From: Candidatus Hydrogenedentota bacterium
GTDB lineage: Bacteria; Hydrogenedentota; Hydrogenedentia; Hydrogenedentales; SLHB01
Direction of reading: 5' to 3'
Assembly (NCBI GenBank): GCA_013359265.1
Contig: JABWCD010000005.1
Coordinates: forward strand, 73,678-137,677
Length of the DNA stretch: 64,000 nucleotides
Shown: positions 1 through 64,000 of the stretch, piece after piece
Layout of the letters: the number at the start of each line of letters is the position of its first letter
How positions within the stretch are numbered: position 1 is the stretch's first letter
The notes under the pieces: generated by a model
Told to the model about the DNA's origin: nothing
Database searches by the model: none
What the model saw: the letters and a program-made list of their open reading frames with translations, nothing else
Position numbers and translations under genes: made by a program

Positions 1-1
1 C

Positions 2-724
2 GCTCCAGTGCCCGACCATCTCGATTGGGACCTGTGGCTGGGCACCGCGCCGGAGCGTCCGTACGCACCGGAGGTGTATCACCCGTTCTGGTGGCGGCGC
101 TGGCGCGATTTCGGAAACGGCGCGACGGGCGATTTCGGCTGTCACATTTTCGACACCGTGTTCACCGCGCTCGACATTGGCGCGCCCTTGACCGTCTGCG
201 CGCAGGTCGAAAGCGTGGACGGCGACCAGTGGCCGGAATGGACGATATCGCGCTACGTGTTTCCCGGCGTCCCGATGAGCGCGGGAAAAACGATTACTGC
301 GACGTGGCTGGACGGAGGCAAGCGGCCGTCGTGGACCGTGTCGCGACATTTGACAAAAGATTTTGCGATGCCGTCGAGCGGATCGGTCGTCATCGGCGAA
401 GAAGGCACACTCGTCATTCCGCACGTGGGCGAGCCGTCGCTGCACCCCATCCACAAGTACAAGGACTATCCGAAGCCAAAGCTCGAGCCAATCAATCACT
501 ACCACCAGTTTGTCGAAGCCGCGCTCGGAAACGGCGTCGCCGGATCGCACTTTGACTACGCGGGCCCGCTCACCGAAGCGGTGCTACTTACCACAGTCGC
601 GGACCGATTCCCCGGTCAAACGCTCGAGTGGGATGCGCGGAAGATGCGCTTCGCGAATTCGCGGGAAGCGAACAAATTTCTGCGCCGCAAATACCGCGAT
701 GGTTGGCAGGTGAAAGGACTCTAA
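2..724 (+). CDS. Gfo/Idh/MocA-family oxidoreductase, C-terminal fragment (5' end truncated by the window edge)
   Basis: Translation has the typical Gfo/Idh/MocA C-terminal block (DWDLWLG...HPFWWRRW.DFG.GA.GDFGCH) seen in Planctomycete oxidoreductases. The ORF runs off the window start. Confidence 0.6.
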   Translation, partial: APVPDHLDWDLWLGTAPERPYAPEVYHPFWWRRWRDFGNGATGDFGCHIFDTVFTALDIGAPLTVCAQVESVDGDQWPEWTISRYVFPGVPMSAGKTITATWLDGGKRPSWTVSRHLTKDFAMPSSGSVVIGEEGTLVIPHVGEPSLHPIHKYKDYPKPKLEPINHYHQFVEAALGNGVAGSHFDYAGPLTEAVLLTTVADRFPGQTLEWDARKMRFANSREANKFLRRKYRDGWQVKGL

Positions 725-859
725 ATCAACGCCACGCCGTAATATTCGTTGAAAAATTCGGGCCCCTCCGCTATCCTACTGTCGCCCTCTCGGGCTGGGG
801 GACTGTTTTTTTGAAGCAGTTGCGGTTTGGGCCGCAGTCCCAAAGAGGAGAACCGACCT

Positions 860-1159
860 ATGGCGAAGCGAACGAGCAAGAATCCGGTACAAGAGATGTT
901 GGGCATGGCGGGCGATTTTGTCGTCAAGCAAAAAGGCAAATGGGAACACAAAGATTGGGAAGCGTTTGTCGAGAAAGTGCAGAAGGCCGGCGTCGATCTG
1001 TCCGATGAACTGAAGAAGAGCCTTGGCCATATTCTTGAAGCGACCAAACGTTTTTACGGTGATGTATCGAGCATTCCCGACAAGAAGCCCGCAAAGAAGG
1101 CCAAGCCAAGCGCCAAGGCCAAATCGAAATCGAAAGCGAAGGCCAAGTCCAAAGCCTGA
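860..1159 (+). CDS. Small basic protein with a lysine/alanine-rich histone-H1-like C-terminal tail
   Basis: AGGAGA sits 8 nt upstream of the ATG at 860. The C-terminus is KKPAKKAKPSAKAKSKSKAKAKSKA, a low-complexity KA(K/S) repeat. Confidence 0.5.
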   Translation: MAKRTSKNPVQEMLGMAGDFVVKQKGKWEHKDWEAFVEKVQKAGVDLSDELKKSLGHILEATKRFYGDVSSIPDKKPAKKAKPSAKAKSKSKAKAKSKA

Positions 1160-1251
1160 TTCTCTTTTGGTGCTCACGAGTCCGTTTGCCCGCCGGTTGT
1201 GTGGCAGCACATCCGGCGTGGCGTATACGTTTGCCATGATGTAAAGGAAAG

Positions 1252-2127
1252 TTGATGTTTCGTCTGGGCATTGTGGGTTCCGATAACAGTCACGCCGAGG
1301 CGTTTTCGCGGCTGACCAACCTCGAGGGCGAGAACCGGATTCCCGATGTGCTGGTCACGCACATCTACGGCACGGACGAGGCCCGCACAAAGGAAGTCGC
1401 CACCAACTGCGAGATTCCAAACATCGTCACGCGCACGGAGGACATGATCGGTCAGGTAGACGGCATTCTGTGTGTATGGCGACACGCCAGCAAACACAAG
1501 AACGATTCGTTGCCGTTCATCAAGGCGGGAATTCCCGCGTTCGTAGACAAACCACTCGCGCATACGGTGGCGGACGCGCGCGAACTGATCGACACTGCCG
1601 AGCAGGCCAAGGTCGGTTTCACGTCATTTTCGACGTTGCGGTTTTGCGTGCCGACCGTGCAATGGCTTGCTTCGTTGAAAGATTCGATCGATGTACCTGT
1701 TTCCGGCGTCAGCACTGGGCCCGCGGAAGTGGACAGCGAATACGACGGGCTGTGCTTCTACGGCGTACATACGGTCGAGCTCATGCACGCCGCGTTTGGT
1801 TACGGTGTGACGAGCGTCACGGCGAGCGAGCACAACAAGTACATCATGGCGGTCTGCAAATACGCGACCGGCCCGATCGTGGCCTTGAATTTTCAGTACA
1901 ACGAACCATACGTCTTCCATATATCCGCGTTTGGGAAGAAGGGATTTTCCGATCACAAAGTTGATTCGGGGACCAGTTACGTCGAAGGCATGAAAGTCAT
2001 CATGGAAATGATGCGCACGGGAAAGTGGCCGCTGACGCCACAGCAACTGATCGAACCCGTCCAGGTCCTCGCCGCCATAACGAAATCGCTCGCGGAAAAA
2101 CGCGAAGTCGCGTTGTCGGAAGTGTAA
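1252..2127 (+). CDS. Gfo/Idh/MocA-family NAD(P)-dependent oxidoreductase
   Basis: N-terminal Rossmann-type GIVGSDNSHAE motif, conserved FVDKPLA motif, 291 aa. Confidence 0.7.
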   Translation: MMFRLGIVGSDNSHAEAFSRLTNLEGENRIPDVLVTHIYGTDEARTKEVATNCEIPNIVTRTEDMIGQVDGILCVWRHASKHKNDSLPFIKAGIPAFVDKPLAHTVADARELIDTAEQAKVGFTSFSTLRFCVPTVQWLASLKDSIDVPVSGVSTGPAEVDSEYDGLCFYGVHTVELMHAAFGYGVTSVTASEHNKYIMAVCKYATGPIVALNFQYNEPYVFHISAFGKKGFSDHKVDSGTSYVEGMKVIMEMMRTGKWPLTPQQLIEPVQVLAAITKSLAEKREVALSEV

Positions 2128-2169
2128 TTACTACTGCGCGGCGCTCGTCTGCCATCCCTCGCTCCACAA

Positions 2170-2244
2170 GGGACTGTCCCCGATTTCAGTCTCGAGGATC
2201 CGAAGCGTACTGTTAGGCCGATGTCCGAAATCGGGGACTGTCCC
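2170..2244. terminator. Long imperfect inverted repeat (18-nt arms GGGACTGTCCCCGATTTC / GAAATCGGGGACTGTCCC) between convergent genes; likely a bidirectional terminator
   Basis: Arms at 2170-2187 and 2227-2244 are reverse complements with one mismatch. The repeat lies between the + gene ending at 2127 and the - gene ending at 2253. Confidence 0.5.
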
Positions 2245-2252
2245 TGATCCGT

Positions 2253-4358
2253 CTACGGCGCAGCAGCCGTCTGCCACCCCTCGCACTGCATGATGAAATA
2301 CTGATCCAGCTTGTCGGTCCAGTTCTTTGTCGCCTGCGGAGAACGCGATGAGATGTCCCGCATCGGCGCTCCGGCCCGTACGTTTGTCAGGTCGTACAAC
2401 GCCGCCGCCGCGGGCGGGCCCACGGCCCTCATGGTGAACGGCTCGCGCTGCGTCGACCAGACCAAACGCAATTTCGCGTTACGAATGCTGAGCATCAACG
2501 GATTGCCGACCATCGAGATGGGTTCACGCGATACCGGCGCGTTGATCAAGTCCGCTGTGCTTGCGTAGGGACCCAGCGTTACGTGCATCATCCTGGCCAG
2601 GGTGGATGCGACATCCTCGAGCCCTGTCAGTTCGCTGCGTTTTGCCGCGGTCACGCCAGGCGCGGACAGCACGAATGGCACGCGCAAGCTCCAATCGGCC
2701 AACACGGTGTCGTCGGGCAGGTAACTCCCGCGCGTCGATGTCACCACGATACAGGTCTTGGCTCCCTGCGCATTTCTCACGTGCCCGATGAACTGCCCAA
2801 CTTCGCGATCGAGATATTGGACCGCGGCGTTGTACAGCGCGCTTGGCGTCGCGCTGGCCAAATCGGGAAGGAGGGAGCGGGCGTGAAGTTCTCTCGAGCG
2901 CGGATTGCGCAGGTCGGTCAGGCGGACGAGCAGGAAGTAATTTGTGTCTTTGTGCGCGTCAAACCAACGGCGCGCTTTGCTCAACGTTTCACTCGAACCC
3001 ATGGCGGGACCGGGCGCGTTCGGATCGAGTTGCACACTCGCAGCGGGCGGTTCCGCGATGTAACCGTCGTCGAATGTGTCAAACCCGCGCTCGAAACCCC
3101 GTCCGTGCACGAGATCGCCCCAGCCCTCCCCTTCGGTGAACGCTGCTGTTGCGTACCGCTCGCCGCGCAACGCTTCCGAAATGGTCTTGAGTTCCTTTGG
3201 CAGCGGGCCTGCGCGGTCGCCCAGATAACCGTGCCGCAGCGGTGAAACGCCGGTAAGCAGCGTCATGCACGATGCCGCGGCCTCCGGCGCCGGCGCATAG
3301 GTGAGCGGATACGTCAGCGCCGCCGCTCCAATACGTTCGAGATTCGGCGTCGTTCCCTTTGCCGAACCCATGCTCGACACGCGATCGGCGCCAAGTCCGT
3401 CAACAACGATCAGGACCAGGCTGGGATTCGATTCATTGCCCTGCATTCTGCGAACGTGCGGCCCGTCGATCAGGAGCGTTCGGTCCGATGTGAGGACTGG
3501 CAGAACACCGACTGCTTTGCGCCACTTCGATTCCTTCTCCGTGGACCAGCGCACGACGCACGTGGTCATCTTGCGGGGAACATCTTCGGCAGGGATTTGG
3601 AGGTAAGACCACTCGCCGGCCGCCAAATCAATCGAACCCGAAAACTGCGTCGTGGTATCGCCGCGCATCTCAATCGTGAGGTAGGCGACTTCCAACGCGT
3701 CTTCAAGCGCGGTTTCGGGCGGGTTCGCGCAGCCGATCATGAGGCATTCGCCGATCGACGCGGTCGCGTTGGTGGTCAGCACGGAGCCTTCGGGTAGTGC
3801 GCGCGCACTCGCGTACGCGGTACCGACGCGGTAGGTCTGCACTTCCTCCGGCGCTTTCGGCCGCGCCTTCTCGACGCTGCCGGCCCAAACCTCGAACATG
3901 ATAAAACCGGCTAACAGCAAGGGCATACCGCTCGCCATCCACGCGACGTTCCACGCGCGCGGACCGGATTCGCTGCGCAGAATCGCATAGAAGCCGACCA
4001 GTTTTAGCGTCGCGTGAATCCCGGCGAATGCGGCAAAATAGATGAGCGACTCGAAGTCGTTGAGCGCCGGGTGCGGCCAATTTACGTCGAATCGGGCGAG
4101 GTAGGGCAGGAAGGCGGCGACCGCCCCGTGCGAGAGGCATTCGCCCAACAGCGGCCAATTGGTTTTCGTGGGCCAGGTGAAGCGCACGAGCCCGACGTAG
4201 AGCAATTGAAGTCCGGCATATGTGGCCGCAACGCCGCAGGCCACCATCAACCCCGGCGTCAGTCCCGGCACGTAACCCTGTTCGCCCAAGGCCTGCCGCG
4301 CAAATAAACCGGTAACGCCCGACGAGATTCCAAGCGTGATTGCGTAAACGAAGATCAT
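2253..4358 (-). CDS. Membrane-anchored alkaline-phosphatase-superfamily (sulfatase-like) hydrolase/transferase
   Basis: The N-terminal ~170 aa are hydrophobic with several TM segments. They are followed by a sulfatase-family core (LVLIVVDGLGADR...AASCMTLLTGVSPLRHGYLGD). The usual C/S-x-P-x-R active-site motif is replaced by S-C-M-T-L. Confidence 0.6.
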   Translation of the reverse strand: MIFVYAITLGISSGVTGLFARQALGEQGYVPGLTPGLMVACGVAATYAGLQLLYVGLVRFTWPTKTNWPLLGECLSHGAVAAFLPYLARFDVNWPHPALNDFESLIYFAAFAGIHATLKLVGFYAILRSESGPRAWNVAWMASGMPLLLAGFIMFEVWAGSVEKARPKAPEEVQTYRVGTAYASARALPEGSVLTTNATASIGECLMIGCANPPETALEDALEVAYLTIEMRGDTTTQFSGSIDLAAGEWSYLQIPAEDVPRKMTTCVVRWSTEKESKWRKAVGVLPVLTSDRTLLIDGPHVRRMQGNESNPSLVLIVVDGLGADRVSSMGSAKGTTPNLERIGAAALTYPLTYAPAPEAAASCMTLLTGVSPLRHGYLGDRAGPLPKELKTISEALRGERYATAAFTEGEGWGDLVHGRGFERGFDTFDDGYIAEPPAASVQLDPNAPGPAMGSSETLSKARRWFDAHKDTNYFLLVRLTDLRNPRSRELHARSLLPDLASATPSALYNAAVQYLDREVGQFIGHVRNAQGAKTCIVVTSTRGSYLPDDTVLADWSLRVPFVLSAPGVTAAKRSELTGLEDVASTLARMMHVTLGPYASTADLINAPVSREPISMVGNPLMLSIRNAKLRLVWSTQREPFTMRAVGPPAAAALYDLTNVRAGAPMRDISSRSPQATKNWTDKLDQYFIMQCEGWQTAAAP

Positions 4359-4475
4359 CGTTCCCTCAAACGAGTGAGTGTACGCAGTCCGGCGCCCCGT
4401 TCACAATCGGTCGGGTGCAATGGATGTCTTGGATGCTACCTGGCTTCTGGCGCCCGAAGTCGTTTCCACTGCGTC

Positions 4476-5276
4476 TTAACCAAGCAACTCCCGCTCGGCA
4501 TATTCCACGGCATTGCGAAAGACACGCAGCCCGATTCCCTCCTCTGGCCGAGCCTCGCGTGTCCAAAGAGGATGGTGTGTGCGCTCGGTGTGGGCTTCGG
4601 GATGCGGCATCAACCCGAACACGCGCCCGGTCGTGTCACAAATGCCCGCCACGTCGTCAATCGATCCGTTCGGGTTGGCCGGGAAGTCGCCGCGCGCCGC
4701 TTCGCCGTCGTGCAGGCAGTAGCGCAATACGATCATGCCGCGATCGCCAAGCGATTTGAGTACGTCCGCGTCGCGCGGGATAAACTTGCCCTCGCCGTGG
4801 CGCACGGGCAATTCGAGTTGGTCCAATCCCTTTACCCAAACGCATGAGGTGTTCTTCGCGGTCTTTAAGTGTACCCACCGATCTTCGAAGCGCCCCGAGT
4901 CGTTGTGCGTCAGCGTCACTTCCTGCCGGAAATCGCCTTCGAGCATGGGGAGCATGCCCATCTTCACGAGCACTTGGAATCCGTTGCAGATGCCGATGAC
5001 AAGCTTTCCCTCCGCGACAAACCGCCTGAGCGCGTCGCCCAGCTTGTAGCGGAGCCGGTTCGCCAATATCTTTCCCGATGCAACGTCGTCGCCGAATGAG
5101 AACCCGCCGGGCACCGCGAGTATCCGGTACTCCTTCAGCATGGCGGGCCGCGCAATGACGTCATTGAGGTGAACGCGGACCGGTCCCGCGCCCGCGCGTG
5201 CGAACGCGTCGGCCGTTTCATGGTCGCAATTGATACCGAATCCGGTCAGGATGAGTGCGCGTGTCGTGGTGCTCAT
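4476..5276 (-). CDS. purQ: Phosphoribosylformylglycinamidine synthase subunit PurQ (glutaminase)
   Basis: Class-I glutamine amidotransferase core (LAVPGGFSFGDD...GICNGFQVL...HPE), ~266 aa, sits immediately downstream of purL. Confidence 0.85.
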   Translation of the reverse strand: MSTTTRALILTGFGINCDHETADAFARAGAGPVRVHLNDVIARPAMLKEYRILAVPGGFSFGDDVASGKILANRLRYKLGDALRRFVAEGKLVIGICNGFQVLVKMGMLPMLEGDFRQEVTLTHNDSGRFEDRWVHLKTAKNTSCVWVKGLDQLELPVRHGEGKFIPRDADVLKSLGDRGMIVLRYCLHDGEAARGDFPANPNGSIDDVAGICDTTGRVFGLMPHPEAHTERTHHPLWTREARPEEGIGLRVFRNAVEYAERELLG

Positions 5277-5289
5277 AATTAATCCATCG

Positions 5290-8200
5290 CTACCAGCGGA
5301 GCGTGCGTTGCCACGCTTCTTTCAATTCGGGAAGGCTTGCCTCGTCCGCGTAACCGTCGCGTCCGCGGATGCGAAGCACCTCGAGCGGAATTACGGAGCC
5401 TATCCGCGTTACCGGGACGCCGTCCATGGCGGACTCAAACTCCGCGGCTTTCGCAGCGGGCACAGTAACCACGAAGCGGCTTTGCGATTCGCTGAACATC
5501 GCGATCACATCGTTCGCGGCCGGTATCTTCGTTAGGTCAATCTCCATGCCGAACCCGCCTGCGAACGCCGACTCGGCAAGCGCTGCGCCGAGTCCGCCGT
5601 CCGAGCAGTCGTGGCACGACGAAACATAACCACGGCCGATCGCGTCCGACAACTTTTCGTATGTCATGCGCGCTCGCTTTGCATCGACCTTGGGTACGAC
5701 TGCTCCGAGTTGGCCGCGCAGCGCGAGATATTCGCTGCCGCCCATCTCGGGCTTCGTTTCACCGACAACGTACACGGCGTCGCCGGCGTGTTTTACGTCC
5801 ATCGACACCACTTTGGTCACGTCGTCGATGATTGCGGCGGCGGTGAAGAGTACCGTGGGTGGAATGGAAATCTTCGTGCCACCGATCTTGTAGTCATTTT
5901 TCATACTGTCTTTGCCACTGATCAATGGGATGTCGTAGGAAGTGCAGATGTCGTAGAGCGCCTCGCAGCAGCGCACGAGCTGGGCGAGTTTGTACTCGCC
6001 GTCGGGCGTCTTCTCGCTCTGCACCGGATCGGGCCAGCAGAAATTGTCCAATCCGGCAATGCTCCCGATGCGCGCGCCGACTGCGATGAGGTTGCGCACG
6101 GCCTCGTCCACCGCGCTCGCCATCATCCAGTAGGTATCAAGATCGCTGTACTTGGGCGCGATGCCGCACGACACCGCGATGCCGCGTTTGGAACCGGGCA
6201 CCGGACGAATTACGCCGGCGTCGCCGGGGCCGTCGTGGTCGACGCCCTGGAACTGTTTCAGCACGCTCTGCGCGAGGACTTCATGGTCGTACATGCGCAC
6301 GAACGATTCTTTGCTGCACACGTTTAGTGAACCGAGCACGGCCTTCAAGTCGGCGATGAGATCGCTTTGTTCAACGATAATCTCCCGCGTGACGGCGGGC
6401 GGCTCCCACCTCGCTTTCAGATGCATTCTCGGCACGCCGTCATGCAGAAAGTGCATGTCGAGCGCGCCGATCAGCTTGCCTTCGTAACGGCATTCGAGGC
6501 GGCCAGAGCCGGTGAATTCGCCGAGGACAGTCGCTTCGACCTCGCGGCGCCTTGCCAAGTCCAGGAAGGCGTCGACCTTGTCCGGCGGAACAGCGAGAGT
6601 CATGCGCTCTTGCGCTTCGGACAGGAAAATCTCCCATGGCGCGAGGCCCGGATACTTCAGCGGCGCGCGTTCAAGATGCACGACGGCGCCGCCCGAACCT
6701 TTCGCCATTTCGCCGATACTCGATGACAAACCGCCCGCGCCGTTGTCGGTGATGTTCGAAAAGAGGCCGAGGTCGCGCGCTTCGATCAGAAAGTCGGCCA
6801 TTTTCTTTTGCGTGATTGCGTCGCCGATTTGCACGGCTGTTGCGGGCGAACCTTCGTGCAACTCCTCGGACGAAAACGTCGCGCCGTGAATCCCGTCTTT
6901 GCCTATGCGGCCGCCGCACATGACAATTCGATCGCCGGGCCGGGCTGTTTTTTCGTGGCTGGGTTGGCCGTTGATCGTTGCGGGGATGAGACCGCCGGTG
7001 CCGCAGAACACAAGAGGCTTGCCAAGGAAGCGTTCGTGAAACACGATCGCGCCGTTCAGGTCCGGAATGCCGCTTTGGTTGCCGCCGTCCTTCACGCCTT
7101 GATGCACACCGCGCAGCACGCGCCGGGGATGCATCAGGCGCGCGGGGATGTCGCCATCGTAGAACGGCGACGCAAAACAGAACACGTCCGTGTTGAAAAT
7201 GCAGCGGCAACCAAGTCCGGCGCCGAGAACATCGCGGTTCACGCCAACGATGCCCGTAATCGCGCCGCCGTACGGATCGAGCGCGGAGGGGCTGTTGTGC
7301 GTCTCCGCCTTCAACGCGAAATTCCAGTTCTTGTCAAACCTGATAATGCCGGCGTTGTCGTGGAACACGCTGACGAGCCAATCGACGCGCTTGCCGACTT
7401 CGTCCGTCGTCGCCTTTACGTAGGACTTGAACAGGCTGTCGATCGTGCGCGTGTTTCCCGCTTCGTCGGTGTACTCGATGACGGCATTGAATATCTTGTG
7501 TTTGCAGTGCTCGGACCAGGTTTGGGCGAGGATTTCGAGCTCGATATCTGTCGGCTGTTGCGGCAGGCCCGCGGCGGCCCGCCACGTCTGGACGGACGCG
7601 TCACCGTAATGCGCTTGTATCGCTTTCATTTCGCCAAGTTCGAGCGCCAGCATGCCGTCGCGGCTGAGGGCCATGAGCGCGTCGTCGGAAATGTTCAGAT
7701 CGATTGTCCGCACTTCTGCGCTGCTGCGTTCGGTAACGAGGGGCAGCCCGAGCAGGCCGTGACCGCCTATGTCCCCGAGCTCCGACGCCGGCTTCACAAT
7801 CCAACGCTGGATGAGTTCATTTGCGAGCAGATCGCGCGCAATGCGCTCGCATTGTTTCGCGTTGACGCGGCCCTTGAGCGCGTACAGGGTCGACTTGTAG
7901 ACCGCGTCACCGGGGGAGAGGGCGCGCCCAATTGTATCGGCGATGCCTTCCGCGGAACTCTTGCCGATGTTATCGGTGACGCCCGGCCGGAACCCGACTT
8001 CGATCGCGAAATCGAAATCGCGGGCCAGCAGGGAATCAACGGCCGAATCCTGAATGATCGGATCGGTGAACAGCTCGCGGCGGACGAGTTCGAGTTCTTC
8101 TGTGCTCAAATTCGCGTGGATGGTATACACGTCGATTGCGCGCACGTCCTCGATGTGGATGCCCAAATCGTCCGCCACGCGGGCGCGAACGCCAAGGCCC

Positions 8201-8295
8201 GCCGGGTCCGGCATGCCCTGTTTCATCCCGACCTCGATTCGGTGCACGGCGTGTGACGTCGCGGCGGGGGCGGTGGCAGCGGCCTCTTTAGGCAT
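5290..8295 (-). CDS. purL: Phosphoribosylformylglycinamidine synthase subunit PurL (1001 aa, with an extra N-terminal PurS-like/linker region)
   Basis: AIR-synthase-related repeated domains; flanked by purM and purQ; overlaps the purM stop by 8 nt. Confidence 0.85.
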   Translation of the reverse strand: MPKEAAATAPAATSHAVHRIEVGMKQGMPDPAGLGVRARVADDLGIHIEDVRAIDVYTIHANLSTEELELVRRELFTDPIIQDSAVDSLLARDFDFAIEVGFRPGVTDNIGKSSAEGIADTIGRALSPGDAVYKSTLYALKGRVNAKQCERIARDLLANELIQRWIVKPASELGDIGGHGLLGLPLVTERSSAEVRTIDLNISDDALMALSRDGMLALELGEMKAIQAHYGDASVQTWRAAAGLPQQPTDIELEILAQTWSEHCKHKIFNAVIEYTDEAGNTRTIDSLFKSYVKATTDEVGKRVDWLVSVFHDNAGIIRFDKNWNFALKAETHNSPSALDPYGGAITGIVGVNRDVLGAGLGCRCIFNTDVFCFASPFYDGDIPARLMHPRRVLRGVHQGVKDGGNQSGIPDLNGAIVFHERFLGKPLVFCGTGGLIPATINGQPSHEKTARPGDRIVMCGGRIGKDGIHGATFSSEELHEGSPATAVQIGDAITQKKMADFLIEARDLGLFSNITDNGAGGLSSSIGEMAKGSGGAVVHLERAPLKYPGLAPWEIFLSEAQERMTLAVPPDKVDAFLDLARRREVEATVLGEFTGSGRLECRYEGKLIGALDMHFLHDGVPRMHLKARWEPPAVTREIIVEQSDLIADLKAVLGSLNVCSKESFVRMYDHEVLAQSVLKQFQGVDHDGPGDAGVIRPVPGSKRGIAVSCGIAPKYSDLDTYWMMASAVDEAVRNLIAVGARIGSIAGLDNFCWPDPVQSEKTPDGEYKLAQLVRCCEALYDICTSYDIPLISGKDSMKNDYKIGGTKISIPPTVLFTAAAIIDDVTKVVSMDVKHAGDAVYVVGETKPEMGGSEYLALRGQLGAVVPKVDAKRARMTYEKLSDAIGRGYVSSCHDCSDGGLGAALAESAFAGGFGMEIDLTKIPAANDVIAMFSESQSRFVVTVPAAKAAEFESAMDGVPVTRIGSVIPLEVLRIRGRDGYADEASLPELKEAWQRTLRW

Positions 8296-9349
8296 AGCGA
8301 AGTGTTCCCGAGTAGGTTACGCGGCGCTCTCCCTTGATAACGCGGCCGATAACCCGGCCTTCGCTGCCGGCCTGATCGAGTGTCTTCAACGCGCGCTCGG
8401 CCTCGTCCTCGGATACAATCACGAGGTAGCCCATGCCGCAATTGAAGGTGCGCAGCATTTCAAATTGTTCGACTTGACCCGCCCGCTGAAGGAAGCCGAA
8501 AACCGGCGGCGCAGTCCACGCGTCGAGATTGATTTCGACGCCCGTTTCGTGTGGCAACGTGCGGGGGAGATTGTCGGTGATGCCGCCCCCGGTGATGTGC
8601 GCCATTCCTTTGACCGTCACGATTTTCATGAGCACGCGAATAATCGTCGCGTAACTGCGGTGCGGCTCGAGCAGCGCTTCGCCGACCGTTCGGTCGACGC
8701 CGGGCATCGGGTCGCTGCAATCGAGTTTGGCGACCTCGAAGCATATCTTGCGCGCGAGGCTGTAGCCGTTGGTGTGTAGTCCTGATGATGGCAGGCCAAT
8801 GACGACGTCGCCAGGCTGCACTGTCGAACCATCGACAATCTTTTTGCGATCGACGACGCCGACAATCGTTCCAGAGATGTCGTATTCCCCGGGCTGGTAG
8901 AGTCCCGGCATTTCCGCGGTCTCGCCGCCGATAAGCGCGCAGCCCGCGTAGCGGCACCCGTTGGTCAGGCCGCGAATGACTTCTACAACCACGTTGGGTT
9001 CGAGCCGCCCAAACGCGAGATAGTCGAGAAAGAAGAGAGGCTTCGCGCCCTGCACCAGAATGTCGTTGACGCAATGGGAAACCAGATCGACACCGATCGT
9101 GTCGTGCTTGCCCGTCATGAATGCGAGCTTAATCTTGGTACCAACGCCGTCTACGCTCGATACGAGCACCGGTTCGTCCATGCCCTTGGTGTCGAGGCTG
9201 TACATCGCGCCGAAGGTTCCGATATCGCACAGCACGCGATCGTCGAACGTTTTGTTCACGAGGTTCTTTATTTCGCGGACTGCCTTGTCCGCGGCGTCAA
9301 TGTCGACGCCGGCGTCGCGGTACGTCAGGCCGCGTTTGTCGTTGCTCAT
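8288..9349 (-). CDS. purM: Phosphoribosylformylglycinamidine cyclo-ligase (AIR synthetase) PurM
   Basis: PurM signature near the N-terminus (MSNDKRGLTYRDAGVDIDAADKAV...). Start placed at the ATG at 9349 rather than the upstream in-frame extension. Confidence 0.85.
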   Translation of the reverse strand: MSNDKRGLTYRDAGVDIDAADKAVREIKNLVNKTFDDRVLCDIGTFGAMYSLDTKGMDEPVLVSSVDGVGTKIKLAFMTGKHDTIGVDLVSHCVNDILVQGAKPLFFLDYLAFGRLEPNVVVEVIRGLTNGCRYAGCALIGGETAEMPGLYQPGEYDISGTIVGVVDRKKIVDGSTVQPGDVVIGLPSSGLHTNGYSLARKICFEVAKLDCSDPMPGVDRTVGEALLEPHRSYATIIRVLMKIVTVKGMAHITGGGITDNLPRTLPHETGVEINLDAWTAPPVFGFLQRAGQVEQFEMLRTFNCGMGYLVIVSEDEAERALKTLDQAGSEGRVIGRVIKGERRVTYSGTLRYA

Positions 9350-9489
9350 ACAGGTGCACCTCATCGAATCGCGTTCGGGCCCGCGGGGCCGATGGCACGC
9401 GAAGCATGCGGTTAGATTACGGGCAGGATGGAGATAAAGCAATTGAATTAAATCTATTATGCCGATAAGATTTTCTGATTGGAGATCCG

Positions 9490-10371
9490 ATGACCCTCGA
9501 GCAACTACGTTTCTTCCGCGCCGTAATTGACGGCGGCAGTTTTCGCGCCGCCGCCGAACGGGTGCACCGCACTCAACCCGCCATTACCCACCAGATTAAA
9601 GCGCTCGAACGCGAATTGGGTCACGTGCTGATCGACCGCAAGACGGCCGCGCCCACGCCTGCCGGCAGACTTCTGTATACGCGAGGCAGTGCGCTGATCT
9701 CCGACGCGGATGCGATGCGGGCTGCGATGCAGGATTTTGACGAGACACAGGCCGGCGAACTGCGCCTCGGTACGAGCGACACAACCGCCCTCTACACCTT
9801 GCCCCCGATAGTGCGCCGGTTCCGCCGCGCAAACCCCGGAACACGGCTGCATATCGTGAATCGCCCGACCGAGGTCATCGCGCAGATGGTGCAGCTCGGG
9901 GACTTGGACATCGGAATCGTGACGCTGCCGGTGTCGTCCGCGCAATTGATGGAACGCGTGTTGTTCGAGCAGGAACTTGTCCTTGTCGTGCCACGGCGGC
10001 ACCGGATGGCGACGCGAACGATCGTACGCGCGCGCGATTTGCAGTCCGAACCGCTGCTGTTGCTCGAAGACGTGACGCGGACCGGAAAATTGCTGCGCGA
10101 GTTTTTTCGGATGAGTGGGTTTACACCGAACATTGTTTTGGACACGAGCAGTTTTGAAGTGATCAAGCGGTACGTGGCGGAAGGTATCGGCATATCGTTT
10201 CTGCCGCGCGCCGCGGTTAGGCCGCGGGACACAACATTGCACGTTGTGCGCGTGCCCGGTTTGCCGCGCGTCACGATAGGCGCCATTTGGAGGACCGGCG
10301 CATACCAGACCCGGGCCGCGCTGAATTTACTCGAGCTGTTCGACACACCGCGCAAGACCCGGCGCCGTTGA
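9490..10371 (+). CDS. LysR-family transcriptional regulator
   Basis: N-terminal HTH (LEQLRFFRAVIDGGSFRAAAERVHRTQPAITHQIKALE) followed by a LysR substrate-binding domain; divergent from purM. Confidence 0.85.
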   Translation: MTLEQLRFFRAVIDGGSFRAAAERVHRTQPAITHQIKALERELGHVLIDRKTAAPTPAGRLLYTRGSALISDADAMRAAMQDFDETQAGELRLGTSDTTALYTLPPIVRRFRRANPGTRLHIVNRPTEVIAQMVQLGDLDIGIVTLPVSSAQLMERVLFEQELVLVVPRRHRMATRTIVRARDLQSEPLLLLEDVTRTGKLLREFFRMSGFTPNIVLDTSSFEVIKRYVAEGIGISFLPRAAVRPRDTTLHVVRVPGLPRVTIGAIWRTGAYQTRAALNLLELFDTPRKTRRR

Positions 10372-10372
10372 C

Positions 10373-11956
10373 TTAGCGGCCCTGTGCGATATCCACCGGC
10401 GCGTTGTTGTCCGTGTACAGCTTGCCGTCCCGCGCGGCGGTGTGAGCGGCGGAGAACTGCGTGAGGCGTTTCGGAAAGTTTGGCGGAAGGTAATTGCCTT
10501 TCGCGGCAAGTTGCGCCGCGAGATCGGACAAGTCTGCGGGGTGCGCCAGCCACGGGCCATCGGGCCAACCTTTGCCGTCCCGCGTGCCGTTCGGCGCGAG
10601 CTTCGCCGGGTCTATCTTCTGCGCGAGATACACGGTGTTCCAACTGGATTCCGCCTGAAACACGTAGACCTTTTGGAAAACGGATTCCAGCGTCTGCAAC
10701 ATCCCGCGCACAATGTTGTCGTTCGATCCGCCATACTCGCCCATTACGTTGTACACGAGACAGCCACCGTTCTCGATGCGATCGAACGCGCTGCGAAAGA
10801 ATTCCTGGGTCGCAAGATGGTAGGGGAGATACGCGCCATTCGGCCCGGACGCGTAGGCGTCCATGATGATCGCACCGTAGGTTTGCTTCGTGCGTTGGAT
10901 GAAGGTCCGGCCGTCAATCGTGACGATGCGCAGGCGCGGGTCTTCGGGCAGTTCGAAATACTGCTTGGCGACCTTGACCACGGCAGGATCGATTTCCGAC
11001 ACCTCGATTTTCATTTCGGGATAGTGCTTCAAGAAATACTTCGGACCGGTCCCTCCGCCGAGTCCCACGAACAAAACGGATTTCGTCGTTGGGTCCAACA
11101 CGAGCGGCGCGTAGAAGAATTCGGTGTACTCGAAGCCGCCGGCGTATGCGTCCGTCTTGAACATTGTCGATTGGGGCGAGCTGTCGAAATACAGAATCCG
11201 TTTCTCGGCTTCGTCGCGGACCAGAATGTGGTGGTACGCGGAGTAGTTCTCGTAGATGGTCTGCGCGAACGCGGCTGGCGCAAGAAACGGCGCGCTTGCC
11301 ACGATCAACGCGGCTACCGGAGCGGTTTTGCGCCGCGCGGCGAAGTGAGCGAACACGATGAACACTCCTCCAACGACGAGCGCCGCGCAGGTCGCGTACA
11401 ACGATTCACGCACGCCCCAGGTCACGAACAGCGTGGAGGTCGCCATGGTTCCGCAGATGCTTCCCAATGTCGAAAGCGCCGCGATACGTCCCGCGCTCGA
11501 GCCGACTCTGTCCAAGCGCGTGACCGCGAGGCGAATGGCCTGCGGCATGACGGTGCCCAGGGCGAGCAGGGGAACGAGCGTCGCCGCCGCGGACGCGACC
11601 AGCGGTTCCCACCAGCGCATCACTTCGCTCTGCGCGACGTGTTCGGCGGTCTTCACGACTATCGGTTCCATGAAGACTGCGCTGAAACCGGCGATGCACA
11701 AGACGACGCCCAGCGGCGCCCACGAGCGAAAGCGGTCCGCCATCCATCCTCCCAGCGAATAGCCCGCTGCCAATCCGAGCAGACACACCGATATCTCCGC
11801 GGACCACACCTCGAGCGAACTGCCGAAGAACCGCTGCAGCATGCGCACGGCGATGAACTCGTAGATCATCACCGCCGCGCCCGAAACGAAGACGAGCACG
11901 CCGAGACACAGCGCCGGGACAAATGAAGCAGACGATACATTTTGTTCGTTGGACAT
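10373..11956 (-). CDS. Fused MFS-type membrane domain / spermidine-synthase-like (polyamine aminopropyltransferase) protein
   Basis: The N-terminal half is polytopic membrane. The C-terminal half has a spermidine-synthase-like SAM-fold block (VLFVGLGGGT...EIDPAVV...IIMDAY). Start placed at the ATG at 11956 (MSNEQ). Confidence 0.65.
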   Translation of the reverse strand: MSNEQNVSSASFVPALCLGVLVFVSGAAVMIYEFIAVRMLQRFFGSSLEVWSAEISVCLLGLAAGYSLGGWMADRFRSWAPLGVVLCIAGFSAVFMEPIVVKTAEHVAQSEVMRWWEPLVASAAATLVPLLALGTVMPQAIRLAVTRLDRVGSSAGRIAALSTLGSICGTMATSTLFVTWGVRESLYATCAALVVGGVFIVFAHFAARRKTAPVAALIVASAPFLAPAAFAQTIYENYSAYHHILVRDEAEKRILYFDSSPQSTMFKTDAYAGGFEYTEFFYAPLVLDPTTKSVLFVGLGGGTGPKYFLKHYPEMKIEVSEIDPAVVKVAKQYFELPEDPRLRIVTIDGRTFIQRTKQTYGAIIMDAYASGPNGAYLPYHLATQEFFRSAFDRIENGGCLVYNVMGEYGGSNDNIVRGMLQTLESVFQKVYVFQAESSWNTVYLAQKIDPAKLAPNGTRDGKGWPDGPWLAHPADLSDLAAQLAAKGNYLPPNFPKRLTQFSAAHTAARDGKLYTDNNAPVDIAQGR

Positions 11957-12047
11957 GATGCGCCAGTATACCGAATGAGCGGAGCGAATCGGAACGAAAA
12001 TGGGCGGCCACGTTTGGCCGCCCATAAAATCGATCACGAGTGCCGGT

Positions 12048-13664
12048 CTACTTCCGCTTTGACTTCGACAGTTTGCGGAGCTTGCCATCGATCGAAATCA
12101 GACCGAGCATCTTCGACAGTCCCGTCTTACTGTGCAAGACGTCGAGCAGCGCGCTCAGCAGCGCGTACTTTTCCTTCGAGTAGGGAAACCAATGCGGCTC
12201 GATCTTGTTGCCCGCGTCCACGATGACGGACTTGATGTGCGAGAAGCTGTGCAGCCCGTGCGGGCCGAAATAGCGGCCGAACCCGCTCTCTTTCGTTCCG
12301 CCGAACGGCAACGCCGCGTTGCCCTGCGTCGCGAGCACATTGTTTATCGACACGTTGCCGCTCTCGATATTCCGCGCAACGCGCTCCGCACGCGCGAGAT
12401 CGGTGGACCACACCGCTGCGCTCAACCCGTACGGCGTATCGTTCGCCATGCGCACGGCTTCGTCTTCAGACTTGAACTTCTCGACCGTGATGACCGGTCC
12501 AAATGTCTCCTCCGTGATCACGCGCATCGAATCGTTCACGCCCGAGATCAATGTCGGGGGATAGGCGTGCGAATCGCCCTCGCGCTTGCCGCCGGTGTGA
12601 ATGGTCGCGCCTTTCGCGCGCGCGTCCTCGACCAGTTCCTCGACCTTCTTCACCTGGAACGGCGCAGTCATGTGGCCTACGTCGAGATCGCCCGCATCGG
12701 GTTTGTCGCCGTGTTCCGCCGCGTGCGTCAGGTCCTCGATTTTCGAGGCGAGCGCCTTCACGAAATCGTCGTGGATGCGTTCGTGCACGAGCACACGCTC
12801 GATGGACGTACACGTCTGGCCGCAGTTCATCAGACCGCCCCACATCGCGCCGGCGGCCGCCCGGTCAATGTTCACATCGTCGAATACGACCATCGGGTCT
12901 TTGCCGCCCAGTTCGAGTTCGACGGGAATTAGGTACTGCGCGGCCTGTTCCATGATCTGCTTGCCCGCGCGCGTGCTGCCCGTGAAAAGGATTTTCGCGG
13001 GACGCTGATCGATGAGACGGCGGCCCGTCTCCTTCCCGCCGTACATCACCGTGATTGCGTCCTTCATGAAGCCGCTGCCTTCGATAATCTCTTCGTACAG
13101 GCCCTTGAGCGGCGTCCACTCGGACGGCTTGAACACGATCGAATTGCCCGCGACAAACGCCGTAATCATCGGCACCCACGCGAGGTTGAACGGGAAGTTC
13201 CACGGCGAGATGATCAACACGGCGCCCATCGGTTCGTAGTGGATGTACGACTTCTTGCCCTGCAGAATGATCGGCGTGGGGACCTTCTCATCCGCCAGAT
13301 ACTTCTCCGCCGTGTTCTTGTAGAAATCGATGATCGACAACGCCTGCGCGACATCCGCCATCAACGCGTCCACGCGCGACTTGCCCGTCTCCTGCACGAT
13401 GCGATCGACGATCTTCTCCTTGTGCTTGAGAATGTAGTCGCGCAGCTTCAGCGTCTCTCGAACGCGGTCGGCAACCGGCATCGCGCGAATCTTCTCGAAC
13501 GCCGCGCGCGCCCGCGCAAACGCCGCGGTCACCTCGGCGTCCGCCGGTTCGCGGAAGGAGTACAGCACTTTTTGCGTGCGCGGATCGCGCACGACCACCT
13601 CGGACGCGGACGCGCCGGACGTCTCGATGCGGATCGCTTCGGGGGCGAGCGTAGCTTCAGGCAT
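12048..13664 (-). CDS. NAD(P)-dependent aldehyde dehydrogenase family protein
   Basis: ALDH motifs FTGSTRAGK, ELGGKDP and catalytic-Cys region (GQTCTSIER). AAGGAGG sits 9 nt upstream of the ATG at 13664. Confidence 0.8.
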   Translation of the reverse strand: MPEATLAPEAIRIETSGASASEVVVRDPRTQKVLYSFREPADAEVTAAFARARAAFEKIRAMPVADRVRETLKLRDYILKHKEKIVDRIVQETGKSRVDALMADVAQALSIIDFYKNTAEKYLADEKVPTPIILQGKKSYIHYEPMGAVLIISPWNFPFNLAWVPMITAFVAGNSIVFKPSEWTPLKGLYEEIIEGSGFMKDAITVMYGGKETGRRLIDQRPAKILFTGSTRAGKQIMEQAAQYLIPVELELGGKDPMVVFDDVNIDRAAAGAMWGGLMNCGQTCTSIERVLVHERIHDDFVKALASKIEDLTHAAEHGDKPDAGDLDVGHMTAPFQVKKVEELVEDARAKGATIHTGGKREGDSHAYPPTLISGVNDSMRVITEETFGPVITVEKFKSEDEAVRMANDTPYGLSAAVWSTDLARAERVARNIESGNVSINNVLATQGNAALPFGGTKESGFGRYFGPHGLHSFSHIKSVIVDAGNKIEPHWFPYSKEKYALLSALLDVLHSKTGLSKMLGLISIDGKLRKLSKSKRK

Positions 13665-14083
13665 GAGGACAGACCTCCTTCGTGGGCCGGGAGCGGTTGA
13701 CGGCGCATTGGCTTGCATTTACCTAAGAGTAGGTAACACCCGGGCCGAAACGCTCACAACCGTGCGGGCACCTTGCAGATTCCGACTCCAAAACCGTGAA
13801 TTCACTATAGCAGAGGGTACGATCTGTGGCAAGGGGGGCGCCCAGTCCAATCGCGAGCGAATTGCGCGTTGCCGGCCGCTCACAGAGCGTGTGTCTACCG
13901 GGTGTCGAGCGCCCGCGACTCGACGAACTGCAAGAGTCGCGCCGTCGGTTTCCATCTCGCTGTATCGTAGCGACGACGTCTTTAATGTTCGTGGAAGCAG
14001 CATGACAAGCCGGCGGAGCACCGGTGCACCAAGTGGGACGACAGAGGTCGGACCTGCGGCATAATCGCGTCTGCCGCAAATTG

Positions 14084-15403
14084 CTAATGCGGCAACGGCC
14101 AATGGGAGCGGACGTACTCGAGGGCGGCTTTTTTTGTGGGGATGCTGCCTTCGAGTTGGGCGTCTTCGATGGTGCGGAGGATTTCGCCGAAGAGGGGGCT
14201 GGGGGTGTAGCCCAGGGCGATGAGGTCGTCGCCGGTGAGGAGGGGGGTGGGGCGGATGGCGTCGGGCGGGATCTTGTCGACGTAGTGTTCAATCCAGTCG
14301 ATGGTTTTGGTGTCGCCGTGGCTGGCGAGGCAGTCGAGGCGGCCGAGCTGCAGGAGTTCCGGGAAGCCGGGTTCGCGCACGAAGCGCTTGAGTTTGCTCA
14401 CGCGCATCTGCGGGGCGTGGGCGAGGCGCATGTGTTGGTCGACAAGCCAGACGATTCGCTCGGTGTCGTGGTTCGACATGCGTAGTCGTTTGCAGATCGC
14501 CTCGGCCATTTCCGCGCCTATCTTGTCGTGGTTGTTGAAGCGGATGCGGTCTTCGACCGTCATCGTTGCCGGCTTGCCGACATCGTGCAGCAGTGCGCCG
14601 AAGGCGAGCGTGGGCGGCGCGCCCTTGAGCATGTCCGCGAGAATGAGGGTGTGGGTGAACACGTCGCCTTCGGGATGGAACTCCGGCGGCTGCTCGACGC
14701 CTTTCATTTGCGCGATTTCGGGCAACACGTGTTCGAGCAGGCCCGTCTCGTCCATGAGTTCGAGGGCGCTGCGGGCGCCGCCTTCGGTGAGGATTTTGGT
14801 GAGTTCGTCGCGAATTCGTTCCGCGCTGGTTGTCGTCACCAGATGCGCCATCTCGCGGATCGCGTCGAACGTGGCCGGCTCGATGGCGAACCGGAGACGT
14901 CCCGCGAAGCGCACGGCGCGCAGGAGCCGCAGGTGATCTTCGGCGAAGCGCTGGCGCGGTTCGCCGACGGTGCGTATCAGCCGGGAGTCGAGGTCGTCCT
15001 GGCCGCGCACGTAGTCGACGATCTGTTCCGATTCCGGGTCGAAGAACATGGCGTTGATCGTGAAATCGCGGCGTTGCGCGTCTTCGACTTCGCCGCGAAA
15101 CTGAACAAACGCGGGGTGGCGTCCGTCGGTGTACGGGCCGTCCGTGCGAAAGGTCGTGACTTCAAACTGCGCTTCGGGCAAAACGACGACCGTCACACCA
15201 AAAGACGCGCCGACATGAATCGTTTTGTCGAACAGCGCTGCGACTTCGCCGGGCGTAGCGCTCGTGGCGACGTCGTAATCCTTCGGCGGTGTGCCAAGCA
15301 GCATGTCGCGCACGCATCCGCCCGCGAACAGGGCGCGGTGCCCGGCGCGGCGCAGCGTTTCGCAGATGCGTTCGGCCGCGGCTCGGTTCGGACTTGCGAG
15401 CAC
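14084..15403 (-). CDS. cca: CCA-adding tRNA nucleotidyltransferase with HD domain
   Basis: Pol-beta nucleotidyltransferase head (GGCVRDMLLG...DYDVAT) and HD domain (ALLHDVGK). GTG start at 15403 follows the upstream gene's stop by 1 nt; the longer ORF extension overlaps the upstream gene. Confidence 0.8.
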   Translation of the reverse strand: MLASPNRAAAERICETLRRAGHRALFAGGCVRDMLLGTPPKDYDVATSATPGEVAALFDKTIHVGASFGVTVVVLPEAQFEVTTFRTDGPYTDGRHPAFVQFRGEVEDAQRRDFTINAMFFDPESEQIVDYVRGQDDLDSRLIRTVGEPRQRFAEDHLRLLRAVRFAGRLRFAIEPATFDAIREMAHLVTTTSAERIRDELTKILTEGGARSALELMDETGLLEHVLPEIAQMKGVEQPPEFHPEGDVFTHTLILADMLKGAPPTLAFGALLHDVGKPATMTVEDRIRFNNHDKIGAEMAEAICKRLRMSNHDTERIVWLVDQHMRLAHAPQMRVSKLKRFVREPGFPELLQLGRLDCLASHGDTKTIDWIEHYVDKIPPDAIRPTPLLTGDDLIALGYTPSPLFGEILRTIEDAQLEGSIPTKKAALEYVRSHWPLPH

Positions 15404-15404
15404 G

Positions 15405-17567
15405 TTACTTCCCGGCGGCGAGGCGGGCGCCGTCGTGCACGTGCCGCCGCGGGAACAGGAACCATACGGCGCAGAGAATTGCCACGAACACGCCGCCGCA
15501 CGCCACGAGCACGGTGACACTCGCGCCGGGATTCGCCGCGCGTTGCGCGATGGCGAGCCATGCGGCGGAGCCGATGACCAGGAGCAGCGTGGTCCAGCGA
15601 AATTCGGGTTCGGGCACCATGATGCACAGGACGATCCACAAAAACGCGTGCGCGAAGAGGAGGACGGCGCGCCACTCGCCGTCGGACGCGATCGCCAGCG
15701 TGCCCGCGCCGATAGCGCCGGCGAGCAGGAGTGCGACTACTTGTGCGAGGTGGTCGATTGTGCCGCGCATCAATTCGCTCTGCACGCGCCACGGGAAGCA
15801 CCGTTCGACGGCGACGCACGTCACGATTAGCGCCGCGGCCATGAGCCAGACTTGTGCGCCGGAAATCGCAGCGCCCGGATGGACCAACGCGTAGAACCAC
15901 AGTCCCGCCGAAACGGCAAGAGCCGCGACCGCGCTCAGCTTGAGGCCCGCGGCCCGCAGCGCGACGCCCGAAAACGCGAGGCACAATGCGCTGCCCGCGA
16001 GAACTAGCGGCGTGTATGCAGCGCCGGCGAATCGGTGAACGAGGACCGCGGTGGACCCGATCGCGACTACGTACGGGATCGACGCGCTTGCGTGGTGGTC
16101 GGAGCTGCGCCCGCCGCTAATGCGGGCGAGGAATCGTTCCGATCGGTAGCCGCCGACAAAGGTGTAGGCTGCGAGGAGCGCGGTGTACAGCGTGAACATC
16201 GGCTGCTCGTGGAACCCTTCTTTCCCGACGTACAGGAAGAAATAAAAGCTGACGTGCGACGCAACGATCAGCATCACCGCGCCCACTTCGATCTGCGGCG
16301 TGCGAAGCGCGACGCCAATTACCGCGAGCGCGAAGCTTGACAGCGCCAGCATGAACGGCAGGGACGGAAGGTTGCCGAGATCGGAGATCATCAGCAGAGT
16401 CAGTAGCAGCGCCGCGCCGGCCGCGTGCAACAGCGACACGGTCGAGGACGGCACGTCGAACATCGTGTCCGCGAGAAACCAGTGGCCGCTCAATCGGCGG
16501 TGTTGCGGTTTCACGCTGCGAATGTGCGTGGCGTAATACCACGCCGTAAGGAGGAACACGCCGACCGCGAACAGTCCCTGCAGCCAGTTCGAGTACAGGG
16601 CGCGCTCGCCGACGTAGAGTGGTCCCGTAAACTTCATGGCCTGCATCGTCAACACGAAGGTGACGATCAGAACCGCGACATTTGCCGATTTCAAGACGAC
16701 AATCCCCGTCCAGTGGTGGAGCGCGGCGAGCAGGAGGCATTCGACGGCCAAGGCCGCGAGAAACCACGCGCCGTCGAGGATGGTGTTCATCGCGAAATTG
16801 AAAAGCACCAGCGCGGCGGCGACGAATATCTGAAACAGGTAGTTGCGGTGGGTGCCGCTGCTTTCGGCGTACACGGCGAGCAAAACCGCGATTCCGCCGA
16901 GGCACGCGTAGATGGGGCCCGCGTTCGTCGCGCCGTACAGGTTCAGTCCGTGCCAGACCAATGGGTAAAAGGCGAGGCAATTGATCGTGCCAATCAGCGC
17001 GGATCGGCCACGGCCACGGCCGATTCTGCGCGATTCCATCACGCACAGCATCGACACGAGCGTGTGCCACGCGGTCAGTGCGCCAAACGCGGTCCAGGCG
17101 TACGCGCGTTCGGATATCGGCAATGTCAGCGCCGGACGCATCAGATAGAGCGCGAACGCGGGGTACACCGCGCACACGGCGAAGAATAGGAAACCCAGCG
17201 TGAGCCGCCTATACAGAAACAGTGCGATCAGCGCGCAGGCGCCGCAGGCCATGAGCGCGGGGCTGACGCGAACGCTCGCCAAGCGTTGGGTCGCGGTCGA
17301 CCAATCGCTGAAATCGATGTCGCGGACGGAGTAGTTGACCGCGACGGCCGCGCCGGTCGCCAGCGCCATCAAGACCATGATCGCGCGAATGGTCCATGCG
17401 CGGCCCGTGGGTGGCGGCGGCTTCGGCAACGGATCGCCGATGCGGCGCCCGCGCGCGGACGATCGCCGATCCGCGCGCAGCAATTCCAACTCGCGCGTTA
17501 ACTCTGCGACGCGTCCTTCGAGTTCGCGAACGCGATGATTCGGGTCCTGTTGCACGTCCGGGGTCAT
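15405..17567 (-). CDS. Large polytopic membrane protein with N-terminal coiled-coil; unknown function (DUF2339-like architecture)
   Basis: 720 aa. The N-terminus RVRELEGRVAELTRELELLRAD is a coiled-coil, followed by more than 15 predicted hydrophobic helices. Confidence 0.5.
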   Translation of the reverse strand: MTPDVQQDPNHRVRELEGRVAELTRELELLRADRRSSARGRRIGDPLPKPPPPTGRAWTIRAIMVLMALATGAAVAVNYSVRDIDFSDWSTATQRLASVRVSPALMACGACALIALFLYRRLTLGFLFFAVCAVYPAFALYLMRPALTLPISERAYAWTAFGALTAWHTLVSMLCVMESRRIGRGRGRSALIGTINCLAFYPLVWHGLNLYGATNAGPIYACLGGIAVLLAVYAESSGTHRNYLFQIFVAAALVLFNFAMNTILDGAWFLAALAVECLLLAALHHWTGIVVLKSANVAVLIVTFVLTMQAMKFTGPLYVGERALYSNWLQGLFAVGVFLLTAWYYATHIRSVKPQHRRLSGHWFLADTMFDVPSSTVSLLHAAGAALLLTLLMISDLGNLPSLPFMLALSSFALAVIGVALRTPQIEVGAVMLIVASHVSFYFFLYVGKEGFHEQPMFTLYTALLAAYTFVGGYRSERFLARISGGRSSDHHASASIPYVVAIGSTAVLVHRFAGAAYTPLVLAGSALCLAFSGVALRAAGLKLSAVAALAVSAGLWFYALVHPGAAISGAQVWLMAAALIVTCVAVERCFPWRVQSELMRGTIDHLAQVVALLLAGAIGAGTLAIASDGEWRAVLLFAHAFLWIVLCIMVPEPEFRWTTLLLVIGSAAWLAIAQRAANPGASVTVLVACGGVFVAILCAVWFLFPRRHVHDGARLAAGK

Positions 17568-17599
17568 GCAATCAGTTTACTCGTGCGCGATTCGCAACG

Positions 17600-18925
17600 C
17601 TAACGCTGGTCCGCTGGTCGCAGGGCGAACCGCGTCGTTCCCGTTGGCGCCAGTTCGATTGCGAGTAGCGTTTCCGTCTTGCCGTCGGGAAGCGCGCGCA
17701 CCTGTGTCTGATGGGGCAAGCTGGTCCCGTCGCCGGCGGTGAGGACGTTGTCCGGCGATGCGTTCGAGACTTTGAAGTAGGCCATGACTGGACTCGAGGG
17801 CATCGGCAACACGCCGGGTTTTGGGGGCGGGGGCAATTTGAAGAGCCAGGCGGTCGTCGCGACAAGTACGACGGCCGCCGCGGACGCGAGCCACTTTGGG
17901 CGAATGCGCGCGTAGATCGTGCCGGGAACCGGGCGCGCACCGTAACCGAAGACGACGACTGCGAGCAACGCGAACATCACGCTGCCAACCGGCCATGATA
18001 TCTTCGCCAAGGCCATAGCGACGCGCTGCATGATTGCAGGTGGCGCAGAGGGTGGAGGCGGGGCCGGTTGTTCAAATGCGGCTTCGATGTTCACGGGCTC
18101 GCTTCCGACTTCCTGATCGATCGTGAAATAGCCCGTCGATCCGTCGAATCGAACGAATTTAGCGCCGGCAACGGAAACTCGCGCGAACGGCATCGCCCCT
18201 AGCCCGCGGATTGCTTCCTTCAGTTCGTCGTTCGATTGGCACGCCAACAGCATGATCGACGCGCGCCGCGGTCCGCTGTAGGTGCTGCGATAGCCATAGC
18301 CGCCCGAGATGCGTCCAATGCTGTTGCGAAAGTTGATCATCGAAGCAACTTTTTCATCGAGATGTCCGAATTGAATCCATGGTTCGGCGACAACAGCGGC
18401 GGAATTCGGGTTCTTACCGTTGAAGGAAGTCTGCTTATTCAACTCTTCTTCGGAACTCATTACCAGCGGCATCGAGAACTTCGCGCCGCCGTACCATCCG
18501 AGCAACAAATCCGGCGGTGTTCCGTGCGGTTTAACGTCGGCCACGGCAAATATGTGCGTTGGATAACAGTAAAGGTCAATTCCGATGTCCGCTTCGAGAT
18601 CAGTCCACCACAGATTGGAGAGGCCGATTCTGGCCAGGACAGGCCCGGTCTCGATCTGTACCGACCCCGGCCCATTTACCTTACCCGTGTTAAGCGTGGG
18701 GCACAGCGGCACGTCTCCAATCAATTCCTGATCGCCGGACGTAAACTTTTCGATTAGGGCGTCCGTGCAGTTGACCAGCATCGAATACGTCTCGCCGGTC
18801 ACGAGTAACTTGTGTGGCGTACCGCCGTCGTCGCGGACTTGTACGGTGCCCGGTTCTTCGGCTGCCGCCGCCCCCGCGACGTGGGCCGCGAAAACACACC
18901 AACATGTCAACACGATTCGTTTCAT
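17600..18925 (-). CDS. Secreted protein with signal peptide, proline-rich linker and C-terminal TM anchor; unknown function
   Basis: Signal peptide MKRIVLTCWCVFAAHVAGAAAA; a PAPPPPSAPP linker; C-terminal hydrophobic segments. Start at the ATG at 18925. Confidence 0.5.
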   Translation of the reverse strand: MKRIVLTCWCVFAAHVAGAAAAEEPGTVQVRDDGGTPHKLLVTGETYSMLVNCTDALIEKFTSGDQELIGDVPLCPTLNTGKVNGPGSVQIETGPVLARIGLSNLWWTDLEADIGIDLYCYPTHIFAVADVKPHGTPPDLLLGWYGGAKFSMPLVMSSEEELNKQTSFNGKNPNSAAVVAEPWIQFGHLDEKVASMINFRNSIGRISGGYGYRSTYSGPRRASIMLLACQSNDELKEAIRGLGAMPFARVSVAGAKFVRFDGSTGYFTIDQEVGSEPVNIEAAFEQPAPPPPSAPPAIMQRVAMALAKISWPVGSVMFALLAVVVFGYGARPVPGTIYARIRPKWLASAAAVVLVATTAWLFKLPPPPKPGVLPMPSSPVMAYFKVSNASPDNVLTAGDGTSLPHQTQVRALPDGKTETLLAIELAPTGTTRFALRPADQR

Positions 18926-19065
18926 CTTCCAACCGGCTCCGCTGCGTGGCGAAACGCAGCATGCTACCCGCGGCAGGCGTTCAGTTTCCATACGTTGCAG
19001 GGTAGGCCCTTGCGCAATATACTCCCTTGCGGGGAACTTATCTCGAACAGCGGGAGGGCACTGCA

Positions 19066-19233
19066 ATGACAATGGCCGGGTTGATTGTCTGCGTAATTGG
19101 CATCGCGGGGTTCCTCGCCAACTATATGGGCTTTTATCCGATGAGCGGCGTCATGGGGGACAACCGCCTCTGGGTGGGCGTGATGGTAATCGGTGCGATC
19201 ACCGCGATTCTTACCCGCCGCGCCAGCGACTGA
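19066..19233 (+). CDS. Small hypothetical two-TM membrane protein
   Basis: 55-68 aa hydrophobic ORF in the gap between divergent genes; weak support. Confidence 0.25.
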   Translation: MTMAGLIVCVIGIAGFLANYMGFYPMSGVMGDNRLWVGVMVIGAITAILTRRASD

Positions 19234-19265
19234 CTAAGGGCCGCGTCGACCAGTCTGGGGGATTC

Positions 19266-21467
19266 ATGAGTACAGGGAATCATTCTGCGTTGGGTGGCGC
19301 CACTGCGTCACGTGTCCTTTTGGTCCTTTCCTTTTCTGCGCTTTCCTTGCTTGCCGCGGCAGACGACTTCGCCCCGCGCGTTGAAATACTCACGCGCCAC
19401 GTTCAGCGCCTGCACGCCATCACCGTGCCCGATGCGGATGCGCCAACTAAGGCGGAAAAACTGAAGCAACTCGAAGACGCCGTGGCGAAGGGGGCGGCAA
19501 ATTCCGAAGAGTTTATCGCGCTGTACAATCAGATTGACGACGTCCGAATGTGGCTCTGGTCCCACGCGACGGACCAACCACGTATCGCCGCGGGGAGCTT
19601 TGCGGAATCGGACGGCGCCTGGACGATATCCGCGCCTTCCCTCACGGTGACGCTGGCGAAATCCGACCTTGGAATAACGGTGAAGACGCCGGAGGCCGCA
19701 TGGCAGTTCGCGCCGTGTGAGGACCGCGACATCGTCATGCCGGGAAAGGCGATTGGGCTGCTCAAGGCGGGCGCGCGCAATGTCGAGGAATTCCGCACGG
19801 GGTACAGCGTGGGGCTTATCGCAGTTTTCTCGGAATTTGCGGAAGCGCCCGGATTGGAAGTTCGGCTTTGTCTAAACGTAATTGGCAACGCATTGGTGTG
19901 CGAGTTCATCGCGACCGACGACGGGCAGACCTTTACGGACGTGTACTGGCCGAAGGCGATCGTCACCGGAATCACCGCCAACGATGTTGCCGTGATTCCG
20001 CACATGCAGGGCATGCTGTTGCCCGGCGACTGGCACCAGGAGATCAAACAACATAGTCTCGTCAATTCACGCACGCTTTACATGCCGTGGTGGGGACATC
20101 TTGCGAACGGCGTGCGCGGCGCGGGGCCCGGTGTCGTCGCGATTATCGAGACGCCCGACGACGCGGGCGCCGATTACAGACACGCACCGGGAGGGCCTAC
20201 GGTGGTTGCGCCGTATTGGGCGCCGAGCCTCGGCAAAATGCGGTACCAGCGCGTCATCCGCTATATCTTTGACGACGACGCGACCTACGTCACGCTTGCG
20301 AAGCGCTATCGACAACACGTGCAGGAAACAGGGCGTTTCGTATCCCTGTCGGAAAAGGCGCTGCGTACGCCCAATGTGAACGAAGTGATCGGACGTCCCG
20401 TGATTCACATCGGGGCCCTCTATCACTTCGTGCGCGAAGCGTCGCTATTCAATAAGGAACGCATTGAGAACAACCACGGCCTTACGACGTTCGAGGAACT
20501 GGCGAACGGCTTGAACGAATTGAAAGTGCGCGGTGTGGAGGACGCGTACATCCACCTCGACGGTTGGGGCTTCTACGGCTATGACAATGGACACCCCGAC
20601 GTGTTGCCGCCCGGCGAGGAGCAGGGGGGATGGGACGGCCTGCGCGCGTTCGCGGACACGTGCGATCGGCTCGGCTACCTTTTTGCCGTGCACGATCAGT
20701 ACCGCGATTTTTACCTCAACGCCGTGTCGTTCGACGATCGCCTCGTGGCGTACCGATTCGATGGCACCTGCGAACAGCATTCGACGTGGTGCGGCGGTCC
20801 GCAGACGATTCTCAACCCGCGTTTCGCTCCGGACTATGTGCGCCGCAACCATGACCTGTTCGCCGCGAACGGCGTGCAGGTGAAGGGCGCCTATCTCGAC
20901 GTGTTCTCGATCGTGCCGATCGAGGAAAGCAGCGAGAAATCGCACCCCGTCTCGCGCAGCGAATGCGCGCGCTATCGCGCGGACTGTTTCGATCTGCTCC
21001 GTGCGCGCGGTTACGTGGTGAGTTCAGAAGAACCAACGGACTACCTGGCGCCGCACATCGATCTGGTCCATCACGGCCCGTACGCGACGTACCCGAACAT
21101 TGGCGGTGGCGATGCGCGCGGCATCCCCGTCCCGCTATGGAACCTCGTCTATCATGACGCGCTACTGCTGCCGTGGGACATGGGCGAGAACGGCGGTTGG
21201 GGCACGCCGGCCGGCGACGCGGGATACCTGCACTGCTTCCTGAACGCGGGCCTGCCGTATCTGGGACTTGGGGCGGGCCCGGACCAGATTGCGCGCATGA
21301 AAGAGGCGTGCGCACTTAATCAACGCTGCGCCACGAGCGATATGGTGTCGCACGAGTTTCTGGACGATGCGTACCGTCAACAGCGCACGACCTACAGCGA
21401 CGGCACGACAGTCACGATTGACTTCGCTGCAAAGTCCTACACGATTGAGCCACCGGCCAATGGCTGA
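19266..21467 (+). CDS. Secreted protein, putative TIM-barrel glycoside-hydrolase-like enzyme
   Basis: Start ATG at 19266 gives a signal peptide (ASRVLLVLSFSALSLLAAAD). Motifs IHLDGWG and HDQYRDF are typical of sugar-active barrels. The upstream in-frame extension overlaps the opposite-strand gene and is rejected. Confidence 0.4.
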   Translation: MSTGNHSALGGATASRVLLVLSFSALSLLAAADDFAPRVEILTRHVQRLHAITVPDADAPTKAEKLKQLEDAVAKGAANSEEFIALYNQIDDVRMWLWSHATDQPRIAAGSFAESDGAWTISAPSLTVTLAKSDLGITVKTPEAAWQFAPCEDRDIVMPGKAIGLLKAGARNVEEFRTGYSVGLIAVFSEFAEAPGLEVRLCLNVIGNALVCEFIATDDGQTFTDVYWPKAIVTGITANDVAVIPHMQGMLLPGDWHQEIKQHSLVNSRTLYMPWWGHLANGVRGAGPGVVAIIETPDDAGADYRHAPGGPTVVAPYWAPSLGKMRYQRVIRYIFDDDATYVTLAKRYRQHVQETGRFVSLSEKALRTPNVNEVIGRPVIHIGALYHFVREASLFNKERIENNHGLTTFEELANGLNELKVRGVEDAYIHLDGWGFYGYDNGHPDVLPPGEEQGGWDGLRAFADTCDRLGYLFAVHDQYRDFYLNAVSFDDRLVAYRFDGTCEQHSTWCGGPQTILNPRFAPDYVRRNHDLFAANGVQVKGAYLDVFSIVPIEESSEKSHPVSRSECARYRADCFDLLRARGYVVSSEEPTDYLAPHIDLVHHGPYATYPNIGGGDARGIPVPLWNLVYHDALLLPWDMGENGGWGTPAGDAGYLHCFLNAGLPYLGLGAGPDQIARMKEACALNQRCATSDMVSHEFLDDAYRQQRTTYSDGTTVTIDFAAKSYTIEPPANG

Positions 21468-21479
21468 ATCGTCGCTCCG

Positions 21480-21746
21480 CTAACGAGATTGTGCCTCGAT
21501 ATAAGAGCGCAGCACGGCATTGATTCGTGTCTGATATCCCCGCCCTTGTTTGCGGAACCATCCCAGTACATCCGGGTCGATGCGTATCGAGACTAGTTCC
21601 TTGGGTTTGGGTAAGCGCACTTCCATCCGCTTGAACACCCTCGGATCGATCTCCGGCGCCTCGCCCAGATCGATCTCATTATCGGGCATGGAGGCGAGCT
21701 TTCTCCATTTTGTCCTAGACTTTTTCGTGGTAGATTTTTTCTTCAC
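21480..21746 (-). CDS. brnA: BrnA/DUF4415-family antitoxin of a type II BrnT/BrnA module
   Basis: C-terminal DPDVLGWFRKQGRGYQTRINAVLRSYIEA is a BrnA/DUF4415 signature. GTG start at 21746. Overlaps the upstream brnT remnant by ~32 nt. Confidence 0.75.
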   Translation of the reverse strand: MKKKSTTKKSRTKWRKLASMPDNEIDLGEAPEIDPRVFKRMEVRLPKPKELVSIRIDPDVLGWFRKQGRGYQTRINAVLRSYIEAQSR

Positions 21747-21991
21747 GTTTTGTCGCCTTTCGCGCGGATACGATGCGGATCGAGTCCGTGTCCCGCTCTA
21801 CAAACACGACTACGGCGACGATTGACTTGAGTATTCCGAATCCCAAACCATCTATCTTCCCCGTAGTCCTTGCGATCATCCAAGAACAGCACCATTGGGT
21901 GTTGAAACATGGTCGGTACATCAACAAAATCAATTCCGTGTTTGCGAATGTTCATTCGATTTTTTGCTTCGTCCCATTCGTAAACGATTTC
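21715..21991 (-). pseudogene. brnT: brnT (DUF497 ribonuclease toxin) pseudogene: frameshifted and missing a start codon
   Basis: The N-terminal part EIVYEWDEAKNRMNIRKHGIDFVDV...DRWFGI is in one frame; the C-terminal part KSIVAVVVFVERDTDSIRIVSARKATKREEKIY is in the -1 frame. The conserved EWDEAK opening follows a TAG directly, with no in-frame ATG/GTG/TTG before it. Confidence 0.7.
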
Positions 21992-22096
21992 CTATAGTGT
22001 AGATACAATTTGTATTGATATCAAGGGCGGGTATGCGGGGGATGCACCTGTCGAGTGCGTTTGACGATCCGGAGAACACAGCGCTACGCTGGCGGC

Positions 22097-23092
22097 ATGA
22101 AAGTCGTGGCAGGAGGCGGCCCGAAAATCAGCGGGCATCTTACTATTGATCCCTTTGCCCCGGCATATCTCGCCTTACACGAATCTGGCGCACTTTCGGC
22201 GCGGGTCGAGCGGGCGCTTGCCGAGTTGCGCGATTGCTGCGCGTGTCCGCGGAATTGTCATGTCAACCGCATGGCGAACGAAACGAAAGTGTGCAACACC
22301 GGGCGCTACGCGCGCGTCGCCAGCGCATTTCCGCATTTTGGGGAAGAGGATTGCCTTCGCGGACGCAAGGGATCGGGGACCATCTTCTTTGGTTTGTGCA
22401 ACCTGCGCTGCGTGTTTTGCCAAAACTGGGACATCAGCCAGAAGGTGTCGGGCGCGGAGATGACCGCGGACCAAATCGCGGACGTGATGATCGAATTGCA
22501 GGGCTACGGTTGTCACAACATCAACTTCGTCACGCCGGAGCACGTCGCGCCGCAGGTCATTGAGGCCGTTGCGGCGGCCGTGCCGCGAGGCCTTCGCCTG
22601 CCGATTGTGTACAACACGAGCGCGTACGACTCGGTATCGTCGCTGCGGTTGCTCGACGGCCTCATCGATATCTACATGCCGGACTTCAAATTCTGGGAGC
22701 GCGAAACCGCGAAGCGGCTGTGCAAGGCGAAGGACTACCCTGATCGCGCGCGCGAAGCCATCGCGGAAATGCACCGGCAAGTCGGGGTGCTCAAGTTTGG
22801 CCCTGATGGCATGGCGCGGCGCGGCGTGCTTGTGCGTCATCTCGTCATGCCCGGACAAACGGCGGAAGCCGCGGCCATTTTTCGATGGCTCGCCAATGAA
22901 CTCTCGCCGGATACCTACGTCAACATCATGGGACAGTATCACGTTGACTACCAGGTCGGCTCCATCGCCAGCAATGGCACGGCCAAGTACACCGACATCG
23001 AACGTCGCGCCACCGACGCGGAAATGCGCGATGCTTTCGCCGCTGCGCGGGATGCCGGCCTCTGGCGTTTCGACGCACGCTGGCTCCCATGA
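22097..23092 (+). CDS. Radical SAM protein, PflX-like (putative glycyl-radical/other enzyme activase)
   Basis: CNLRCVFCQNW is a CxxxCxxC motif. The N-terminal Cys cluster CCACPRNCHVN is typical of the COG1313/PflX family. Confidence 0.7.
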   Translation: MKVVAGGGPKISGHLTIDPFAPAYLALHESGALSARVERALAELRDCCACPRNCHVNRMANETKVCNTGRYARVASAFPHFGEEDCLRGRKGSGTIFFGLCNLRCVFCQNWDISQKVSGAEMTADQIADVMIELQGYGCHNINFVTPEHVAPQVIEAVAAAVPRGLRLPIVYNTSAYDSVSSLRLLDGLIDIYMPDFKFWERETAKRLCKAKDYPDRAREAIAEMHRQVGVLKFGPDGMARRGVLVRHLVMPGQTAEAAAIFRWLANELSPDTYVNIMGQYHVDYQVGSIASNGTAKYTDIERRATDAEMRDAFAAARDAGLWRFDARWLP

Positions 23093-23175
23093 ATACCCGC
23101 CTGTGGTTTGTACCGCGAACGCGCCCCAAGTAGGATTGCGCTCGCAGTGCACGTGGGAAAATTGGAGAGGCGCAG

Positions 23176-24132
23176 GTGCAGATTCGGAAAGCCGTTATTA
23201 CCGCGGCGGCGCGCGGGTCCCGGTTGTATCCCGCCGCGGATACGGTGCAGAAAGCGATGTTGCCGCTGGTGGACCGCGATGGTCTCACCAAGCCGGTGAT
23301 TCAGATCATCGCGGAAGAGGCGATTGAAAGCGGTATCGAGGAGATTGTAGTCATTTGCGCGCCGGGCGACGAGGCGAACTACCGGCGGCAGTTTCAGTCG
23401 TTGCGCGAGAATCTGCTCGAAGCGTACCGGGGCGCGGAGTGGGCGCGTCTGCAATCCGAAAAGATCGCCAGCCTCGAAGGCCGCCTGCGGTTTGCCGTTC
23501 AGGATGAACCGTTGGGATACGGCCACGCCGTCAGTTGCGCGCGGCCTATCGTGGGCGACGAGCCGTTTCTCCTGCTGCTCGGCGATCACTTGTACGTATC
23601 GCAAATCGAGGGCAAGCGCTGCGTCGAGCAACTGGTCGAGTTGGCGCAGCGCGAGGACTGCGCCGTCGCCGCAGTTCAGGCGACGCGCGAACATCTTGTT
23701 GGCCGCTACGGCACGTTGACGGGTAAGCGCCAGCAGGGCGCGCCCGGCATCTACCAAATCGATCGCATTATCGAGAAGCCGTCGTTGAGTCAGGCCGAGT
23801 TGGAACTGCACACACCGGGCCTGCGCGTCGGGCACTATCTGTGCTTCTTCGGCATGTACGTGCTCACGCCGTCCCTGTTCGCCATTCTCGACGAGGCGCT
23901 GCATTCGAGCAGCGAAAAGCACGACGTTGCGTTGACGCCCGCCTTGCAGGAATTGGCGCGCCGAGAACGGTTCCTTGCGCTGGAACTAAAGGGCACGCGC
24001 TACGATATCGGCGCAAAGTTTGGCCTGCTGCAAACGCAACTCGCGCTCGCGCTCGCGGGCGCGGACCGCGAGGAGATGATGACGGTTGTCCTTGAACTGC
24101 TCGCGGAATCCGCGCGCCGCTCGAAGCACTAG
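23176..24132 (+). CDS. UTP--glucose-1-phosphate uridylyltransferase-like sugar nucleotidyltransferase
   Basis: GalU-type N-terminus (ITAAARGSRLYPAADTVQKAMLPLVD), GTG start preceded by GGAGAGG; 318 aa. Confidence 0.65.
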   Translation: MQIRKAVITAAARGSRLYPAADTVQKAMLPLVDRDGLTKPVIQIIAEEAIESGIEEIVVICAPGDEANYRRQFQSLRENLLEAYRGAEWARLQSEKIASLEGRLRFAVQDEPLGYGHAVSCARPIVGDEPFLLLLGDHLYVSQIEGKRCVEQLVELAQREDCAVAAVQATREHLVGRYGTLTGKRQQGAPGIYQIDRIIEKPSLSQAELELHTPGLRVGHYLCFFGMYVLTPSLFAILDEALHSSSEKHDVALTPALQELARRERFLALELKGTRYDIGAKFGLLQTQLALALAGADREEMMTVVLELLAESARRSKH

Positions 24133-24428
24133 TGGTTCATACTATTTGTTCGAGCGAGTGCATTCCACGCCGCCTTGGGAAGAGGAATCTCAAATCTCAG
24201 ATTTGAAACCTCAAATGGGAGAGGACATCGGGAGTCAGGAGTTGGAAGTCAGTAGCCGGGAGTCAGGCGTGATGCGTCACGATTCGGGGATCCAATCGAT
24301 CCGGACAAAATGGATCGGGGGAAAAGTGCCGCCGCGTTTCGACGGGCGCAGAACTGCGGCGCGCCTCGAGACGCCGCTGTACGCCAGCCACGCGCAATTC
24401 CGAATGGAACGAGCCACTAGGCCGTAGC

Positions 24429-27400
24429 ATGGACCCTTTTATCGAGACCATCACCAGCGACCAGTCCGTCGTGCGCGAACGCGCGTTCCGCGAACTGTGC
24501 GAAGGCAAGAGCGTGGCCGAACTGTTGCAGTCCTGCGCCGAGTTGGAAACGTTCCGCCGAAAGTCCGACAACCTGTACGAGCGCGTACGCGCGACCTTGT
24601 TCCTGTATGCGGCGCACCGGTTCTATCTGTCCGAGGCGCGCGAGTTACCCGAGGCCGGCGCAGTTCCGTTTGCCGCGGTGCGCGATCTGCACGAGCGGCG
24701 CTTCGAGGAAGCGATTGCGCAGTTCCGCGCGGCACAGCAGGCTAGCGGCGCAAACGGCGCGCTGATGAGCGCCTTGGCCGAAGGTTACCACCATCTCGCG
24801 TTCCAGACGCTCGCGGACCAGGTGCGCCGCAGCGTGCGCGGGAGCCGCGGCAACCAATGGATGTTTCGCGTCGGACACGCCGACAACCATCCGGTCCGAA
24901 TTCGGCCCGAACTCTTGCGCCGAAGCGACGGCTCGATCTTGTATCCCGTGCTCACCGAGCGAACGCCGGTACGGCTGGACCTCAGCCATAGCGGCTGGTC
25001 CGACATATTTTTTCTCGGCATGGATTATCCCGAAGGCGCGCGCGTGGTGAACATTAGCGTTGACCTCGGGGTATACGGCCGCGACACGGACGTTCGCCCG
25101 CCGGTCGAAGCGCATGTACGTGTGATACCCGAACCGGTACTGCGAATTTCGAGCATCGATCTCGGTGTGACGAAGGACATCGTGGACCTCGTCGATCTCT
25201 TCAACTTTGGGAATGACTATCTCAGCCTCGTGAAAGCCGGGGTTATCGCGTCCGGGCTGGTGCCGGCTTCTTTCGAAGGCACTCACCATTCCGTTGCCGC
25301 GGTTCTTGCGTCTGTCGTCGGTCCGGGAATGGGGATTGAGCTAGTCACGAAAGTAAACGACATTCCGAAAGGGTCGCGTCTCGCGGTATCTACAAACCTC
25401 CTCGCGAGCATTGTCAGCGTGCTCATGCGCGCGACGGGACAGACCGCGTCGCTCGAGGGCGGGCTGACCGAGAGCGAACGGAGGCTGGTGGCTTCGCGCG
25501 CGATTCTCGGCGAGTGGCTTGGGGGTAGCGGGGGCGGGTGGCAAGACAGCGGCGGTGTGTGGCCGGGTATCAAGGTCATCGAGGGCGCGCCCGCGAAGGA
25601 AGGCGAACCGGAATTCGGCATCAGCCGCGGCTGTCTTTTGCCGCGGCACCATGTGCTGGGCAAAGACGAAGTCCATCCGGAATTCACGGAGCGATTTGCG
25701 CAGTCGCTGGTGTTGCTCCATGGCGGCATGGCGCAGGACGTTGGGCCGATCCTGGAAATGGTCACGGAGAAGTATTTGCTGCGTTCCGCGGACGAATGGC
25801 GCGCCCGGCAACACATGCGCGCAATATTCGACGGCATACTTACGGCGCTGCGGAAAGGCGACGTGAAATCGCTCGCGACGCACACCACACAAAACTTCGA
25901 CGGGCCTTTGAGGACCATAATTCCCTGGGTGACGAACTATTTTACCGAAACGATTATTTCGCACGCGCGGGCCGCGCTTGGGCGGAACTATTGGGGATTC
26001 CAGATGCTCGGCGGCATGTCCGGCGGGGGCATGGCGATGTACGTTGCACCGGAGGCGCACGCGGAATCGCGCGATCGAATTCTCGATATCATGCGCGCGG
26101 CGAAACTTGGCGTCGATGACGCGCTTCCCTTCGCGATGGAGCCGGTCGTGTACGATTTCCGGATCAACGAGCGGGGTACGTGGGCGACACTGCACGCCGG
26201 CGAAGATGCGATGATGCCGTCGCGGTACTATGCGCTCCAGGTACCGGAACTGGTGCGCCATTCGGCCGACGCGTTGCCGTACTTGCGCCGGGCGGAACTC
26301 GATCACTTCACCGCGAGCAGCAAGGAACCGATCGAGACCTTCGGCCTCCTGCGTACAATCGTCAGCAATTTGTTCCGCGTCGCGAACCCGGCATCTCGTT
26401 CAGAGCGTATCGAGTGGGACCGGGAATCCGAGGCGATCAAGGCGCAGAACGGCTTCGACGTCGTGCAGCACGAGCAGATTCGCGCAGACTTGAGGGCAGG
26501 CCGCATCGGGCTCGCGCATAATCGCATGTCGGTGGAGACCGCCATTGACGATGTGCTTGACGCAGACGTCGCCAAGCTCTCTGACCAGACAAAGCACGCT
26601 TCACGCGGCGAGCGCGCACTGCGCGAAGGCCGCGTCGCCGTGCTGTCCCTTGCGGGCGGCGTGGGCAGCCGATGGACCACCGGGGCGGGTGTCATCAAGG
26701 CGTTGAATCCGTTCGTCAGCATTGCCGGGAAACATCGCAGTTTTCTCGAAATTCATTTGTCAAAGTCACGCGCAACCGCGCAGAAATATGGGGCACATCC
26801 GCCTCACATCGTTTCGACCAGTTTTCTCACGCACGCGCCCATCGAGCGCCACCTTGCAGCGTCGCAGCACTTCGGATACGGCGGTCCAGTGCACTTATCG
26901 CCGGGCCGATCGATTAGCCAGCGGCTGGTGCCGATGGTGCGCGACCTCGTTTTCCTCTGGGAAGAGATGCCGCAGGAAACGCTCGACGAGCAGAAGCAAA
27001 AAGTGCGCGAGGCCGTGCACGGAGCGCTGACGCAGTGGGCGCGCGACGCAGGCGAAGGCAGCGACTACGCCGACAACGTGCCCATCCAACGCTTCAATCC
27101 GCCCGGCCACTGGTACGAGGTTCCAAACCTTTTCCGAAACGGCGCGTTGGCGCGGTTGCTGCGCGAGCGTCCAAACGTCGAGACCATCATGCTGCATAAC
27201 ATCGATACGCTTGGCGCCGATTTGGACCCCGCTGCGCTTGGCTGTCACCTCGAATCCGGCAACGTCCTCACGTTCGAGGTGGTGCCGCGGCGCATCGGCG
27301 ACAGCGGCGGCGGTCTTGCGCGGGTGGGTGGGCGCGTGCGCCTGCTCGAAGGCCTCGCCCAACCGCGCGAGGAAGACGAGTACAAACTCCGGTACTACAA

Positions 27401-27764
27401 TTCGATGACAACATGGATTCAAATCGATCCGCTCCTGAATGTGTTCGGCCTGACGCGCGACGACTTAAACGGGCCGGAGGAATTCATCGCCGAGGCCGTG
27501 CGCAGAATGGCGCAGCGTTTGCCCACGTACGTAACCATCAAGGACGTGAAGAAGCGCTGGGGCCACGGACAAGAGGATGTGTACCCCGTGGCCCAGTTTG
27601 AGAAGTTGTGGAGCGATATGAGTGGACTCCCGGATGTCCGCTGCGGATTTCTCGCGGTACCGCGTTTGCGCGGGCAACAACTCAAGGACCCCGCCGAACT
27701 TGACCCGTGGGCGAACGACGGCAGCAAAGACCACGTCGCGTCCCTGTGCGTGTTTGACGCGTGA
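24429..27764 (+). CDS. 1111-aa fusion protein: N-terminal GHMP-kinase-like region plus C-terminal UDP-sugar pyrophosphorylase (UDPGP)-like nucleotidyltransferase
   Basis: Degenerate GHMP motif II (IPKGSRLAVSTNLLASIVSV) and a C-terminal GHMP glycine block (LGGMSGGGMAMYV) in the first ~550 aa. A UDPGP-type motif LSLAGGVGSRWTTGAG lies around residue 700. Confidence 0.5.
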   Translation: MDPFIETITSDQSVVRERAFRELCEGKSVAELLQSCAELETFRRKSDNLYERVRATLFLYAAHRFYLSEARELPEAGAVPFAAVRDLHERRFEEAIAQFRAAQQASGANGALMSALAEGYHHLAFQTLADQVRRSVRGSRGNQWMFRVGHADNHPVRIRPELLRRSDGSILYPVLTERTPVRLDLSHSGWSDIFFLGMDYPEGARVVNISVDLGVYGRDTDVRPPVEAHVRVIPEPVLRISSIDLGVTKDIVDLVDLFNFGNDYLSLVKAGVIASGLVPASFEGTHHSVAAVLASVVGPGMGIELVTKVNDIPKGSRLAVSTNLLASIVSVLMRATGQTASLEGGLTESERRLVASRAILGEWLGGSGGGWQDSGGVWPGIKVIEGAPAKEGEPEFGISRGCLLPRHHVLGKDEVHPEFTERFAQSLVLLHGGMAQDVGPILEMVTEKYLLRSADEWRARQHMRAIFDGILTALRKGDVKSLATHTTQNFDGPLRTIIPWVTNYFTETIISHARAALGRNYWGFQMLGGMSGGGMAMYVAPEAHAESRDRILDIMRAAKLGVDDALPFAMEPVVYDFRINERGTWATLHAGEDAMMPSRYYALQVPELVRHSADALPYLRRAELDHFTASSKEPIETFGLLRTIVSNLFRVANPASRSERIEWDRESEAIKAQNGFDVVQHEQIRADLRAGRIGLAHNRMSVETAIDDVLDADVAKLSDQTKHASRGERALREGRVAVLSLAGGVGSRWTTGAGVIKALNPFVSIAGKHRSFLEIHLSKSRATAQKYGAHPPHIVSTSFLTHAPIERHLAASQHFGYGGPVHLSPGRSISQRLVPMVRDLVFLWEEMPQETLDEQKQKVREAVHGALTQWARDAGEGSDYADNVPIQRFNPPGHWYEVPNLFRNGALARLLRERPNVETIMLHNIDTLGADLDPAALGCHLESGNVLTFEVVPRRIGDSGGGLARVGGRVRLLEGLAQPREEDEYKLRYYNSMTTWIQIDPLLNVFGLTRDDLNGPEEFIAEAVRRMAQRLPTYVTIKDVKKRWGHGQEDVYPVAQFEKLWSDMSGLPDVRCGFLAVPRLRGQQLKDPAELDPWANDGSKDHVASLCVFDA

Positions 27765-29500
27765 CCACGCGCGGCGCGTTTGCGCGGTACGGCGCATGGG
27801 TCCCGCTGGCTATCGCCGCTGCATTGGCGGCGACGGGCCTGGGCACGGGTTTTGTCGGCGACGACGCGTATCACCTGCTGATTCTCCATGGCGAGCGCAC
27901 GCCATCGGTTGACGGCAATCTCTATTCGTTCATGTCCGGCGATCCCGAAGTTACGCAACAGTTCATCGAATCCGGACCGTATCCGTGGTGGACATGGCCT
28001 GAAGCGAAGGCCGTTTTTTACCGCCCCCTGACGGTCGCGCTGCAACGGCTGGACTTTGCCGTGTTCGGAAACCATGCCGTGTATTGGCATATCCACGGGA
28101 TCGCGTGGTATCTCGCGATGGTCTATGCATGGATTCTGATCGCGCGCAGATCGCTCTCCGCGCCGATTGCCTTTCTCGCGGCGATCCTGTTCGCGATCGA
28201 CGAATCCCATTGGATGCCCGCGGTCTGGATCGCGAACCGTAACGCGGTTGTTGCGTGTGTGCCTGCGTTGTTCGGTCTATACGCGCACCTGCGATGGCGG
28301 GAAAACGGTTGGAAGCCGGGCCTTCCACTTTCCATCGCCGGATACGTTCTCGGCATGTTCGGGGGCGAAGCCTGGCTCGGGATGGCGGCGTACGTGGCGG
28401 CGTATGAACTGTTTCACACGCGCGAAACGATAGCGCGCCGGTTCCTGCACCTCGCTCCCGCGGCGACCTGTGCCATCGCGTACGCTGTCGCGTACAAACT
28501 CTCGGGCTACGGCGCGTACGGTTCGGGCAGCTATACCCAACCGCTCAGTGCGTTGTACTTCTCCGAAGCGCCGGGGCGCATACTCGCGCTGATCGGCGGT
28601 CTGCTCCTCTCCTCGCCGGTCGATGCGTGGGCATTTTTCCCGCAACTGCGCTGGGCGCTCATCGCCATTGGAATATTCTCCCTCATCCTATTCTCCGGCT
28701 TGTTGCACCGGTGCTGGCCCGGGCTGGACGAGCGCGACCGCGCTGCGCTGCGCTGGCTCATACCCGGCGGAATCCTGTCGCTCCTTCCGGTGATTGCCGC
28801 ATTTCCGATGGGCCGTCTCCTGCTCGGGCCGTCGCTTGCGGGCAGCGCAGTCGTCGCCGTGTTACTGCGCCACTGGTGGATGACCCGGCGGAAACGGCGC
28901 ATTCAACTCGCAGGTGTCGCGTGCGCGGCGCTTGCGTTTGTCCACATCGTAGTCGCCACCATTGCGTGGCCCGCGCAGTCCGCGATTATCACGTTTATCG
29001 GGTATTGGGCCGATCGCGTTTTTCTCGAGGCGCCGATCGACGACGCGCGCGTTTCCAGGCAGAAGGTTTTCCTGCTCGCCGCGCAGGACCCGTTCACATT
29101 GATGTATCCGCCCATCGTTCGTCGGCTGAAAGGCAAGCCTTTGCCGGAGGGATGGCACGCGCTATCCGCCTCGATGTCGGACCATGTGTTTACGCGCACT
29201 GGGGCGAACTCGTTCGAGTTCGAGTCCGCGCGCGGACCGCTCGTGGACGGCGTATTCGCGGACATCTTGCGGGGCCCTGACCATCCGCTCGCGGAGGGCG
29301 ACACGGTCAGCCTCGGCGATGCGCGGATCATTGTGCTCGATGTTATCGACGGAAGGCCGAGGAAGATTCGCGTCGAGTGCGACCAGCCGCTCGATGGTCC
29401 GCGGTACGTGTTTCTGCAATGGATCGATTACCGGCTGCAACTGTTCCCGTTACCACCGGTGGGCGAGTCGCGGGTTGTCAGGTACGCTAAAGCAAATTGA
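27761..29500 (+). CDS. Polytopic membrane protein, GT-C-like glycosyltransferase architecture
   Basis: GTG start overlaps the upstream TGA (GTGA). About 11 TM helices, followed by a soluble ~170-aa C-terminal domain. Confidence 0.45.
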   Translation: MTTRGAFARYGAWVPLAIAAALAATGLGTGFVGDDAYHLLILHGERTPSVDGNLYSFMSGDPEVTQQFIESGPYPWWTWPEAKAVFYRPLTVALQRLDFAVFGNHAVYWHIHGIAWYLAMVYAWILIARRSLSAPIAFLAAILFAIDESHWMPAVWIANRNAVVACVPALFGLYAHLRWRENGWKPGLPLSIAGYVLGMFGGEAWLGMAAYVAAYELFHTRETIARRFLHLAPAATCAIAYAVAYKLSGYGAYGSGSYTQPLSALYFSEAPGRILALIGGLLLSSPVDAWAFFPQLRWALIAIGIFSLILFSGLLHRCWPGLDERDRAALRWLIPGGILSLLPVIAAFPMGRLLLGPSLAGSAVVAVLLRHWWMTRRKRRIQLAGVACAALAFVHIVVATIAWPAQSAIITFIGYWADRVFLEAPIDDARVSRQKVFLLAAQDPFTLMYPPIVRRLKGKPLPEGWHALSASMSDHVFTRTGANSFEFESARGPLVDGVFADILRGPDHPLAEGDTVSLGDARIIVLDVIDGRPRKIRVECDQPLDGPRYVFLQWIDYRLQLFPLPPVGESRVVRYAKAN

Positions 29501-29514
29501 AAATGTTGCGTAGC

Positions 29515-29860
29515 TGTGCTCTCGTTTTCGTGCTCGTTTTCGTGCTCGTAATCGTAATCGCAGACTCGATCCGCACCGAAACCTACGGGACATACCGGCT
29601 ACGACCTTTCTTGAATCGCGCGAGCACAATTCGAGAATTCTCTTAGCTGCGGGCGCGGGCATTGGTCGGTCATGAAGCCAAACACCCGATTACGATTACG
29701 AAGACGATTACGATTACGAGTCACAATGGGGCATGGATCCACCCAAACGAATTCAGATTCATGGAATGGATGGACGGGATAGACACGATGGACGGCACTA
29801 AGGACGAATGCCGATTATCGATTACGATTACGAGCACGATTACGAGCACGAGCACGAAAA
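29515..29860. repeat. Hexamer-repeat element: three arrays of CGATTA/CGAGCA-type hexamers, with the outer two in inverted orientation
   Basis: Left array 29515-29562 is (TCGTTT/TCGTGC/TCGTAA)n. Middle array 29687-29720 and right array 29812-29860 are (CGATTA/CGAAGA/CGAGCA)n, i.e. the reverse complement of the left array. Confidence 0.6.
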
Positions 29861-29887
29861 TGCGGCTACCTGGTTACTGAAATTGCT

Positions 29888-31264
29888 CTAGCCCGTGACG
29901 GCGCGCTGGCGCTGACGCGGGCGCTGCGTGCGATCCCACAACGGCGCGACGTTGCGCGCGTTCCACGCGTCCCAATCTGCCTGCAGTTCCTTCACCACTT
30001 CCGGCATTTCCGCCGCGAGGTTCTTGTCTTCGTGAATGTCTCTTGTAAGGCTGTACAACGCGAGCGGCTCTTCCGCCTGCTTCACCAGCTTGAAGTCGCC
30101 TTTGCGGATTGCCATGTTTTCGCCTTGCCGCCAGTACAAGGCGTCATGCGGCGCGCCGGACGCTTTGCCGTTGAGATAGGGGAGGAGACTCACGCCTTCG
30201 CATTTCGCCGACGCGTCGAGTGTCCCGCCCGCCGCCGCGATCGCCGTCGGCAAAATGTCGAGCGAATTGACCGGCTGCGAATAAGTGACGCCCGCGGGAA
30301 TTTGCCCCGGCCATTGCATCATGTATGGCACGCGTATGCCGCCCTCGAGCACCTGTCCCTTGAACCCGCGCAGCGGATCGTTCTTCGACGAGATTTGCGC
30401 CGTCGGCCCGCCATTGTCGCTGATGAAAATCACGAGCGTGTCACCGGTCAGCCCGTTCGCGTTGAGCGCGCCGAGGATGCTGCCAACGCCGGCATCGAGT
30501 GCCGACAACATTGCCGCAAACTTCCTGCGCTTTTCGTCCGAAATCGAAGCGAACGGCGCCAAATAGTTTTCCAGCGCGTCCATCGGGGCATGCACCGCGT
30601 TGAACGGCATGTACAGAAAGAATGGATGGTCCTTGTGCCGATTGATGAAATCGCACGCCTCACGCGCGAAGTCGTCGGTCGTGTAGCTGATCTCCTTCAC
30701 GGCCTCCCGCCCGCGCAGGATTGGGTTTTTCGCATCCGCGCCGGCGTTCACATACGAATGCGCGCCACCGAGGAACCCATAGTATTCGTCAAACCCGCGG
30801 TCCATCGGGTGGAACCCATCCTGTCCGCCGAGGTGCCACTTACCAACCATTCCCGTTGCGTACCCGAGCTGTTTCATGCGCTGCGGGAACGTCGTTTCCG
30901 ACAGGGGCAGTCCGACGTTCTTCGCCTCCGTGCCGGCTGGACCGGGATTGAACTCATGGCCAAAGCGCTGCTGGTATCGACCCGTCATCAGGCCTGCGCG
31001 CGTGGGACTGCATACCGGACACGTCACGTACCCGTCCGTGAATCGCACGCCGTTCTTGGCGATGGAATCGATATTCGGCGTCAGGATGTCTTTCGAGCCT
31101 TGCGCACTCAACTCGCCATACCCGAGATCGTCCGCGACTATGAGCACGACGTTCGGCTTTCTGCGCGCGGCGGTCGCGGTAGCGGTGGTCGTGCACCCCG
31201 CGCCGTTTATCGCGGCAGCGACCCCAAACGCACCGCACAGCGAAATGAATTGGCGTCGATTCAT
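29888..31264 (-). CDS. Arylsulfatase (formylglycine-dependent, Cys-type), secreted
   Basis: CSPTRAGLMTGR active-site motif; a RRQFISL TAT-like signal; start placed at the ATG at 31264. Confidence 0.85.
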   Translation of the reverse strand: MNRRQFISLCGAFGVAAAINGAGCTTTATATAARRKPNVVLIVADDLGYGELSAQGSKDILTPNIDSIAKNGVRFTDGYVTCPVCSPTRAGLMTGRYQQRFGHEFNPGPAGTEAKNVGLPLSETTFPQRMKQLGYATGMVGKWHLGGQDGFHPMDRGFDEYYGFLGGAHSYVNAGADAKNPILRGREAVKEISYTTDDFAREACDFINRHKDHPFFLYMPFNAVHAPMDALENYLAPFASISDEKRRKFAAMLSALDAGVGSILGALNANGLTGDTLVIFISDNGGPTAQISSKNDPLRGFKGQVLEGGIRVPYMMQWPGQIPAGVTYSQPVNSLDILPTAIAAAGGTLDASAKCEGVSLLPYLNGKASGAPHDALYWRQGENMAIRKGDFKLVKQAEEPLALYSLTRDIHEDKNLAAEMPEVVKELQADWDAWNARNVAPLWDRTQRPRQRQRAVTG

Positions 31265-31879
31265 GTCAAGTCTCCGTATTGGTCCATGCCGCTTGAAACT
31301 TTTGGCAGGTCTATAGCGCAGACCCCGCCAAAGGGGTGACTGTCCCCGCGCCACCCCGTATATTAAATGGCACGAGCCAGAAGTTTCTTGAAGAGCACTG
31401 GGGACATGCGGAATCGTAGTCCGATCACCACTCCGTTGCAACACACCTCCACGGCGGCCATGTAGCCATTCGAAGAGAGAGTTTTTCGAACGCTACGCAT
31501 TTGAGCCGGTACGACCGGAGTCGGCGGCTCCAGGCATCCGCCCTCCGAAAAGGAGTGTCACTTCTTAGGGGAATGTATTGCACCCGCGAAGCGGGAATTG
31601 CCGCTCGAGAAATTGAAACAAAGGTGTGTGGCGATTAAGACTAATGGTCCCCGTCAATGGATTTTGTTGATGTTTGTAGCGCCCGGTCTCCGTGCCGGGC
31701 GGAATTCCACGTGACTGGAACCGCCAAATTCAAATGACGCAGACCACTGGCGCAACTTCACGTGATACGCGGTCGTGGGCAGAAACTGCGCTTCGGAGGT
31801 TTGTGGCAGGATATTGTCGCGCCGAGCCATGGGTACCATCGCAAAAGTGAATATCCACTCAAATCGAGCAGAATCGGAC

Positions 31880-32965
31880 ATGTCCCGCCGCGAGTTTCTC
31901 GCTGCGGGAGGTAGCCTCGCGTTGACGGCGGGCCTGGCATATGCCGCATCAGGACCGGAGCGGCACGGCGGCGACGCCGATCTCCTCGCAAAACTCTGCA
32001 CGCCAAACAAGCACCCGGAGCTTGTGCTTGCACCGTCCTACGAAGCCGGCTCCTACGACGCGTTGGCAATCGATTGTCCGTTTGTTTTCGCCGCGGACGG
32101 TCTGTACTACATGGTCCACATCGGCTTCGATGGCATCGGCTACCGGACGGGACTGGCCCATTCAAATGACCTGATTCATTGGAAGAAAAAGGGCCTCATT
32201 CTCGATCGTGGCGAAGCGGGGTCGGTCACGGAATACAACATCGCGTTGACGTGGATCGTCCGCGACAACGACTTGTTCGGTACCGGCGCATTGAAACGTG
32301 TTCAAGGCCGCTACCTTGGCACCTATCACGCCTATCCCAAACCGGGGTACGAAACCGGACCTGCGGTGATCGGACTGTGTTGGAGCGACGACTTGCGCGA
32401 ATGGACCATCGAGCCGCCCTGCCTCAGCGCATCGGACACTTCGGCGGGTCCGTGGGAACAAGGCGGTCTATACAAGTCGTGTCTCGTAGAAGAGAGTGGC
32501 ACGTACTACATGTTCTATAACGCAAAAACGAAAACCGAGCCGTGGATCGAGCAAACCGGTGTGGCGATATCCGCGGACCTCAAGACCTGGCGGCGTTTCG
32601 AGCGCAATCCGATCCTGCCCGTCGGACCCCGCGGCGCGTTCGACGATGTTTTCTGCAGCGACCCTGCCGTGGTTCGCGTCGGCGAAACGTGGGCCATGTT
32701 CTTCTACACCCTCGGCAGCGACGGCCGTGCGCGGGATTCCGTAGCGTTCTCCGGCGACCTCTTCGCATGGCGCAAAAGTAACGAGATTTTGATCGATGTC
32801 GGCCCGCCGGGCGCCGTCGACTCCCGATACGCACACAAACCGTCCGTCATTGTCAAAGACGGCACGCTCTACCACTTCTATTGCGCCGTCTCGCCTATGC
32901 CCGAACGAACCATCGGCGATCACAAACAGACCGAACGCCGCGGCATAGGCGTCGCCACCTCGTAA
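31880..32965 (+). CDS. Secreted beta-propeller glycoside-hydrolase-like protein (GH43/GH130 clan-like)
   Basis: TAT signal SRREFLAAGG; repeated aromatic/Asp blades (YYMFYNAKT, WAMFFYTLGSDG). The family assignment is approximate. Confidence 0.45.
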   Translation: MSRREFLAAGGSLALTAGLAYAASGPERHGGDADLLAKLCTPNKHPELVLAPSYEAGSYDALAIDCPFVFAADGLYYMVHIGFDGIGYRTGLAHSNDLIHWKKKGLILDRGEAGSVTEYNIALTWIVRDNDLFGTGALKRVQGRYLGTYHAYPKPGYETGPAVIGLCWSDDLREWTIEPPCLSASDTSAGPWEQGGLYKSCLVEESGTYYMFYNAKTKTEPWIEQTGVAISADLKTWRRFERNPILPVGPRGAFDDVFCSDPAVVRVGETWAMFFYTLGSDGRARDSVAFSGDLFAWRKSNEILIDVGPPGAVDSRYAHKPSVIVKDGTLYHFYCAVSPMPERTIGDHKQTERRGIGVATS

Positions 32966-33026
32966 GTTGCCAGAGGAGCGGAGAATGTGAGCAGAATCGC
33001 GTGGCAACGCAGCGCCTGCCCCGCGG

Positions 33027-33530
33027 CTAAGGCGCGTCTAGCGACCGAAATGTTGCGAGTGGGAGGAACAAGTGCGACGAATGATCGTGGAATTGCTGGA
33101 ATCCATATTTCTGGTAGAACTGCGTCGCGCGTTCGTCGATCGCGTGAACCTCTACGGCAAGAATCGCCATTTGGTCCGCGATTCGCGCTACCCGTTTGAG
33201 CGCATCGACGAGGAGCGTCTGCCCGAGGCCTCTCCCCTGAGCGGTCTTATCTACGGCAAGCTTGCCAATCAATGCCACGGGCAAGGGATACTTGGGTAAC
33301 TTCTTCCGCAGCTCTTCCGGCATATTCTCGAACGCAACGGAGGAGGCAGAAAGTGTGTAATACCCGACGACGGTCGTTTCTCCGGGGTGTACGGCCACAA
33401 ACGTGCGGCCAATGTGTTTGCGTTCGTGCTGCCCTGCATATCTGCGAATATATTCGTCGAGCTGCCCGCGGCCACAGCGGAATTGTTGCCGAACGTGCCG
33501 AGGTCCCAACGGCTCGATGAGCCAACTCAC
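33027..33530 (-). CDS. GNAT-family N-acetyltransferase toxin (TacT/KacT-like) of a type II TA pair
   Basis: GNAT acetyl-CoA motif (QGRGLGQTLLVDAL). Its start overlaps the stop of the upstream DUF1778 antitoxin gene by 4 nt. Confidence 0.65.
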   Translation of the reverse strand: MSWLIEPLGPRHVRQQFRCGRGQLDEYIRRYAGQHERKHIGRTFVAVHPGETTVVGYYTLSASSVAFENMPEELRKKLPKYPLPVALIGKLAVDKTAQGRGLGQTLLVDALKRVARIADQMAILAVEVHAIDERATQFYQKYGFQQFHDHSSHLFLPLATFRSLDAP

Positions 33531-33793
33531 CTCAATCGGCGCTTTTGGTGTGACTTTACGGCATCTCGCAGCGCCTTATTCGGTCTGGGCGGTGCATCGA
33601 GCAACTTTAGGAAGAGGTCGCGATCCCTGTCGGACAGCACGACTTGTGCATGTTCGGCAACTACCTTACCCGCCTCGTCCAGCAGCGTCGCGACGACAAA
33701 CTGGGTGACGGTTTGGTTTCGCAATTCAGCTGCCTGTTGGATCAACGTTTTCGAATCCGCATTCAGTCGGATATCGAGTCGTGTCGCGTTCAT
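33527..33793 (-). CDS. DUF1778 (TacA-like, RHH) antitoxin
   Basis: MNATRLDIRLNADSKTLIQQAAELRNQTVTQFVV is the canonical DUF1778 N-terminus; start at the ATG at 33793. Confidence 0.65.
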   Translation of the reverse strand: MNATRLDIRLNADSKTLIQQAAELRNQTVTQFVVATLLDEAGKVVAEHAQVVLSDRDRDLFLKLLDAPPRPNKALRDAVKSHQKRRLR

Positions 33794-33873
33794 GCTTTGC
33801 TCCGAAGGCCCTAACGCCGGGCGCAGTATACCACGCTGTACGGCAATTTGCCGCACAAACCTTGTCTGTACGA

Positions 33874-34524
33874 CTACGCCGATTCCTCTTTTTCCGCGAT
33901 GCCTTTTTCCTTGGCGTACTCACGGAGTTTTTCGCGGAGCATTTTGCGGCCGCGGAACAGGCGGGACATGACGGTGCCGATGGGGCAGCCCATGCGGTCT
34001 GCGATTTCCTTATAGGACAGGTCTTCGATGTCGGCCATGACGACGGCGTTGCGGAAGTCATCTGGAAGGGACTCGATGGCGAGTTTGACTTCGTCATCGA
34101 GAAGTTCCATGAGTTCCTTGGCGCCGCGGTGTTCGGGCTCGTAGCGGACGGTTGGGTCGGGTGACGTGTCTTCTGCCGCCTCGGCGCCGGTCAGTTCGAC
34201 GGCCGCGGGGCGTCGGGCGCGGCGGCGGTACTCATTAATATAGGTATTGCGGAGGATAGTCAGCAGCCACGCCTTGATGTAGGTGCCCTTCTCGAACTTG
34301 TCGTGGAACCGCAGGGCCTTCAGGACGGTGTTTTGGGTCAGGTCGGCGGCGTCCGCGGGGTTTCGCGTGTGGCGCAGGGCGACGGCGTAGAGCATGTCCA
34401 TATGCTCGATAACGAGTTGCTCGAACTCGGGAGAACGGGCCTTCCCGTCGTTGTCGGATGGTTCCAAGGGGTTACTGCTTTCGTTGGTGGTGGGGTGGGG
34501 ATCGGACGGCTTCCCCCGAGTCAA
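33874..34524 (-). CDS. ECF-subfamily RNA polymerase sigma-70 factor
   Basis: Region 2 (LTQNTVLKALRFHDKFEKGTYIKAWLLTILRNTYIN) and region 4 (LSYKEIADRMGCPIGTVMSRLFRGRKMLR). Confidence 0.85.
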   Translation of the reverse strand: MTRGKPSDPHPTTNESSNPLEPSDNDGKARSPEFEQLVIEHMDMLYAVALRHTRNPADAADLTQNTVLKALRFHDKFEKGTYIKAWLLTILRNTYINEYRRRARRPAAVELTGAEAAEDTSPDPTVRYEPEHRGAKELMELLDDEVKLAIESLPDDFRNAVVMADIEDLSYKEIADRMGCPIGTVMSRLFRGRKMLREKLREYAKEKGIAEKEESA

Positions 34525-34660
34525 CAGGAATATTCCCGCACCGTTCGGGAATATTAACAGTCTTCCGGGCAGGCTTCAACCGTAATATTCCCGCTTGAAG
34601 GTCAATGCAGCGCGACTTTATGATCCTACCGGGACAAAAAGGGGCGAATGGGGATTCGTA

Positions 34661-35662
34661 ATGGCTTGTGAAGCAATAGCTTATGCGCGCGCTGGGCTGA
34701 TCGGCAATCCCTCGGACGGGTATTTTGGAAAGACGATCAGCTTTACCATACGCGACTTCGGGGCGAAGGTGAGCTTCTACGAGCACCCCGAGGTTGAAAT
34801 CGTGCCGAGTATGCGCGACCGCTCGACCTATGCGTCCGTGCGCGACCTGGTGGAAGACGTCGAGCAGTTTGGGTACTACGGCGCGATCCGGCTGGTGAAG
34901 GCGGCGATTCGGAAATTCGCGGACTACTGCGACGCCGAGCGCATTGCCCTGCCCAATCGGAACTTCCAGGTCCGGTACCGAACGACCATCCCGCGGCACG
35001 TCGGGTTGGCGGGGTCAAGCGCACTCGTGACCGCGACGATGAAGTGTCTTCTCGAATTCTACGAGGTGGAGATTCCACGCGAGATTCTGCCGAACTTGAT
35101 CCTCAGCGTCGAGACCGAAGAACTCGGTATCGCGGCGGGCCTGCAAGACCGGGTCATTCAAGTCTACGAAGGCTGCGTGTTCATGGATTTCGACCGCGCG
35201 CTGATGGAGTCGCGCGGTTACGGCAACTACGAAGAACTCGACGCGGCACTCTTGCCGAATCTGTATATTGCGTACCGGACGCGGCTGGCGGAAGGGTCGT
35301 ACGTGTTTCACAATAACATTCGCGAGCGCTGGCGCAATGGCGACCCTGTTGTCGTGGATGCCATGAAACAGTTCGCGGAGTTCGCGCAGGAAGTGCGCGA
35401 TCTGCTACTGGCCGGACGCGGCGGCGAGATCGGCCCAATCCTGAACAAAAACTTCGATCTGCGGCGGACGTTGTACCGAATCTCAGACGATAACATCGAT
35501 CTCGTCGAGCGCGCGAGGTCCGTGGGCGCGAGCGCGAAGTTCGCGGGTTCCGGTGGCGCGATAGTCGGCACGTACGAAGACGAGGCGATGTTTCAGAATT
35601 TGTTGCGCGTTTACGAAGGAACCGGCACGGCGGTGATTAAGCCAAACTTGGGGCAGGCGTGA
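34661..35662 (+). CDS. GHMP-family sugar/sugar-acid kinase
   Basis: Motif II PRHVGLAGSSALVTATM and a C-terminal AKFAGSGGAIVG block; ATG at 34661 is preceded by AAAAAGGGG. Confidence 0.7.
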   Translation: MACEAIAYARAGLIGNPSDGYFGKTISFTIRDFGAKVSFYEHPEVEIVPSMRDRSTYASVRDLVEDVEQFGYYGAIRLVKAAIRKFADYCDAERIALPNRNFQVRYRTTIPRHVGLAGSSALVTATMKCLLEFYEVEIPREILPNLILSVETEELGIAAGLQDRVIQVYEGCVFMDFDRALMESRGYGNYEELDAALLPNLYIAYRTRLAEGSYVFHNNIRERWRNGDPVVVDAMKQFAEFAQEVRDLLLAGRGGEIGPILNKNFDLRRTLYRISDDNIDLVERARSVGASAKFAGSGGAIVGTYEDEAMFQNLLRVYEGTGTAVIKPNLGQA

Positions 35663-36558
35663 TGCGCGTCCGTCGCGCGTTGGATCGCCGCATTGCGCTG
35701 ACAATGAGCGTATGTGCGATCGGCGCGGCACAGGCCGCACCGCTTGCGCATGACGCGCCGGAGACAATCGCCGCCGCGACGCTCGAAGAATTTCCTGTCA
35801 GCGTTGGCGCGCGGACGATTACCGTGCGCGTGCTGTCTCCGCCGGCAGGTAAACTTGCAGCGGACCCGGCGCTATTGTTCATGTTCGCACTCGACAGCGC
35901 CACGACACTGTCCAAGCGGCCGTATTGTCTCGCGGCGGAACACTTTCTTTCGCACGGACACCGCGCGGCAAGTTTCGATTTGCCCGCGCACGGCGATCGC
36001 GTCGGCACGGGCCGCAGCGGAATTGAAGGAATGCGCGATGCCTACGTCGCGGGCGAAGACGTGTTCGCCGCATTTGTAGACGACGGTAAAGCCGCGATCG
36101 ACGAGTGCATCAAGTGCGGCCTCGCAAAACCCGGACGCATTGCGGTCGCGGGCACGTCACGCGGCGGATACATGGCGCTGCGCCTCTTGGCGGGCGACGA
36201 TCGCATCGCCGCGGGCGCGGGCTTTGCGCCGGTGACGGATTGGCGCGCGCTACGCGAATTCGAGGCGGACAAGGAACGCGCCGACGTGCGCGATCTGCAA
36301 TTGACCAATTTCGTCAGCGGCATGACGGGCAAGCGCGTGTTTGTCGCCATCGGAAAAACGGACGCGCGCGTGAGCACGGAGCGTTGCACGGAGTTCGCGA
36401 ACGCGTTGAAGCAGGCAAATGCCGACGCGGGGCACAGCGCGGACGTGATCGAATTTCATCTTACCGATGACGCGGGCCACTCGCTTGGCGACGCGTGGTA
36501 CGACCGCGCACGCACATTTCTCTTGAACGCAGTGACGGCGGCTGCACCGTCGCCATAG
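35659..36558 (+). CDS. Secreted alpha/beta-hydrolase (esterase/dienelactone-hydrolase-like)
   Basis: Nucleophile elbow GTSRGG, signal-like N-terminus, start overlaps the upstream stop as ATGA. Confidence 0.6.
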   Translation: MMRVRRALDRRIALTMSVCAIGAAQAAPLAHDAPETIAAATLEEFPVSVGARTITVRVLSPPAGKLAADPALLFMFALDSATTLSKRPYCLAAEHFLSHGHRAASFDLPAHGDRVGTGRSGIEGMRDAYVAGEDVFAAFVDDGKAAIDECIKCGLAKPGRIAVAGTSRGGYMALRLLAGDDRIAAGAGFAPVTDWRALREFEADKERADVRDLQLTNFVSGMTGKRVFVAIGKTDARVSTERCTEFANALKQANADAGHSADVIEFHLTDDAGHSLGDAWYDRARTFLLNAVTAAAPSP

Positions 36559-36560
36559 CC

Positions 36561-37052
36561 GTGTCTGAAATCGCGATATGGGCGATCACGCCGGACGACG
36601 CATCATTCCTGCCGGAGGTTGTGTATTACGCGATTCATGTTCCACCCGGCGCGTTGCCGCCCCCTCGCGACATCGTGAACGATCCGGGCGTCGCCAAGTA
36701 TGTGCGCGCGTGGGGGAGAGCGGGGGACTACGGTGTGGTCGCAGTTGATCTCGGGACGAGTGAACGCGTCGGCGCGGCGTGGATGCGCTTGTTCACTTCG
36801 GGCGATCCTGGATACGGATTTATCTCGGAGGATGTCCCGGAGATTTCGGTCGCGCTTCTCCCGGAATTCCGAAACCGAGGTGTCGGATCGCGATTGATTA
36901 AACATCTCATCGACTACGCGACCGGAAAGTATCCTGCGCTGTCTCTGAGTGTAGTCGATTCGAACCCAGCGATCCGGCTCTATGATCGATTCGGCTTCCA
37001 GCGGGTGGGCATCACCGGCAATTCGATCACCATGCGGTTGGAACTGGCATAG
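36561..37052 (+). CDS. GNAT-family N-acetyltransferase
   Basis: NRGVGSRLIKHLIDYA acetyl-CoA-binding motif. GTG start immediately follows the upstream stop. Confidence 0.6.
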   Translation: MSEIAIWAITPDDASFLPEVVYYAIHVPPGALPPPRDIVNDPGVAKYVRAWGRAGDYGVVAVDLGTSERVGAAWMRLFTSGDPGYGFISEDVPEISVALLPEFRNRGVGSRLIKHLIDYATGKYPALSLSVVDSNPAIRLYDRFGFQRVGITGNSITMRLELA

Positions 37053-37260
37053 ATGGGCACGAACTACCTTCGTTAAACCGGCGGGTCGATGTAGGGTGGG
37101 AGGTTCGCCAAGCGTTAACGCCTTTCCATAACAGGAGTTACACGGTGTCTGTCAGTCCCGCGACGCGCTTGGTCTTGCGCTCTTTACGAATGATGTCTTT
37201 TTTGGTATAAATTAGGGGCTGTCCTTACCGACCGATAGGTAAATTACGAGGAGATCCCCC

Positions 37261-38046
37261 ATGTCTGACGCAATAACATTGTCCCACGAAGGTACGGCCT
37301 CTGTCGTTACGCTCACGCTTCCCCCGTTTAACCTGTTGGATATCGAGACGATGGAGCAGCTCGTTGCGATTCATCGCGAGGCAGACGCGCACGAGGGGAC
37401 GCGGGTCATTGTCACGCGATCCGGGTTGGACGGGATGTTTTGTAACGGGCTGAATCCGATGACTGTGTTGGACGCCGACCTCGCTGGGCGAAGGGCCATC
37501 TTCGAGGCCGTTGGCCGGTTGGCGGCGGGATTGTACACGCTGACCAAGCCGCATATTGCCGTACTCAATGGACCCGCAATGGCCGGCGGAGCGGTGTTGG
37601 CGATTCTCGCGGACTTTCGCTACATTGACGCGGAGCGCGGCGCAATTTGCTTCGCGGAGGCGAAGGTGGGCGTACCGATTCCCGAGGGACTCGTAGCGGT
37701 AATCGGCAATGTCTGCCAGACGCCGGCAATGCGCGAGGTGGTGATGCTGGGCAAGAATTTCGACGCGCAGAGCGCGTTGAACGTCGGCTTGGTCGATGGC
37801 ATCGCGACGCGAGACGGGCTCGATGAGATAGTCGCAAAGCAGGTGGCGCGGTTGTCGCGGCTTAGCTTGGACGTGCTTGTCGCGTCGAAAGCGTCGCTGC
37901 GCGCGGCGGTGCGCGCGAAAGCCGTCGATCCCTTTGCATCGGGCTCGAGCAACGGTAAGCATTTCATGGATTTCATTGGCGACGACTACCTCGGCGAAGG
38001 GTTGCGCGCTTTTATGGAAGGACGGCAGCCGGTGTTTACAAAGTAA
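37261..38046 (+). CDS. Enoyl-CoA hydratase/isomerase (crotonase) family protein
   Basis: Crotonase fold motifs (AVLNGPAMAGGAVLAILADFRY, FAEAKVGV); GAGGAG lies 7 nt upstream. Confidence 0.8.
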   Translation: MSDAITLSHEGTASVVTLTLPPFNLLDIETMEQLVAIHREADAHEGTRVIVTRSGLDGMFCNGLNPMTVLDADLAGRRAIFEAVGRLAAGLYTLTKPHIAVLNGPAMAGGAVLAILADFRYIDAERGAICFAEAKVGVPIPEGLVAVIGNVCQTPAMREVVMLGKNFDAQSALNVGLVDGIATRDGLDEIVAKQVARLSRLSLDVLVASKASLRAAVRAKAVDPFASGSSNGKHFMDFIGDDYLGEGLRAFMEGRQPVFTK

Positions 38047-38152
38047 CTGGGAAACGGGAAACGTGTTTCGGAAGAACCTGCGAGCGTTCACGCGAGTACA
38101 AGATTGTCACTCGCGATCACGTGTCCAATGCGTTCGCAGGGCTGTAACCCTC

Positions 38153-38941
38153 TCAGGCGGCGCTCCAATTCGGACTTAACTCGATGTCGCACAGGTTCGC
38201 GATCGAATCGACGATCACGTCGGGACGATAGGCGAACTTTTTGAGGTCTTCGTGCCGTGTGCCGCCGCTGAGGACGAGAATCGTGCGATAACCCATCTGT
38301 AACCCGCCGACAATGTCCGTTTCCATGGTGTCGCCGATCATGGTGCACTGCTCGGCAGACAGGCCCAATTCCTTTCGCGCGGCGCGCATCATGATCGGGT
38401 TGGGTTTGCCGACGCTGAACGCCGGGATGCCGGTGGCGCTTTCGAGCATGGCGGTGATTGCGCCACAGCCGGGTCGAATGCCGTCTGCAGTGGGGCAGTT
38501 GGGGTCCATGTTCGTCGAGACCAGTTTCGCGCCGTTGAAAATCATGCGCGTTGCCCGCTCCATGATCTCGAATGTCATCGTGCGGCCTTCGCCGACGACG
38601 ACATAATCCGGATCGCTGTCTACGATTGCGTATCCGTTCGCGTGCAACGCCTGGAGCAAGCCGCCTTCGCCGATGACGAACGCGGTGCCGTTCGGTTTTT
38701 GCGCCGCGAGAAAACGGGCGGTCGCCATCGCACACGTGTAGATGTGGCGTTCTTCAACGGCAATGCCCATGCGCTGCAGGCGCGTCGCAACGTCGCGGCG
38801 CGTTCGCTGGCTGTTGTTTGTAAGAAACATGAACGGCACATCCATTTCGCGCAACCGGCGGATGAACTGGTCCGCGCCGGCGATCAACTGTGTGCCGCGG
38901 TAGATAACGCCATCCATATCGATCAGGTAACCACGCTTCAT
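38153..38941 (-). CDS. HAD-superfamily hydrolase, subfamily IIA (NagD-like sugar phosphatase)
   Basis: DMDGVIY motif I, FLTNNS motif II, GDTMETDIVGG motif IV. Confidence 0.8.
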   Translation of the reverse strand: MKRGYLIDMDGVIYRGTQLIAGADQFIRRLREMDVPFMFLTNNSQRTRRDVATRLQRMGIAVEERHIYTCAMATARFLAAQKPNGTAFVIGEGGLLQALHANGYAIVDSDPDYVVVGEGRTMTFEIMERATRMIFNGAKLVSTNMDPNCPTADGIRPGCGAITAMLESATGIPAFSVGKPNPIMMRAARKELGLSAEQCTMIGDTMETDIVGGLQMGYRTILVLSGGTRHEDLKKFAYRPDVIVDSIANLCDIELSPNWSAA

Positions 38942-39273
38942 ATCAGAACTACTGCTCCTTGCTATTTACTACTGGCCCGTCACCGGCTGCACGAACTATG
39001 CGCGACCGAGGTGTGGACCCGGTTAGGGTTTCGATTAAATCAGGTTTGGTAGAGGCAACTCACGGGCCAACGTTGGGGAGATTCGCCGTAACCTGCGCGC
39101 TGGCATGGGATTGCGTGATGCCATGAACGGTTTCTCCATGAGAAACGCGCGCAGAATTCGCTACGGCGACGTAGGAGGTATTGTCGAAACATACCGTGGT
39201 GTAGGCAGTTATAGGGCAGTAGTTCCCGCGAAAGACCGAATCTCGATCGAGCGAAACAGCTTGGGCGCGGAGT

Positions 39274-39314
39274 CGAAAAATGGTCGGGGCGACTGGATTC
39301 GAACCAGCGACCCC
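39274..39314 (-). repeat. Partial 3' fragment of tRNA-Pro (T-arm, acceptor 3' strand and CCA, plus 6 nt of flank): att-like direct repeat marking the distal end of the island
   Basis: A 41-nt block exactly identical to 48611-48651, followed by weaker similarity. No complementary 5' acceptor strand is present, so this is not a functional tRNA. Confidence 0.8.
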
Positions 39315-39485
39315 TGCCCAGGCTGCACGATGTGCGCAGTGCACCGCCATAGAACGTCCTTTCGTTGGCCCGCCTCAATCTTGATCCGCCAGCGCACACC
39401 CTGTTACATATCAGTCTAACGGGTGCATGGCGTGTCGGGCGCAGGCAATGACCGTCCCCCGTTGGGATTCGAGTGGGGAGAATTC

Positions 39486-42400
39486 ATGGCCGAGAAGCCC
39501 AATCCTAGAAGCGAGCCGCGCGGCAAAGACCTGTTCATTGTCGACAACAGCGACACGGACTGGAAGGTCAAGAGCTACCTCCAGGAATGGACAGAGGTCG
39601 CGCATCAGTTCGACATTGCCACGGGATATTTCGAGGTGGGCGCACTGCTTGCGCTGGACGGTCAGTGGCAGAAGCTCGACAAGGTCCGCATTCTCATGGG
39701 CGACGAGGTCAGCCTCCGCACCAAACGTGCTTTCACAAACGGACTCGCCAAGGTCGAAATGGCGCTCGACGCGAGCATCGAAAAGGAAAAAGAAACGAAC
39801 GACTTTCTCCACGGCGTACCGGGGATTGTCGAGGGCATTCGGTCGAACAAAATCGAGTGCCGCGTCTACACGAAAGACAAATTCCACGCCAAGGCCTTTA
39901 TCACCCACGGCAAGCTCGCCGTTGTCGGCTCGACCGCCTTGGTCGGCTCCAGCAACTTCACTTACCCGGGTCTGACGGACAATGTCGAGCTGAACGTCCA
40001 GATTCAGCGCGAGGTCAAGGACCTTCAAGAGTGGTACGAACGCCACTGGAACGAAGCGAAGGACGTTTCGGAAGATGTCCTCCGCGTCATCGAACGCCAC
40101 ACGCGCGAGTTCACGCCCTTCGAGGTATACGTCAAGGCGCTTCAGGAGTTCTTCCGAGGCCACGAACTGACGGCATCGGAATGGGAACTGACCAAATCGC
40201 TGATGTACCCCAAACTGGATCAATACCAGAAAGAGGGCTACCACGCGCTGCTCAAAATCGCCATGCAACACAAGGGCGCTTTTCTCTGCGACGGCGTCGG
40301 TTTGGGCAAGACGTTTATCGGCATGATGCTGATCGAACGCCTCACGATGTTCGACCGCAAACGTGTCGCGCTATTCGTCCCAAAGGCTGCTCGCAAGCCA
40401 GTCTGGGAAGCCGCGCTCAGAAAGTATCTGCCCAATCTCGGCGGGGACTTTACGAACCTTGTGATTTACAACCACACCGACTTGCAGCGGGGCGGCGAAT
40501 ATCAGTCGCGCTTGGCCCGACTGAAAGACATGGCTGACGTGGTGATAATCGACGAAGCGCATCACTTCCGCAATCCCGGCGTAAAGGGCGAAGGCACGAA
40601 GCGGCCCTCACGGTACTGGCACATGTTTGACCTGTGCGAAGGCAAGACGGTGTTCATGCTCACCGCGACGCCCATCAACAACAGTCTACTCGACTTTCAG
40701 CACATGATCGAGCTGTTCAGCCGCCGCGAGTCGGCGTATTTCCAGAACACAGTCGGAATCCATTCCCTCGCTGGCCATTTTCGCAAGCTGGAGAAGGCGC
40801 TGGAACGCGCCGTTGGCATCGGCGTGGAACAGATGGAACTGCCCATCGAAGTGAATCAGGCGGAAGCCGCCGAAGTCATTACCGGCGATCCCCTCCTGAC
40901 AAAGCTGGTCGTGCAGCGCAGCCGCGCCTACGTGCGTAAGAGCCAAGAACAACACGACGGGCGGACAGCCATTTTCCCCGAACGCCAGGCCCCGCAGGTC
41001 GCGGATTACTCGATCAAGAAAACATACGGGCGCTTGTTGAAAATGCTTGAGGACGCATTCAACAAGGAAAAGCCGCTATTCTCGCTCGCCATCTACTACC
41101 CATTGGCCTACTACAAAGGGCCGAACGACGCGATTGACACCAAGCTGGAAAACCGGCAAAAGCAGGTCGTCAGCCTGATCCGCACGCAGTTCCTAAAGCG
41201 ATTCGAAAGCTCGGCGCGCGCGTTCCAAATGTCTTGTCAGGCGCTGATGCTCAAGCTGCTTGCCTTCGCGACAAAGCACAGCACGTCGATCACCGAGAAA
41301 CACCGGCTGGAACGGTGGAAGGGACAACACGAGGACCTCATCGGATACGTCCGCGAGCATCAGCACGAATTCTGGGGCGACGCGGAGGAAGACGACGCGG
41401 ACGCGGACATCATCACCGATGAAATGATGGAAGACATCGACGAACTTCACGAAGACGAGTACAACATCGATGAAATCCTGTCCGAAACTTTCCTCGACCT
41501 CGACCAGGTCGCCGCATTCCTTCAGGAACTACAGAAGTTCAAGCCATCGCACGACGACAAGCTGAAGGCCCTCGTGAAACTGCTGAAATCAGACCCCGTG
41601 CTCAAAGAGCACAAGGTTATTATCTTCTCCGAATACATGGCGACGGCTCGCTATCTCAGGAAGCAACTGGAAGAACAGGGCTTTACCCGCGTCGACGAAG
41701 TGGACTCCGCCAGCAAGAAAGACCGGGGCGTGGTCATCACCCGCTTCGCGCCGTACTACAACGATTCGTCGTCGGGAAAGCTGGCGGAGGAGGGTCACGA
41801 TGAAACGGGCATCCTTATCGCCACGGACGTGCTCTCCGAAGGCCTGAACCTCCAGGACGCGACGCGGCTCATCAATTACGACCTCCACTGGAACCCTGTC
41901 CGCCTCATGCAGCGCATTGGCCGCGTGGACCGCCGCATGAACCCGGATGTCGAGGCCGCGATTCTCAAGGACCATCCGGAACAAGAGAAGATTCGCGGCA
42001 AGGTCGCCTACTGGAACTTCCTGCCCCCGGACGAACTGGACGAACTGCTCCGGCTGTATTCGCTCGTGTCGCACAAGACGCTGAAGATTTCGAAAACGCT
42101 CGGTATCGAAGGCAAAAAGCTGCTCCGGCCCGAAGACGACTACGAGGCCCTGAAAGACTTCAACCACGCCTACGAAGGCACGCCCAGCGGCGACGAGGCA
42201 ATGCACCTCGAATACCAGCGACTATTGAAGGAACACCCCGGTTTGGAGGAACGGCTAAACGCGTTGCCCAAGCGGGTATTCTCCGGGAAGGAACACCCTA
42301 AGCCGGGCACCAAGGCCGTCTTCTTCTGTTTCTCGCTGCCCGCGTTCGATACCAGCGTGAAACTCGAAGAGGGCGATCCGGAAACGAACGCCTGGACAGA

Positions 42401-42647
42401 CGACGCGGGCCTCACGCAGTGGTATCTGTACGATCTGGCGACCGAAAATATTCACACCGACGCTGCCGAAATCTTCACAGTGATCCAGAGCGAACCGGAC
42501 ACGCCACGACACCGATCCGTGACGGACGAGACGCTTTCCGAAATTCGCGCTAAGGTTGAAAGACACGTCAAGAACACATACTTCAAGCAAGTTCAGGCTC
42601 CGGTCGGAGTTCGGGCCACGCTCAAATGCTGGATGGAACTAAGCTAG
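39486..42647 (+). CDS. Fusion protein: N-terminal PLD-family nuclease domain plus SNF2-family (SF2) helicase
   Basis: HxK PLD motif (FHAKAFITHGK...GSSNFT). SNF2 Walker A (LCDGVGLGKTF), DEAH box (VIIDEAHHFRNP), helicase-C (ILIATDVLSEGLNLQDA...QRIGRVDR). GGGGAGA RBS before the ATG at 39486. Confidence 0.8.
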   Translation: MAEKPNPRSEPRGKDLFIVDNSDTDWKVKSYLQEWTEVAHQFDIATGYFEVGALLALDGQWQKLDKVRILMGDEVSLRTKRAFTNGLAKVEMALDASIEKEKETNDFLHGVPGIVEGIRSNKIECRVYTKDKFHAKAFITHGKLAVVGSTALVGSSNFTYPGLTDNVELNVQIQREVKDLQEWYERHWNEAKDVSEDVLRVIERHTREFTPFEVYVKALQEFFRGHELTASEWELTKSLMYPKLDQYQKEGYHALLKIAMQHKGAFLCDGVGLGKTFIGMMLIERLTMFDRKRVALFVPKAARKPVWEAALRKYLPNLGGDFTNLVIYNHTDLQRGGEYQSRLARLKDMADVVIIDEAHHFRNPGVKGEGTKRPSRYWHMFDLCEGKTVFMLTATPINNSLLDFQHMIELFSRRESAYFQNTVGIHSLAGHFRKLEKALERAVGIGVEQMELPIEVNQAEAAEVITGDPLLTKLVVQRSRAYVRKSQEQHDGRTAIFPERQAPQVADYSIKKTYGRLLKMLEDAFNKEKPLFSLAIYYPLAYYKGPNDAIDTKLENRQKQVVSLIRTQFLKRFESSARAFQMSCQALMLKLLAFATKHSTSITEKHRLERWKGQHEDLIGYVREHQHEFWGDAEEDDADADIITDEMMEDIDELHEDEYNIDEILSETFLDLDQVAAFLQELQKFKPSHDDKLKALVKLLKSDPVLKEHKVIIFSEYMATARYLRKQLEEQGFTRVDEVDSASKKDRGVVITRFAPYYNDSSSGKLAEEGHDETGILIATDVLSEGLNLQDATRLINYDLHWNPVRLMQRIGRVDRRMNPDVEAAILKDHPEQEKIRGKVAYWNFLPPDELDELLRLYSLVSHKTLKISKTLGIEGKKLLRPEDDYEALKDFNHAYEGTPSGDEAMHLEYQRLLKEHPGLEERLNALPKRVFSGKEHPKPGTKAVFFCFSLPAFDTSVKLEEGDPETNAWTDDAGLTQWYLYDLATENIHTDAAEIFTVIQSEPDTPRHRSVTDETLSEIRAKVERHVKNTYFKQVQAPVGVRATLKCWMELS

Positions 42648-42671
42648 CCGACGAGCAAGGGGATAGGGACC

Positions 42672-43163
42672 ATGCCGTATCGAATCACTGAGAAACTTCA
42701 GGGGGTGAAGGTTTCGGCGGGTACACTGGCCAACGCCGTGTCAACCATCCAAGGTGCAAAAGGTGGCGTTCCCGTATTCAGCTTTGCCAAGGGTGAGTTC
42801 GAACTTCGGCGACTCGATGTTGCAGTCACCATACCCGCCACCGGTGCATGGCCCGGCCCCGTCCAAGTTCGCGTGGCACAACTGCCACGTTTGAAAAAGT
42901 ACTTGGATTTGAAGTCCCTGGACGCGGAAATCGATATTTTGCCCACGCTAAGAGCGTTGAGGATTGGCGAGATTCAGGTTCCTTGCACGTGGCGCGCTAG
43001 GGCGTATGAAATCTTACGGGGCGCAACTGTAATTACATCGCCGGAACACCGACGCAAGTTCGAAGAGGTGGACAAAATAATTGGGAGCAAGTACGCCGCT
43101 CAAGCGATGAAAGATGCGGTCAACCCAAAAGAAGATGAAGAATGGCGCGAGACACTATTCTAA
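42672..43163 (+). CDS. Hypothetical 163-aa protein, second gene of the island cassette
   Basis: GGGGA RBS; 25 nt downstream of the helicase gene; its 3' end overlaps the methyltransferase start by 22 nt. Confidence 0.5.
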   Translation: MPYRITEKLQGVKVSAGTLANAVSTIQGAKGGVPVFSFAKGEFELRRLDVAVTIPATGAWPGPVQVRVAQLPRLKKYLDLKSLDAEIDILPTLRALRIGEIQVPCTWRARAYEILRGATVITSPEHRRKFEEVDKIIGSKYAAQAMKDAVNPKEDEEWRETLF

Positions 43164-46100
43164 GCATCGTTGATTTCCCTAGCCTTGTTACCTTCCTGGC
43201 CGACGAACTCGATTGGCCAATCGAGGACGACCAGTTTGACGACCTCGATGCGCTGGCATTCGACTACACGCCGGACGAACTCAACTTGCCGGACGAACTC
43301 CATGCCCGCGTGCGCAACGTCAAACAAATGCGCCCGCTCACGACCAACCAGCCGTGGGCGGTGTTCTACGTCGAGTTCGAGTCGAAGCGCCTGCCCCTTA
43401 CCGCGCTCCGCCGCATTCTGAATCGGTTCGTCGAGAAAAAGCGCACGTCCGCCGGTGACCGTGTCACGTGGAAAATGCAAGACCTCCTGTTCGTGAATGC
43501 CCACGGCGACGGCGAAGATCGGGGCATGACCTTTGCCCACTTCTCGAAGCCGGACGCGGGCTACACCGCCGTCATGCGCGAGTTCATGTGGACGCGCAAA
43601 GAAACGCACTTGGCCCATATTCACAATTATATCGAGTGCCTCCACTGGCCGGATGACGGTACGAGCCAGAAAGACTGGCGCGAGCAGTGGCGTTCGGCCT
43701 TTGTCGGCTCGAAGCGAAAAGCCATCCGGGACTCGAAAGAATTGGCCCAGGAAATGGCGCACTTCGCGCGGGACGTGCGCAAGCGCGTCGGTGAAGTGCT
43801 GGACATTACGCGCAAACGGCAGTTTGAGCCATTGCAGCAACTGTACAAGGCATTCAAGACGCTCTTAATCCATGACCTGTCGGAGGACGATTTCGCCGAC
43901 ACCTACGCGCAGACCCTTGCGTATGGACTGTTTGCGGCGCGCGCGGCCCATCCCAACGAATCATTTGACGTGGCCCACGCGCCGGAGCGCATTCCGCCTA
44001 CAAATCCTTTCCTACAGGGCCTATTCGCGCAGTGCTTGGGTCTGACAAAGGTTGGCGGTGGGAAGATCGACATTGAAGAAATCGGCGTGGGCCGATTGGT
44101 TGAACTCTTCGAGGGCCTGCGCCCCGAGGATACGACACGCATTCTCAACGAATTCGGGTCGCAGACCGGCGATCCAGTCATTCACTTCTACGAGGAATTC
44201 CTGACGGAATACGACAAGCGGAAGAAGGTTCAGCGCGGTGTGTTCTACACGCCCAAGCCGGTCGTGTCCTACATCGTGCGCAGCGTACACGAATTGCTTC
44301 AGACCGAGTTTGGGCTTGAGGACGGTCTTGCTTCGACCGATACGTGGGCAGATATGGCCGCACGATTTCCGAAATTAAAGATTCCGGATGAAGTAAACTC
44401 GAAATCCGCTTTCGTACAAATTCTCGATCCCGCTACCGGCACCGCCACCTTCCTCGTGGAGGTTATCGAAGTAATTCATCGCACACTGACCGAGCGGTGG
44501 AAGCGCGAGAAGGTTTCCGCGCAACAGCAGCAGGTCCTGTGGAATCAGTATGTCGTCAAGCACCTTCTTCCGCGACTCCACGGCTACGAACTCATGATGG
44601 CCCCCTACACCATCGCCCACATGAAAATTGGGCTGAAGTTGAGAGAACTGAATTTCACCGCACTCCAATCACTTGGTGCGAATGACCGGGTTCGAGTATA
44701 TCTCACAAATGCGCTAGAAGAACCTGACGATGCAAGCGGTCAAGCGCAAATCGAACAATGCACCCCCGCGCTCGCGCGAGAAGCCACTGAGGTTGGAAAG
44801 ATTAAGCGTGGCACGGTTTTTACAGTTGTAATTGGTAATCCGCCATACTCCGGGATATCGGCCAATCTGTCAACTGCAATGCGCCGCAGTGTCGACCCGT
44901 ACCGTTTTGTGGATGGCGATCCAATTAGGGAAAAAAGTGCGCTCCAATTCGAGAAGAATCTCAACGACGATTATGTGAAGTTTTTTCGTTTTGCCGAGAA
45001 GCAAATAGAGAAACGAGTTGGTCTTATCGGCCTCATCACAAACAATGGCTATCTGGAAAGCGCGACCCTGCGTGGCATGAGGAATCACTTGCTGCAATCG
45101 TTTGGTCGGCGTTGGTTCCTAGATCTGCATGGTGATGCTGACAAGCGAGAGCGTGATGAACTGGACCAGACAGACGAGAATGTCTTTGAGATAAAGCGCG
45201 GGGTTTGCATCGCACTCCTCGTTCGCCGTCCGAAGATCCATCTAGCCGACAACGAGTTGTTCAGACAGGACATACGAGGAAGTTCTGGGCACAAGTATCA
45301 TTGGCTAACCACTAATTCGATTTTGTCCACGCGGTTTTCTGCATTCGCAGCTAGAGAACCAAACTACTATTTCTTTGCGCGCAACGCCGAAACGGAGGCC
45401 GAATATAACCAAGCGATTCCTATGGTCGAACTTTATGGAATAAACTCGACCGGCTTTGAATCTGGACGTGACGAGATCCTTACCGACTTTACTGCAATGG
45501 AACTTCGATCCAAACTTGTGCATTTTGCGACGTCACCAAAGGACGAGATTGTCCAAAGGTACTCTGTTTCCGAAGCGTGGGGAAAGAAACTATTCGATGA
45601 AAGGGCGACCATCGTCGCGGAAAAGGATTTTGCGAGGCATATCACGCCTTTCTTGTTTGGCCCTTTCGACTTGCGATACTGCTTCTACCGAAAAGACCTC
45701 TTGAAGACAAACAGTCACAGCGCGGGGAAACATCTCCTTGCAGGACAAAATGTTGCCCTGATGGTAATGCGGCAAGTCTCCATTGATGGCCCATTTACGC
45801 ATATTGGCGTGTCCAAAGTCATTCCAAACAACCGGTGTTTCTATAGTACCAAAGGGAAAATCTCATATTTTCCGCACGAACTCTTAGCTGGTGATCGAGA
45901 CCTGCCGTATTCGAGAGATCGATTTGTAGGATCTAACTTCAGACCGCAGGCATTGGCGCGAATCAAACGTCTTCTTAAACCCCACCAATCTGAGACCGAA
46001 CTCTCTGATCGAGCAGTGTTCGACTATGCTTACGCGGTGTTTCACAGTCCCGGCTACAGGAGCCGCTACGCGGAGTTTTTGAAGACCGATTTCCCGCGCT

Positions 46101-47158
46101 TGCCGTTAACCGGGAACCTGGAACTGTTCGGCGCGCTGGCCCGGCTCGGCGGCGAACTCGTCGCTCTGCACCTGCTGGAATCGCCCAAGCTCGACAAACC
46201 AATTACCGAATTTATTGGTGGGCGGAATCCCGAGGTCGAAAAGGTCTCGTGGTCGAATAACACCGTGTGGGTGGACAAGGCACAGACCACCGGCTTCCAG
46301 GGCGTGCGCGAGGACGTGTGGAACTTCCATGTCGGCGGCTATCAGGTCTGTGAGAAATGGCTCAAAGACCGCAGAGGCCGCACGCTGTCGGACGACGACA
46401 TCGCGCACTACCACAAAATCGTCGTCGCGCTCACCGAGACCATCCGGATCATGAAGGAAATCGATGAGGTCATCGACCAACACGGCGGCTGGCCCGGCGC
46501 TTTCTTGACGGGCAATTCCGCGGCGACGGTCCCCCCGGAAGCATCCGAGACAGTAGATCTCACATCAGCAAATAACGAACCAGAGTCACCCTGCGCCGCC
46601 GCCGATGAACCTGATCTGTTTTCATCCGTCGAGTCAGTCGGCTCCGACGAACTGGAGGGCGCCGCCGAGGAGTTGCCGGAAGTGCAGGACGAGGACGATG
46701 CGCCAAGTTATCGTCCGATCAGCGAGGTGCCGCGCGAGGAAGTGCTGTGCGCGGTGCGTAAGATACTCACCGCCGAATCGCCCTTGGACCGGGACGACCT
46801 GCTGAAACGCCTAGCCGAAGAGTTCGGTTATCAGCGGCTCGGCCCGAAGGCGCGCGACTTGCTCGAAGACGATCTGAAGACGGCAGTGCGCCGTGGCATC
46901 GCCAAGCGTAACAGCAACGAATACTCGCTGATCGCGCGCGGCATCAACGGCTACAACCGCAACTGGCTCAAAGACTGTTTCGTCAGCGCAACGGGCCGCA
47001 CGTGGATTTCCCGCGAGGACGCCATCCGCCAGTTTGCGCGGCACCTCGGATTCGCCCGCACCGGCAGCGCTATCGAGGACATGGCCCGCTCCCTCATTAA
47101 AGGCCTCCTCCGCGAGGGGCGGCTCGAATCCGACGGCCCGAATATTCGACGGGTGTAG
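43142..47158 (+). CDS. Giant (1338 aa) gamma-class N6-adenine DNA methyltransferase, type IIG/ISP- or BREX-PglX-like, with acidic linker and extra C-terminal domain
   Basis: Motif order FYTP (X), then ILDPATGTATFL (I), then VIGNPPYSG (IV). Long central/TRD-like region, an acidic linker ELEGAAEELPEVQDEDD, and a ~150-aa C-terminal domain. Confidence 0.75.
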   Translation: MARDTILSIVDFPSLVTFLADELDWPIEDDQFDDLDALAFDYTPDELNLPDELHARVRNVKQMRPLTTNQPWAVFYVEFESKRLPLTALRRILNRFVEKKRTSAGDRVTWKMQDLLFVNAHGDGEDRGMTFAHFSKPDAGYTAVMREFMWTRKETHLAHIHNYIECLHWPDDGTSQKDWREQWRSAFVGSKRKAIRDSKELAQEMAHFARDVRKRVGEVLDITRKRQFEPLQQLYKAFKTLLIHDLSEDDFADTYAQTLAYGLFAARAAHPNESFDVAHAPERIPPTNPFLQGLFAQCLGLTKVGGGKIDIEEIGVGRLVELFEGLRPEDTTRILNEFGSQTGDPVIHFYEEFLTEYDKRKKVQRGVFYTPKPVVSYIVRSVHELLQTEFGLEDGLASTDTWADMAARFPKLKIPDEVNSKSAFVQILDPATGTATFLVEVIEVIHRTLTERWKREKVSAQQQQVLWNQYVVKHLLPRLHGYELMMAPYTIAHMKIGLKLRELNFTALQSLGANDRVRVYLTNALEEPDDASGQAQIEQCTPALAREATEVGKIKRGTVFTVVIGNPPYSGISANLSTAMRRSVDPYRFVDGDPIREKSALQFEKNLNDDYVKFFRFAEKQIEKRVGLIGLITNNGYLESATLRGMRNHLLQSFGRRWFLDLHGDADKRERDELDQTDENVFEIKRGVCIALLVRRPKIHLADNELFRQDIRGSSGHKYHWLTTNSILSTRFSAFAAREPNYYFFARNAETEAEYNQAIPMVELYGINSTGFESGRDEILTDFTAMELRSKLVHFATSPKDEIVQRYSVSEAWGKKLFDERATIVAEKDFARHITPFLFGPFDLRYCFYRKDLLKTNSHSAGKHLLAGQNVALMVMRQVSIDGPFTHIGVSKVIPNNRCFYSTKGKISYFPHELLAGDRDLPYSRDRFVGSNFRPQALARIKRLLKPHQSETELSDRAVFDYAYAVFHSPGYRSRYAEFLKTDFPRLPLTGNLELFGALARLGGELVALHLLESPKLDKPITEFIGGRNPEVEKVSWSNNTVWVDKAQTTGFQGVREDVWNFHVGGYQVCEKWLKDRRGRTLSDDDIAHYHKIVVALTETIRIMKEIDEVIDQHGGWPGAFLTGNSAATVPPEASETVDLTSANNEPESPCAAADEPDLFSSVESVGSDELEGAAEELPEVQDEDDAPSYRPISEVPREEVLCAVRKILTAESPLDRDDLLKRLAEEFGYQRLGPKARDLLEDDLKTAVRRGIAKRNSNEYSLIARGINGYNRNWLKDCFVSATGRTWISREDAIRQFARHLGFARTGSAIEDMARSLIKGLLREGRLESDGPNIRRV

Positions 47159-47207
47159 AACATTGACGAGCAATGATCAGCACCAATCCAACTACGAGGT
47201 TTAACGA

Positions 47208-48317
47208 ATGCCATACAGGCCAAAGGAAGAATTTGTCCAAATGGCTAAGCAGGTGGTGGTAACGGGAAGGCCGCTCACTATTTCCGTGCGACAGTTGTTG
47301 GAGTTCTTTTGGCAGGAAAGGCGCGGCAAATACGTTACTCGGTACATTCGGAGCAAACTAACGAGTCTGGGGGTCGAGACGGATCCTCCATTTGAAGATG
47401 AACATATTGACGGTATAATCAAACTCTTTCCGCGGGAAAAGCGGGGCCCGGGCCGACCACCAAAAGCTGGTAAGAAAACGCCCGGTGCCGTTGCTGTGGT
47501 ACCACCTGCCCTTGTCGTAAACGATACGGAGTCGAGCCCCGTTATCGAGGAAAATATCCCGGTCGAAGATTCGGTTGAAGATGAGCGCCGCTCGTACTTG
47601 CCCATTTCGCTATTGAGCGCAGCAAACCGAAAGCCTGTGAGTGTGCGTCCAGGCGATGAGATTGAAACGGTCGTGTTCCAATTAATGTCCGAAGGACTCG
47701 CTCATTTGCCCGTGTTACGGGATTCTAGAAGTCCTGAGGGAATCATCACTTGGCAATCATTGGGCAAGGCAAACGCGGGTGGCGATCCTCCGAAGACCGC
47801 AAGAGAGTGTTTGGATGTCGACGTCCGTGTTGTCGGCTTGGATACGCCGCTGTTCGATGCTGTTAGGGACATCATCAAAAGCGGCGTAGTATTGGTGCGG
47901 AACAAGAGCAATGAGATATGCGGCATGCTCACGGCGCAGGACATCGCGGAGCAGTTCGTTGCGCTCTCTGAACCTTTTTTGTTTCTCGAACAGATCGAGA
48001 ACCATCTTCGTAATTTGTTGATTCGTGCCAAGCTCTCGCAACAAGAACTGAATTCTTTTATTGATCCGGCCGACAAAAGAAGAACTCAAGGAAAAATAAC
48101 CGTAGATGACCTGACCTTTGGCGAGTATTTGCGGGCGATGTCGAAGGAAGAGGTTTGGTCGCGACTAGCACTTAGAATTAATCGGAAGCTGTTCATCGAT
48201 CGGATGGATAAAGTGCGCGAGATCCGAAATAGCGTAATGCATTTTCATCCGGATGGAATTTCAGATGGCGATCGTGAACTGCTCGCCAAAACGCGTGAAA
48301 TGCTACAAGGTCTGTAA
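47208..48317 (+). CDS. CBS-pair / HEPN-domain protein with AT-hook (putative nucleotide-sensing RNase effector)
   Basis: AT-hook KRGPGRPPKAGKK; two CBS-like segments (ETVVFQLMSEGLAHLPVL; LFDAVRDIIKSGVVLVRN); C-terminal HEPN Rx4H motif REIRNSVMHFH. Confidence 0.6.
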   Translation: MPYRPKEEFVQMAKQVVVTGRPLTISVRQLLEFFWQERRGKYVTRYIRSKLTSLGVETDPPFEDEHIDGIIKLFPREKRGPGRPPKAGKKTPGAVAVVPPALVVNDTESSPVIEENIPVEDSVEDERRSYLPISLLSAANRKPVSVRPGDEIETVVFQLMSEGLAHLPVLRDSRSPEGIITWQSLGKANAGGDPPKTARECLDVDVRVVGLDTPLFDAVRDIIKSGVVLVRNKSNEICGMLTAQDIAEQFVALSEPFLFLEQIENHLRNLLIRAKLSQQELNSFIDPADKRRTQGKITVDDLTFGEYLRAMSKEEVWSRLALRINRKLFIDRMDKVREIRNSVMHFHPDGISDGDRELLAKTREMLQGL

Positions 48318-48529
48318 CAGAAATGCCATAGGATATAGGATTCTTGCGAATCTCACGGCATGGAGCCCAATTTAGTCCTACGGCAAGATTCATCGTATCA
48401 CAGAAAATGCGAATTGATAACACGAATGCGCCGTGATGCACACGAATGGGCGCCAGGCCAGCGGGTTTGGGACGCGCCGTAAACGGCTAACCGACAAGAG
48501 CCTGTAAATGTTGGGAGAGGGCTGCGTAT

Positions 48530-48616
48530 GCCATGCAAGTCGAAAGCGGAATTTGTGGCACTTGCGAAGCAGCAAGTTCGAAAAACCGGACGTCGTGCAT
48601 GGGCAAGAGTGAAAAA
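48530..48616 (+). pseudogene. Remnant N-terminus of a paralog of the CBS/HEPN gene, running into the tRNA-Pro 3' end
   Basis: MPCKSKAEFVALAKQQVRKTGR aligns with MPYRPKEEFVQMAKQVVVTGR of the 47208 gene (12/22 identical). The reading frame continues into tRNA sequence. Confidence 0.5.
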
Positions 48617-48695
48617 TGGTCGGGGCGACTGGATTCGAACCAGCGACCCCTTGCCCCCCAGGCAAGTGCGCTAAACCGGGCTGCGCTACGCCCCG
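48617..48695 (-). tRNA. tRNA-Pro (anticodon GGG), CCA encoded
   Basis: Manual fold: acceptor CGGGGCG/CGCCCCG, D-arm GCGC..GCGC, anticodon stem CTTGC/GCAAG with loop CTGGGGG (anticodon GGG, G37), T-arm GCTGG-TTCGAAT-CCAGT, discriminator A, CCA. Confidence 0.8.
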
Positions 48696-48847
48696 ACCGA
48701 AGGTGAGAATGCGTGATTTGTACGTGAAGTTTATCAAATGGGTGGCGACTGTTCCAGTGGCGGCTTCTTGCCGAACTATCTCCAGCGAATAAAGCGAATG
48801 CCGCGCAGGACTTGCGCGGCACTTCGCATTGATCGCGTGCGTTCGGG

Positions 48848-49249
48848 CTATCGACTGCAGGTCCAGAATCCGTCACGCCACACTCTGTATGTCTTCGTCG
48901 TGTAGTGTCCGGGCACCCAGACTTTCGTGTGGTAACCGTTGGACACCATCACGGTGAACGTGACGCCGTGTACCGTCTTGTGTTTGTAGACGGGCGGCAC
49001 ATAGTCCGTTCGGTAGTAGCCGGGGACCCACACTCGCTGATACACGGTTTCGTAGCGGCCGGGGACGTACTTGCAGTGTTTCCCGTGCTGATGGTGGCCG
49101 TGATGACCGCCATGCGGTTCGCCAACCGCGATGTTCGGCACGTAGAAGTTGTAGGGAGCCGTAACCGAAACGCTGGCGCCGTGGGCCCAGGCCGGCGCCG
49201 AAATCAGCGCTACTGTGAGGGCCGCAATTGTATACCTTCGCATAACCAA
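48848..49249 (-). CDS. Small secreted protein with His-rich motif (HGGHHGHHQHGKH) and YxxP/VPGxY repeats
   Basis: Signal peptide MVMRRYTIAALTVALISAPAWA; His cluster; repeated VWVPGYY/VWVPGHY segments. Confidence 0.5.
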   Translation of the reverse strand: MVMRRYTIAALTVALISAPAWAHGASVSVTAPYNFYVPNIAVGEPHGGHHGHHQHGKHCKYVPGRYETVYQRVWVPGYYRTDYVPPVYKHKTVHGVTFTVMVSNGYHTKVWVPGHYTTKTYRVWRDGFWTCSR

Positions 49250-49409
49250 CGCTCCTTTCGTCTGCTGGGATTGTTCCAGCCTTGCGTTCGCAATACTCGT
49301 AGATCAGGACGCGCGGGGGGATGCCGCATTCATTCCGGCGTAGACGGGGCGCGGATTTGACGTTATGCGGAAATCGTGACGACGCGCACGGAATGGGGGA
49401 GACGGGGCG

Positions 49410-50309
49410 TTACGAGAACAGGCGGCGAATCGAGCCGAAGAGGCCGGGCTTTCCCAAGGTGACGGGCTTTGCGCCTTGGGCCATGCTCGTCTTGAACGGC
49501 TGTTCCAAGACTCGCACCAGCAGCACTGTCACGTTGTCCGGCGCGCCGCCTTCAAGCGCGCGGCCGACGAGTACGCGCGCGGCGCCTTGCAGATTGCCGC
49601 CGGTAAGTATGCCTGCGATGGTGTTGTCATCGACGAGGTTCGACAATCCATCCGAACACATCATGATTGTATCGCCGACTTTGAGCCTGACGGCGTAGAG
49701 GTCTGCCTTCACGGCGTCTTTTGTTCCGACCGCGCGCGTGATGAGGTTTTTCAGCGAATGCGTGCGGGCTTCGTCTTCCGAGATGTATCCGTTGCGCACT
49801 TGTTCGGCCACGAGGCTGTGGTCTTCCGTGACCTGGTACAGGGCGTCGCGGTAGAGGTAGAGGCGGCTGTCGCCGACGTGCGCGATGTACGCGTGATCGC
49901 CGTGCACGAGCAGCGCGCACATGGTGGTGCCCATTCCGTAGAACTCGGGATGATTCTCCGCTTCCTGGAAGATGCGGCGGTTGGCCTGGCTGACGGCTTC
50001 CTGCAAGCGCTCGGGCGCGGTGGTCTCGTTGCGCGCGTAATATTCCTCGACGAGCGTTTGCAGACCGAGCCGGCTGGCAAAGTCGCCGCCGCTCACGCCG
50101 CCCATCCCGTCGGCCACGGCAAATAGAATGCCGCGTTCGCGGGCGAGTTCCCTGTCCTCCGGGACGCACAGCGTGCAGCCGTCTTCGTTGCGCTGCCGCT
50201 TCTTGCCCACGTCCGACAACAGGTGCGCTTCGAGAAACGGACCGGACCAGTGATATTCAAAATTTCCGCCGCGGGGCGGACCTAGTTGGGTCTGTGGAAT
50301 TACCGCCAT
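49410..50309 (-). CDS. PP2C-family Ser/Thr protein phosphatase
   Basis: FAVADGMGG, HVGDSRLY, MCSDGL and GAPDNVT motifs. Confidence 0.85.
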   Translation of the reverse strand: MAVIPQTQLGPPRGGNFEYHWSGPFLEAHLLSDVGKKRQRNEDGCTLCVPEDRELARERGILFAVADGMGGVSGGDFASRLGLQTLVEEYYARNETTAPERLQEAVSQANRRIFQEAENHPEFYGMGTTMCALLVHGDHAYIAHVGDSRLYLYRDALYQVTEDHSLVAEQVRNGYISEDEARTHSLKNLITRAVGTKDAVKADLYAVRLKVGDTIMMCSDGLSNLVDDNTIAGILTGGNLQGAARVLVGRALEGGAPDNVTVLLVRVLEQPFKTSMAQGAKPVTLGKPGLFGSIRRLFS

Positions 50310-50456
50310 CCGGTTTTTTCATTCCTGCGATGCAGTGCGAATGTGCGCGCGAATTCGCCGCAGCTCATGGCCGCACCCGGTTAGTATCTGCCTATAGTTT
50401 ACCGTATTCCCCGCAGCGGGGTATTCTAGGGGCGGATTCCGGCGCATTGCAACCGT

Positions 50457-51479
50457 TTAACTGGCGCGCGACGGCCTGGCCGGACGCCTGGGCGCGGCGA
50501 GCTTGATGACCAGCAGTTCGAGCGCGAGGGTCCGGTCGACGCCGGTCGAGCGGAGCATCACTTCCGTATTCATGCACAGCGCGAACGCGTCGCGAAACTT
50601 TTCCTTTCCGAGCTTTTCCGCGAGGGGTCTGACCTTGTTTGCCAGGAACGGTTTCACGCGGGAGGCGTTGGCCGTCGCGGCGAAATAGGCGGTCTTGATA
50701 AGCCACGTGATCGTGCTGAGAATCTCGAACTCGCTCTTGTTCATGTCGAGCACGGTCCGCAAGGTCAGCAGCGCCGTGCGGGTGTCGGACTGCGCGATGG
50801 CGTCCGTCAGCGTCCAAATCTCGTCCTCGGCCACGTCGGCGCACGCCGCGTGTACATCGGACTCCTGAATTGTCGATTCCGTGCCGATGTAATTACAGAC
50901 GAGTGTGACCGCGTTGAGCACGTCAGAGAGTTTTGTGCCGCTGCGTTCGACGAGCAGTACGGACGCATTCGCGCCAAGCGTTTTTCCACGCGCTTGTGCC
51001 TCGTTCCGTGCCCATGCCGCGGCTTCCCGCTCGTGCATTTCCGGGCATTCGACGACGACGCCGTGCTTCTCGCACAGTTTGAACAACCTCAATCGCTTGT
51101 CGATCCGCGGGGCGATGAGCATGAGTATCGTGGTGTCGTTCGGCGATTCGAGATAGGCGTGCAAGGCCGCGCCGCTGGATTCGGACTCGTACTTGTCGGC
51201 TGCGTGCACGACAACGACGCGGTACTCCGTGAGAAAGGGGAGCGTGCGCGCGGCGTCGACAACATCCGAGGCGGCGGTTTCGTCGCCGTAGTAGAGGTGG
51301 TAGCTGAGGTCGCGCATCGAGGGTTCGACGTGGCGCGCGACGACATCATCGACCGCGCGGTGGGCCAGCAGCGGTTCAAACGTCGCTTCGCGCGCTTTCG
51401 GCGCCCGGTGCGGACAGAAGAGGTAGACGTTTGCGGGTTTGCCTTTACCGCTTGTCTTCAGGAATTCGGCGACGTCCAC
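50457..51479 (-). CDS. holA: DNA polymerase III delta subunit
   Basis: HolA-like N-terminal domain (VYLFCP...). Conserved lptE-holA synteny, as in E. coli. Confidence 0.7.
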   Translation of the reverse strand: MDVAEFLKTSGKGKPANVYLFCPHRAPKAREATFEPLLAHRAVDDVVARHVEPSMRDLSYHLYYGDETAASDVVDAARTLPFLTEYRVVVVHAADKYESESSGAALHAYLESPNDTTILMLIAPRIDKRLRLFKLCEKHGVVVECPEMHEREAAAWARNEAQARGKTLGANASVLLVERSGTKLSDVLNAVTLVCNYIGTESTIQESDVHAACADVAEDEIWTLTDAIAQSDTRTALLTLRTVLDMNKSEFEILSTITWLIKTAYFAATANASRVKPFLANKVRPLAEKLGKEKFRDAFALCMNTEVMLRSTGVDRTLALELLVIKLAAPRRPARPSRAS

Positions 51480-51482
51480 GGC

Positions 51483-52043
51483 CTACCAAGGCTCGACCGT
51501 GCGATAGAAAATGTCCGAGGCGAGTTGTTCGAGCGCTTCGGATGCGCCGCGGTTTTCCTCTTCCGTCGAAAACGAACGTACGCTCGGCAGGAACGCTTCG
51601 GCATTGCCGCGGAGGCGGTCCGACGACTGGCCGGACGCGCGCGTGTAGAAGCTGGTTTCGCCGGCCATCGTTTTCTCTTCCCATACGACGCGGCCGGTGC
51701 CGCCTTCCGTAAGGCGCGCGCTCGCGAGCACAACACAGAGGAACTGGGTCACTTCGTCGTCTTCGTCGTAGGTGATGCCCTTTAGGCGGTAATCGCGAAT
51801 GATGCCTTCGAGGACGAGGTCGGCCTCGCCTCGCCCGACGACGCGCAGGCGCCCGTCGGTGATGAATTTCCGCGTGATCGCGTTGGTGAGCGGCGCCTGA
51901 AGGTCGTACTGGCGGCTCGTGTTCTGGAACGCGGACACGAAGATTGTCTGGTACTTCTCGTCCAGCGAACTTTTCGTGGTGTATCCACAGCCCGCCGAAA
52001 TCAATACCCCGCCGGCGAGCAGGGGCAACAGGAGCCGGCGCAT
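51483..52043 (-). CDS. lptE: LPS-assembly lipoprotein LptE
   Basis: Lipobox LISAGC; LptE-like beta-sandwich region; positioned immediately upstream of holA. Start at the ATG at 52043 overlaps the bamD stop (ATGA). Confidence 0.65.
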   Translation of the reverse strand: MRRLLLPLLAGGVLISAGCGYTTKSSLDEKYQTIFVSAFQNTSRQYDLQAPLTNAITRKFITDGRLRVVGRGEADLVLEGIIRDYRLKGITYDEDDEVTQFLCVVLASARLTEGGTGRVVWEEKTMAGETSFYTRASGQSSDRLRGNAEAFLPSVRSFSTEEENRGASEALEQLASDIFYRTVEPW

Positions 52044-53026
52044 TACGACGGGGCCTGCCAACGCTTGCTGTGTCCGTGCTGTTCCAACCATGCCTGGGCT
52101 TCCGGCGCGGAGGTCGTACTCGGGAACTGCTCGACGACCACCTCATAGTAGATAGCCGCGGAATCGAACTTGCGGCGCTTCTCGTAAAACTTCGCCGTGC
52201 GCAACCGCTGTTCGGCGACGCGGTTCAACATCTCGGTCTTGATGGAATCCAGTTCGGCGACGCGGCTGTCGTCGGGGAATTTTCGCTTGAAATTGTCGAC
52301 CGCATCGACGGCCAACAAGCTGGGCGATTGGTCGTACGCCGGCGGACGCGAGTCCTTGTAATGGCACATGGCCAGGCCGTGGCTCGCTTCGTCCACGTAG
52401 TCCGATGCGGCGTAATCGTCGATGACGCGCTGATACTCGAACGCCGCTTCCCTATATTCTTCCAACGTGTAGTGGCAGAGGCCTACCTTGTACTGTGCCT
52501 GGGCCGCGGAATCCGTAAACGGCTGGTTGTCGATCACCATCGCGTACACGGTTATCGCGCGGCGGAACGGCCGCTTGCGGAACGGGTGCCACCAGCCCTT
52601 GTTCAGGTTCGCGGTGCCGCGATCGTAGAAGTGGTCGCCGATCTCGTATTGTTTCGCAATGACTTGATCGAACAAGTCGCTGTCGGGATAGACAGCGACG
52701 ACTTGCTGAAATTCCTTCGCTGCCGGCAGCAGATCGCCTTGCGCCAACATGATCTCGCCACGGAGATACTGGTTGTCGTCCGCCCATTCCGTGTCGCTGT
52801 AGTAGTCCTTGAACTTCTCGGTTTCGCGCAGGGCCTTTTTGTAGTCGCCTTGGACCATGAGGCTGCGCGCGAACTCGACTTGGAGTTCGGGGGTTTCTTT
52901 GGGAAGGCGCTTCACGTTGATCCACCGGCCGGTCTGCGGACTCCACGTCCACTGGGCCTGGGCGACACCCTGAACCATCACCGTCAGCGCGATTGCCGCG
53001 CCTACCCACCGCAACATGCTGTGCAT
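52043..53026 (-). CDS. bamD: Outer-membrane protein assembly factor BamD-like TPR lipoprotein
   Basis: Signal peptide, TPR-like repeats (LMVQGDYKKALRETEKF..., YKVGLCHYTLEEYREAAFEY) and a ComL/BamD-type C-terminus. Confidence 0.6.
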   Translation of the reverse strand: MHSMLRWVGAAIALTVMVQGVAQAQWTWSPQTGRWINVKRLPKETPELQVEFARSLMVQGDYKKALRETEKFKDYYSDTEWADDNQYLRGEIMLAQGDLLPAAKEFQQVVAVYPDSDLFDQVIAKQYEIGDHFYDRGTANLNKGWWHPFRKRPFRRAITVYAMVIDNQPFTDSAAQAQYKVGLCHYTLEEYREAAFEYQRVIDDYAASDYVDEASHGLAMCHYKDSRPPAYDQSPSLLAVDAVDNFKRKFPDDSRVAELDSIKTEMLNRVAEQRLRTAKFYEKRRKFDSAAIYYEVVVEQFPSTTSAPEAQAWLEQHGHSKRWQAPS

Positions 53027-53475
53027 GTACAGGTCTCCTGGCTCCATAAATTGTGCCGAACAAGTCTACACTAGGAGACTTCACCCCCGCAAAGACCCAC
53101 CATCGGCGTCGTCAACATTCTAACAAGAGCTCCGGAGTGGTGCAAGGGCCGAGTTTTGAAGGACCTAAGGGACCAAAAGGACAGGAAGGACCGACCGAAC
53201 CGAAGGGGCACGGATGTCGCACTTATTCGTGCATGGACGCACGGGCACGATGCCCGTGCTCCCTTTGTGCGCAAGACAGAGCGAGGGTGAAACACGGCCC
53301 AGCCTTTGCGCAGCCCGTCATTTGGACGGACGATATGTCTGTCCATACTCGCCAATTTACGATGTCCGTTTGGACAATGGCGGCGGGCTTCGACGTTGAG
53401 GGGAGAGCGTCCCGGCTTTGCGCTCGATTCGGCTGCCTTGCGATACAGCCGGCGTTCGAGGCGGCCATTATTCCT

Positions 53476-53504
53476 TGACGGTTTCGCGCAAAGCGAGTAG
53501 TATC
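53476..53504 (+). promoter_or_regulatory. Sigma-70-type promoter: TTGACG, 17-nt spacer, TAGTAT; upstream of a ~155-nt leader of the MFS transporter gene
   Basis: ttgacggtttcgcgcaaagcgagtagtat gives near-consensus -35 and -10 boxes with 17-nt spacing. Confidence 0.5.
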
Positions 53505-53661
53505 TCGCCTAACCGCTGCGCGGCGGGGGCCGGGTGCGAAATCCTTATCAGACGCGGGAGGCGCGTGTCTGCGCGAGGCCGCTCCGGTAAACGCTGTAGC
53601 AGCAAAGAGGGCGTCACGCTGGGAAGGGCCCCAGCCGTAACACGAGAGGGAAGGGGATAAC

Positions 53662-55239
53662 ATGGGTGCGCAAGCCGAAGCCGGCCAGACCAAGGCCGAC
53701 AAAGCACTGTTCTGGGCCTGTTTCATGTCGCTCATTGCGACGGCGTTCGGGTTCGTTGTCCGCAGCATGATCATCAAGGACCTTGGCGCGGAGTTCGACT
53801 TGTCGCCGACGCAACAGGGCGAAATTTTCGGCGCGGGGCTGTGGCCGTTCGCCATAAGTATCGTGCTGTTCAGCTTAATCGTGGACAAGATCGGTTACGG
53901 CCGGGCGATGGCGTTCGCGTTCGTTTGCCACGTCGTTTCGTGCGTGATGACGATCTTCGCGACGGGATACTGGTCGCTCTATCTCGCGACGTTCATCATG
54001 ACGCTGGGCAATGGTTCGGTCGAGGCTGTTATCAATCCCGTCGTCGCCACGATGTTCTCGAAAGAGAAGACGAAGTGGCTCAATATCCTGCACGCGGGTT
54101 GGCCAGGCGGTTTGGTGGTTGGCGGCGTGATGGCGATTGCTCTAACGGCTTTCGGAATAGAAAGCTGGAAGTGGAAGGTCGGTCTGGTGCTAATTCCGAC
54201 CATCGTGTATGGCGTCATGATGATTGGGCACAAGTTCCCGGTGCACGAACGCGTCGCGGCGGGCGTCTCGTATCATGCGATGTTGAAGGAAGTCGGCATT
54301 CTCGGCGCACTCATCATCGTCAGCTTGATGACGTTCGAAGTGGGGCGCGTGTTTGATTTTGCGCGATTCGGTGCGTTTGAAATCGCCGGTGGAAAGATTC
54401 CGTACCTCAACATTGCGATCATCGTCGTGTTGGTCGGGGCGTTTGGCGCGTTCACGAAATCGTTGGGCCAACCTCTGTTCATATTCCTGCTGTTCATCAT
54501 GATGCCGCTTGCGACCACGGAACTTGGTACGGATAGCTGGATCACGCCGTTGATGGAAGGCGAGATGGGCAAGCTCGGTCTGAACGCCGCGTGGGTTCTT
54601 GTGTACACGTCGTTCATCATGATGGTGTTGCGGTTCAGCGCGGGTTCGATTGTGCACCGCATTTCGCCGCTCGGATTGCTCGCGGCGAGCGCGGCGATCG
54701 CGGCACTGGGGCTAGTCTCACTTTCGTATGCGTCGGGCGTGATGATCCTGCTGGCGGCGACTTTGTACGCGTTCGGCAAGACGTTTTTCTGGCCGACGAT
54801 GCTCGGTGTCGTGGCGGAGCGCTTCCCGAAGGGCGGCGCGATGACGATTAACACCATCGCGGGCGTGGGCATGCTCAGTGTGGGAATCGTGGGCGCGGTG
54901 TTCATGGGCAAGATTCAGGACAGCGCGATCGACCGCGACCTGCTCGCGTACGATCAGAAGAACAACACCCAGTTCCACGCCAACCTGGTCACGGAGAAGA
55001 AGACCAGTATCTTCGGCGATTACTTGACCGTCGACCAGAAGAAACTCGAAGCGGAGAGCGAGGAGAACAAGGCGGTCGTGAAGGAGGTTAGCATGCTCGC
55101 GAGCAAGGGCGCACTGCGCACGGTCGCCGTGCTCCCGTGCATCATGCTCGTGTGTTATATCATCCTAATCGTTTATTTCCAATCGCAGGGCGGCTATAAG
55201 CCGATTCACCTCGAAGGGGAAGGCGGAAGCGCGCACTAG
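53662..55239 (+). CDS. MFS transporter (sugar/fucose-permease-like)
   Basis: 12-TM MFS topology; GAGGGAAGGGG RBS region upstream; 525 aa. Confidence 0.75.
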   Translation: MGAQAEAGQTKADKALFWACFMSLIATAFGFVVRSMIIKDLGAEFDLSPTQQGEIFGAGLWPFAISIVLFSLIVDKIGYGRAMAFAFVCHVVSCVMTIFATGYWSLYLATFIMTLGNGSVEAVINPVVATMFSKEKTKWLNILHAGWPGGLVVGGVMAIALTAFGIESWKWKVGLVLIPTIVYGVMMIGHKFPVHERVAAGVSYHAMLKEVGILGALIIVSLMTFEVGRVFDFARFGAFEIAGGKIPYLNIAIIVVLVGAFGAFTKSLGQPLFIFLLFIMMPLATTELGTDSWITPLMEGEMGKLGLNAAWVLVYTSFIMMVLRFSAGSIVHRISPLGLLAASAAIAALGLVSLSYASGVMILLAATLYAFGKTFFWPTMLGVVAERFPKGGAMTINTIAGVGMLSVGIVGAVFMGKIQDSAIDRDLLAYDQKNNTQFHANLVTEKKTSIFGDYLTVDQKKLEAESEENKAVVKEVSMLASKGALRTVAVLPCIMLVCYIILIVYFQSQGGYKPIHLEGEGGSAH

Positions 55240-55370
55240 CAACGCTACAAACGTATTCAGCGGGGCGCGGCACGTGCGAGTGCCGCGCCCCGTTTTTACT
55301 ATATAGCGATGCGTGAAGCGATGGCTTGCTCGTGATACACTTGCATTGTTTGAAGCAAGGAAACTAAGCA

Positions 55371-55577
55371 ATGGCAACCCCATCTATTGTGCCTCGATTC
55401 ATTGTGGACGAGTCCGGAAAGCGCACGCAGGTGGTGCTTTCGGTTCGTGATTACAATCGACTTCTCGCTGCATGGGAAGACGTCGCGGATGCGCGGGATT
55501 TCGGCGAGGCCAAGCGCACTTCGAAGACCTTCGTGCCGCTTTCTAAGTTAAGCCAAACGCGTAAGCGCCGCAAGTAG
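55371..55577 (+). CDS. Small hypothetical protein (68 aa), possibly an orphan antitoxin-like protein
   Basis: ORF with a basic C-terminus; no partner gene; weak. Confidence 0.3.
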   Translation: MATPSIVPRFIVDESGKRTQVVLSVRDYNRLLAAWEDVADARDFGEAKRTSKTFVPLSKLSQTRKRRK

Positions 55578-55712
55578 ACGTGAGTCAGAAGTACGAAGGG
55601 CGAGCACGAAGAAATCGTGTTGAGAGTGTTTTGGCGACGTTGCAATCCCTGACTCCACTTCGCACAATACCTCGATTCCGCTTGGGGAGCGGGTGAGAGG
55701 GAGCTTTGCCGA

Positions 55713-57233
55713 ATGAGTTTGTTGGGGTTGGATGTCGGCACGACCGGCACCAAGGGCGTCGCGTTCGATCTCGATGGCAAGCCAATTGCCTCGGCATACC
55801 GCGAATATCCGTTGCTGTCGCCGCGGCCGGGTTGGCAAGAACTCGAACCCGAGCACGTGTGGCGTTGCGTGCGCGAGGTGTTGGGGGAAGTCGCGCAAAA
55901 GACGAAGGGCGATCCGATCCGTGCGATGGCGATGTCCGCGCAGGGGGAGGCGGTCCATGCTGTCGGCAAAGATGGGTCGTGTCTCACGAACAGCCCGGTT
56001 ACCTTCGATGCGCGTACGGCGGACCTGCCGGCGTGGTGGCTCGAGCGCAAATCGCGCATGGACCTTGCCCAGATATCCGGGATGCCGCTGCACGGCATGT
56101 ATTCGCTGAACAAGATTCTGTGGTTCAAGCAAAACCAGCCTGAGGTCTTCGCCAAGGCGGCGCGCTTTCACTGCTACGAAGACTTTGTGCAGTTGCGCCT
56201 CGGCATCGATCCGATTATGAGTCACAGTCTCGCTGCGCGGACTATGGCGCTCGACGTGCGAAAGGGCGACTGGTCGCACGAATTGCTCGATATCGCCGGT
56301 GTGCCGTGCGAACTGTTGCCGAAGACTGCCGCGTCGGGGACCGTAGCCGGCACGATTCCGGACGCGGTTGCGAACGACATAGGGCTTCCGCGCGGCATCG
56401 TTGTGTCGACGGGCGGACACGACCAACCGGCGGGAGCGCTTGGTGCGGGGATTCTCGAGAGCGGGGAGGCGGTGTATGCGACGGGGACAGTCGACTGTAT
56501 CTGCCCCATATATGAGACCTACTCGGTCACCGAGCGGACCGTGGCGGGAAACCTTTGCTGTTATCCAAGTTGTGTGCCTGGTCTCTATGCGTCGATTGCG
56601 TTCAATTTTACGGGCGGATCGCTGCTGAAATGGTATCGGGACACTTTCGCGGCGGAGGAGCGGCGGGAGGCGGACGCGGCGGGTAAAGACGTCTACGAGA
56701 TTCTCTGTGACGCCGTACCTGCTGACCCTGAGAAACTCCTTATACTGCCGCACTTTACGGTGACGGGCACCCCGCATTTCGACACCGCCAGCCGGGGCGC
56801 GATCCTGGGTTTGACGTTGAACACGACCCGCGCGGAGATTGTGTCCGCAGTCCTCTCCGGCGTCACGTATGAAATGAAACTGAACCTCGAAATGTTACAA
56901 TCCGCAGGAGTTGGGATAGCGCGCTTACGCGCGGTTGGGGGCGGCGCGAAGAGCGCCGTCTGGACGCAGCGTAAGGCGGACATTATGGGCGTACCCGTCG
57001 CGGTATTGGAGACGACCGAGGCCGCGTCGCTGGGTGTTGCACTCCTGGCCGGGCAGGCAGCAGGGCTTGTCACGGACGTGAAAGCCGCGCTGGCGGGCGC
57101 GGTGAAAATCCTGTATGTGTGCGATCCCGATGCACGCCGCTCGCGGGAATACGCCGAGCGGTATGCCGTGTATCGAGATGTGTACGGAGCGTTAAAGGAC
57201 GTCAACCACCGGTTGGCGGGCTTGGACAAGTAG
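55713..57233 (+). CDS. FGGY-family carbohydrate kinase (xylulokinase/fuculokinase-like)
   Basis: N-terminal GLDVGTTGTKGVAFD; FGGY C-terminal domain (GGGAKSAVWTQRKADIMG). Confidence 0.85.
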   Translation: MSLLGLDVGTTGTKGVAFDLDGKPIASAYREYPLLSPRPGWQELEPEHVWRCVREVLGEVAQKTKGDPIRAMAMSAQGEAVHAVGKDGSCLTNSPVTFDARTADLPAWWLERKSRMDLAQISGMPLHGMYSLNKILWFKQNQPEVFAKAARFHCYEDFVQLRLGIDPIMSHSLAARTMALDVRKGDWSHELLDIAGVPCELLPKTAASGTVAGTIPDAVANDIGLPRGIVVSTGGHDQPAGALGAGILESGEAVYATGTVDCICPIYETYSVTERTVAGNLCCYPSCVPGLYASIAFNFTGGSLLKWYRDTFAAEERREADAAGKDVYEILCDAVPADPEKLLILPHFTVTGTPHFDTASRGAILGLTLNTTRAEIVSAVLSGVTYEMKLNLEMLQSAGVGIARLRAVGGGAKSAVWTQRKADIMGVPVAVLETTEAASLGVALLAGQAAGLVTDVKAALAGAVKILYVCDPDARRSREYAERYAVYRDVYGALKDVNHRLAGLDK

Positions 57234-57248
57234 GCAGGCGTACGAGTC

Positions 57249-58007
57249 GTGACTTCAAGAAAGCGCTGGCAGAACATCTACACCGAGGACAACCCGTTTG
57301 CGCTGCCGCAGGCGGTCGCGGGCGCGTTGACGCGGTGTTGCAAAGGTCATGAAGGCGACACGTGCCAGGGCGTGAAGTACTTGTGGATTCACCTGCCCGG
57401 AACGGCCGAGAAGGCCGCCGCGGACGCCGCGGAAAAATCACTGTCCCCCGACGAATGGATGTGTGTAATCGATGAGGCTTCCTCGATAGGGGTGAAAAGC
57501 ATCATCGTCAGCGTGGGGAGTCCTCTTCAGCAAGTTCCCCAACTGCTGCAACTGTGTCAGTGGGCGCAGACTGCGCACGAGATGGTCGTCGGCATCCATG
57601 CCTATGTGCCGCTCGATCCCGGTGACGCCGGGGTGCTGCGCAAGTTGAACGCGAGCAAGACCCGCGTTTTCGCCGATGGTGAGCATATCGAATCCGCGCG
57701 GTTTGTCGAGGAACTCGGCATTCCGCTTCACTGCGCGGACGGCCTGCACGATCACGAGGAACAGCCGCATTGCGACCTGCCATCGACGATGGCGTGCGTC
57801 GGCCCCGAGGGCACGATGTACACGTGCGGGCTTGTGCTCGGCCAAGAGCAGTTCAGCCTTGGGCACTTTTTCGGACGAAAGTTGACCAGTGTGATTAAGG
57901 ACAACTCGTTGCCGCACGAAATCCCCGCGGGTTCGTCCACCAGCACCCATCGCTGCAACGGGTGCCCTCCGCTCATGGCCAAGCGCATGCAGGAAGATGT
58001 GCTATAG
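57249..58007 (+). CDS. Cysteine-rich hypothetical protein
   Basis: Several Cys clusters (CCKGHEGDTCQG; CVGPEGTMYTCG; HRCNGCPP); no confident family. Confidence 0.35.
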   Translation: MTSRKRWQNIYTEDNPFALPQAVAGALTRCCKGHEGDTCQGVKYLWIHLPGTAEKAAADAAEKSLSPDEWMCVIDEASSIGVKSIIVSVGSPLQQVPQLLQLCQWAQTAHEMVVGIHAYVPLDPGDAGVLRKLNASKTRVFADGEHIESARFVEELGIPLHCADGLHDHEEQPHCDLPSTMACVGPEGTMYTCGLVLGQEQFSLGHFFGRKLTSVIKDNSLPHEIPAGSSTSTHRCNGCPPLMAKRMQEDVL

Positions 58008-58052
58008 TCCGAGCGGTGACCGCCGGGCAGAAACCGTAACGGGAGTCCGCGC

Positions 58053-58805
58053 GTGAAGCTGCTCGTCGTTTCCGATCTGCACTATAGCATCAAGCAATTC
58101 GACTGGTTGCTCGATCGCGCCGCGCGGCACGACATGCTCGTGTTGGCGGGCGACCTGCTCGATCTAGCCGGGCACGCGGATGTCGACACGCAGATCGTCG
58201 TTGTCGAGAAATACTTGAAGCGCCTCGCGGCTATTGTTCCCGTAGCGGTATGCTCCGGCAACCACGACCTCGACGACGAAAACGCGGAGGGCGAGCGCTG
58301 CGCGGAATGGTTGCAACATGTGCAAATCGAAAATGTGTCCGTAGACCGGCAATCGGTCTTCTTCGATGGACTCATGATCACGATTTGCCCGTGGTGGGAA
58401 GGGGACGACGCCAAGTCACGCGTTGAGTCCCTTCTCGAGTCTGACGCGGCGCGCCGGGGCGAGGCGCGATGGATTTGGGTCTACCACGCTCCGCCCACGG
58501 GTTCCAGGACTTCATGGAACGGGAAAGTGTATTCCGGCGATGCGTTCGTGGCGGAACTGATCGCCCGGCTCAAACCGGGAATCGTCCTGGGCGGGCATAT
58601 CCACAACTCGCCGTTCTACGCGATGGGCTCGTGGCACGATCGCATCGGCGAAACGTGGGTGTTTAACCCCGGTCGGCAGATGTCTTCGATACCCACATGC
58701 ATCTCGATCGATTTTGACACCATGCAAGCCACATGGGAATCGTCGGAGGGTGAAGAGACGATCGACCTGAACGCGCCGGAACAAACCTACTCGCCGGCCG
58801 TCTGA
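58053..58805 (+). CDS. Calcineurin-like metallophosphoesterase
   Basis: Motifs VVSDLHY, AGDLLD, GNHD and GGHIHN. Confidence 0.8.
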   Translation: MKLLVVSDLHYSIKQFDWLLDRAARHDMLVLAGDLLDLAGHADVDTQIVVVEKYLKRLAAIVPVAVCSGNHDLDDENAEGERCAEWLQHVQIENVSVDRQSVFFDGLMITICPWWEGDDAKSRVESLLESDAARRGEARWIWVYHAPPTGSRTSWNGKVYSGDAFVAELIARLKPGIVLGGHIHNSPFYAMGSWHDRIGETWVFNPGRQMSSIPTCISIDFDTMQATWESSEGEETIDLNAPEQTYSPAV

Positions 58806-59260
58806 CGCGGTTGAATTTGGCGCGGGTGGCGAATCATCAGAGCGTCGAGGACCTCGTCAATCATTCCGAGGTGCCCTTCCTGTTCGCGGAGCTGGTGTTT
58901 CACGTCCACGAGATACCGGTTGAGCGACTCGAGCCGTCGCGCGAGAATGCGCGCGACGTAGAACATCACCTCGGGGTTTGCCTTCATGAACGCGATGGGG
59001 TCCGCGGCGACCCGGCATTCCACGTCCGTCGATGCAACGACCGTCGCCGTATGCGGGCAACCGAGCAGCACGGACATCTCGCCAAACATCGCGCCGCGTT
59101 CCCGAATGCGCGTTATGAGTTCCTGTTCTTTGCGAACCTCGACCGAACCACTCGTCAAAAAGAACAACTCGGACTCGGCCGTGCCTTCGTCCATGAGGAT
59201 GTCGCCCTTGGAAAAAGCGCGCGTTGGCAGGGTCTCGATGGCTTCGGGCAGCGTGTCCAT
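58787..59260 (-). CDS. Cyclic-nucleotide-binding domain protein (no DNA-binding domain)
   Basis: cNMP-binding signature FGEMSVLLGCPHTATVVA; 157 aa. Confidence 0.7.
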   Translation of the reverse strand: MDTLPEAIETLPTRAFSKGDILMDEGTAESELFFLTSGSVEVRKEQELITRIRERGAMFGEMSVLLGCPHTATVVASTDVECRVAADPIAFMKANPEVMFYVARILARRLESLNRYLVDVKHQLREQEGHLGMIDEVLDALMIRHPRQIQPRQTAGE

Positions 59261-59388
59261 GACGGCACCTCACTTCACGGCAAAACCGTGGCGTCGTAGC
59301 GCCGCCGCCCGTAGCCGCGCCGTATCCGAATTGCTCAACCCTGGATTGATCTCCAGGATTTTCGTATGATAGCATACGTTTTCGCTGA

Positions 59389-59463
<75 letters not shown>

Positions 59464-59537
59464 TTTTCGATTTCCCTTGGGGTAGGCGCCGCCTCCAACA
59501 CCGGACCGCGAGCCTCCCCTTCGCGTGACGACCGCGC

Positions 59538-59613
59538 GGGCCGTTAGCTCAGTTGGTAGAGCAGGTGACTCTTAATCACAAGGTCGCAGGTTCGACTCCT
59601 GCACGGCCCACCA
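59538..59613 (+). tRNA. tRNA-Lys (anticodon CTT)
   Basis: Manual fold: acceptor GGGCCGT/ACGGCCC; D-arm GCTCAGTTGGTAGAGC; anticodon loop CTCTTAA; T-loop TTCGACT; CCA present. Confidence 0.85.
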
Positions 59614-59884
59614 TCTTTCCCCGTATTGATTAGATTTGATGCCGGCGGGAGTATCCTGTTTCGTCAAGAATGCTTGTGTCGCTCGAGCGGGCGTGGCCAT
59701 CGATGGCGGAGGAGGGAGCGCGCTTCGCGGCCGAGGCCGCGACGCTCGCCCGTGGCGTATACCCTGCACCATTGTTTGCAATTGCGCGCAGTTTGGTTCC
59801 ATTGTAGGTCTCTTCAATTACTCGATACATGTGCGATCGCCGTTGGTGCGAGGGCGGCGCCGGCGCTGCGCAGGGGAGGTTAAC

Positions 59885-60811
59885 GTGTCTGCACATTCGC
59901 TGTCCCGTCGGTCGTTTCTTACCGCTGCAACGCTTGGGGGCAGCGCACTAATTCCCACCGGCGCTTGGGCCGCGGCGCCCGTTGCGCGAGAGCACGGGCC
60001 GTACATGAAGCTCAGCCTTGCCGCCTATTCATTCCACAGCATCTTGCCGAAGCGCGCATCCGCAGAGGAGTATGCGAAGGCGGAGATGAAATTGGAGGAC
60101 TTCGTTCGTTACTGCGCCGAACTGAATCTCGATGGGTGCGAACCTACGTCGTACTACTTTCCGGCCGAGGTCACGCCGGAGTATCTGCTTAACCTGAAGC
60201 AACTCGCGTTTCGTCTGGGTCTCGACATTTCCGGGACGGCGATTGGCAACGATTTCTGTGTGCCGGATGGGCCGAAGCGCGAAGAAGAGCTACGGATGAC
60301 GCGCGAGTGGATCGATCATGCCGCCGTGATCGGCGCGCCGGTCATTCGCATCTTCGCGGGGAACGTGCCGCAGGGCGATACGGAGGAAACGGCGCTTGCG
60401 CGGTGCATCAGCGGCATCAATGAATCTCTCGACTACGCCGCGCAAAAGGGCGTGATGCTGGCGCTCGAAAACCACGGAGGCATTACGGCGACGCCCGAAC
60501 AAATGCTCCGCATTATCGAGGGTGTGAAGGAGTCGCCTTGGTTCGGTGTGAACTTTGACGGCGGCAACTTTGCGACCGCCGACCCCTATGCGGACCTTGC
60601 GAAGATCGCGCCGTACACGGTCAATGCACAACTCAAGGTAATGATCAATCGCGCGGGCAAAAAGGAACCGGCCGACTTTAATCGCGTGGTCGGCATCCTG
60701 CGCGATGCAGGTTATCGCGGGTATCTCGTCCTTGAATACGAAGAAAGCGAAGACCCGCGCACCGCCATACCACGCCATGTCGAAACATTGCGCAAGATTC
60801 TTGGCCGGTAG
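59885..60811 (+). CDS. Secreted sugar-phosphate isomerase/epimerase (xylose-isomerase-like TIM barrel)
   Basis: GGAGG RBS then GTG; TAT motif SRRSFLTAATLGG; the TIM-barrel is supported mainly by LALENHGG (...LALENHGGITATPEQ...). Confidence 0.7.
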   Translation: MSAHSLSRRSFLTAATLGGSALIPTGAWAAAPVAREHGPYMKLSLAAYSFHSILPKRASAEEYAKAEMKLEDFVRYCAELNLDGCEPTSYYFPAEVTPEYLLNLKQLAFRLGLDISGTAIGNDFCVPDGPKREEELRMTREWIDHAAVIGAPVIRIFAGNVPQGDTEETALARCISGINESLDYAAQKGVMLALENHGGITATPEQMLRIIEGVKESPWFGVNFDGGNFATADPYADLAKIAPYTVNAQLKVMINRAGKKEPADFNRVVGILRDAGYRGYLVLEYEESEDPRTAIPRHVETLRKILGR

Positions 60812-60824
60812 CCGCCACGAATTC

Positions 60825-62135
60825 CTATTTCCTCTTGAGGACTTTGTCGAGGATCGGTTGCAGCCGGTTGCGAACGTCTTCTGAATCCGCTCCGGAAACC
60901 GGATTTTGCTCGTCGATGTCTTTCGATAAATCGAACAGGGTTCCATCCGAATACAGCTTCCAGTGCGTATCGCTCACGAAGTGCCGGTAATCCGCTTGCG
61001 ATTCCGGGTTTCGCGCGTAGGACATGAATACCCAACCGCGCGCCTTATCTTCGCGGCCGGTCATGATCGGCATCAGGTTCTGCCCGTCGGCGTAGTCGGG
61101 GATGGGGAGTCCGGCAACGTCGGCCATCGTGGGTAGCAGGTCCGAGAAGTCGATCGGCGAATTCACGACGGTACCGGGTTTGATGCGGCCCGGCCAATTT
61201 GCGACGAAGCCTACGTGCGTGCCGGCGTCCGTCATGGTCCCTTTACCGCCCTTCACCACGCCGCGGCCCGGTAACGGAGACGTAATCTCGCGCCCGGTGC
61301 CGTTATCGCCGGTGACGATGATCAACGTGTTTTCGCGCAAACCCAGCGCGTCCAATTTGTCCACGACGCGCCCGATGCACTTGTCCATATAGTGGACCAT
61401 GTCGGGGAAGTGTCTCGTGTCCTTTCCGCCGGACTCCCAGTCCGGCGAACCGGGCACGGGTTCGTACGGTTCGTGCACGAGGATCATCGGGTAATAGACC
61501 AGAAATGGTTCGCTCTTGTTGCGCTCCATGAACTCGGCGATGAACTCGTCGCACAGATCGGGTCCGTACTTTCCTTCGGTGTTTTCGACGCGTTTGCCGT
61601 TGCAGTAGAGCTTGGGGGATTTGTAGCGCGACCCTTTGTCCGCGAACTCGCCGGCGTTGGTCCGCGCCTGACCCTCGAATTGAAAGTGCCAGAGGAGGTA
61701 CTCGTCGAATCCAGCTTTGCGCGGTCCATCGAGATCGCCGGGGCTCAACTGCCACTTGCCGGCGATGCACGTCTTGTATCCCGCTTCTTTCAGCATTTTG
61801 GCGAAGGTGTGCTCGGCGAAATCGAGCACGCCAAACTTCACGTAGTTGCGGAAGTTGTACTTGCCGGTCATCAACTGCACGCGCGACGGCGTGCACAGCG
61901 GCTGCGCGTATGCGTGCGTGAACAACGCGCCTTCGCGCGCCAACGCATCGAACCGCGGCGTCCGGTAGTGCGTGCTGCCGTACGCGCCGTAGCACTCGTA
62001 GGCGATGTCGTCGGCGAGAATGAGGACGATGTTTGGACGCTTACGGGCGGGCGCTTGCGCCAACGCGGGACCGGTGGCCAACATTGCTCCAGTAGCGACG
62101 CAGGTGCCCAGCATTTCGCGTCTGCTGATGTCCAT
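60825..62135 (-). CDS. Sulfatase (formylglycine-dependent, Cys-type), secreted
   Basis: CTPSRVQLMTGK active-site motif; TAT-like RREMLG signal; start at the ATG at 62135. Confidence 0.85.
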   Translation of the reverse strand: MDISRREMLGTCVATGAMLATGPALAQAPARKRPNIVLILADDIAYECYGAYGSTHYRTPRFDALAREGALFTHAYAQPLCTPSRVQLMTGKYNFRNYVKFGVLDFAEHTFAKMLKEAGYKTCIAGKWQLSPGDLDGPRKAGFDEYLLWHFQFEGQARTNAGEFADKGSRYKSPKLYCNGKRVENTEGKYGPDLCDEFIAEFMERNKSEPFLVYYPMILVHEPYEPVPGSPDWESGGKDTRHFPDMVHYMDKCIGRVVDKLDALGLRENTLIIVTGDNGTGREITSPLPGRGVVKGGKGTMTDAGTHVGFVANWPGRIKPGTVVNSPIDFSDLLPTMADVAGLPIPDYADGQNLMPIMTGREDKARGWVFMSYARNPESQADYRHFVSDTHWKLYSDGTLFDLSKDIDEQNPVSGADSEDVRNRLQPILDKVLKRK

Positions 62136-62358
62136 TACGCTTACTCCAGAGTCCCGCAGCCGGCGCCGCCCCGCACGGAGCGGCCTGATCTCGAAAGTAT
62201 CGGGCGACGGGTATGACGATTCAACCTTCCAGCGCGTCGCGCGAGCGGCTGGGCAAGGCGTATGTTGATAAATTGGCCGACCAAAGCCCACGATACGGCT
62301 TCCATTACTTAGCCCAAGGCGTTGCATGCGATTCAGGACCAATCAGGAGGAAGTCATA

Positions 62359-63282
62359 ATGATTCGATCTGGCGCGGCCTTGCTTTGGGCGGCATCACTC
62401 CTGGCGGGCTTAGCGGGCGCGGAGCATCGCGTGCTGTGCTCCGCCAACGACAAGCTTGTAGTTGTTTCGCCGGGCGGCGAGGTCGAGTGGGAGGTGCCAT
62501 GGAAGGGTGGGACGCATGATTTGCATGTGCTGCCGAACGGGAACCTTCTCGCGATTCGAGATGGTCATGTCGTCGTCGAAGTGGACCGTGCGACTAAGAA
62601 GGACGTGTGGACCTATGACAGCGCGGCGATGAACGGCAATGCGGGCAAACGCGTGGAAGTGCACGCGATCCAGCCGTTGGCGGACGGTAACGTAATGATC
62701 GCTGAGTCCGGCCCGGCGCGAATCATTGAAGTGGACCGCCAGGGAACGTTGTTGAAATCGATTGCGCTTAAAGTGGACAAGCCCGACCCGCACCGCGATA
62801 CGCGGCTGGCGCGAAAGGTGGACAGCGGGAACTACCTCGTATGCCACGAGGGCGACGGCGTCGTGCGCGAATACGACGGCGGCGGTAAGGTTGTGTGGGA
62901 GTTTCCGGTGCCGTTGTTCGGCAAGGAGCCAAAGCCGGGGCATGGACCTGAGTCGTTTGGTAACCAGGTGTTCGGCGCGATTCGGATGAAGAACGGCAAC
63001 ACGTTGATCGGCACGGGTAACGGGCATGCGGTGATTGAAGTGACTCCAGAGAAAGAGATTGTCTGGGAAGTGCATCAGAACGATTTGGCGGGCATCACGT
63101 TGGCGTGGATTACCACGGTGATGATGAAACCGAACGGCAACGTCGTATTCGGCAATTGCCATGCGGGGCCTGGCCAGCCGCAGATCGTGGAGATCGAACA
63201 CGACTCGCGCCATGTGATTTGGACGTTTGCGCATTTTGATATGCTGGGGAATGATATGACGAATTCGGTACTATTGGATTAG
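62359..63282 (+). CDS. Secreted beta-propeller protein of unknown function
   Basis: AGGAGG RBS; signal peptide; repeated DG/NG/HV blade-like segments. Confidence 0.5.
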   Translation: MIRSGAALLWAASLLAGLAGAEHRVLCSANDKLVVVSPGGEVEWEVPWKGGTHDLHVLPNGNLLAIRDGHVVVEVDRATKKDVWTYDSAAMNGNAGKRVEVHAIQPLADGNVMIAESGPARIIEVDRQGTLLKSIALKVDKPDPHRDTRLARKVDSGNYLVCHEGDGVVREYDGGGKVVWEFPVPLFGKEPKPGHGPESFGNQVFGAIRMKNGNTLIGTGNGHAVIEVTPEKEIVWEVHQNDLAGITLAWITTVMMKPNGNVVFGNCHAGPGQPQIVEIEHDSRHVIWTFAHFDMLGNDMTNSVLLD

Positions 63283-63327
63283 CCACAAAAGAACGCAAAG
63301 AACGCAAAGAAATCGCTGAGTACGTCG

Positions 63328-63723
63328 ATGCGATTGAAGAAAACGAAAATCGATCCGAAGGCGAAAGCACAGTTTCTCGATAACCTGCGAAAGGATCGCG
63401 CTTCGCGGGAGTCGGGTTATCGCGAACAGGCGTTGGCGCTGTTTCCGCATATCTGCGCGCGGTGCGGGCGCGAGTTTGCCGCCAAGAACCTTGCCGAACT
63501 CACCGTCCATCACAAGGATAACAACCATCTCAACAATCCTCCTGATGGAAGCAACTGGGAGTTGCTGTGCGTGGCATGCCACGACGACGTTCACCAGGAC
63601 GGCGAGCGCGTGAACCATTTTGGCGGTTATGCGCTGGGGGCCGCCCCGGACCAGTCGCTGGGACATAATCCGTTTGATGCGCTAAAGAACCTTCTGGACG
63701 ACGATTCCAACCGCGACACGTAA
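63328..63723 (+). CDS. YajD-like HNH endonuclease family protein
   Basis: CxxC...HH...N...CxxCH HNH core (CARCGREF...VHHKDNNHLNNPPDGSNWELLCVACHDDVH). Confidence 0.7.
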   Translation: MRLKKTKIDPKAKAQFLDNLRKDRASRESGYREQALALFPHICARCGREFAAKNLAELTVHHKDNNHLNNPPDGSNWELLCVACHDDVHQDGERVNHFGGYALGAAPDQSLGHNPFDALKNLLDDDSNRDT

Positions 63724-64000
63724 GCTGCCGTCGCGCCGCGGCTGCGATGTCCTTCACCCTTTAGCCCATTGTGTTGCACTTTTCTGACCGCGTATCACAC
63801 GGAAGACACGAGAGAGGCCTGGCATGCGAAACGACCCCTGTTTGGTTGACGGAATCGTATGATGGCGGTAGCGAAACAAGGGTAGACATTTTGCGAGACG
63901 AGGGGTAATCTGTTGACAGGAGGAGAGATAAGCTTCTGGAACATTTAGAGTTAGCCATACGGACGGCGGATCGCGCGGATAACACGGACGGAATCGAGCA

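What the first reader, a model, noticed from the sequence alone, without database searches (positions are those of the whole stretch)
43142..47158. 1338-aa gamma-class N6-adenine methyltransferase with acidic linker and novel C-terminal domain; start overlaps the upstream gene by 22 nt
Motifs occur in gamma-class order (FYTP, then DPATGTATFL, then NPPY). The 1338-aa size and the long regions on both sides of the catalytic core resemble type IIG/ISP enzymes or BREX PglX, yet no partner genes of those systems are present. A strongly acidic linker (about residues 1130-1180) separates a ~150-aa C-terminal domain of unknown function. The 22-nt overlap with the 163-aa gene suggests translational coupling and a fixed stoichiometry between the two products.
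Basis: partly seen in the sequence, partly recalled or inferred. Interest (0 to 1): 0.7.

Follow-up and report, generated by a model that had tools for sequence, protein, structure and literature searches.

The report
Methyltransferase subunit of split restriction system
This gene encodes the DNA-recognising, DNA-marking half of a widespread but experimentally untested two-gene restriction-modification system whose other half (a motor-plus-nuclease protein) lies just upstream; it is a fairly ordinary defence gene on a small mobile island, not a partner-less enzyme with a novel domain.

Summary
The 1338-aa ORF (43142-47158, +) is real, and its gamma-class motifs, acidic linker and 22-nt overlap are as described.

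- **Partner gene.** The gene immediately upstream (39486-42647) encodes a PLD(HKD)-nuclease + SNF2-ATPase. In 58 of 59 related loci whose methyltransferase keeps the N-terminal ~185-aa domain, a full-length homologue of this protein is present, usually about 19 nt upstream. Relatives without that domain carry an MmeI-type PD-ExK nuclease head instead and have no helicase.
- **C-terminal domain.** It is not novel. It is two winged-helix repeats (Pfam DUF3320), present in about half of close relatives.
- **163-aa ORF.** It is an orphan, absent from all 80 related loci, so there is no comparative support for a fixed stoichiometry with it.
- **Island.** All four genes, including a DS-11 CBS-HEPN defence gene, lie on a 9.3-kb island with no integrase, flanked by a perfect 41-nt tRNA-Pro repeat.

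[quoted passage not shown] It is catalogued computationally, and I found no experimental study. Interest is moderate.

The parts
39275..39315 (.). Left copy of a 41-nt perfect direct repeat (attL-like); left boundary of the 9.3-kb island
   Evidence: repeat family D1: identical to 48611-48651
39486..42647 (+). Partner gene encoding a PLD(HKD) nuclease (about res 61-209 of the 1074-aa GTG-start form) + SNF2-family ATPase + conserved C-terminal region. The ATG at 39486 is the likely start; the longest ORF starts at GTG 39423.
   Evidence: Pfam PLDc_2, ResIII, SNF2-rel_dom and Helicase_C. PADLOC C3a139 'HKD+Snf2', E 4e-56. H155/K157/G175-S176/N178, Walker A, DEAH and motif VI are invariant in 49/49 homologues. 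Homologue alignments begin at about res 22-34 and the Logan gene calls give 1053 aa.
42672..43163 (+). Orphan 163-aa ORF inserted at the helicase-MTase junction; overlaps the MTase start by 22 nt
   Evidence: Only its own record is found in 5.8e9 proteins. Absent from 80 related loci. No Pfam, PADLOC or NCBIfam hit; one weak sub-threshold PHROG match (phrog_23742, E 0.017). Weak coding signal in frame 0.
43142..43696 (+). MTase N-terminal domain (res 1-185), specific to the helicase-coupled clade. α/β fold with weak REase-like similarity; candidate docking module for the PLD-SNF2 subunit.
43697..44176 (+). Region of res 186-345, shared with the single-chain MmeI-like relatives
   Evidence: Group-B relatives match from residue ~185 onward.
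44177..45241 (+). Gamma-class N6-adenine MTase catalytic domain (res 346-700): FYTP 368, DPATGTATFL 429, NPPY 566
   Evidence: Pfam N6_Mtase and Eco57I. Motif positions. Invariant motif columns.
45242..46504 (+). Target-recognition domain (res 701-1121; Pfam Type_ISP_C covers 764-1106). Hypervariable, low-GC part at res 701-960; conserved part at res 961-1121.
   Evidence: Type_ISP_C E 3e-65. 30% versus 72% mean identity and GC 0.47-0.49. Alignment to DrdV, LlaBIII and LlaGI.
46505..46717 (+). Acidic, non-conserved linker (res 1122-1192), probably disordered
   Evidence: 19 D/E and 1 K/R. 16% identity to homologues.
46718..47158 (+). C-terminal tandem winged-helix module (res 1193-1338, two DUF3320 repeats) plus stop codon
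47208..48317 (+). Neighbouring independent defence gene on the same island: DS-11-type CBS + HEPN protein
   Evidence: NCBIfam NF053863, 293 bits against a cut-off of 260. Pfam CBS. DS-11 validated as a one-protein system in PMC13092281. Found next to the MTase in only 1 of 80 related loci.
48611..48695 (-). tRNA-Pro(ggg) (48617-48695). Its 3' part is the right copy of the 41-nt repeat (48611-48651); right boundary of the island.

Best explanation
The 1338-aa protein is the modification-and-specificity (Mod-like) subunit of a two-gene, ATP-dependent restriction-modification system. The restriction (Res-like) subunit is the PLD-nuclease/SNF2-ATPase encoded directly upstream.

Shown here:
- The MTase has intact gamma-class catalytic motifs and a Type-ISP-type target-recognition domain with a hypervariable segment.
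- The partner has invariant PLD, Walker A, DEAH and motif VI residues.
- The two genes are nearly always adjacent across many bacterial phyla and one archaeal MAG.
- The MTase's first ~185 residues occur only in the helicase-linked clade. They replace the PD-ExK nuclease head of the single-chain MmeI-like relatives.

Inferred:
- The MTase binds a short asymmetric site through its TRD and methylates one adenine, marking self DNA.
- On unmodified sites, its N-terminal domain recruits or activates the PLD-SNF2 subunit, which translocates on dsDNA.
- Each chain has only one HKD motif, so a nuclease active site needs two chains, as in BfiI, SauUSI and MANTIS MtsD. Cleavage would therefore require a dimer or two converging complexes, giving Type ISP/Type III-like dependence on site orientation.
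- The acidic linker and tandem winged-helix tail form an optional accessory module, absent in about 30% of close relatives. It is more likely regulatory or DNA/protein-tethering than catalytic.
- The 163-aa ORF is a lineage-specific insertion at the junction, not a core subunit.
- The unit arrived, together with a DS-11 gene, on a 9.3-kb island integrated at tRNA-Pro.
For: Domains and motifs.

Partner architecture and 49/49 invariance of its catalytic residues.

Synteny: 59 loci keep the N-domain and 58 have the helicase.
- 57 have it upstream on the same strand, 47 of them with an estimated gap of 40 nt or less (mode about 19 nt).
- One locus (L045) has it immediately downstream.
- The one exception (L043) has only 17 nt of upstream contig.

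The 16 loci whose MTase matches only from residue ~185 have no such helicase. Thirteen of them were aligned and carry an invariant PD55..E69-x-K71 head.

The N-domain lies at the extreme N-terminus of MTase-sized proteins or their fragments in 148 of the 150 best listed hits, from 660 representative clusters at E<=0.001.

Two 5'-truncated MTases (L039, L055) lack both the N-domain and the helicase.

TRD hypervariability. Mobile-island and defence context.

Mechanistic precedents: Type ISP (PMC3874165); the MANTIS MtsD dimer with one PLD site acting downstream of an MTase complex, and SauUSI (bioRxiv 10.64898/2026.09.23.753747).
Against: - No experiment or methylome is available for this organism or, as far as I found, for any family member.
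- Physical interaction between the N-domain and the helicase is inferred from co-occurrence only. No fused helicase-MTase protein appears among the 150 best listed hits of 660.
- In MANTIS the MTase needs two extra proteins to methylate. Nothing shows that this MTase is autonomous.
Confidence: 0.72

Rival explanations
1. The protein is a self-contained type IIG/IIL enzyme with nuclease, MTase and TRD in one chain. Its N-terminal domain is an active, non-canonical PD-(D/E)xK nuclease, and the SNF2 protein is an accessory or a separate system.
Against: There is no conserved aspartate at a PD position next to the E80-x-K82 strand. Profile-profile comparison with the true MmeI-type head gives 0.6% probability. 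Foldseek and a profile search against PDB sequences find nothing. The domain never occurs without the helicase where the context is readable, and the helicase's own PLD site is invariant.
Confidence: 0.12
2. The locus is a fragment or minimal form of a larger methylation-based defence system (BREX, DISARM class 1, MANTIS/Gao_RL or Hma) that needs further subunits encoded elsewhere.
For: There are weak PADLOC/NCBIfam hits to PglX, DrmMI, DrmD, BrxH and HmaA. MANTIS also pairs an N6-MTase with a PLD-SF2 effector.
Against: The island is delimited by 41-nt repeats and contains only four genes. None of them is PglZ, BrxC, DrmA, DrmB, MtsA (DUF499) or MtsB (DUF3870). All hits to those systems' models fall far below the curated cut-offs and cover only generic catalytic cores. 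The two-gene unit recurs in 58 loci. tblastn with the window's other genes found them in none of these except DS-11 in one; a conserved third gene was not systematically screened for.
Confidence: 0.08
3. It is an orphan or regulatory methyltransferase (epigenetic regulator). The helicase serves another role such as transcription or repair, like the SNF2 protein RapA, and the pair has no defence function.
For: The closest solved sequence relatives of the ATPase are RapA and poxvirus NPH-I. Winged-helix tails are common in regulators.
Against: The ATPase is fused to an invariant PLD nuclease site. The TRD is hypervariable. The locus is a horizontally acquired island at a tRNA gene, next to a validated defence gene. 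Distribution is patchy across distant phyla and includes an archaeon.
Confidence: 0.05
4. It is a three-component system in which the 163-aa product is a true subunit or regulator, translationally coupled to the MTase.
For: Tight packing: the ORF starts 24 nt after the helicase stop and overlaps the MTase start by 22 nt. There is a weak frame-0 coding signature. Small, rapidly evolving proteins do accompany HKD-SF2 helicases in Pbe/CxC systems (PMC10853773).
Against: The ORF is an orphan in 5.8e9 proteins and is absent from all related loci, including the closest one, L003 (52% overall, 67% in the N-domain), where the gap is about 9 nt. Other loci carry unrelated insertions at the same junction.
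Confidence: 0.05

Closest known systems
Type ISP R-M enzymes (LlaGI, LlaBIII; PDB 5FFJ, 4XQK)
   Same: Homologous gamma-class MTase and TRD (Pfam Type_ISP_C E 3e-65; phmmer E 5.5e-23 and 2.9e-20 over roughly res 422-1034). A nuclease and an SF2-type motor are combined with an MTase-TRD. The expected behaviour is an asymmetric site, one-strand methylation and translocation-dependent cleavage (PMC3874165).
   Different: ISP enzymes are single polypeptides with an N-terminal Mrr-type PD-QxK nuclease and a non-SNF2 SF2 motor. Here the nuclease and motor are on a separate protein, the nuclease is PLD/HKD, the motor is SNF2-family, and the MTase has its own unrelated N-terminal domain and an optional winged-helix tail.
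MmeI-family type IIL/IIG enzymes (DrdV, PDB 7LO5; BpuSI, 3S1S)
   Same: DrdV is the closest solved sequence relative (E 8.6e-28, res 424-1012). The 'group B' relatives found here match from residue ~185 to the end of the TRD.
   Different: Those enzymes are ATP-independent single chains with an invariant PD..ExK head and no helicase neighbour. The window protein has a different head with no profile similarity and an obligatory PLD-SNF2 neighbour.
Type III R-M (Mod + Res, e.g. EcoP15I)
   Same: A two-gene organisation: one subunit carries MTase and specificity, the other an SF2 ATPase and a nuclease. One-strand methylation of asymmetric sites and dependence on site orientation are known properties of the class (PMC12707154).
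   Different: In Type III, Mod is beta-class, Res carries a C-terminal PD-ExK nuclease and a non-SNF2 motor, and the gene order is mod-res. No sequence relationship to Type III was detected here.
MANTIS / Gao_RL (MtsABCD), bioRxiv 10.64898/2026.09.23.753747
   Same: An N6-adenine MTase is paired with an N-terminal-PLD + SF2-ATPase effector. That effector dimerises to form one PLD site and acts downstream of MTase-based recognition of asymmetric, hemimethylated sites.
   Different: MANTIS needs a DUF499 AAA+ ATPase (MtsA) and a DUF3870 protein (MtsB) for methylation. Neither is present on this island. The MTase here has a Type_ISP_C TRD.
SauUSI (type IV, PLD + helicase + TRD)
   Same: An N-terminal single-HKD PLD nuclease is fused to an ATP-dependent motor, and the active site forms by dimerisation.
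   Different: SauUSI is a single protein that targets modified cytosines through its own SRA-type TRD and has no MTase. No sequence match to it was found.
DUF3320 tandem wHTH tails of giant conflict-system helicases (MTES_1575 type; PADLOC PDC-S37; NCBIfam ProA)
   Same: The C-terminal 150 aa match DUF3320 twice, PDC-S37 positions 1373-1541 of 1550 (E 8.6e-9) and ProA 1764-1830. The pair of ~65-aa wHTH domains was described in PMC3710099.
   Different: There the tail follows SF1 helicase and Vsr-type REase modules. Here it follows an MTase-TRD through an acidic linker. No function has been tested in either context.

Membership tests
Gamma-class N6-adenine DNA methyltransferase | Motif order X (FxTP), then I (DPAxGTGxF, AdoMet binding), then IV (NPPY) | tested here: met
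   FYTP 368, DPATGTATFL 429, NPPY 566. Motif columns are invariant in 25 homologues. Pfam N6_Mtase and Eco57I.
Type ISP R-M enzyme | C-terminal Type-ISP-type target-recognition domain | tested here: met
   PF18135, 220.9 bits against a cut-off of 25.9, covering 2-342 of 342 profile positions.
Type ISP R-M enzyme | Single polypeptide that also carries the nuclease and the helicase-like ATPase | tested here: not met
   The 1338-aa protein has no ATPase domain. The ATPase and nuclease are on the separate upstream protein. No fused form appears among the 150 best listed representative hits.
Type ISP R-M enzyme | Mrr-family PD-(Q/E)xK nuclease | tested here: not met
   The system's clear nuclease is PLD/HKD (PLDc_2; invariant HxK..GSxN).
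Type IIG/IIL (MmeI-like) enzyme | N-terminal PD-(D/E)xK nuclease head with a conserved D..ExK triad in the same chain | tested here: inconclusive
Type IIG/IIL (MmeI-like) enzyme | Acts alone, without an ATPase partner | tested here: not met
   A helicase-nuclease neighbour is present in 58 of 59 loci of this clade. Activity itself was not testable.
BREX (PglX) | Co-occurrence with PglZ and BrxC/PglY | tested here: not met
   The island holds four genes and none matches PglZ or BrxC. The BREX_2 PglX model scores 19 bits against a cut-off of 400.
DISARM class 1 (DrmMI + DrmD) | Presence of DrmA and DrmB (DUF1998) core genes | tested here: not met
   Neither is on the island. DrmD models score 127 bits against a cut-off of 610, and DrmMI gives only E 1.3e-6.
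MANTIS / Gao_RL | MtsA (DUF499 AAA+) and MtsB (DUF3870) alongside the MTase and the PLD-helicase | tested here: not met
   Neither gene is present. ORF163 has no Pfam hit even at E <= 1.
Split PLD-SNF2 + ISP-like MTase two-gene module (the clade defined here) | N-terminal ~185-aa domain on the MTase and an adjacent PLD-SNF2 gene with intact catalytic motifs | tested here: met
Functional R-M system | Sequence-specific m6A methylation of host DNA and restriction of unmodified DNA | not testable with these tools
   This needs methylome data or heterologous expression.
DUF3320 / winged-helix | Three-helix plus beta-hairpin wing fold, in a tandem pair | tested here: met

The most novel reading that the evidence does not exclude
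The PLD-SNF2 + ISP-like-MTase pair may be a distinct, experimentally unexplored class of two-subunit ATP-dependent R-M systems. In this reading, a decayed nuclease-fold head on the MTase has been repurposed as the docking and activation switch for a trans-acting motor-nuclease. The interchangeable C-terminal tails (tandem winged-helix, LexA-like S24 peptidase, or both) would be sensory modules that tune restriction, for example to DNA damage or to the state of an invader's DNA. That would be a regulatory layer not known for classical R-M systems.
Probability: 0.2. Interest if true: 0.65.

Novelty: new variant of a known kind. Interest (0 to 1): 0.4.

Why it matters
The clade is large. The N-domain appears in about 660 representative clusters at 50% identity, and at least 598 loci occur among species-representative genomes from many phyla and one archaeon. 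Annotation pipelines label the MTase 'type ISP' or 'type IIG', names that do not distinguish it from the single-chain enzymes, so its obligate motor-nuclease partner goes unnoticed.

Recognising the pair has three practical consequences:
- It corrects annotation. The NCBI record of this very protein is truncated by 144 aa.
- It predicts that the MTase cannot be cloned or knocked out independently of the upstream gene without toxicity or loss of restriction.
- It offers a minimal two-protein model for how MTase-based recognition hands over to a PLD-helicase effector. That step is still unresolved in MANTIS and related BREX-like systems.

For this particular window, the result is mainly that the finding is explicable and fairly ordinary.

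Tried and rejected
- **Spatial clustering of D41/E80/K82/D114.** I wanted to test this on the model, but coordinates are not exposed to scripts.
- **Rosetta-stone test.** I looked for a fused helicase-MTase protein. None appears among the 150 best listed hits of 660.
- **ORF163.** Homologue search, tblastn against the window and 80 loci at E <= 10, comparison with ORFs inserted at the same junction elsewhere, and Pfam, PHROGs, PADLOC and NCBIfam gave only chance-level matches. The other contigs encoding it are the same organism.
- **DS-11 as a conserved third or fourth component.** Rejected: it is present in 1 of 80 loci and is documented as a one-protein system.
- **BREX, DISARM, MANTIS or Hma membership.** Rejected on missing core genes.
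- **First structure submission.** One fragment alignment misaligned in the low-complexity linker and was redone.
- **Rfam over the island.** Only the tRNA was found. The promoter and terminator scan was not above shuffled expectation.

Full report
**Observation.** The window contains an ATG-initiated ORF at 43142-47158 (+) of 1338 codons.
- An in-frame TGA lies one codon upstream of the ATG, so the ORF cannot be longer.
- The first 144 residues are conserved across homologues, so it should not be shorter. The identical NCBI record (P0001, a Candidatus Hydrogenedentes MAG) is annotated from Met145 (1194 aa) and is therefore truncated. Independent gene calls on Logan contigs use the long form.
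- FYTP, DPATGTATFL and NPPY lie at residues 368, 429 and 566. This is the gamma-class order, and the motif columns are invariant in 25 homologues.
- Residues 1122-1192 contain 19 D/E and 1 K/R.
- The 163-codon ORF 42672-43163 overlaps the MTase start by 22 nt.

The descriptive part of the finding is confirmed, apart from the claims that no partner gene is present and that the C-terminal domain is novel.

**Domain content.**
- Pfam finds N6_Mtase/Eco57I (346-662), Type_ISP_C (764-1106, E 3e-65) and DUF3320 (1195-1237).
- PADLOC's best model is a 'type IIG REase-MTase' profile (E 1e-186). The last 160 residues match the C-terminus of candidate PDC-S37.
- The closest solved proteins are DrdV (7LO5, MmeI family), LlaBIII and LlaGI. 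All align only from about residue 422 onward.
- Hits to PglX and DrmMI are marginal and limited to the catalytic core.

**The partner gene.** Directly upstream, ORF 39423/39486-42647 encodes a PLD (HKD) domain, an SNF2/ResIII ATPase core, Helicase_C and about 210 further residues.
- PADLOC calls it 'HKD+Snf2' (C3a139, E 4e-56).
- It has one HKD motif per chain: H155-x-K157 ... G175-S-x-N178.
- I fetched 80 loci encoding relatives of the MTase from species-representative genomes and searched them with the window's neighbouring proteins.
- In 59 loci the MTase matches from residue 20 or earlier, and 58 of these contain a full-length homologue of the PLD-SNF2 protein (39-64% identity).
- 57 have it upstream on the same strand, 47 of those with an estimated intergenic distance of 40 nt or less (mode about 19 nt).
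- One locus (L045) has it immediately downstream. The single exception (L043) has only 17 nt of contig upstream.
- In an alignment of 49 homologues, H155, K157, G175, S176, N178, the Walker A GxGKT, DEAH and motif VI QRxGRxxR are all invariant.
- The clade spans Proteobacteria, Acidobacteriota, Planctomycetota, Chloroflexota, Firmicutes and other phyla, plus a Hadarchaeota MAG.

**The N-terminal domain.** Sixteen of the 80 loci encode MTases that match the window protein only from about residue 185, and none of them has the helicase.
- Their N-termini (~140-145 aa in the 13 aligned; longer ORF extensions in three others) carry an invariant G-x-P-D55 ... E69-x-K71 signature (13 aligned). This is the MmeI-type PD-(D/E)xK head.
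- On plasmids only this single-chain form was found, and PGAP names it 'type ISP restriction/modification enzyme' as well.
- The window protein's residues 1-185 are a different domain. It has no Pfam or PHROG match, no PDB sequence match and no profile similarity to the MmeI-type head (hhalign probability 0.6%).
- AlphaFold2 with 51 sequences gives a confident α/β model (pLDDT 80.5, pTM 0.80). Its main elements, in order: helix 12-23, strands 39-42, 57-63 and 73-79, helix 86-103, strands 115-121, 128-135 and 144-151, then two helices.
- D/E41, E46, K61, E80, K82, R90, R91, K99-R101, D114, R127 and H133 are 94-100% conserved. There is no canonical PD aspartate preceding the E80-x-K82 strand.
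- I could not access coordinates to test whether these residues form a site.
- In 1.84 billion representative proteins the domain is found in 660 clusters (E <= 0.001). In 148 of the 150 best hits listed it sits at the extreme N-terminus of ~1030-1555-aa proteins or fragments of them. No helicase-MTase fusion appears among them.
- Two loci with 5'-truncated MTases (L039, L055) have lost both the domain and the helicase.

My reading is that the domain is probably a remodelled REase-like head that now serves to couple the MTase to the trans-acting motor-nuclease. An active non-canonical nuclease is not excluded.

**The C-terminal part.** Residues 1186-1338 fold with pLDDT 94.9 into two consecutive three-helix plus beta-hairpin units.
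- Pfam DUF3320 matches twice.
- Anantharaman et al. 2013 already described DUF3320 as a pair of ~65-aa wHTH domains at the end of giant helicase-nuclease conflict proteins (PMC3710099).
- Among the 119 closest homologues, 57 have this tail, 35 have none, 9 have a LexA-like S24 peptidase tail and 12 have both.
- Linkers are not conserved in sequence (16% identity) and are generally net acidic. The window's linker is more acidic than the family average.

The tail is therefore an optional accessory module and not a new domain. Its role is untested; regulation, or DNA or protein tethering, are the likely options.

**The 163-aa ORF.** It has no homologue apart from its own record in 5.8 billion proteins.
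- It has no hit in Pfam, PADLOC or NCBIfam, and only one weak sub-threshold PHROG match (phrog_23742, E 0.017). It is absent from all 80 loci even at E <= 10.
- The other contigs carrying it are the same organism.
- GC by codon position and codon-usage similarity weakly favour frame 0, so it may be expressed.
- In the closest relative with context (L003), helicase and MTase are about 9 nt apart.
- A minority of loci carry unrelated insertions at the same junction: DUF3800; AAA_21 + DUF4276; AAA + S8 subtilase; and IS21 inside the helicase. This echoes the insertion hotspot reported inside the hma operon (PMC11232893).

The 22-nt overlap is real. The conserved coupling, however, is between helicase and MTase, not between ORF163 and the MTase.

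**Context.** A perfect 41-nt direct repeat (39275-39315 and 48611-48651) reproduces the 3' part of tRNA-Pro(ggg) at 48617-48695.
- The 9.3-kb interval holds exactly four genes: the helicase-nuclease, ORF163, the MTase and a 369-aa CBS protein (47208-48317).
- The CBS protein passes the curated NCBIfam cut-off for the DS-11 anti-phage protein (293 bits against 260). DS-11 is a validated one-protein CBS+HEPN system (PMC13092281).
- No integrase is present.
- The flanks are housekeeping genes: HAD hydrolase and enoyl-CoA hydratase on the left, PP2C and holA on the right.
- DS-11 accompanies the pair in only one other locus, so it is a co-resident and not a subunit.
- Within the MTase gene, GC falls to 0.47-0.49 exactly over the hypervariable TRD segment (res 701-960, 30% identity). 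The conserved flanks have GC 0.58-0.63. This suggests exchange of specificity modules.

**Mechanism (inferred).** The pair is best read as a split, two-subunit, ATP-dependent R-M system.
- The MTase-TRD subunit recognises an asymmetric site and methylates one adenine, by analogy with Type ISP, MmeI-type and Type III enzymes.
- At unmodified sites it engages the PLD-SNF2 subunit through its N-terminal domain, and the SNF2 motor translocates.
- One HKD motif per chain cannot form a PLD active site alone. This is established for BfiI and SauUSI and was seen in the MtsD dimer of MANTIS. Cleavage should therefore need a dimer or two converging complexes, which would produce a preference for inverted site pairs.
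- MANTIS shows that an MTase-centred recognition complex can license a PLD-SF2 effector. It requires two further proteins that are absent here.

**Comparison and novelty.** The MTase is homologous to Type ISP and MmeI-type enzymes but fails the defining single-polypeptide criterion of both. The system also lacks the core genes of BREX, DISARM, MANTIS and Hma.
- The clade is already captured by PADLOC and NCBI models and names.
That is absence within the searched library only.
- I rate it a new variant of a known kind: an ATP-dependent R-M system with an unusual subunit composition. The specific finding is of moderate interest, because the features flagged as strange (no partner, novel domain, coupling to ORF163) all have ordinary explanations.

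Noticed in passing
window 39275-39315 and 48611-48651 (tRNA-Pro 48617-48695, - strand): A perfect 41-nt direct repeat duplicates the 3' part of tRNA-Pro(ggg). It delimits a 9.3-kb island that holds only the four defence-related genes and no integrase.
   Followed up: partly
window 47208-48317 (+): A 369-aa CBS-domain protein passes the curated NCBIfam cut-off for the DS-11 anti-phage protein (CBS + HEPN). An RxxxxH motif ('RNSVMH') lies near its C-terminus. It is an independent one-gene defence system on the same island.
   Followed up: partly
window 43142-43573: The public NCBI record of this MTase (P0001, 1194 aa) starts at Met145 and omits most of the conserved N-terminal domain. Homologue conservation supports the 1338-aa form.
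   Followed up: yes
window 45242-46021 (MTase res 701-960): A low-GC stretch (0.47-0.49, against 0.58-0.63 in the flanks) coincides with the hypervariable part of the TRD (30% identity to homologues). This suggests recombinational exchange of the specificity module.
   Followed up: partly
L008:9125-9736; L070:3739-5597; L027:6143-9819; L028:6602-9346: In a minority of related loci the helicase-MTase junction, or the helicase itself, carries unrelated insertions: a DUF3800 protein, an AAA_21 ATPase + DUF4276 pair, an AAA ATPase + S8 subtilase pair, and an IS21 element. The junction looks like an insertion hotspot.
   Followed up: partly
proteins P0002, P0012, P0018, P0044, P0083 and others: Many close homologues of the MTase end in a LexA-like S24 peptidase domain (PF00717), alone (~1300 aa) or after the winged-helix pair (~1500 aa). 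An SOS-type self-cleaving module on an R-M methyltransferase is unusual and untested.
   Followed up: no
L041 (Candidatus Hadarchaeota archaeon MAG): The helicase-MTase pair also occurs in an archaeal MAG, with 58% (helicase) and 44% (MTase) identity to the window proteins. This implies inter-domain transfer, if the binning is correct.
   Followed up: no
plasmid hits H1-H12: PGAP's product name 'type ISP restriction/modification enzyme' is applied to single-chain MmeI-like enzymes that have neither a helicase domain nor a helicase partner. The name does not separate the two clades. No member of the helicase-coupled clade was found in PLSDB.
   Followed up: partly
L045:4238-10953: This is the only locus with inverted gene order: the PLD-SNF2 gene lies immediately downstream of the MTase, overlapping its end.
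   Followed up: no
protein P0213: A 1731-aa protein gives 28 separate matches to N-domain residues ~110-158. It appears to be a repeat protein built from a similar beta-hairpin unit. This is unexplained.
   Followed up: no
window 39423-39486: The longest helicase ORF starts at GTG 39423. Homologue alignments begin at about residue 22-34, and independent gene calls use ATG 39486 (1053 aa), which is the likelier start.
   Followed up: partly

Follow-up and report, generated by a model that had tools for sequence, protein, structure and literature searches.

A distant DS-11-type CBS-HEPN protein with a clade-specific AT-hook-like motif, carried with a split ISP-like restriction-modification module on a tRNA-Pro island of a Hydrogenedentota bacterium

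What is the role of a bacterial protein that joins a CBS pair to a HEPN-type Rx4H motif, and does it act by itself or together with the genes beside it? This question is raised by a 64,000-nt stretch of DNA from a Candidatus Hydrogenedentota bacterium (contig JABWCD010000005.1; hereafter, the window), in which a preliminary description made from the letters alone had pointed to a candidate ligand-gated RNase effector carrying an AT-hook. The open reading frame is present as first described, at 47208..48317 on the + strand, and encodes 369 aa. An SD-like GAGG lies 9 nt 5' of the ATG. In the NCBI annotation of an identical protein from a Candidatus Hydrogenedentes MAG (P0001), the start is placed at Met12; we take Met1 to be the likely start because the homologs align from residue 1. 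Based on the ORF, NCBIfam, BLASTP and an AF2 monomer model of the full length (mean pLDDT 88.8, pTM 0.72), the protein consists of four parts: an N-terminal domain, a linker with an AT-hook-like motif, a CBS pair and a HEPN domain.

The protein matches NF053863.1, the curated NCBIfam equivalog model "DS11_antiphage, CBS domain-containing anti-phage protein", with E=1.8e-87 and 293.3 bits (cutoff 260), and its aa 28-366 cover profile positions 1-305 of 305. E. coli DS-11 (WP_000257686.1, 365 aa, taken from the DefensePredictor supplement, PMC13092281) reaches 404.9 bits on the same model. BLASTP aligned the two proteins collinearly, aa 25-359 of the window protein with aa 25-349 of E. coli DS-11, with 35% identity and 52% positives over 338 aa (E=6e-58). 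The order of the parts (N-terminal domain, variable linker, CBS pair and Swt1-like HEPN domain) is the same in both, and the catalytic Arg and His are equivalent. By sequence comparison, the window protein truly belongs to DS-11 and is an ortholog of the E. coli protein, although a distant one given its far lower score on the family model (293 vs 405 bits). PADLOC 2023 held no model for the DS-11-like protein.

DS-11 was recently described and validated in the DefensePredictor study (Science 2026, PMC13092281). According to the passages of that paper that concern it, DS-11 is a single-protein anti-phage system; the E. coli gene defends as one cloned gene, and its defence is abolished by HEPN catalytic mutants and by the CBS substitution Y157A (R330A, H335A and Y157A appear in the strain table). 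HHpred, as run by the authors, assigned HEPN_Swt1 to the E. coli protein at a probability of 0.98. An AF3 dimer was modelled with two ATP (ipTM 0.59), and the authors concluded that the HEPN nuclease is under the control of the CBS domain through the binding of an adenine derivative. The experimental validation described there is limited to E. coli, so that it is only for the E. coli ortholog that anti-phage activity, and the need for the HEPN Arg/His and the CBS Tyr, have been shown. The earlier proposal of a ligand-gated CBS-HEPN RNase effector is thus largely, though not in every part, backed by DS-11 membership and by what the E. coli ortholog needs for defence, but the system had already been described; the idea is published and experimentally supported, and its basic picture is unchanged here. 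What we add is modest, namely a clade-specific AT-hook, the N-terminal domain, a recurrent pairing with restriction-modification (R-M) genes and the packaging on a minimal tRNA-Pro island.

The Swt1/Abi2-like HEPN domain spans aa 243-369 (47934..48314, +). The near-C-terminal REIRNSVMHFH, in which an Rx4H motif had been noticed beforehand, occupies aa 337-347; the motif itself is R340-N-S-V-M-H345 (48225..48242, +), and R340 and H345 are aligned by BLASTP with R330 and H335 of E. coli DS-11. Conservation was counted throughout in an alignment of 76 sequences (A1). R340, N341, H345, F346, D349, E264, R268, R309 and W317 are invariant in all 76 homologs, so that the Arg and His of the Rx4H noticed beforehand are conserved in the orthologs, and I339, V343 and M344 are kept in 73-75 of the 76. 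The resulting family signature is I-R-N-x-V-M-H-F-[HD]-P-D-G. In the AF2 model, aa 243-369 are all-helical, helix 326-344 carries the Rx4H at its end, and the predicted fold around it is an all-alpha up-down bundle similar to solved HEPN domains. The HEPN-type structures named for the window protein are an AMPylated HEPN toxin, HI0074, the NRD-HEPN of RnlA, TT1696, AbiA, T. thermophilus Csm6, sacsin HEPN, HEPN-MNT toxins and MtlR. Profile searches agreed with the initial assignment for the CBS domains, which Pfam recognised twice, but gave no Pfam HEPN match at E<=1 in the window protein. HEPN_Swt1 was matched by 27 of the 76 homologs (best E=1.1e-4), and PDB sequences searched with a profile of the C-terminal domain gave no hit. 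We infer that the protein is an RNase, as its catalytic-type residues predict.

CBS-HEPN fusions were reported by Anantharaman et al. (2013), for example, alr3009 and Pelobacter propionicus gi 118580987, and assigned to the Swt1/Abi2 HEPN clade. Like the window protein, these proteins combine CBS domains with an active Rx4H HEPN domain of the Abi2/Swt1 group, and they were predicted to be nucleotide sensors that regulate RNA cleavage. In contrast to the window protein, some of them carry an extra HD phosphohydrolase and were read as signalling or RNA-stability proteins. The window protein also differs from the AbiF/Abi2-type HEPN proteins of abortive infection (PDB 8vz6) and from the ligand-gated CARF-HEPN RNases Csm6 and Csx1, since its sensor is a CBS pair instead of a CARF domain or an ncRNA, its locus has no associated cyclase or CRISPR system, and the sequence identity is only 10-14%.

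The two CBS-like segments described earlier in the middle of the protein are recovered by Pfam as two matches to PF00571 (E=2.9e-12). They form a CBS pair at aa ~131-242 (47598..47933, +) with the motifs G178-h-h-S/T-W and G239-h-h-T242-x-x-D245, an assignment to which Foldseek and column conservation also contribute. Foldseek with the whole AF2 model returned only CBS pairs, many of them solved with SAM/MTA, AMP, ATP or c-di-AMP, and the top ones had E values of about 1e-7 and TM scores of 0.7-0.8 (normalised to the target). G239, T242 and D245 of the second motif are conserved in 75, 67 and 73 of the 76 homologs, respectively, and the motif matches the G-h-h-S/T-x-x-D ribose-binding signature of CBS domains. 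In the predicted structure, the two tandem motifs fold into one module with a putative nucleotide cleft. Opposite the adenine-contacting Y157 of E. coli DS-11, which is needed for defence, the window protein differs in having Leu164. This column is hydrophobic across the 76-sequence alignment, and Tyr is not conserved in it (F22, V13, I12, T10, Y10, L6). Such variation at a position essential in E. coli should help to establish what the CBS pair recognises.

Taken together, the best explanation, and one that we hold to be likely, is that the window protein is a DS-11-type single-polypeptide anti-phage RNase in which a CBS pair gates a dimeric HEPN nuclease. We propose a putative mechanism as follows. 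The protein would dimerise, and the CBS pair would bind an adenine-containing ligand that changes in level or in identity during infection. The binding of this ligand would reposition the two C-terminal HEPN domains, and R340, N341 and H345 would then form a composite, metal-independent RNase site. RNA cleavage at the composite site would halt phage propagation. The N-terminal domain of ~75 aa and the clade-specific AT-hook would probably add nucleic-acid (DNA minor-groove) binding, and an R-M module that was acquired together with the gene and is probably co-transcribed with it would place a DNA-level layer of defence beside the RNA-level one.

The N-terminal domain (aa 1-75; 47208..47432, +) is modelled with pLDDT 87-98 as an alpha/beta fold of the topology H-S-H-H-S-S, with the elements H7-19, E23-26, H27-32, H41-53, E56-59 and E70-75. 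Residues 1-75 are conserved family-wide, E. coli DS-11 included; R39 is invariant, and R28, R38, P60, F62 and D68 are each kept in at least 90% of the family alignment. With haloarchaeal plasmid homologs, the alignment does not start before aa 137. The domain had no Pfam match and no match among PDB sequences. A GntR-type winged helix takes its place in three homologs (P0013-15), and hhalign showed no similarity of the domain to this GntR winged helix (probability 0.3%). We therefore call the domain winged-helix-like in its predicted topology only; it is uncharacterised and possibly binds nucleic acid. The DS-11 passage of PMC13092281 makes no mention of it, and the passages of that paper that concern DS-11 contain no discussion of a clade-specific AT-hook or of a repeated pairing with type IIG/ISP-like R-M genes.

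The replacement of the N-terminal domain by a GntR-type winged helix would be consistent with a different role, that of a nucleotide-responsive transcriptional or RNA-stability regulator, either a housekeeping one or a controller of the R-M operon. As such, the N-terminal domain and the AT-hook would bind an operator, and the HEPN domain would serve RNA binding or turnover. Many homologs are labelled "predicted transcriptional regulator" by JGI, and a ligand-responsive control of RNA stability was suggested for CBS-HEPN proteins by Anantharaman et al. (2013). However, no similarity to known HTH families was detected for the N-terminal domain, and the catalytic-type R-N-x3-H, invariant in 76/76 homologs, argues for an active nuclease. 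Additionally, the distribution of the family is patchy and island-borne with signatures of horizontal transfer, unlike that of a housekeeping regulator. We consider a regulatory role highly improbable and retain the anti-phage RNase as the preferred reading.

Between the N-terminal domain and the CBS pair lies a linker of aa about 76-130 that is first basic and then acidic and is predicted to be disordered (pLDDT 44-60, AF2). Linker length ranges between 32 and 101 aa across the family, and the same succession of charge is typical. In the window protein, it contains the AT-hook-like motif KRGPGRPPKAGKK (aa 78-90; 47439..47477, +), with a G82-R83-P84 core flanked by K78, R79, K86, K89 and K90. 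A basic-flanked GRP at aa about 81-85 was found only in the window's clade (P0001-P0006, P0008-P0011 and P0029; loci L001-L005), and "PR.KR..GRP" is the sole conserved stretch of the 55-aa linker among the 11 sequences of this clade. As nothing else in the clade's linker is conserved, this speaks for selection on the motif. Several clade relatives have an essentially canonical hook, such as KRPRGRPRK or KRPRGRPPK, nearly identical to the hooks of HMGA. P0002, P0006 and P0009 read P-R-G-R-P, whereas the window protein has a degenerate P-G-R-P in place of the full R-G-R-P core. Motifs were scored by two rules, a strict one applied first and a relaxed one applied second. The strict rule excluded the window protein owing to Glu77 in its flank and accepted 7 relatives. 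Under the relaxed rule, the window protein passed, there was no hit among 390 neighbour proteins totalling 130,592 aa, and the rate for shuffles of the protein was 0.6%. By these counts, and by the invariance of R340, N341 and H345, both the hook-like motif and the Rx4H stand above chance. The Pfam AT_hook model did not match the window protein and was matched weakly by 2 of the 76 homologs.

The AT-hook of the preliminary description therefore stands as a clade-conserved motif, but with a degenerate core and without passing the strict rule; as far as the sequences go, it is real and confined to the small clade of the window. It shares the GRP core, the Lys/Arg flanks and the disordered setting with HMGA-type hooks (PF02178) and with xenogeneic silencer motifs. 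It differs from the HMGA type in its P-G-R-P core and in being a single hook with no tandem array, and its DNA binding is putative. The epithet "eukaryote-style" was an overstatement, as AT-hook-like minor-groove motifs are established in the bacterial xenogeneic silencers H-NS, Lsr2 and MvaT (for example, PMC8476142 and PMC4466236). E. coli DS-11 has a shorter linker that lacks the motif. In the window's lineage, the N-terminal domain and the AT-hook probably bind DNA, with the minor groove as the site.

The gene lies on an island bounded by perfect 41-nt direct repeats. The left repeat (39275..39315) is a copy of the 3' end of tRNA-Pro, and the right one (48611..48651) overlaps the 3' 35 nt of tRNA-Pro(GGG) itself (48617..48695, -; ARAGORN), the integration target of the island. 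Four ORFs fill the 9.3 kb between the repeats. The DS-11-like gene is the last before the right repeat, in agreement with its earlier placement as the last gene of a cassette. An integrase was sought inside the island and none was found, nor is there room for one between the four ORFs. Just outside lie housekeeping genes, for an enoyl-CoA hydratase, a HAD hydrolase and a PP2C phosphatase. The GC content is 48-52% in the DS-11-like gene and 47-51% in the specificity region of the methyltransferase, compared with 60-63% in the flanks.

The first ORF (39423..42647, +) encodes a 1074-aa fusion of a PLD (HKD) nuclease with an SNF2/ResIII helicase (Pfam PLDc_2, ResIII, SNF2-rel_dom and Helicase_C; PADLOC "HKD+Snf2", 4.3e-56). 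The third (43142..47158, +) encodes a 1338-aa type IIG/ISP-like N6-adenine methyltransferase with a specificity domain and a C-terminal DUF3320 (PADLOC REase_MTase_IIG, 1.2e-186). In its Eco57I, N6_Mtase and Type_ISP_C matches (E=3.2e-65 for the last) and in the helicase-nuclease alongside, this pair resembles the type ISP enzymes LlaGI and LlaBIII and the type IIG enzymes. In contrast to the single polypeptide of LlaGI and LlaBIII, however, the functions are split over 39423-42647 and 43142-47158, and the nuclease is of the PLD/HKD type and not of the Mrr type. Neither protein reached the cutoff of any NCBIfam equivalog. From their domain content, the two genes are best classified as a split ISP-like R-M module and not as a true type ISP enzyme.

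The second ORF (42672..43163, +), putative and recognised as an ORF only, lies between the helicase and the methyltransferase and would encode 163 aa. It had no match in Pfam, PADLOC or NCBIfam and none by tblastn in 80 related loci, and it was rejected as a conserved fourth component for want of a homolog in those loci. This bears on whether the DS-11-like gene, instead of sensing phage, could work like the toxin of an addiction module and so stabilise the island, with post-segregational killing by a HEPN RNase that normal nucleotide levels restrain. The island has no antitoxin-like partner, its sole small ORF is the one that is not conserved in related loci, and the DS-11 passages of PMC13092281 give the ortholog a defence phenotype. 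An addiction role therefore appears quite improbable.

The stop codon of the methyltransferase gene lies 49 nt upstream of the start of the DS-11-like gene on the same strand. A promoter and terminator scan around the DS-11-like gene gave nothing above shuffle expectation, and no terminator was predicted after the methyltransferase gene. As part of the best explanation, we think that the island genes were acquired together and that the DS-11-like gene is probably co-transcribed with the R-M module. The resulting operon-like array differs from the setting of E. coli DS-11, whose gene is solitary, near a tRNA-Ile and an integrase fragment.

Does such an arrangement recur? Context was counted in the 80 fetched loci. 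By iterated HMM search, about 18-20 of the 80, roughly a quarter, have a large N6-methyltransferase (type IIG/ISP-like) near the gene, usually but not always accompanied by an SNF2 helicase, and in 14 of these linked loci the methyltransferase is directly upstream on the same strand. The gap is at most 40 nt in 9 linked loci, with 5-38 nt or an overlap in L002, L008, L012, L018, L020, L048, L064 and L079. Orthologs of the helicase (50-62% identity) adjoin DS-11-like genes in 10 of the 80 loci, and the methyltransferase orthologs share 35-44% identity. The order helicase, methyltransferase, DS-11 was found in L004, L005, L008, L018, L020 and L068 and in part in others. Some linked loci have an intervening gene, for a TIR protein (L004 and L005) or an Mrr_N protein (L003). 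In a neighbour-joining tree, the R-M-linked loci are dispersed over many subclades.

This recurrence invites the view that the window protein is a non-autonomous accessory effector, a second line behind the adjacent R-M module, with an N-terminal domain and an AT-hook that would tether it either to DNA or to the translocating helicase/methyltransferase complex. Its trigger would be failed or overwhelmed restriction, for example, through nucleotides from DNA degradation or the consumption of ATP. The close spacing on one strand with no predicted terminator, the acquisition of the trio as one island and the spread of the pairing over many subclades all point in this direction, and Anantharaman et al. 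(2013) proposed that HEPN domains in R-M operons form a second line of defence. On the other hand, E. coli DS-11 gives defence when cloned by itself (DS-11 passages of PMC13092281) and stands alone in its genome, and about three quarters of the 80 loci lack an R-M neighbour. No such neighbour lies on the 7.2-kb contig of the closest relative, L001. Moreover, the partner methyltransferases belong to different subfamilies, some being of the MmeI/Eco57I type and not of the ISP type, which generic clustering explains equally well. The linkage recurs without being obligatory; specific coupling could account for it, and so could ordinary defence-island clustering. We regard the accessory role as possible but rather doubtful, and we continue to favour the autonomous anti-phage RNase.

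We speculate, while thinking it unlikely, that the Hydrogenedentes/Verrucomicrobia clade has turned DS-11 into a DNA-tethered RNase, in which CBS-gated HEPN activation would be coupled to restriction in space or function. If so, the N-terminal domain and the AT-hook would anchor the protein to AT-rich (foreign) DNA or, alternatively, to the DNA along which the adjacent split ISP-like helicase/methyltransferase moves, and the whole would be an integrated two-layer DNA/RNA defence unit, mobile as a minimal integrase-less tRNA island. The N-terminal domain, the AT-hook and the R-M pairing provide concrete, testable leads on how DS-11 senses infection.

Beyond the window, a pattern scan found relatives in at least 367 of 185,579 species-level genomes, from many bacterial phyla and one archaeon; the DS-11 family thus reaches deep into uncultured phyla with its catalytic R-N-x3-H intact. 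At E<=1e-5, a collection of 5.8 billion proteins yielded 272 relatives, of which almost all are metagenomic. A phage-borne reading of the gene was rejected, as none of 50,697 phage records was matched by tblastn. The remaining neighbours in the 80 loci are diverse, many of them housekeeping genes and some of them defence genes (TIR/ThsB, GmrSD, DrmMI, mad2 and HEC-05), and homologs are carried on 7 plasmid or chromid records.

A perfect 41-nt direct repeat, a copy of the 3′ end of a tRNA-Pro gene (48617-48695, minus strand), occurs at 39275-39315 and 48611-48651. The 9.3-kb island bounded by this pair contains only the PLD-SNF2 helicase gene, an ORF of 163 aa, the type IIG/ISP-like methyltransferase gene and the DS-11-like gene. 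The island has no integrase and is therefore a minimal defence islet, which may have decayed or been mobilised in trans. The GC content is 47-52% in the specificity region of the methyltransferase (44500-46000) and in the DS-11-like gene (47200-48400), compared with 60-63% in the flanking genome, and the nuclease-helicase gene lies between these values at approximately 57%. This mosaic composition suggests that modules have been shuffled inside the island.

The 163-aa ORF (42672-43163, plus strand) is located between the helicase and methyltransferase genes, and its 3′ end shares 22 nt with the start of the latter. It has no family match and no homolog in any of the 80 related loci, and in orthologous loci the spacing between the helicase and the methyltransferase varies between about 30 nt and 1.5 kb. 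This ORF may be a spurious call or an insert specific to the lineage. Elsewhere in the window, a 1111-aa ORF (24429-27764, plus strand) has a single Pfam match, to part of a UTP-glucose-1-phosphate uridylyltransferase domain close to its C-terminus, and the following 579-aa ORF has no Pfam match; neither is connected to the DS-11-like finding.

At its C-terminus (aa ~1130-1338), the methyltransferase (43142-47158) has a low-complexity acidic stretch and then DUF3320, which has been described as a winged helix (Anantharaman 2013). In two related loci (L041 and L054), the protein directly upstream of the DS-11-like gene matches the methyltransferase in this DUF3320-bearing tail only. In two loci from Verrucomicrobia, the ISP-like methyltransferase and the DS-11-like gene are separated by a TIR-domain protein of 329 aa (L004, 8967-9953; L005, 8965-9951), and an Mrr_N-domain protein occupies this place in L003.

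For the identical MAG protein, the publicly annotated start is Met12 (47241; 358 aa). We favour Met1 (47208; 369 aa) on the basis of an SD-like GAGG and the N-termini of homologs. Three homologs (P0013, P0014 and P0015) carry a GntR/MarR-type winged helix instead of the usual N-terminal domain of the DS-11 family, and a fourth (P0067) carries an unrelated region of ~130 aa. Since the CBS-HEPN body of these four proteins is still 45-60% identical to the window protein, the N-terminal module of the family is swappable. Archaeal relatives include plasmid matches from Haloarcula and Halobaculum (H5-H7) and one locus from a Halobacteriota MAG (L062). The alignment of the haloarchaeal plasmid copies to the window protein begins only at aa 137, covering CBS and HEPN, and these copies thus apparently lack the N-terminal domain and the linker.

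On the chromosome of E. coli KE47 (NZ_CP141089.1, 3333490-3334587), the validated DS-11 gene has no R-M genes around it. It is situated in a variable region, with a tRNA-Ile gene ~11 kb away, and adjoins a tyrosine-recombinase fragment of 200 aa and the remnant of an IS3 element. NZ_CP141089.1 is a 4.9-Mb chromosome, yet it is also entered in the plasmid collection.
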